From Macrostomum lignano (taxonomy: Eukaryota): 30,362 nucleotides of DNA. The notes under the pieces were generated by a model. It searched no databases, was not told the DNA's origin, and saw only the letters and a list, made by a program, of their open reading frames with translations. The stretch is taken from the NCBI GenBank assembly GCA_002269645.1, contig NIVC01003523.1, positions 1-30,362 on the forward strand, written 5' to 3'. A program made the translations under genes and the position numbers. Positions 1-30,362 of the stretch are shown one piece after another. Every line of letters starts with the position of its first letter. Position 1 is the stretch's first letter.

Positions 1-862
1 TGAGATTCCTAATTTCCTACCATGAAATTAAAATTCCTACCGTGAGATTATAAGACTCCTACATGCGATTGTAGATTCCTACCATGAGATTGTGAGATTC
101 CTACCATGAGACTATGAGCTCCTACCATGGATTGTGAGATTCCTACCATGAGATTACTTCTAACATGAGATTGTGAGATTCCTACCGTGAGATTATGAGG
201 CTCCTACCATGGGATTGTGAGATTCCTACCATGAGATTATGAAACTTCTAACATGAGATTGTGAGATTCCTATCGTGAGATTAAAATTCCTACCGTGAGA
301 TTATAAGACTCCTACCATGAGATTGTAGATTCCTACTATGAGATTGTGAGATTCCTACCATGAGATTGTAGATTCTACCATGAGATTGTAAGATTCCTAC
401 CATGAGATTGTAGATTCTTACCATGAGATTGTAAGATTCCTACCATGAGATTGTAGATTCTTACCATGAGATTGTGTGGTATTTACTGTGAGATTGTGAG
501 GCTGCTACCATGAGAATATGAGATTCCTACCATGAGATTGTGAGATTCCTATCATGATATTGTGAGATTACTACTATGAGATTGTGAGATTCCTACCATG
601 AGATTGTCAGATTCCTACCATGAGATTGTGAGATTCCTATCATGAGATTGTGAGATTCCTACCATGAGATTGTCAGATTCCTACCATGAGATTGTGAGAT
701 TCCTATCATGAGATTGTGAGACTCCTACCATGAGATTGTGAGATAACTATTATGAGATTGTGAGATTCCTATCATGAGATTGTGAGATTACTACTATGAG
801 ATTGTGTGATTCCTACCATGAGATTGTGAGATTGCTACCATGATATTGTGAGATTCTTGCAA
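1..862. repeat. ~22-bp minisatellite (GAGATTCCTACCATGAGATTGT), degenerate, intronic to the ANKRD13C-like gene
   Basis: Unit recurs throughout 1-860 with substitutions and small indels. It ends ~85 bp before the acceptor at 945. Confidence 0.95.
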
Positions 863-945
863 TTCCTAGCATTAAGATTCCAGTATGAGATTTCCCCTGG
901 AATTATCCCAAGACCGCAGTCCCAAACCCCAATTCGATCCGCCAG

Positions 946-1045
946 ATTCCTCGAGCTGCTCCGCCTGCTGGCGCCGTTCAAGCAGTTCAACCGGTTGCGC
1001 GAATTCTCAGCAACCAGCTGCCGCCCGGGTTCCCGGTGAAGATCG
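946..1045 (+). CDS. ANKRD13C: ANKRD13C-like protein, penultimate coding exon, with an apparent 1-nt deletion at ~1004-1007
   Basis: Acceptor GCCAG|946 and donor 1045|GTGAG. Reads FLELLRLLAPFKQFNRLREF, then SNQLPPGFPVKI in a shifted frame. Matches the ANKRD13C motif APFKHFNKLREF...LPPGFPVK as I recall it. Confidence 0.85.
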
Positions 1046-1200
1046 GTGAGCTTCGCTTTGGTGACAGTGCGGCACCATAGGCGGCCATGCCTACTTGCAG
1101 TAGTATAAGTGCTGTGGGATGCAGTCTTGCAGTTTTTTGCTAGTGATTTGCAATTGGATATGAGCAGTGCAGAGGTAATACCAAATAATGAATATATAAA

Positions 1201-2201
1201 TATGAGCAAGCTATAAGTAGGTGGCATGGCCTTTATGAGCAGGTTAAAATAGGCATAACCATTATGAGCAGGCTATCAGTAGGTATGACCATTATGAGCA
1301 GGCTATCAGTAGGCATGACATTTATGAGCAGGCTATAATTATACATGACCATTATCAGTAGGCTATAAATAGGCATGACCATTATGAGCAGGCTGTCAGA
1401 AGGCATAACCATTATGAGCATTCTATCAGTAGGCATGACCATTATGAGCAGGCTATCAGTAGGCATGACAATTATGAGCAGGCTATAACTATACATGACC
1501 ATTATGAGCAGATAATAAGTAGGCATGACCATTATGAGAAGGCTATCAGTAGGCATGACCATTATGAGCAGGCTATCAGTAGGCATGACCATTATGAGCA
1601 GGCTATCAGTAGGCATGACCATTATGAGAAGGCTATCAGTAGGCATGACCATTATGAGCAGGCTATCAGTAGGCATGACCATTATGAGCAGGCTATCAGT
1701 AGGCATGACCATTATGAGCAGGCTATCAGTAGGCATGACCATTATGAGCAGGCTATCAGTAGGCATGACCATTATGAGCAGGCTATCAGTAGGCATGACC
1801 ATTATGAGCAGGCTATCAGTAGGCATGACCATTATGAGCAGGCTATAATTATACATGACCATTATGAGCAGATTATAAGTAGGCATGACCATTATGAGCA
1901 GATTACAAGTAGACATGACCATTATGAGCAGGCTATCAGTAGGCATGACCATTATGAGCAGGCTATCAGTAGGCATGGCCATTATGAGCAGGCTATCAGT
2001 AGGCATGACCATTATGAGCAGTCTATCAGTAGGCATGACCATTATGAGCAGGCTATCAGTAGGCATGACCATTATGAGCAGGCTATAATTATACATGACC
2101 ATTATGAGCAGATTATAAGTAGGCATGACCATTATGAGCAGATTACAAGTAGACATGACCATTATGAGCAGGCTATCAGTAGGCATGACCATTATGAGCA
2201 G
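1201..2201. repeat. 30-bp minisatellite (ATTATGAGCAGGCTATCAGTAGGCATGACC), ~32 copies, filling intron 1046-2235
   Basis: Exact 30-bp period visible line to line. It generates the spurious LLIMVMPTDS and MTIMSRLSVG ORFs. Confidence 0.98.
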
Positions 2202-2235
2202 AACCAAGCCAGCAGCCTCGCACACCCGCCCACAG

Positions 2236-2369
2236 AGATGCCGGTCTATCCCACCATCACGGCCCAGGTGAGCTTCCGCCACTACGAGCTGCGCACCGAC
2301 CTCGCCGACTCGCTGTTCACCATCCCGGAGGGCTTCAAGCACAGCCGGCGCCGGTTCCCCAACTTGTGA
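2236..2369 (+). CDS. ANKRD13C: ANKRD13C-like protein, terminal coding exon
   Basis: Acceptor CACAG|2236, phase 1, compatible with the donor at 1045. Gives EMPVYPTITAQVSFRHYELRTDLADSLFTIPEGFKHSRRRFPNL*, matching the ANKRD13C C-terminus (IPVFPTITATVTF...IFTIPDDY...RFPDL*) as I recall it. Confidence 0.88.
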
Positions 2370-2513
2370 CGGGACCTGGGGGACGCGGCCCTCCTGCTGC
2401 CGCTGACCGCGCCGCTGGTGGCCGAGGCTGACGACGGCGGCCACCTGCTGTGCGTCGACCTGCCGCTGTCCAATGTCGGCGAGTCCGGGCCCGTCCTCCG
2501 AGTGGAACTCTGA
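2370..2513 (+). other. Candidate stop-codon-readthrough extension of ANKRD13C (47 aa: RDLGDAALLLPLTAPLVAEADDGGHLLCVDLPLSNVGESGPVLRVEL*)
   Basis: In frame with the TGA at 2367-2369. 43 of 47 codons end in G/C. Context is TGA-CGG. Next stop is TGA 2511-2513. Confidence 0.5.
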
Positions 2514-2534
2514 TGTCCTTGATAGAATGCTGCA

Positions 2535-2952
2535 TTGAGTCCTTTGATGTGTGCCACCCCGCTGCTACCTGAATCCTTTGATGTGTGCCGCCCCCGCTGC
2601 TATCTGAATCCTTTGATGTGTGCCGCCCCCGCTGCTATCTGAATCCTTTGATGTGTGCCGCCCCGCTGCTATCTGAATCCTTTGATGTGTGCCACCCCCG
2701 CTGCTATCTGAATCCTTTGATGTGTGCCACCCCCGCTGCTATCTGAATCCTTTGATGTGTGCCGCCCCGCTGCTATCTGAATCCTTTGATGTGTGCCGCC
2801 CCGCTGCTATCTGAATCCTTTGATGTGTGCCACCCCCGCTGCTATCTGAATCCTTTGATGTGTGCCGCCCCGCTGCTATCTGAATCCTTTGATGTGTGCC
2901 GCCCCCGCTGCTATCTGAATCCTTTGATGTGTGCCACCCCCGCTGCTATCTG
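2535..2952. repeat. 34-35-bp minisatellite (CTGAATCCTTTGATGTGTGCCGCCCC(C)GCTGCTAT), ~12 copies
   Basis: Periods of 35, 35 and 34 measured at 2569/2604/2639/2673. Starts ~20 bp after the TGA at 2513. Confidence 0.97.
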
Positions 2953-3687
2953 ATCACAGAATGTCCGGTATTGTTCAATCTACTCTAGAGAGCGGATTAT
3001 TTTTTATTTTTACGAAACCAATTTTAGTTTTAAAGTTTTAAAAGTGCTTATCGTGATGTTTTTACTGCTTATTTTAATCGAAAGCTGAATTGAAATTTTA
3101 GTTGTAGTTTAAAACTAATTGCTTACTCTCGATGATGAGGATTATCATGATGTTGTTAATTGGTGACCCAACCAGAGTGCCGGAGCAGTGCGCCTGCACC
3201 TGTACAATATCCGGGTCCATTGGTTTGCCTCTTGCCTCATTTTCTATTCGAACTGCCACTCAGCTTGCGGTATCCCAGTTGTCTCAGGTAGTGAGATGCA
3301 GCACCCCACATTGTTGGCCAATATTTGAAGGCCGATTTTTGCAAATTTGCACGCAACGAAAATGGAAAACTGACGACAGCAGCCCGGAACTGTCAAATTT
3401 TCTAAACCAGTCGCTCGCGCCCCAGTGGCTTTTTTTGCAACTTCTGAGCGGTCAGCATTGATGATTTTGTACAAATTCAATGGAATAATTCACTGTTCAC
3501 ACTTACAAGCACCAGTGCTTTGAACCAACTGGCATATCTGTGTCCATTGTGATCTGCTTTCTATTCAGCACTGGACTTTGGCTTTTCAAATACACAAGAT
3601 TCTAATAAATTTTGTCTGGCTTTTGATTTTTTATCCAAATAGATAGTCAGAGATGCGACTCCTGTTTTTGTAACAATTTATGAATTC

Positions 3688-4742
3688 CTGGGGGCAGCAC
3701 ACACTGAGGCCTGAAGCACTGGGGGCAGCACACACTGAGGCCTGAAGCACTGGGGGCAGCACACACTGAGGCCTGAAGCACTGGGGGCAGCACACACTGA
3801 GGCCTGAAGCACTGGGGCAGCACACACTGAGGCCTGAAGCACTGGAGGGGCAGCACACACTGAGGCCTGAAGCACTGGGGGGGCAGCACACACTGAGGCC
3901 TGAAGCACTGGGGGCAGCACACACTGAGGCCTGAAGCACTGGGGGCAGCACACACTGAGGCCTGAAGCACTGGGGGCAGCACACACTGAGGCCTGAAAAA
4001 CTGGGGGCAGCACACACTGAGGCCTGAAGCACTGGGGGCAGCACACATTGAGGCCTGAAGCACTGGGGGCAGCACACATTGAGGCCTGAAGCACTGGAGG
4101 GGCAGCACACACTGAGGCCTGAAGCACTGGGGGGCAGCACACACAGGCCTGAAGCACTGGGGCAGCACACACTGAGGCCTGAAGCACTGGGGCAGCACAC
4201 ACTGAGGCCTGAAGCACTGGGGGCAGCACACACTGAGCCTGAAGCACTGGGGGCAGCACACACTGAGGCCTGAAGCACTGGGGGGCAGCACACACTGAGG
4301 CCTGAAGCACTGGGGCAGCACACACTGAGCCTGAAGCACTGGGGCAGCACACACTGAGGCCTGAAGCACTGGGGGCAGAACACACTGAGGCCTGAAGCAC
4401 TGGGGGGCAGAACACACTAAGGCCTGAAGCACTGGGGGCAGAACACACTGAGGCCTGAAGCACTTGGGAGCAGCACACACTGAGGCCTGAAGCACTGGGG
4501 CAGCACACACTGAGGCCTGAAGCACTGGGGGGGGGCAGCACACACTGAGGCCTAAAGCACTGAGGGCAGCACACACTGAGGCCTGAAGCACTGAGGGCAG
4601 CACACACTGAGGCCTGAAGCACTGGGGGGGGGGCAGCACACACTGAGGCCTGAAGCACTGGGGGGCAGCACACACAGGCCTGAAGCACTGGAGCAGCACA
4701 CACTGAGCCTGAAGCACTGGGGGCAGCACACACTGAGGCCTG
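3688..4742. repeat. ~31-bp minisatellite (GCAGCACACACTGAGGCCTGAAGCACTGGGG, variable G-run), ~34 copies
   Basis: Period 31 at 3694/3725/3756. Source of the spurious CCPQCFRPQC ORFs. Confidence 0.98.
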
Positions 4743-4832
4743 GAGGTCTTCTGGCACTAACCACTCTGCATGAATGAGGTCAAAAAACATAAAAATAGCT
4801 CTTAAACCGCTTCAGCCCTTTCCACATCCCGG

Positions 4833-5534
4833 ATGTCCGCACCGGAGCCATTGGCCGGCCGCAGCGCCGCCGACCTCAGGCGAGGCGGAGCCAGCGAGGC
4901 GGAGCGCCGGCTGCTCACCTACGCGGCGGAGTTCATCGAGCTGCTGCTGCACCAGCTGCTGCGCCGGCACCGGGTGTACCCGACTGGCGCCTTCCAGCTG
5001 CGCCAGCGCTACGGCTTGCCCGTGTGGCAGTGCGCGCACCCCCGGGTCGCCGAGTACACCGCCGCCGTGGCCAGCACCTTCGAGTTGTGCGCTGGCGCCG
5101 TCGACCGACTGCGGGTGACGTTCCGGCCCTGCCGCCCAGATCGTCGGGCAGTTCGCTACTGCCTGCTGGTGCGGCTGCGGCCTCAACGGTTCGAGGACAA
5201 CGCGGACGCCTGTCTGCGGCTGGAGGCCCAGCTGGCCCGGCTGCTGCTGTGCGCGCTGGGGCCGCCGCAGTGCAGGGAAGCCGCCGCGGAGCCGGCTGAC
5301 GGAGCCGAGGAATCAGCTGAGTGGAGCGTGGAATTCGTTGCTAAGGAACCGCTGGAGGGACTCGCGAGTCCGCACTTCCCCATCGGCCGGGTCGGCTGCG
5401 AGGACGGCGGCGAGCGAGAGACATTCGGCGACGGCGCCCGCAGTCGATTGGCGCCGATGGGTAGCGCCGTGGCGCCGTTTCTGGGCCTGGATCTCGCTTT
5501 GGAGGAGCTGCCTGAGGATGCTGGGGAGGCGTAG
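4833..5534 (+). CDS. MAD2L2: REV7/MAD2L2-like HORMA-domain protein (233 aa, intronless)
   Basis: ATG to TAG with high GC3. EFIELLLHQLLRRHRVYPTGAFQLRQRYGLPVWQCAHPRVAEY matches the REV7 HORMA N-terminus ([43 protein letters not shown]). The C-terminal FP...RLAPMGSAVAPFLGLDLALEE aligns to the safety-belt region. Confidence 0.85.
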   Translation: MSAPEPLAGRSAADLRRGGASEAERRLLTYAAEFIELLLHQLLRRHRVYPTGAFQLRQRYGLPVWQCAHPRVAEYTAAVASTFELCAGAVDRLRVTFRPCRPDRRAVRYCLLVRLRPQRFEDNADACLRLEAQLARLLLCALGPPQCREAAAEPADGAEESAEWSVEFVAKEPLEGLASPHFPIGRVGCEDGGERETFGDGARSRLAPMGSAVAPFLGLDLALEELPEDAGEA

Positions 5535-5537
5535 GCG

Positions 5538-5690
5538 GATGTGGGAGAGGCATGCACTGATGTGGGGGAGGCATGCACTGATGTGGGGAAGACATGCACT
5601 GATGTGGGGGAGGCATGCACTGATGTGGGGGAGGCATGCACTGATGTGGGGGAGGCATGCACTGATGTGGGGGAGGCATGCACTGATGAC
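5538..5690. repeat. 21-bp minisatellite (GATGTGGGGGAGGCATGCACT), ~7 copies
   Basis: Tandem units begin immediately after the REV7 stop codon. Confidence 0.95.
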
Positions 5691-5974
5691 ACTCAGCTGC
5701 CCAGTGTTTCTACAAAGCTGAAATTTGTGCTCATTTTTACTTCCAGTTTGAACCGTTGCATTTTTGTAAATACAAACTGCGCGCTGTGATCTGCGGTGAA
5801 AATGTTATTAAAAAATAAAAACTTTTCTTTTTGCTGAGCTTTGAATAGTTAATCTTTATTATTTATATAGCCAGGGCATCCTAAATATTTCTTGCTAAAG
5901 TTGCCGAAGTGATTCAGAGTAACGGTTTAATGGGGTCGAGTTTAATGTGGGGGTAAATTCTGGTTTAATTGGGT

Positions 5975-7388
5975 TGTGAAGTCGGGTTTAATGGGGCTGT
6001 GAAGTCGGGTTTAATGGGGCTGTGAAGTCGGGTTTAATGGGGCTGTGAAGTCGGGTTTAATGGGGCTGTGAAGTAGGGTTTAATGGGGCTGTGAAGTAGG
6101 GTTTAATGGGCTGTGAAGTCGGGTTTAATGGGGCTGTGAAGTCGGGTTTAATGGGGCTGTGAAGTCGGGTTTAATGGGGCTGTGAAGTCTGGTTTAATGT
6201 GGCTGTGAAGTCGGGTTTAATGGGGCTGTGAAGTCGGGTTTAATGGGGCTGTGAAGTCGGGTTTAATGGGGCTGTGAAGTCGGGTTTAATGGGGCTGTGA
6301 AGTCGGGTTTAATGGGGCTGTGAAGTCGGGTTTAATGGGGCTGTGAAGTCGGGTTTAATGGGGCTGTGAAGTCTGGTTTAATGTGGCTGTGAAGTCGGGT
6401 TTAATGGGGCTGTGAAGTCGGGTTTAATGGGGCTGTGAAGTCGGGTTTAATGGGGCTGTGAAGTCGGGTTTAATGGGGCTGTGAAGTCTGGTTTAATGGG
6501 GCTGTGAAGTCTGGTTTAATGGGGCTGTGAAGTCTGGTTTAATGGGGCTGTGAAGTCTGGTTTAATGGGGCTGTGAAGTCGGGTTAAATGGGGCTGTGAA
6601 GTCTGGTTTAATGGGGCTGTGAAGTCTGGTTTAATGGGGCTGTGAAGTAGGGTTTAATGGGGCTGTGAAGTCGGGTTTAATGGGGATGTGAAGTCGGGTT
6701 TAATGGGGCTGTGAAGTCGGGTTTAATGGGGCTGTGAAGTCGGATTTTATGGGGCTGTGAAGTCTGGTTTAATGGGGCTGTGAAGTCGGGTTTAATGGGG
6801 CTGTGAAGTCTGGTTTAATGTGGCTGTGAAGTCGGGTTTAATGGGGCTGTGAAGTCGGGTTTAATGGGGCTGTGAAGTCGGGTTTAATGGGGCTGTGAAG
6901 TAGGGTTTAATGGGGCTGTGAAGTCTGGTTTAATGGGGCTGTGAAGTCTGGTTTAATGGGGCTGTGAAGTCTGGTTTAATGGGGCTGTGAAGTCTGGTTT
7001 AATGGGGCTGTGAAGTCGGGTTAAATGGGGCTGTGAAGTCTGGTTTAATGGGGCTGTGAAGTCTGGTTTAATGGGGCTGTGAAGTAGGGTTTAATGGGGC
7101 TGTGAAGTCTGGTTTAATGGGGCTGTAAAGTCGGGTTTAATGGGGCTGTGAAGTCGGGTTTAATGGGGCTGTGAAGTAGGGTTTAATGGGGCTGTGAAGT
7201 CGGGTTTAATGGGGCTGTGAAGTAGGGTTTAATGGGGCTGTGAAGTAGGGTTTAATGGGGCTGTGAAGTAGGGTTTAATGGGGCTGTGAAGTCTGGTTTA
7301 ATGGGGCTGTGAAGTAGGGTTTAATGGGGCTGTGAAGTCTGGTTTAATGGGGCTGTAAAGTCGGGTTTAATGGGGCTGTGAAGTCGGC
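5975..7388. repeat. 23-bp G-rich minisatellite (GGGTTTAATGGGGCTGTGAAGTC), ~61 copies
   Basis: Near-perfect 23-bp period with GTC/GTA/TCT unit variants. Confidence 0.98.
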
Positions 7389-7432
7389 TGCAAGAATTCA
7401 GAAGGGTCCATAATATTTTTCCGCTGAGATTT

Positions 7433-7680
7433 GCCCACAATGCTTTTTTCTGCAGTGTGTTTCGACTCCAATGCTCTTAGTAAAGAGATTTGGGGCCATG
7501 GCGACGTTTCCTACTAGCGCATGCATGCATTAACCGCTCACCGATGTGCTCCTACATGTATAGATGAAAATGAAGTCCTGCTGCATGGAAGAAATTTGAT
7601 ATGCAGTTACATGTACTACCGCAACGTCTTGATTGGGGCAAATCTCTTCAGTAAGATTTAATAGGAAAAGCATTGCGGGC
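7433..7680. mobile_element. Imperfect inverted-repeat (MITE/foldback-like) relic
   Basis: GCCCACAATGCTTTT (7433) vs reverse complement of AAAAGCATTGCGGGC (to 7680): 14/15. An inner pair TCTTAGTAAAGAGATTTG vs TCTTACTGAAGAGATTTG: 16/18. Confidence 0.4.
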
Positions 7681-8306
7681 TGCCTACCTTGGATCGCCTG
7701 ATGTCTTGTGCTTCTGACGTCACAACGTGCTGAATTTCTCTTTCAGAGTAAACTTGTGTAAAAGAAATCTAGCACTTTGTGATGCCAGAAGCGTGACTGC
7801 TCACAGCTAAAACAGAGCTGGGAACCATCGACAGTAAAGTAAATTGAGAAGGTGCTCAGACTTGAAACTGCTTCTAGAGCATGCTTTGTCAGGATTGACA
7901 AACTGCTGTCAACCAAACTGGCTGTGTCAACTTTGTAAACTAAATTTATGCAAAACTGTCCCTTTAAACGAGATAAATCTTCCTTTATTGAGTCTTGACT
8001 CTAACGAGTGATGCTGGGCATTAAGTTTATATTTCAGACTAAATCGTATGATAACAGGCATTATCAAAGAAAATGTTAAACAGACACTGCTCAAAGAGCT
8101 TTGTTGGGTTTGCTCACGACTGCTTTAATGACAAATCCTCTGGGTTTATTTTTTGACAACTCTCTTTCCTTGCTCAGATTGCTAGTCAAACACGAGTGTT
8201 CTCAGTATTGTCACCTCGTAGCATCGTGTTCTCACTGGCACTTCTTTGCTCAGCTTGTAAGCCAAGCACTCCCGGTTTGCCTCAAATCATCGGGTTCTCA
8301 ATCTGC

Positions 8307-10339
8307 TCAAGCCTGCTGGCACCAGCTGTCCAGCAGCGTGAACTCGCTCTGCGTGAGCACTCGAGTGCTCAGGCCAAAACATGAGATGCTGCCCCGCACA
8401 GAGTAGCTCGAATCTCCGGGGAAGCCTCCCAGATGCAGGCATTGGAAATTGGCACTGCTGAGACCGCCGACCTCCTCCGTCTTGTTCAGGGTGGCGGCGC
8501 GCGCGTTGCCGTTGAAGTAGAAGCCGGAGGCAGCTGTCGAGTTGAAGGAGACCCCAGCAGCAATGGAAGCCGCGGAGCTGTTCGAACTTGCATTAAACGC
8601 GGCGTCAGACCTAAACAGGCGGGATATCGAAGCGACTGGCCAGAACACTTGGTGCCAAATCTTTCCATCGTACGCGAAGAAGTCGTGAGAGACGTTGTTG
8701 CTGGTGCACTGCCGAAACACGGCATACGTGGCGCTGCGGTTCAGAGGTGACTTGCGTGCGATTGTCGGCTAAATGAACAGCGAACTGTTTCAGACTTTTA
8801 GAAAATTATACTCACTCGATGTTCAGCGGGTGCTTGGCCCGGACGAAGAAGGAGAACTTGTTGCCTTCGTTGACCACCGTCTCGAAGCCGGGCGTCTCCG
8901 CCATCAGGAAGGAGTCCAGGCTCTGCACAAAGTGCGCGCCAGAGGCGTTCACCGTGGCGTTGCCGCTACTCAGCCGGTACTTGGAGGGATCGGCGACGTT
9001 CTCGAGGCCGTGGCTGGCGAACCTGTAGAGCAGCTTGAGGCACAGCTGGCCCACAATCGGGTCCACGGATGACGGCACTGGAATGGTTTGATGATGGTCA
9101 GTAGGGCGATTGTGAAAATGATTTATGAGTTGCTGACAAGACCGAAACGAGATGTCAACTTAAGCACGTTAATCCATCAATCCGTAATGGGGAGGAATGC
9201 CCTTCCTGCCTCTCCGGTGTCGATAATGCGGAGCACTTCATATGTGACTGCCTCGCCTTTACTCTGGACAGGCTCACCTACCTCAGCCCAAACCCGGACC
9301 TCTCCGACATTTTCAGGCCCGAGTATCTCTACCAGCTCGTCCGCGACCTAAGAGCTACCGGCGGGCGAGCGGCCATCCACCTGGACTCTGGAGGAAGACC
9401 GCGCTGCGGACACCGGCACCACCGGATCTCCCCTCGCGACAACGTAACACCAGCTGCCCGTGGTCACCAGGGGTTAGCCAATGGGTGGAGACACCTTCCA
9501 GCTGTATCCGGAACCCCCTGCAGCTGGGTCAAGTAAGTCACGGGAATCCATTGGTTCACAGGGGATATAGGGGATAAAACTGGGATTTCACCCCAACTTA
9601 AACCTAGAACGGAGCCCAACGAAAAGTTTCAAACTAAAGCGCCTTCAACCGGAACCCCTGCATCCCTGGAAGCCCCTTGTGAGGGATCTGGATGAGAGGT
9701 CACGGCGTTTCTAATCGACTGTTCCGAAGAAATGATCGAATGCAGTCCGTCTGGTCCAGGGGCCCAACTTCACAAGAAAAAAATAACAAAACATCGAAAA
9801 AATATTATCGGGTCTTTTGCAAGACCGAAGCATTGGAAAACCCTCATCAACAACAAGCGCTACCAGCCTGATTGATGAATCCTTTACCCATTCTGAGTAC
9901 TTGGCATCCGCAAAAATGTATGACCAGCCAACTGCCTTTTCATGTAAACAGTCTTTCAATCTGACCAAGCGGTTTTCGGTCTTGCATGTATGATATCTCG
10001 GTCCTTATGGATAAGCGACCCCCACGTCACGCACAGCCTCGCACCTTGTCTATACGACTCGCAGGCTCCATCGCTCCACAGCGCCAGTCCCTCGCACGTG
10101 GAGTTGCCATGGTAACAGAGACCGGCTGACCGGTTGAAGTGGAACAGGTCGCAGTCCGGCCTGCTGCTGCACGCAGCGCCGCAGCGAATTTTCGACTTCT
10201 CGGCTCGGGCGGGCAGCGCGGAGAGCCGCGGGCACAGGGCGGTCGCTTTGAACTGCTTGACTGTGGAGAGGCCGGGGCAGCCCTGCAGCAGCTGCAGGAG
10301 AACGACGCAGAACAGAAGGAGCTCGCGGTGGGGGCTCAT
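8307..10339 (-). CDS. Secreted PAN/apple + LamG/ConA-like protein, copy 1 (327 aa; exons 10339-10045, 9077-8816, 8733-8307)
   Basis: Signal-peptide-like MSPHRELLLFCVVLLQLLQGCPG. Apple-type CGAACSSRPDCDLFHFNRSAGLC. C-terminal CLHLGG...GSISCFGLSTRVLTQSEF is LamG/pentraxin-like. GT-AG introns of phase 1 and 2; exons of 295+262+427 nt join in frame. Confidence 0.8.
9140..9715 (+). mobile_element. 5'-truncated non-LTR retrotransposon 3' end (C-terminal CCHC finger plus likely 3' UTR) in intron 1 of copy 1
   Basis: The frame not shown in the ORF track reads ECPSCLSGVDNAEHFICDCLAFTLDRLTYL (C-x2-C-x8-H-x4-C at 9198-9251), typical of I/Jockey-group ORF2 ends. The right boundary is approximate. Confidence 0.7.
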
Positions 10340-10725
10340 GGCAAGGGATGTTGCAAGCAGCGGGGAGAATTGGAGACGGGGAGGCTGGATGCTTTTTATG
10401 CATCTTCGGACTCCCAACTCAGCCAATGACCACCTGGATGAATAATTCACACAGTCTCCGAGAAATTTGCGAGCCATTGTGTTTGTCAGCGATGGAGGAA
10501 ATGCTGGGCTGCGCGGACTTGGAGCAGAAACTGAGGCAGGCCCGCTAATGAGCAAGCAAGCCGTGGGTTGGCAGGCTTGACTAGAAAAGCTAAAAATTGT
10601 TACCTGTTAGAATCTGCAGCAGGTGCGTTGCCTGGTTTCTAAGATCTTCTCTCCGTCGCTAACGTCCTTAGACAGAAATTGCGTGCCAGAATTATGATAA
10701 ATGCTTCGTCATGTCTTAAAAACAT

Positions 10726-10810
10726 TTCTGCCTTTACTTCCAGAAGCTTCCAATTAGTTAAGGAGAATTCTGCCTTTACTTCCAGAAGCTTCCAATTAGT
10801 TAAGGAGAAT
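10726..10810. repeat. 42-bp tandem duplication
   Basis: TTCTGCCTTTACTTCCAGAAGCTTCCAATTAGTTAAGGAGAA occurs at 10726 and 10768. Confidence 0.95.
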
Positions 10811-11102
10811 TTTTTATCATCTTTTTTGAGATCTTCAAACTCAACCAGTTGGTAGTGCTTCAATTGCAAGGACAGAAATGTCTGCAAGGAATGGTCGACC
10901 CTACTTGAAGTAGAAAAATGGTTTTCACTTTAAACACCAGAGACTGTGCTGTGGTCTTTCGTATACAATGGTTTCGTATACCAGCTGACTCGAATGACTG
11001 CTCATCATTGATACTTGAAAACATGTGGCACTTTTTCAAAACTGTTGTAATTGATACGGACCGTGCCCGTTCGTGCCCGTGTGCTGATGACAGAATAGAA
11101 CA

Positions 11103-11348
11103 TTGGGTTTCAGAAGACAATATTGGGTGTCAGAGACAAGTATTGGGTGTCAGAGACAAGTATTGGGTGTCCGAGACAAGTATTGGGTGTCCGAGACAAG
11201 TATTGGGTGTCAGAGACAAGTATTGGGTGTCCAAGACAAGGATTGGGTGTCCAAGACAAGGATTGGGTGTCAGAGACAAGTATTGGGTGTCAGAGACAAG
11301 TATTGGGTGTCAGAGACAAGGATTGGTTGTCAGAGACAAGTATTGGGT
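11103..11348. repeat. 20-bp minisatellite (GTATTGGGTGTCAGAGACAA), ~12 copies
   Basis: Exact 20-bp period. Confidence 0.96.
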
Positions 11349-11436
11349 AGTCAGAAGCACCACTTGGGATGCAGTACAGTGGCGGTACAAAAAAGAGGCC
11401 GATGCAAGCATGTCTGGAAGCCGCTGCTGCGGCGCG

Positions 11437-11883
11437 GGTGCATCAACAGCCTCATGGCGGGTGAATCAACAGCGTCATGGCGGGCCCGCGTGTGCATCAA
11501 CAGCATCATGGCGGGTGCATCAACAGCATCATATCGGGTGCATCAACAGCATCATATCGGGTGCATCAATAGCCTCATGGCGGGTGCATCAATAGCATCA
11601 TGGCGGGTGCATCAACAGCCTCATGGCGGGTGCATCAATAGCATCATATCGGGTGCATCAATAGCATCATGGCGGGTGCATCAATAGCATCATGGTGGGT
11701 GCATCAATAGCATCATGGCGGGTGCATCAATAGCATCATGGCGGGTGCATCAATAGCATCATATCGGGTGCATCAATAGCATCATGGCGGGTGCATCAAC
11801 AGCATCATGGCGGGTGCATCAATAGCATCATATCGGGTGCATCAATAGCATCATGGCGGGTGAATCAACAGCCTCATGGCGGT
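11437..11883. repeat. 23-bp minisatellite (GTGCATCAATAGCATCATGGCGG), ~19 copies
   Basis: Period 23 (11584/11607). Confidence 0.95.
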
Positions 11884-12787
11884 GTGCCATATCAGATGTA
11901 CTGTCTCGCAATTCTGAGCTCTCACCCTCCATCAAGCGCAGCTGCTTGCGCTAACCTTGTGAGTCAGTTAAGTGCGTCAACTTCGCTTGCCAGCATGCCT
12001 TGTCAAATAGTTAGACCGGCAGTTGAGTCTTTGTTTGCTTCAGCAGAGGTTTATTGGGTATAAGATTGAGGGAAATTCTGCAGGTTGTTTGAGCTGATTG
12101 ACAGGTTTCAGAGTTGCAGGATTTCGCTCGCATTCAGCAGTGCTGCAGCCATAAAAATGTTCAAGCAAGAAAAATAATTTTCTAGAAAAATGTTTTCACG
12201 ACAGTTGACACAATTGTGCCGGAGCGCACCTGGGATTTGGATTTGCAGCTGTGGAGTCTTATTATCGATCGGAAGTGTTCCTAAAGATACAGAATGTCAA
12301 TTTCAAGAGACGCTGTAACTGGGCGGCTCCTGCGCTCGGGCTGGGGTATATCTGGCGCTTGACCCCTGAATGTACAATAATTCCCTCGTTATGCCCCTAT
12401 CATTCCCCCTGTGGCGTTGTCTCATTCCCCTGCTTTCCCCTGTGCCCCTGATACTGAGTTATGCCGCTTATATTAATACATATTTCCTTCTGTCAACTAT
12501 AGTAGGGAGAGGACGCTCTCCCTTTTCTCCCCCTTAACATATTTGCGCCACCAGCTACACCGCCACATCGTTTATTCTCTTTCGCGGCCAATTTCCATTT
12601 AGTATTTTTTATCAGAGGCGGGGGCTGTGTACCCCCCTGAGGCACTTTAAGTGACATTGTCACACAATCGGCGAGAGACATTACCGCCCATTCCGCCGGC
12701 TCCCCTGAGCAGGCACACAAGCGCGCGGATAAATGCGTAGTCATACGCACAGGCACACACTCGCACAGGAGTGCACATCGGCCATAA

Positions 12788-12965
12788 CTTTATTTATCGT
12801 TAGGTATGTACACTTCACTGTGCCTTGGGTTGGGCCCAAGGTAATTCCATGAGCAGACCCAAGCCGAGATTCCAATTTAGCCCCAAATTAATGACTGCAC
12901 TTGGAATCGAGCCTGGGCCGCTGGCCCATCACAGCGCCTCGATAGATCACTAGTAGTGCTGCTCT
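12788..12965 (-). mobile_element. Degenerate tRNA-derived SINE-like element
   Basis: Minus strand has a B-box-like GGCTCGATTCC, a CCTTGGG-CCCAA-CCCAAGG hairpin and an ATAAATAAA tail. The A box is poor. Confidence 0.35.
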
Positions 12966-13152
12966 CCTATTGCTACTTGTAGTACACATTCACGACTGCT
13001 GTGTTCCTGATTTGCTTTTTCCTCCAAATGCCTAGGCACTAGCCTCGTAGGTTAGTACGCCCTACCCGTTTTTCTACCCATTTTCTTGCATTTTCCACAC
13101 GTGATCCGCGTGATAAGGCTATTTTTAAAAACATTTCAGTGACATTTCTGAT

Positions 13153-13905
13153 TGCAGACCAGTACACACCTAAACTATAGACCAGTACACAGCTAAACTG
13201 CAGACAAGTACACACCTCAACTGCAGACCAGTACACAGCTAAACTGCAGACCAGTACACACCTCAACTGCAGACCAGTACACAGCTAAACTGCAGACCAG
13301 TACACACCTCAACTGCAGACCAGTACACACCTCAACTGCAGACCAGTACACACTTCAACTGCAGACCAGTACACACCTCAACTGCAGACCAGTACACACC
13401 TCAACTACAGACCAGTACACACCTCAACTGCAGACCAGTACACACCTCAACTGCAGACCAGTACACACCTCAACTGCAGACCAGTACACACCTCAACTGC
13501 AGACCAGTACACACCTCAACTGCAGACCAGTACACACCTCAACTGCAGACCAGTACACACCTCAACTACAGACCAGTACACACCTCAACTGCAGACCAGT
13601 ACACACCTCAACTGCGGACCAGTACACACCTCAACTGCAGACCAGTACACACCTCAACTGCAGACCAGTACACACCTCAACTGCGGACCAGTACACACCT
13701 CAACTGCAGACCAGTACACACCTCAACTGCAGACCAGTACACACCTCAACTGCAGACCAGTACACACCTCAACTACAGACCAATACACAGCTACACTGCA
13801 GACCAGTACACAGCCAGAGTAAAGACCAGTACACAGCCAGAGTAAAGACCAATACACAGCCAGAGTAAAGACCAGTACACAGCTAAACTGCAGATCAGTA
13901 CACAG
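13153..13905. repeat. 23-bp minisatellite (CAGACCAGTACACACCTCAACTG), ~32 copies
   Basis: Period 23 (13201/13224), degenerate at both ends. Confidence 0.97.
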
Positions 13906-14209
13906 CCAACTGCTCCAACTCAGTCTGCTCGCATCTACAGAACCTGAGTTATTGAGATGAGCAGCGCCAGTAAAATAAGCTGAAATTCAGAGTCGCGGTT
14001 AGCATTTGAATTTTTGGGATGCTCGAGGAAAAAGGGCCAGCTGGCGTTGTTTATTCGTGTCTGTCTCAGACCGGGACTTGCGTCAGGGATCAGTTTGTCA
14101 AGTCTGTCAGATAAACCTCTTGAATGAAGGATTTGCGCTGTTATTCAATCTTCAGGTGCGATCAGATTCTCAGTTCAACTGCACTGCTGGCTTCCATGGG
14201 GCCGCCGCT

Positions 14210-15714
14210 TCAAACCCGCTGGCACCAGCTGTCCAGCAGCGCGAACTCGGACTGGTTGAGCACTCGAGTGCTCAGACAGAAGCAGGAGATGCTGCCCTGG
14301 ATGGAGTATCCGCTGACAGGGAAGCCCCCAAGCTGCAGGCATTGGAAATTCGCAGTGCTGAGGTCGGACTTCGAGTTTGTTTTATCCAGACTGGCAGCGC
14401 GGCTGCTCCCGTTGAAGAAGAAGCTAACGGCCCGGTCCGTGTCGTAGGAGACCCCGATAGAGACCAGGGCGACCGAGCTGCTCTTGTTGTACACGGTGCC
14501 GGAATTGTAGCGGTAGGATTTTTCGTCAGCGGGCCAGTACACCTCATGCCAGATTTCTCCTTCGTGAGTGTACAAGTCGTGAGCCACGGATGTCCAGGAT
14601 GTCCCGGTGCAGTGCCGGAATGCTGCGTAGGTGCCGCTGCAATTAAAAGAGGGTTTGGAACTCTCAGCCCCATTCGCACAAAGGTCTCACTGCGGTGCAC
14701 AGGATCTGGGACTCTCAGCCCCATTCGCACAAAGGTCTCACTGCGGTGCACAGGATCTGGGACTCTCAGCCCCATTCGCACAAAGGTCTCACTGCGGTGC
14801 ACAGGATCTGGGACTCTCAGCCCCATTCGCACAAAGGTCTCACTGCGGTGCACAGGATCTGGGACTCTCAGCCCCATTCGCACAAAGGTCTCACTGCGGT
14901 GCACAGGATCTGGGACTCTCAGCCCCATTCGCACAAAGGTCTCACTGCGGTGCACAGGATCTGGAACTCTCAGCCCTATTTGAACAAAGGTCTCACTGCG
15001 GTGCACAATGACTCAGCAAGAACCCGAGCTCTGCTCGAACTTTCATTGCCTCAGAGGCGACTCACTCGATGTCCAGCGGGTGCTTGGCCCGGACGAAGAA
15101 GGAGAACTTGTTGCCCTTGTTGACCACCGTCTCGTAGCCGGGCGTCTCCGCCATCAGGAAGGAGTCCGGGCTCTGCACAAAGTGCGCACCAGAGGCGTTC
15201 ACCACCGTGGCGTTGCCGCTCCTCAGCCGGTGCTGGCACGGGTCGGCGACGTTCTCGAGGCCGTGGCTGGCGAACCTGTAGAGCAGCTTGAGGCCGAGTT
15301 GGCCCACAATGGGGTGCACGGAGGACTGCTCTGGAGTGGGTGGGTGGTCAGGGGGATTTGCAAGCATTCGGAAGGAACAGAGGAAATACAGCACCGGACT
15401 TCCGGCTCACGGAAGCTACCTGCGCTGTAGGAGTCGCAAGGTCCGTCGCTCCACAGCGCCAGTCCCTCACAGGTGGAGTTGCCATGGAAACAGAGACCGG
15501 CTGTCCGGTTGAAGTGGAACAGGTCGCAGTCCGGCCTGCTGCTGCACGCAGCGCCGCAGCGAATCTTCGACTTCTCGGCTCGGGCGGGCAGCGCGGAGAG
15601 CCGCGGGCACAGGGCGGTCGCTTTGAACTGCCGGCTGGTGGAGAGGCCGGGGCAGCCCCGCAGCAGCTGCAGGAGGACGGCGCAGCAGAGGAGGAGCTCG
15701 CGGTCGGGGCTCAT
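14210..15714 (-). CDS. Secreted PAN/apple + LamG/ConA-like protein, copy 2 (328 aa; exons 15714-15420, 15330-15066, 14636-14210)
   Basis: Paralog of copy 1 with identical intron positions and phases. Exons of 295+265+427 nt join in frame. Begins MSPDRELLLCCAVLLQLLRGCPG and ends FALLDSWCQRV*. Confidence 0.8.
14656..15007. repeat. 51-bp minisatellite, ~7 copies, within intron 2 of copy 2
   Basis: Period 51 (14701/14752). It produces the 17-aa repeat ORFs in the track. Confidence 0.97.
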
Positions 15715-16189
15715 GGCTGCGGCGCGGGCGGGCGGAGCGGCGAGTCTGCAGGCCTTTAAATCGGCTGCCGCCCAGCCAGTCAGCGCAGGATTTGCTTGAG
15801 GCCCGCCAACAGAAACTCTTCTGTGAGAGAAAAATTTTTTTGAATGGAAAATTTTCAATGGCAGTCAGGCAAACAGTTGCTAAGGAAAATGGGACTGCTC
15901 GAGCTTCAGTTTTCTACGAAGTAGAAGAGAATTGGGACACCTGTGGTATTGGTAATTTGACAGAAAGCCCCTTGAGATGGCTTTACTTGTTCAAACAGTT
16001 GACTTTGAAAAAGTGAAAAAGTGTGGGTTCAAACAAATATGTGGCAAATCACCAGTCTAGGAGAGGTTGCGTCTCAAAATTGGCTTGGCTTCAGAGCAAC
16101 AGATACTACTAGGTAACCTGGCCTAAGCCCAATGCGACGGCTCCTACAAGTTGAGTAAATTGTTCTGAGCTGGATTGGAGACTCATCTC

Positions 16190-16520
16190 GGAAGCGAGAC
16201 GGGTGGCTTCTCAAACCTGACCTTGGCGCCCGTCAAGAAAGCATCACAGACAGGTCGTGGTCCGCATCAGTTTAAGCTGGATGACTTCTTAAGTAGAAGG
16301 GCGCAGATCTTGTGACAGCCGATTCTCAAAGAGTTTCTAAGTATTGCAATGTTGAAGGCTCAGTATTATCCGTCCTGCCTTGCTGCTTGACTGGAAACTT
16401 TTTTCCAGAGTGGCAGCTTGTTGAACTGAGGTGACCCGGCCATACCTTGAGAAATGTTTCTATGCATCCTCCAACTCTCTATCTGACTTCTGTTACTATT
16501 CTAGTGTTTCACAAAACCAG
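16190..16520 (-). pseudogene. Decayed LINE ORF1-like relic (RRM-like segment plus zinc knuckle)
   Basis: One minus frame reads ELEDA*KHFSRYGRVTSVQQAATL...GRIILSL, then TCL*CFLDGRQGQV*. The latter has CX2CX4HX4C spacing at 16252-16211 with single-base-type changes (CAC>CGC, TGT>TGA). Confidence 0.45.
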
Positions 16521-16678
16521 TTAAACCTTAGGACTGAACAGCCGTACGCAGATGCGCCGCGCAATAGCTGCGGCTGAGCTGTCGGTTGTTGCTGTTACGT
16601 CCGGCTTCCGTAATCCAGCCGAAGTTTTTTATTCTTTAGCTCGGTAGCAGGCGCTCAGGCGTTTTCTTCTCTTTTTAT

Positions 16679-16820
16679 TGCAATCGTTACTCTCTGAGTA
16701 AGGTGTGTTAGACGCGCCGGGGGGTGCCGCTGTACATGCCTCTGTACTCTGGCCGGGGTTGAGGCGTGGGGATGTTGGTCGCGCCGCCCGGCTTGTCTCC
16801 GCCGCCATTTCTCAATTTTT
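16679..16820 (+). repeat. Ngaro split direct repeat A1
   Basis: TGCAATCGTTACTC(T/A)CTGAGTAAGGTGTGTTAG...CCGGCTTGTCTCC...ATTTCTCA is shared with 20496-20676. Confidence 0.9.
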
Positions 16821-16834
16821 GCTCAGCCACCGAC

Positions 16835-17951
16835 ATGAGTGCCAGCCCCAAAGCGACTCAACGTGCGCCAACTCAAGGCTGAGCTGCGAAACAGAGGCCT
16901 GCCTACCACGGGCCGCAAACAACGGCTCGCCAAGCGCTTGTCTACTGCACTCGGCTTAGAGCAAGCTGACGAAGACTTCAACAACTCCGAGATGACTTCT
17001 TCTGCTCCGGACGCCGAGGCCGGCATCGGCAGCGCGGGCGAGGCGCCTCCGGGGGCGGGAGCGACCGGCTGGCGGCGCTGCGGCAGAAGGCGGAGCTGCT
17101 CGAACTGCAAGTCCTGGGAGGCCGTGGTCGGGATCTTCAGCAACGGCTTCACACTCAGCAGCGCTTGACGGCTCAGCTCCAGCCAGCATAATCATCAGGT
17201 GAGCAAAACGCACATACGCTCGTACCAGTCTGCAGTTGCCCGAGGTTTTTGAATCTGGGATGAGGGAGGCGGCTCAGCTTCAGGCCAGGCTTCGACTCGC
17301 AAGTTGCATTTGATCAGAGACCACATCAAGCTAGCCAGAGGACCCGGCTCAGCCGGTCAGGAGCACTGGTCGCCACAATGGAGAATGGCTCCCTCACATT
17401 CAGAAAGCAAGAGCCGAAGCTGTCCAGTATCTCTGCTGGTCAGTGGATCGCGGCCAATTCGGTCATCCTGCAAAAGCTGATCAAGGAGAAACTCCCGGCG
17501 GCTGCTGGAAAGCACTGATGGTCTCCTGACTGACGTCCTTGGCTACCTGGACTACAATCGCAAGATTGGAGAGCTGCTGGCTGCTGACTACCCGGGGTCC
17601 GTAATCTGGGAGTTTGACGAGGACTACCGGAAGCTGGTGGCGGAGAAGGGCATGGCGTGGGGTGAGGAGCCCCCTCAGCTGTACCACAAGCACCTCAACT
17701 CACCCAGAAACCTGCGGTTAACGTTCGCTAAGCAGCCCAGCCAGCAGCAAATCCCGGCAGCAACCAGGCTGATCTGTCTGCGCTTCAACTCCGAGTCCGG
17801 ATGCACCCGCCAGAACTGCAAGTTCCGCCACGTCTGCAAAATCCAAGGCTGCCTGGCAGCGCATCCGGCTCACGCTCACACGCAGTCGCCGCAGTCATTA
17901 CTCACCGGACAGCTGCCGGGTCACGTGACCGGTGCGAGTGCAAAAAAATGA
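16835..17951 (+). pseudogene. Ngaro gag-like ORF1, frameshifted: N-terminal SAP-like domain, coiled coil, C-terminal Cys/His fingers
   Basis: KRLNVRQLKAELRNRGLPTTGRKQRLAKRL is SAP-like. Also QWIAANSVIL, WEFDEDYRK...AWG and CLRFNSESGCTRQNCKFRHVCKIQGCLAAHP. Several frameshifts. Confidence 0.8.
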
Positions 17952-19560
17952 CGCCATTTTATCCAGCTGACTGCTCTGTTTTTAATTCCGAATATTCTGC
18001 TTTTACTTCTTCGCTGCCCATCTCGTCTGATCTGCAACCTGACGCCTGGAGTGCTCTGCTCAGCGACGACCCAGACCACGACTTTCTGATGCAAGGCGTT
18101 GTCAACGGTTTCGCTCTCACCAATGCTGGCCAACCGCCTTTGACTTCGTCCAAGAACTACGCCTCCGCTCTGCTGCACCGCTCTGCTGTGGAAGCCCAGG
18201 TCGAGGAGGAGCTGCGCCTTGGAAGGTACATCTGGTGGAGCGGCCCGATCAAAGTCAACCCGATCGGCACCGTGCCCAAGTCCGACGGGCGGGTCTGCCT
18301 GATCCATGACCTGTCCTATCCGACCGGCCAGTCTGTCAACGACTGCTACGACCAGCAGAAGCACATCAAGTACTGCACTGTCCAGCAGCTGGTTCGTTAT
18401 CTCCTCCGGGACACTACATGGCCAAGGTCGATCTCAAAAGCGCCTACAGGTCCGCGCCAATCAGGCCTGCTGACTACGGGCTCGTCGGCCTCGCCTGGCG
18501 GTTTGACTCGGACAGCCAGGACAGTCTGCTCTGCAACACCAGGCTTCCATTCGGCGCCAAAGCTGCTTGCGAAGTTTTCCACCGTCTTTCAGCCGCCGTT
18601 ACCCGGAACATGCACCAGCTTGGCTTTTCTGCTACAATGAACCACCTGGATGACGGGGCAGTCGCTGGGAAATCCGAGTCCGAAGCTTTCGCTGCTTTCG
18701 ATTGCCTGCTGGACATCTTGCAGCGCCTCGGCTTTACCATCAACTGGGACAAGGTTGTCAGGCCTACGCAATGCATCGACTTCCTTGGCGTGCGCATCAA
18801 CACCGCTACCGGCACCAAGTCGCTGCCAGAGGAGAAGGCTCTCGAGACGACGAAGCTGCTGACTCAGACCTGCTCGGAGACTCGGGTGCACCTGCGCTCT
18901 GCTCAGAAGTTGATTGGCAAGCGTGGCTGGTTCTGTCAGATTGTCCCTCATGTCAGAGTCTTCCTGCGTCCGCTCTTCGACTGGCTGACAACTGCTGTTG
19001 ACTGCAAGCTTTGGGTGACCGATGAGACCCGCGCCAACCTGTCCTGGTGGCTCAGAGCCCTGGCTTGGCTCCCCTCGGTTGCTTTGTGGCCGCGCTTCGA
19101 CGAGGAGTTTGCCGTGGAGACTGACAGCAGCCGGTCAGGCGCAGATGGAGTGCCATCGACTGGGAGCTGGACTGCGGTGGTGTGTTCAGGGATGCCCATA
19201 TCAACTTCAAGGAGGCTCTGGCACCTTTGCTGATCATCTTGCACCGGCGCTCTCAGCTCAACAACTGCAAATTGTCATCTACACAGACAGCACCGCAGCG
19301 GCTGGCATGATCAATTGGCTGAGCTCTCGTGACCCACGGTTCCTGCAGGTGTACCAGACTGTGGCTCTGCTGCGCATCCGGAACAGCATCAGTTTGGAGA
19401 CCTTTCACCTGCCTGGTTGCATGCAGATTTTTGCTGATGCTGCCTCCCGTATGTTTGTCTCGCAGTCTGAGCTCATTAACTTTTGCTCCCGCTACTACCG
19501 TACGCTCGTGATCTGCCCGCTTGAGTTCACGTCGCACGCGCTCTCTGCCACTTCTCTATC
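17948..19560 (+). pseudogene. Ngaro reverse transcriptase / RNase H, frameshifted
   Basis: ATG 17948 overlaps the gag stop. RT motifs: PIGTVPKSDGRVCLIHDLSYP, MAKVDLKSAYR, RLPFG, HLDD (YLDD variant, 18643), DFLG. RNase H motifs: TDSS, HINFKEALA, TDS, ADAASR. Confidence 0.9.
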
Positions 19561-19599
19561 TTTTGCAGGTCGCCCTTCGGAGACGCCGCCCGCCCCCCG

Positions 19600-20330
19600 C
19601 GCTGTGTCCGCCGGACAGCTGTGCCGCCTCGGCCTGGTGGAGAACTCCTGGCGATCCTACCTCAGCCAGCTGCGCTCCTGGGAGGACTTCTGTGTTAGCG
19701 CAGGCCGCCCTTCATGTCCAGCTGACGGTGAGCTCCTCTGCCGCTACATCGCGCACCTGGTGAGCACCGGCTCCGGTCCCTCTTCAGCCTCCGAGCCTAC
19801 GTCCATGCCGTCTCTTTTCTGCACCAAGCCACCGGCGCCCCCGACCCAGCGAAAGACTTCACCGTGCAGCTGGCCCTCCGAGGCGCCAAACGTCATCTGG
19901 GCCTGCGATGCAAACAGGCAGGTGACCAGATGACCATCGAGCACCTCAAGAGAATCCATCAGCAGCTCCTGCGCTTCATCTCAAGCGCATATCTCCGGGC
20001 CACCTTCTGGGCGGCTTTTTTTGGTGGGCTGGTGGGGCATGTTGCGCCTTGGTGACTTCCTATCGGCCCGCGGCAACACGCTCTGTCTCGCGGGACTGCC
20101 TGTCGGCTTCATCTGGCTGCTGGAAGTTGGCAGTCCCAAAGTCCAAGACCAACCAGTTCGGCCACAGCATCCAGGGGGGGGGTGCCAGCTTCTGCCATCA
20201 AATCGGCTTGTCAGAATCGGACATTCGGGCCCTTTGAGGCTGGAGATCGGGCCCTTTGAGGCTGGAGATCGGACGCTGTTCTCCTCTTCTTTTCCGCCAG
20301 CTCTACGCTGTCGCGCCGCCAGCGCTCCGC
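19600..20330 (+). pseudogene. Ngaro tyrosine recombinase, internally deleted and catalytically degenerate
   Basis: SYLSQLRSWEDFC, LRLGD, KSKTNQF, GHSIQGGGASFCHQIGLSESDIRAL*GWRSDAV. A 22-bp duplication lies at 20225/20247. Confidence 0.82.
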
Positions 20331-20429
20331 TTCTTTCTTGGCTTCGGCTTCGCAGCTGCAGGCTGCTACCAGGCTGCTACCACCTAGCTCTGGTTTCCCC
20401 TGCTTTTACTCCTCTTCCCCTTCGTTGGG

Positions 20430-20821
20430 TTTCTCGGCCGCTGCCGGCTTTTTCGCAACCGCTTTGTCTCATTTGGCTCCTTCCGATGTGTTTAATGCAA
20501 TCGTTACTCACTGAGTAAGGTGTGTTAGGCGCGCCGGGGGATGCTGTTGTACGAGCTACATTTCCTCTGTACTCTGGCGGGGGTTGAGGTTTGGGGCCGG
20601 GGTGTTGGCCGCGCCGGCCGGCTTAAAGCCTCTGCACCCGGCCCGGCTTGTCTCCACCGCTATTTCTCATTTTTTTATTTTTCGTTTTTATGGACCAAAA
20701 AATACCCGTTTAAACAAGTAAATAAACGCTTCGCTTGATTCCGTTCGGATCCGCTTTCTCGGCCACTGCCGGCTTTTTCGCAACCGCTTTGTCTTCTTTG
20801 GCTCCTTCAAGCGTATTTAAT
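20430..20821 (+). repeat. Ngaro 3' repeats B1 (20430-20496), A2 (20496-20676), B2 (20755-20821)
   Basis: TTTCTCGGCC(G/A)CTGCCGGCTTTTTCGCAACCGCTTTGTC...TTTAAT occurs twice, flanking A2. Confidence 0.9.
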
Positions 20822-20870
20822 TCTTTTTTATTTCTCTTGCATTTTCTTGAGCGCAAAGTGTGCGAGTATA

Positions 20871-21071
20871 GGGGGTTGTAGCCTAGTGGTTTAGAGCGTC
20901 GGACTCTCGACTTTAAGGTCGGGGGTTCGATTCCTGATTCAGGGACGTCTAGAGCTAGCACCACTGGACTAGTAGCTAGAATAAAACACCACCCATTTTA
21001 CGCTAGTGTAGCAACAGCAAGGTGGCAGTTGTGCTAGCTAAGCAAACTAGGTAAATAAACTAAATAAACTA
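20871..21071 (+). mobile_element. tRNA-derived SINE
   Basis: A box TAGCCTAGTGG (20879) and B box GGTTCGATTCC (20924). The cloverleaf stems are broken. An (AAATAAACT)x2 tail lies at ~21054-21071. Confidence 0.65.
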
Positions 21072-21329
21072 GTGCGTTCGAGTTGGGGCACTAGGGATAG
21101 GGGACTTGGGGGAGAGCAGTGAAACAGACAAACGAGTAGAAATGCACAGGGCTTGGGCACCGAGCTCATGACACTGATATGTTCTCGATGCATATTCAGT
21201 GGTGTACAATTTAAGAAATTATTCACCCCACTACCCCAGGTTTTCCTTGCTCTCTGCCAAGCACTGACAAAGAGTAAATGATGTCTTGCACTGTTATCAT
21301 TTCCAGCAGCCTCTCAGTGCAAGCTTTCA

Positions 21330-22500
21330 ATGGTGCATGCATGTTCAGTCTACCAATGCTTAACTCGAGCAACCCAGGAATCTGGAGTGAACTTCCACAG
21401 CCAGCCTCTCCAAGACACTACTCTTCTTGAGAAATGGAAGAGAGCAAACCCGAGAAGACTTTGAGCAGGCAAAGTACTGCAAGATTTGCTCTCGTGATTT
21501 TCATCTCCATGACTTCACGGAAGCATCGGTGGATCAACGCCACACGCAATAAGAGAGGCGAGTCGCTGTCAAGGAGGAGACTCAAGCCTACAGTGGTTCC
21601 ATCCATCTGTCTGAACGCTCCCATGAGCTCCCATCTAATTGTCATCTGACAATAAGGAACCGCGAGCAACGACAGTGACATTGTCTGAGCGATGGAGAGA
21701 GAGAGCAGAGAGAGCTGGAAGAAAGGGTTGGAGTCTCTGGAAGCAGACTCCACTGTTAGGACGGACCTAAAGGAGATTCAGCGCAAGCTGGAGCAGGAAG
21801 CGACCAAGCCAGCTGGACTTCAGACGGCTACCTAGGACAATAAGCTCTGCGTCCATATGCTAGAGACAGCCATTGTGCCGTGTTTCTTGCTACATCTGCC
21901 TGGCAGAAGACCAAGCCAATGGACTGCCGCTAAAAGCAAGCATTTTCACCTACTGACTAGAGGAAAAACTTTGACTCTCAGCCAGCTTGTGAATTTCATG
22001 TCGAGAATCAAGAATTCGACTGAGAATTGGCCGAGTCGTCACCTCAGACCAAGATCTCCAGGATGCCGTGGAAGACCTCTTGCCGTCTTGGAGGAAGCAA
22101 AAAGGCTGACGGACAATCGGACTGTGAGCTTTGCCTTGGAGCAGCTAAAGCTGAGCACGAAGTCATCGTGCACCAGAAGGTGTTCCAAGGATCTCCTTGT
22201 GTTCTACTTGATCTAATCCATCAGTGCCTCAGCCCTCAGCGTAACAAGACCTACGAGTACTTGGGCAGGATGCCGTCTGCCTCCCGTCTGATCTCACGCT
22301 GACGTCCATAACTGCACATCTTCAAGCGGCCTTGGGCTGAGAGCTTCAAAGCTGTCACGAATGGAGAAGGTAGTGACCCTGTTCATCGGCGAGATCTACA
22401 TCGCAAGTAGGATTGAATCAATGCCAAAGCAACAGGCCAGCAGTCTGTGTTCATGCTATTCAATCCAGTGCACGACTTGAAAACATATTTACAACTTTCA
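21330..22500 (+). pseudogene. THAP-domain P-element-like transposase relic
   Basis: THAP: MVHACSVYQC...NFHSQP...LLEKWKRA / DFEQAKYCKICSRDF / RRRLKPTVVPSI, across frameshifts. Then FALEQLKL...RRCSKDLLVF...YEYL..MPSASRL and EKVVTLFIGEIYI (the first catalytic DE motif with D>G). Confidence 0.72.
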
Positions 22501-22675
22501 CAGCTGAGGAGACCTCCATCTCCTTCCCTCCAGCGTGTAGTGACTGGCTGCTAACTGGCTTTTCAGCAGCATTCACTAGCTGTTCCTAAGAGCGCTGTGA
22601 TCCGCTGCACAGTGGCTCAGTCCACCTGATCTAGAGAGAGATTTACTCTGTGCTGGGCCTAAGTGTTTACTGCCC

Positions 22676-23060
22676 GATGACTCATCGCCTGAGCGGGCGC
22701 GGCAGTCACACTCAATGCCTTCCCCTCCCGCGCTGAGGAGACATAGCAGGATGACTCGTCACCTGCGCGGGGTGTAAAGGCTGCCTAGAGGGAGTAAACA
22801 GGATGACTCATCCGCCCAAGTTCTATTTTTAGCACAGAAAAGCACGTGACTGTGCACGCACACTGTGCGTGGCCACTGACCTTGAGTCACGCCACTGCTG
22901 CGTGATAGGCTTGCCTTATTAGAAAGTCGGCCTTGGATCACGCATCGCTCGAATGATTCTGAGGACCAAAAAAGGAAGTTTCACGCGCTCACCGCATGAA
23001 ACTCACGTGACTTTTGGGGGTCTGCTCGGCTATAAATACGGAGCATCTGTGAGCCATTTT
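22676..23060 (+). promoter_or_regulatory. Pol II promoter-like block with AP-1 sites, E-boxes and a TATA box
   Basis: TGACTCA at 22678 and 22804, TGAGTCA at 22883, variant TGACTCG at 22752. CACGTGAC at 22843 and 23004. TATAAATA at 23031. A strong acceptor TTATTTTATTTCAG ends ~23251. Confidence 0.5.
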
Positions 23061-23554
23061 TCTCCAGATCGCGTTCACTGCGTCGTCTCGCGGAGCATTG
23101 GCTAACTCGTGAAGCCTCCTCCGAGCTCTCCTCTCATCGTTTCAGGTTTTTCAGGTTTTCTGGTTCGAGCAGCATTCTACTAAGTCAATCGACTGTCGAG
23201 ACATTTTTCAAATTTGCCTTTGCTCCGAGCGATTTCGTTATTTTATTTCAGGTGACGGATAGACAACTCTGCCGACGCGTCGAGTCCGCACACCAAGGTG
23301 GCAGCAACCCTACCAAGTTAAGGCTAACGTTTTAGGTTCAATTACAGGCAAATCGATAGGTAGTACAACGGTGCTATCTAGCTACTTCCGGAGCAGCGAG
23401 TTCTAGCTCGTATTTATAGGATCATCTTCAAGAACTCGGGAAGGAGCCTAACAAGCTCTTGCAATGATTCTTAACAAGTTGGTTCAGAGCCAAGTCAGTA
23501 TTTTTCTCCATTATTTCCATATATTCTCATCATAAAGTCTAAATTTTTATACTA

Positions 23555-24925
23555 GTAGCACACTGTCACCAAACGAATCGCTTTTGCATGCTGTTGCTTT
23601 TGTTCCTCTTGATTTTCGACGACTCGTTGCTCGGTGTCCTGGTGAAGATGGCTGAGCGTAGGCGAATATTTTAGCATCATCTCACTAGGCTTCTTGCCGT
23701 TGTAGCGTGCGGCTTGAGATGAAATGCATTCAGGCACTCTAGTACATCCCTCATCCCTCATGCCTATTCTCAACGCTCTCTTGGCGGTCTGAACCATTCG
23801 TTCAGCCAATTCATTTGGCCGCGGATGTCTCACAGATGTTAGAATTTGCGTGGTTCGGAGCTTCGGAGATTTTTTAGTTCGTCCGAAGTGATTCATCCTG
23901 GATAACCGTATCGAATGATTGCTGCAGCTTGCCAATCGTGCCACGGGTACTCGCTGATCTCAGAAAAATTTCCACCCATTTTGTCGTGGCATCCTCAGTA
24001 ATCAGCCACATGAACCCGTAGCAAGGACCGAAGAAGTCCAAACAGAGTGGTTAATTGGCTGAGCTTCTATGCAATTTTGACACACATCATCTTCGTGAAC
24101 CCAGCATTCTCCAGTGGCAAGCTTGGAAATGCGTCTGCATTTTCATGTTCATCCGTCCGGCTCTATCGAATCTCAAATTGATAGGCTGACAGAATCACAG
24201 CCCAGAGCTGCAACCGACTGGCAGATATTCTTGAGATTTGTTCTCAGGACCAAATTCGTCACATGCGGTTTGTGGTCCGTGACCAGTATGAACCGTCGGC
24301 CATAAGGTACTGGTGAAATTTCTTCACCGCAACAACAACAACAATAACAAAGTACGCTGTCAGGTAGAAAAAAGCAGCGTCACAGGGCACGCTTCAGAGC
24401 CTGGGCGCGAACAAAGGCCGCACCGCCGGCAGAGTCCGGGGCGCCAGCGTCGGCCAGCAGGCAGTCGACGAAATGCCGAGTTCGGGCTTGGCCTCGCCGG
24501 TAGGGTGCCTTCACCGCAAAAATTATCGCTAATCATTCCTTCTCTATTTTTGAGTTGTTTCTTTCGGCCTTGGACTGGCCTCTGATTGCACAGCAGATTG
24601 GATTCTCTGAATCCTGCAAAATGTGCGAAAGCACTGCGCCTACGCTGTAGTATGATGCATCGGCATGAACAACCAACTCTTTGCTTGGGGTCATAGTGAA
24701 TCAACACTCGATTAGAAGTCAGATGATTTCTAATGAGCAAATGGATAAATCAAACCTGTCAGTCCATCTCAACTCAGCGTCTTTCTGTAGTAGCGCATTT
24801 AGGACGCCAGGACGTCGGACAGGCCTCTGATTAATTTGTTATAGTATTTATCAGCCCAACTAGGGACCGAACCTTCGAAATGCTAGTTGGCCTTGGGGCT
24901 TCAGTGATGGCTTTCATGATTCGTG
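23555..24925 (-). mobile_element. Gypsy LTR-retrotransposon pol relic (RT connection, RNase H, integrase), with deletions
   Basis: KAITEAPRPTSISKVRSLVGLIN; LTSNRVLIHYDP; DASYYSVGAVLSH; SKAERNNSKIEKE*LAIIFAVK|KFHQYL-GRRFILVTDHKP; LQLWAVILSAYQF...NADA; LDFFGP...DATTKWVE; HPRPNELAERMVQTAKRAL. Confidence 0.9.
24333..24508 (-). mobile_element. 5'-truncated RTE-like LINE 3' end nested in the Gypsy RNase H, with an 11-bp TSD
   Basis: CTTCACCGCAA at 24322-24332 and 24509-24519. The minus strand reads APYRRGQARTRHFVDCLLADAG...ALKRAL* and ends in a (TTG)n tail. Confidence 0.75.
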
Positions 24926-25470
24926 GCCTCTGCCCCCCCGGCCCAGTCAGCCCTCTGCCCTCCCCCCCCCCCCAGTCAGGCCTCTGCTGCCCCCCCCCAG
25001 TGAGGCCTCTGCTGCCCCCCCAGTCAGGCCTCTGCTGCCCCCCAAGTCAGGCCTCTGCTGCCTTCCCAGTCAGGCCTCTGCCGCACCCCCAGTCAGGCCC
25101 CTGCCGCACCCCCAGTCAGGCCTCTGCCGCACCCCCTGTCAGGCCTCTGCTGCCTTCCCAGTCAGGCCTCTGCTGCCTTCCCAGTCAGGCCTCTGCCGCA
25201 CCCCCAGTCAGGCCTCTGCCGCACCCCCAGTCAGGCCTCTGCCGCACCCCCAGTAAGGCCTCTGCCGCACCCCCCTGTCAGGCCTCTGCTGCCCCCCCCC
25301 CCCTGTCAGGCCTCTGCTGCCCCCCCTGTCAGGCCTCTGCTGCCCCTCCTGTCAGGCCTCTGCTGCCCCCCTGTCAGGCCTCTGCTGCCCCCCCTGTCAG
25401 GCCTCTGCCCCTCCCCAGTCAGGCCTTCCCCTCCCCAGTCAGGCCTTCCACCCCCTTTGTCAGGCCTCTG
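24925..25470. repeat. ~21-24-bp minisatellite (CCCCCAGTCAGGCCTCTGCTG, variable C-run), ~24 copies
   Basis: Tandem GTCAGGCCTCTGC units. It truncates the Gypsy relic and is the source of the spurious Pro-rich ORF. Confidence 0.95.
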
Positions 25471-26439
25471 CACTACATATCGTGCAGATTGTGGTTGATT
25501 TTCAGAATTCAGACGCAAAAAACGCAAAATATACTACTATCTGAAAAATGAAGTAAGTAGTATACGAAAACGGTATCCTAGGCGTGATATGGCAATATGT
25601 AGTCGTAATAATCCATGTGCTCATATATGTACATTAATTCCATGTTCAATAATCCCTATCTATCTCAAATTGGATATGTACATTAATTCCATGTACATTA
25701 ATCCCTATCTCAAATGTCCATGTCTATTCCCAATTCTATATGTACACTTACATTAATCTACAGTGTCATCCCCAGACGGCCAGCGCGCGCGCACCAAAAT
25801 TACAACTCGAAACCCTACTACATGTACAGTTGTACAATCTCATCCAAATGAGTCAACTAATTGTGTAGCCTACAACGTAAATGTATATTTCCAATGTACA
25901 TTTCTCAGACAGATTTGAATAATACTGGTCGGAGTCTATATGTACATCGATAGCCTCTATACTCATATCCGCTACATACCCCAAAAATTAGGTATGTACA
26001 TTTTCACCCTCGGAGACTGTAGGTTTGAATATGCTGATAATTTATTCAAAATCACTTATAAAATACACATACTTTCATATAGAGGCGGGCCTGTACAAAC
26101 TCTCGCCAAGCGATGGGGTGGAGGTTGCGTCATCCAAGCCTCTCCCCAAGTCAGACCCCAAATGCAGGACTGTGTTGAAGCAGTGCTTTATATTTCTATA
26201 TTGACAGTGTGGATGATACAAGACCTTTAATTGGTAATTATCAACTGCTACTGCTTTACGGTATATCCTCACCCCTCGAAGCCCCTATACTGAATGTTGA
26301 ATCACCCTTTAACTCGGACCATAGTCAAATTCAACCCTGTTCGAAAACAGCCACCCCTCCGATGTTCACCAGACACAGCGCAGACCCCATAACAAATCGA
26401 GCTAAATTTTAACACTCGCCCCTGTTTTCTCTGTCCCCC

Positions 26440-26700
26440 CTTCTAAATGCCAAGGAATTTCGACCCTCTCTCCATTTTCAGTGTACAGACAGATCTTTCC
26501 ACAGCACAGACCATATATTAAACTTCAAAACCCCTCTCTTCTCCGATTACGTCATCCATGCCGCCCCAGTTAGCAAGAAACCAACTTTTAATGCACACAT
26601 CAACCCCCGCGAGCAAATCCGAGTCCGCCAACCTCTACCTGCATTGACAAATCCCAGCTGCATTTGTAAATGTACACAGCCTATGAATCAGTGTCTCCAC
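26440..26700. repeat. Dispersed copy of the module repeated at ~28510-28700 and ~29170-29450
   Basis: Shared blocks include CAGAT.TTT.CACAGCAC.GAC, GATTACGTCATC, CAGTTAGCAAGAAA and TGTACAC..CCTATGAATCAGTGTCTCC (the last seen at ~26670 and ~29425). Confidence 0.8.
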
Positions 26701-26949
26701 CGCATGCAATTCTGATTTACTTGATTCTAAACTTTGTAAATTGTATAAGTCACCCTTGCGTTATACTAGAAGTAGTGAAGTCCACATATTTAAATACGTG
26801 AGGCTATTCAATTCTGCCTCTCCGCCTCCCCTACCTTCTCACTTCAAGCTTTCAGACTTGGTCTTTGAGACGGTCGGTTTAATCTGTTAGAAGCAGGAAT
26901 TAATCATGCACTGACCTCTCCATACAAAGTAAAGTTGGAATTTCAGACA

Positions 26950-28130
26950 AGAAATTTGGTTATTTTAAAAGCTAAATGACTAGAAATGCACATTTTTTTA
27001 ATTAAAATGCAGCTTTTTACAGTTTTTTTTACGATTTTAACCTTAAAATGCAGACTTTGTTGATCAAAATCAGTAGTTTCATCACTAGAAACCATACTTT
27101 CAACAGCTAATTTGTCCAAATGTCGCTTTCAACTTGACCTTAGACTGCTTTTAAGCAGGAATGAACCCCACACAAACATCCACAAGCCAGCCCAAAATCA
27201 TCCAAAGACATGGCTATTGAAGCCTAAATTGCTAGAAATGCGCATTTTTTTCATAAGAAAATACAAATTTTCACGGTTTTTATGCATTTTTACGTTAAAA
27301 TGCAGACTTTATTGATCAAAATCAGTAGTTTCATCACTAGAAACCATACTTTCAGCAACTAATTTGTCCAAATATCGCTTTCAACTTGACCTTAGACAGC
27401 TTTTAAGCAGGAATGAACCCCCACGAACATACACAAGCTAGCCCAAAATCATCCAAAGACGGCTGTTGAAGACTAAATTGCTAGAAATGAGCATTTTTTC
27501 ATAAGAAAACACAAATTTTCACAGTTTTTACGCATTTTTTTCGTTAAAATGCAGATTTTATTGATCAAAATCAGTAATTCATCACTAAAAACCACAATTT
27601 TAACAGAAAATTATCACAAATGCTACTTCTGGAACTCTGAGACAGCTTTGAGCAGGAATTATAATCGCACACGGATTACCCGAGCCAGTCCAATATTCCA
27701 CTGAAGCCAGGGTTTTTTAAAGCTGAATTGGTAGAATTGCTCATTCTTTCGTTTAATAAATGACAATTTTCACAGTTTTATTATTTTCTAACGTTAAAAT
27801 GCGAAATGTATTGGTCAAACTTAGTAGTTTCATCCCAAAAGCCATAATTTCAACCGCTAATTTGTCCAAATGCTGATTTCAAAGTTGGCAAGAGACAGCT
27901 TTCGAGCAGGAATGAGTCACACACTGATCTCCATATGCACACCCCGGCCCAAGTTGGAATTCCACCCAAGACATTTTCATTGAAAGCTAAATTACTAGAA
28001 ATTGCACATTTTCGTTTTAAAAAGGTCAATTTTCACAGTTTTTACTCTTTTTAACGTTAAAATGCTGACTTTATTGAACAAAATTAATCACTTCATCAGC
28101 AGAAACCATAATTTTTACAACTTAATGCTG
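26950..28130. repeat. AT-rich ~250-bp tandem satellite, ~4.6 diverged copies
   Basis: The GATCAAAATCAGTAG anchor (or variants) lies at 27062, 27314, 27563, 27813 and ~28076. Confidence 0.92.
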
Positions 28131-28319
28131 TTTCATCATTCAAATGTATGTATTTGGTACGTGTAATACCCCTCAAGAAGTCAGGGAAGGGATTATTCTT
28201 GAATATTGGGTTAAAACGTACAGTTTGCTATAAACCTAGCTATAATAATTTTAACATATACAGTCGGCGAAGCGGCCCGTTGATTTCGATTGACATTTAA
28301 ACTGTCCCTCCCATGCCAG

Positions 28320-29450
28320 ACCTCTCTCTCTCTCTCCTTCTGCACCCACCGAGAAAAGTGACTCATGCGGCAATCAGTTTGACAGGTTTAGTATATTACT
28401 GAATTGGCAAAACAGCCAACACACAATGTTCATTAGACTCGTCTTCACAGCACAGACCCATGTAGAACAGAACCACTCGTCCCTGTCTCTCTGACCTTAC
28501 CATTTCTAACTGTCAAGGAATTCCGACCCTCCCTCTCCAATTTCAGTGTACAAACAGATATTTTCACAGCACAGACTCATATATTGAGCCTCCTCCAACC
28601 AAAACCCTATCTTGATTACGTCATCCACCTCCCCCATAGAAGCAGTTAGCAAGAAACAAAATTTTTCGATGCACATATGAACACTGTGAACCATGCAAAA
28701 TAGCACATCTACGGGTCGATTTTGATTGACAATTTAATACCTTTTGTTGATGCTGCTGTGTACAGTAGTCTTATTTCCGAAGCTCCTAGCAGTCATCTTT
28801 TAGATGTGGTGAATCAGTGTTGTTTTTGCCAACTTTACATCTTGATTCATCCTCCAAATTCTTCAACTCTGACCATATTCAATAATTTAACCCATGCAAG
28901 TAGATTTGCCAATTCGCCAAATTGCCAATACGAATGGGGCCAGAGGACCCACCCAAATCGAGCCCTTGTCTCTCTCAGGCCTCTCTCTCCTACACATACC
29001 CCAGAAAAGTGACTCATGAGGCAATCAGTTTAACAGGTTCAGTATACTGAATTGGCAAAACAGCAAACACCCAATGGTCAATGGACTCGTCTTCGCAGCA
29101 CAGACCATTTTGAATAAAGCCAAAACACACATACACCCCTATTCTCTGACCAAACCTTTCCATTTCTAGTTGTCAACGAAATTCGACCGGCCTCTCTCTC
29201 AATCCCAATGTACATTTTGACGAAGCAAGCAGATCTTTTCACAGCACGGACCCAGCCTCCCCCAACCAAAGCCCTATCTCTGATTACGTCATCTATACAT
29301 CCCCATAGAAGCAGTTAGCAAGAAAAAAATTTTGATGCGCATATATGAACAATGCGAACCAAGCAAATCCGCGCGTCTACCAAAGCCAACCCTACCCTGC
29401 GTGCTGTAATTGCATTTGTCAATGTACACACCCTATGAATCAGTGTCTCC
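28320..29450. repeat. ~650-670-bp diverged tandem duplication
   Basis: GAAAAGTGACTCATG at 28353 and 29004; GATTACGTCATC at 28614 and 29282. Confidence 0.85.
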
Positions 29451-30362
29451 TTCTTTAGAACACACGAAGGCATTAGTCAGAAAGTTTGGATGCAATTAAA
29501 AACTCTCTCGATACTTTGCGTATAAACGAGTAATCGATTGAATCAATTGTACACTTGACACATTTAATTACGTGCTGCCATGCAACGGAAAGACAGGATA
29601 ATGGGGTGGGTGGTCACGCAGCCTCATTCTCTCTTTCCTACTGATTTTTCATTATCTATCAATCTCAGCTCTTTCCGGGGCAACTCGCGCATTTGTGCAT
29701 AGTTCCTCATCAGATTTACCACATGTTCATTTACATGTGATGTACATATGCAAGCGGCAGCCGATTTAAACCTGAGAAATGGTTGAAGCACTCCCCCGAC
29801 TATGACTAAATGCACGTACGTTCAGTCAAATACAGGAAAATTTGACACCCGTAGTATGAAGATTAAATCTTCACGAAAGCTTCACATGTTTATCTTTCTC
29901 TGTGGAAATGACGATAGTTTCTCAATAAAAATCTGTCATAGGCCCAATATAGCAGTTTAAATATTTTCACGAAAATGTCGCATTATTCAAAGAACTGATT
30001 TTTGCAAACTCTACTGTCAGTAGGAAGATGAGTTTTCATAGAGACATTTTGTAAAACATAGACTAAACTTTCAAATCATTCGTTTACACGACCAACTGTC
30101 TATATTAATGGTGGGGTTATTATTACTTTACAGAAAAACGCATGTCCTGTGTTACGACACTGCCTAGCAACCGTATAATTTTTGCAGGTCAAGGAGCATT
30201 AATACATGAACTAACACTCCTATTTTACATTCATTGAGAGGCGGCGGCGCGGGCGGAGGCGGCAGTAGAGACAGGGATATTTGTCGTCGTTTCGCTCGAG
30301 TAGTTTTTTTCAGCAAAAACAGCAGCAGCAGCATCAGCATCAGCTTCTCCGCTGGAGAACTT

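Follow-up and report, generated by a model that had tools for sequence, protein, structure and literature searches.

The stop codon of the ANKRD13C gene is a UGA that is ancestral to the gene and probably leaky, and the 47 codons that follow it in frame are likely to form a conserved readthrough extension, which would give an isoform with a C-terminal motif of its own. The gene was recognised in a stretch of Macrostomum lignano DNA of 30,362 nucleotides, the whole of which is referred to here as the window. The 47 codons are considered protein-coding because purifying selection acts on the extension behind the leaky TGA in about eight animal lineages, that of the window included, the number of lineages being an estimate from sequence divergence. 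The comparisons described below support the addition of ANKRD13C to the readthrough genes, where it appears to have been previously unreported, and they indicate that the extension is an old feature of ANKRD13C and not one peculiar to this genome. A link between ANKRD13C and readthrough was looked for in the literature outside supplementary gene lists, and nothing relevant was found. ANKRD13C has been reported to act as an ER-associated chaperone of G protein-coupled receptors (GPCRs). If the interpretation is correct, the protein has a regulated second isoform, and its synthesis depends on a readthrough context that needs neither a CUAG motif nor a downstream structure.

The gene and its post-stop frame in the window

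The window is eukaryotic. Its exons are short and very rich in G+C, with long arrays of minisatellites between them, and an ANKRD13C orthologue contributes its final two coding exons on the + strand. The C-terminal part of the ANKRD13_C domain (PF11904) is matched in Pfam with E = 5.7e-17, and the pattern with which ANKRD13C orthologues end in the alignments, ...F.IP..Y.ED..RFPDL, is followed by the window as well. The features of the locus are as follows.

946..1047, + strand: penultimate ANKRD13C coding exon, FLELLRLLAPFKQFNRLREF..LPPGFPVKI
945/946 and 1047/1048, + strand: borders of the penultimate exon as predicted from the sequence, acceptor cag/A and donor ATCG/gtgag
1007..1017, + strand: 11-nt spacer between the REF and LPPGFPV codons, TCAGCAACCAG; 12 nt in orthologues
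2236..2366, + strand: coding portion of the final ANKRD13C exon, (E)MPVYPTITAQVSF...SRRRFPNL, with TTG at 2364-2366 as the last sense codon
2367..2369, + strand: first stop, TGA, with +4 C at 2370; ancestral ANKRD13C stop and proposed readthrough site
2370..2510, + strand: candidate 47-codon readthrough extension, RDLGDAALLLPLTAPLVAEADDGGHLLCVDLPLSNVGESGPVLRVEL, based on periodicity and on homology to post-stop ORFs elsewhere
2417..2445, + strand: inverted repeat GGTGGCCG/CGGCCACC within the extension, 48 nt past the stop; not supported as a readthrough element
2445..2510, + strand: conserved C-terminal motif of the extension, LLCVDLPLSNVGESGPVLRVEL, aligning without gaps to ...LVGLDVPLTNLGNSSAEMTLIF-stop of other species
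2511..2525, + strand: second stop, TGA at 2511-2513, with further in-frame TGA at 2520-2522 and TAG at 2523-2525; translation ...VLRVEL-stop-CP-stop-stop
2529..2953, + strand: 3' UTR minisatellite, 35-bp unit, 12 copies; marks the end of coding-like sequence
3604..3609, + strand: candidate poly(A) signal for ANKRD13C, AATAAA, the first on this strand past the stop; its function is putative
Peptide expected to mark the extended form: ...DLPLSNVGESGPVLR

The last exon runs through ...RFPNL into TTG TGA CGG at 2364-2372. The original prediction had described 47 in-frame sense codons past the TGA, 43 of them ending in G or C, with the coding-like sequence closed by a second TGA shortly before a minisatellite, and all of this is present in frame with the upstream ANKRD13C coding sequence. 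It had overlooked the two extra in-frame stops past the second stop, together with a 1-nt deletion in the upstream exon that is considered below. Within the extension, G+C is found at codon positions 1/2/3 in 42/20/43 of the 47 codons (0.89/0.43/0.91), the values for the upstream exon being 0.59/0.48/0.93. The heterogeneity of G+C among codon positions was measured by chi-square across the 30 kb, in each 141-nt stretch. Of all of these the extension has the strongest 3-periodicity, with a chi-square of 37.8, a value reached by 3e-5 of the stretches, and the remaining stretches at 80% or more of this chi-square are all recognisable coding exons or ORFs. Tandem Repeats Finder (TRF) detects no triplet repeat in the extension. 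The codon TTG is rare in the window, accounting for 2 of 23 leucine codons, and one of these two is the gene's final sense codon. The placement of a rare TTG right at the stop points to a constraint at the nucleotide level on the bases adjoining it.

As assembled, the gene is frameshifted. Exactly four residues separate REF from LPPGFPV in 65/65 orthologous matches, and the 11 nt found between them in the window thus represent a 1-nt deletion, beyond which the frame is closed by a TGA at 1036-1038. Neither the normal C-terminus nor the extension could be produced from such a copy, unless the missing base reflects faulty assembly or polymorphism. The locus could be a copy or allele of ANKRD13C that was disabled recently and whose extension was inherited from a functional readthrough gene and is no longer translated here, and the comparison contains a single sequence of this species, with no close relatives beside it. 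We regard this as unlikely, although it deserves to be kept in mind. Codon bias shows no decay on either side of the deletion, nor in the last exon or the extension, the splice sites are intact, no further lesion is found, and a deletion of one base is typical of assembly errors. With the codon bias intact on both sides, three origins are left for the missing base: faulty assembly, polymorphism, or a disabling mutation of very recent date. Disablement would in any case concern only the copy in the window, leaving the conservation of the extension across the family untouched, and the family-level conclusion is unaffected by the deletion.

The window also contains other sequences of note. Minisatellites are unusually dense, with units of 20-51 bp in up to 63 copies, and occupy introns, 3' UTR and intergenic DNA (14-856, 1201-2201, 2529-2953, 3688-4742, 5935-7387, 11102-11887, 13153-13913, 14656-15007 and 24967-25471). 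A strong positive GC skew at 5935-7387 is due to the array at that place. Just downstream of ANKRD13C lies an intron-less ORF of 233 codons (4833-5534, + strand), residues 30-139 of which resemble REV7/MAD2B (MAD2L2; PDB 5o8k_A, E = 2.2e-7). Pfam HORMA has no match in this ORF, an exact look-up of its 233-aa product returned no record elsewhere, and it may be a diverged retrocopy. Two tandem paralogous genes with signal-peptide-like starts are located on the - strand at 8307-10555 and 14210-15858. In both, a PAN/apple-like match is weak and lies below the Pfam cut-off (E = 0.0025 and 0.0055), with additional exons of strong periodicity after it. A retroelement remnant at 16839-19933 (+ strand) harbors a SAP domain (E = 3.6e-9) and an RVT_1 reverse transcriptase (E = 5.8e-8). 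Its long ORFs at 17801-18640, 18418-19233 and 19022-19933 overlap in three different frames, and the element is therefore probably frameshifted.

The extension in other animal lineages

The protein indexes that were searched hold almost no animal proteomes. A 126-aa composite of the last exons and the extension, compared with an index of 5.8 billion proteins, retrieved two ANKRD13-like proteins, both distant, and nothing from vertebrates. Metagenome contigs were therefore scanned, and the orthologues described here come from animal DNA within metagenome contigs and Logan assemblies. The scan used a probe alignment of four sequences, namely the C-terminus of the window gene, two distant matches and a human ANKRD13C C-terminus, which served as a probe only. 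The locus L015 is 100% identical to this probe sequence over "DIPVFPTITATVTFQEFRYD", and L036 is also close to it. In total, 80 loci of animal DNA were found in metagenomes.

The original prediction held that ANKRD13C orthologues end at about RFPDL and that the TGA of the window is an ancestral stop, not a nonsense mutation. Both statements are borne out. Of the 21 loci that reach the gene's end, around 18 have exactly RFPDL-stop, the same picture is obtained over 63 loci, and orthologues stop after RFPDL whether or not they carry an extension. Because most orthologues terminate exactly at RFPDL-stop, the TGA of the window is taken as the ancestral stop.

An open post-stop frame of 47-323 codons is found in 12 sequences besides the window, and homology links these frames to one another and to that of the window. 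Together with a shared C-terminal motif and a TGA at the first stop in all 13, they argue for the readthrough reading that had been proposed from the window alone. Representative stop contexts and extensions are as follows.

L028: TGA-CAC, 47 codons, HFLELTFIHILTSQRCLGYDESSRPLVGLDVPLTNLGNSSAEMTLIF-stop
L025: TGA-CAT, 47 codons
L062: TGA-TAT, 50 codons
L017: TGA-CTC, 78 codons
L008: TGA-CTG, 51 codons
L003: TGA-CAA, 323 codons, starting QYMELFTIHIICSLR and ending FLCLDLPLTNFGFYSEEVIILF-stop, on an intron-free contig

The extension is bipartite. In the lineages other than that of the window, an N-terminal motif, x[FY][LM]EL[TF][FT]I[HS]I[LI][TC]S.R, follows directly after the stop. The C-terminal motif, D-[LIV]-P-[LM]-T-N-[LF]-G...[EQ]M.L.F-stop, lies at the second stop, as in most sequences, or within a few codons of it, and the linker that joins the two motifs is of very variable length. 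When the window is included, the C-terminal motif becomes [hydrophobic]-D-[LIV]-P-[LM]-[TS]-N-[LFV]-G with a hydrophobic end. A profile of this motif, built from the non-window sequences only, was compared with 1208 six-frame pieces of the window, and 2370-2510 was the sole significant match (E = 3.3e-4, the next being 1.5). The link between the window and the family consists of a 22-residue motif worth around 13-16 bits. The same profile has no match in the loci without an extension. No match in the window was obtained with a profile of the other species' N-terminal motif. The C-terminal motif is kept in the window, the N-terminal half of the extension there having diverged.

A profile of the extension, when compared with the protein index, yielded seven more proteins, all of the form ...RFPDL-W-extension. 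The contigs of these additional proteins (L081-L088) have a TGA at the position after RFPDL in every case, and the proteins with a tryptophan at this place (P0006-P0011, contigs L081-L087) have arisen because gene callers read TGA as Trp. The gene call of P0008 runs through the second TGA too. An alternative genetic code in which TGA truly specifies Trp was rejected on the evidence of L003. In this contig the 254 upstream codons include none that is TGA, Trp is written TGG, and the extension itself terminates at TGA.

Selection on the extension is clearest in the closest pair, L025 and L028. The 141 nt of their extensions differ at 20 positions, distributed 1/1/18 over the three codon positions, corresponding to 17.5 synonymous and 2.5 non-synonymous differences and a pN/pS of 0.047. 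The 40-44 codons that precede the stop give 0.045-0.050 in the same pair, a value equal to that of the extension. Six further pairs give a pN/pS of 0.2-0.5, at a synonymous divergence that is near-saturated. The synonymous-biased conservation that the original prediction had proposed to look for in alignments of orthologous 3' regions is thus present, with pN/pS between 0.05 and 0.5 over the closest pair and the six others, and it ends at the second stop. Nucleotide identity is 0.69-0.86 in the extension and 0.81-0.85 in the coding sequence, and falls to 0.20-0.55 in the 150 nt past the second stop.

The extension is not found throughout the family. It appears to be absent from the jawed-vertebrate-like orthologues that were recovered (L015 and L036, n = 2), and insect-like orthologues from termite-gut contigs lack it and end earlier, at ...EDPTR-stop. 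Two further loci carry a TGA after RFPDL. In L014 (357-476) it is followed as TGA-CGC by a 38-codon open frame ending ...SRIF, and in L007 as TGA-CGG by 9 open codons only. No recognisable C-terminal motif is present in either post-stop region, and these may be degenerate or independently evolving extensions.

At the protein level, no homologue of the extension outside ANKRD13C was found among 1.8 billion representatives. The phmmer matches that did arise, to an NLR with RI-type LRRs, a multi-Ig protein and a DUF protein, were rejected because LRR and Ig assignments contradict each other and the E-values are inflated by the summing of repeats, each worth some 22 bits. Pfam provides no coverage of the extension, the ANKRD13_C match stopping before the stop codon. 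An AlphaFold2 model of P0009, comprising the last exon and the extension and based on a seven-sequence alignment, has a mean pLDDT of 39.5, too low for the model to be informative. The two short, hydrophobic, strand-like motifs and the very variable linker would suggest a small module or a docking peptide. As a guess, the extension might add to the ANKRD13_C domain a short module that forms a strand or binds a partner.

Stop context and proposed decoding of the UGA

The sequences with an extension share a characteristic stop context. The first stop is TGA in 13/13, the window included, the +4 base is C in 11/13 and T in 2/13, and the last sense codon is TTR (TTG or TTA) in 13/13, versus 4/24 of the distinct orthologues without an extension. 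Those 24 orthologues terminate with TAG (14), TAA (6) or TGA (4), and their last leucine codon is CTN in 20/24. The association is significant by Fisher's test, with p = 6.7e-7, or p = 4.7e-5 when the extension-bearing set is counted as 8 lineages, which partly removes phylogenetic dependence. Further 3', the bases vary, with CGG in the window and CAC, CAT, CTC, CAA, CTG or TAT elsewhere, and CUAG follows the UGA in 0/13 sequences (UGA-CGGG in the window). The UGA-CGG context to which the original prediction had drawn attention is therefore conserved as far as the UGA and, largely, the +4 C, but not in its CGG.

The 8-bp stem that had been noted downstream of the stop exists at 2417-2424/2438-2445, but it is not conserved in 6 other species, nor does it form an unusually stable structure. 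In the window, the first 120 nt past the stop fold with z = -0.31, a 154-nt fold has z = -2.6, and there is no stem-loop at the usual distance of around 8 nt. The 120-nt post-stop folds of seven species share no helix and have z between -1.35 and +0.98. A hairpin, GGUGGGAC...GUCCCGCU, is formed over the LVGLDVPLT codons of L028 (2228-2255) and L025 (10493-10520), with one G-C pair changed to G-U between them. It was not seen in the other lineages.

Some ribosomes would decode the UGA at 2367-2369, in its context UUG-UGA-C, by means of a near-cognate tRNA. They would then continue for 47 codons to the UGA at 2511-2513, and the product would be a C-terminally extended isoform ending in the conserved motif. 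We infer near-cognate readthrough as the mechanism, and likewise its efficiency and the function of the extension. The efficiency may be low because there is no UGA-CUAG and no conserved downstream RNA structure.

Two other ways of passing the UGA can be weighed against near-cognate readthrough. In the first, the UGA would encode selenocysteine, the long form would be the sole product, and ANKRD13C would be a selenoprotein. The invariance of the UGA, 13/13, is what would be expected of a selenocysteine codon. However, no SECIS element or relevant Rfam family was detected, either in the window (at the gathering score, and at E <= 10 for 2200-4800) or in the related loci (at the gathering score, and at E <= 5 for six of them). 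Orthologues without the extension have a stop at the UGA position and never Cys, there is no Cys or redox motif near the site, and the +4 C and the UUR codon fit leaky termination. It is thus very improbable that ANKRD13C is a selenoprotein.

In the second, equally improbable, the stop would be removed at the RNA level, either through A-to-I editing that turns UGA into UGG or through alternative splicing. Both routes would yield an in-frame extended protein, and the splice alternative raised in the original prediction does have its cryptic donor CAG/GTGAG (2265-2272), from which a junction between 2268 and an acceptor at 2426 is in frame. ADAR disfavours an A that is preceded by G, so that editing would favour UAG over UGA, and no stable duplex is found around the stop. 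The splice route is contradicted by the periodicity, whose start at 2370 precedes the proposed acceptor by 57 nt, and by the N-terminal motif of the other species, which opens with the first post-stop codon. In several species the sequence is TTA-TGA, with no GT for a donor, and the intron-free L003 keeps the TGA.

The reading of the frame as a product of chance or composition, be it a 3' UTR rich in G+C, a decayed triplet repeat, an antisense exon or an inserted gene fragment, is refuted in practice: 47-codon open frames are common at 74% G+C and the antisense frame is also open and about equally periodic (G+C 0.91/0.43/0.89), but the periodicity is an extreme outlier that starts at the first post-stop codon, tandem repeats are lacking, homologues of the sense translation occur in the post-stop ORFs of species whose base composition is quite different, and an inserted fragment is opposed by the lack of any homologue outside ANKRD13C, the LRR and Ig matches being repeat-inflated artefacts. 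Both the antisense exon and the decayed triplet repeat were accordingly rejected.

With translational readthrough of the UGA as the preferred explanation, the family as a whole suggests an evolutionary history, which we hold to be somewhat better than an even bet. The ANKRD13C extension would be among the phylogenetically deepest of readthrough-encoded modules, bipartite and predating the vertebrates. A UUR-UGA-C context would have kept it in the window and in several invertebrate lineages, and it would have been lost along with the UGA in jawed vertebrates, insects, and annelid-like and cnidarian-like lineages. The family would in this way provide a natural experiment, in which the extension is kept with UUR-UGA-(C/U) and its loss is accompanied by drift to TAG, TAA and CTN codons. 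It would open the way to the study of a new readthrough context, of a conserved C-terminal peptide on a trafficking or chaperone protein, and of why jawed vertebrates lost the long isoform. There is also a consequence for annotation, in that pipelines truncate ANKRD13C, and some metagenome gene callers arrived at the long form only by treating TGA as Trp.

Comparison with known readthrough systems

To our knowledge, the cellular readthrough events known outside the insects are few, and those established in vertebrates amount to only a handful. The insect readthrough genes reportedly identified by Jungreis et al. in 2011 were recognised through synonymous-biased post-stop ORFs that extend to the next stop, with an enrichment of UGA-C. 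The extension of ANKRD13C is detected by the same comparative coding signature. Unlike the insect set, however, it is found in other animal lineages, and the insect-like orthologues are without it.

The type II viral readthrough signal, as found in alphaviruses and tobraviruses, consists of UGA-CGG or UGA-CUA. The window has exactly UGA-CGG, yet the CGG is not conserved among the ANKRD13C orthologues, and there is no stem-loop at around 8 nt. In the structure-stimulated type of readthrough represented by MuLV and alphaviruses, a stable and conserved structure lies a few nucleotides 3' of the stop, and ANKRD13C differs from this type in that none was found in the seven species folded.

The readthrough extensions of LDHB and MDH1 carry a peroxisomal targeting signal. 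As in these enzymes, the ANKRD13C extension would present a short C-terminal motif that is exposed only in the readthrough isoform, with a function that is putative here. The C-termini LIF, LLF, MFP and VEL are, in contrast to those of LDHB and MDH1, not PTS1-like.

In the vertebrate genes OPRL1, OPRK1, AQP4 and MAPK10, readthrough occurs at UGA-CUAG (Loughran et al. 2014, PMC4132726). A UGA with a C after it is a weak stop, the known vertebrate readthrough genes always have UGA, and the extension of MAPK10 is conserved back to lampreys (PMC4132726). ANKRD13C differs from these genes in that CUAG does not occur in its set, the conserved nucleotides being a 5' UUR and the +4 C, and in that its extension is bipartite with a very variable linker. 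In other respects it resembles them, sharing the UGA stop, the coding signature, the concentration of conservation near the C-terminus and a deep phylogeny.
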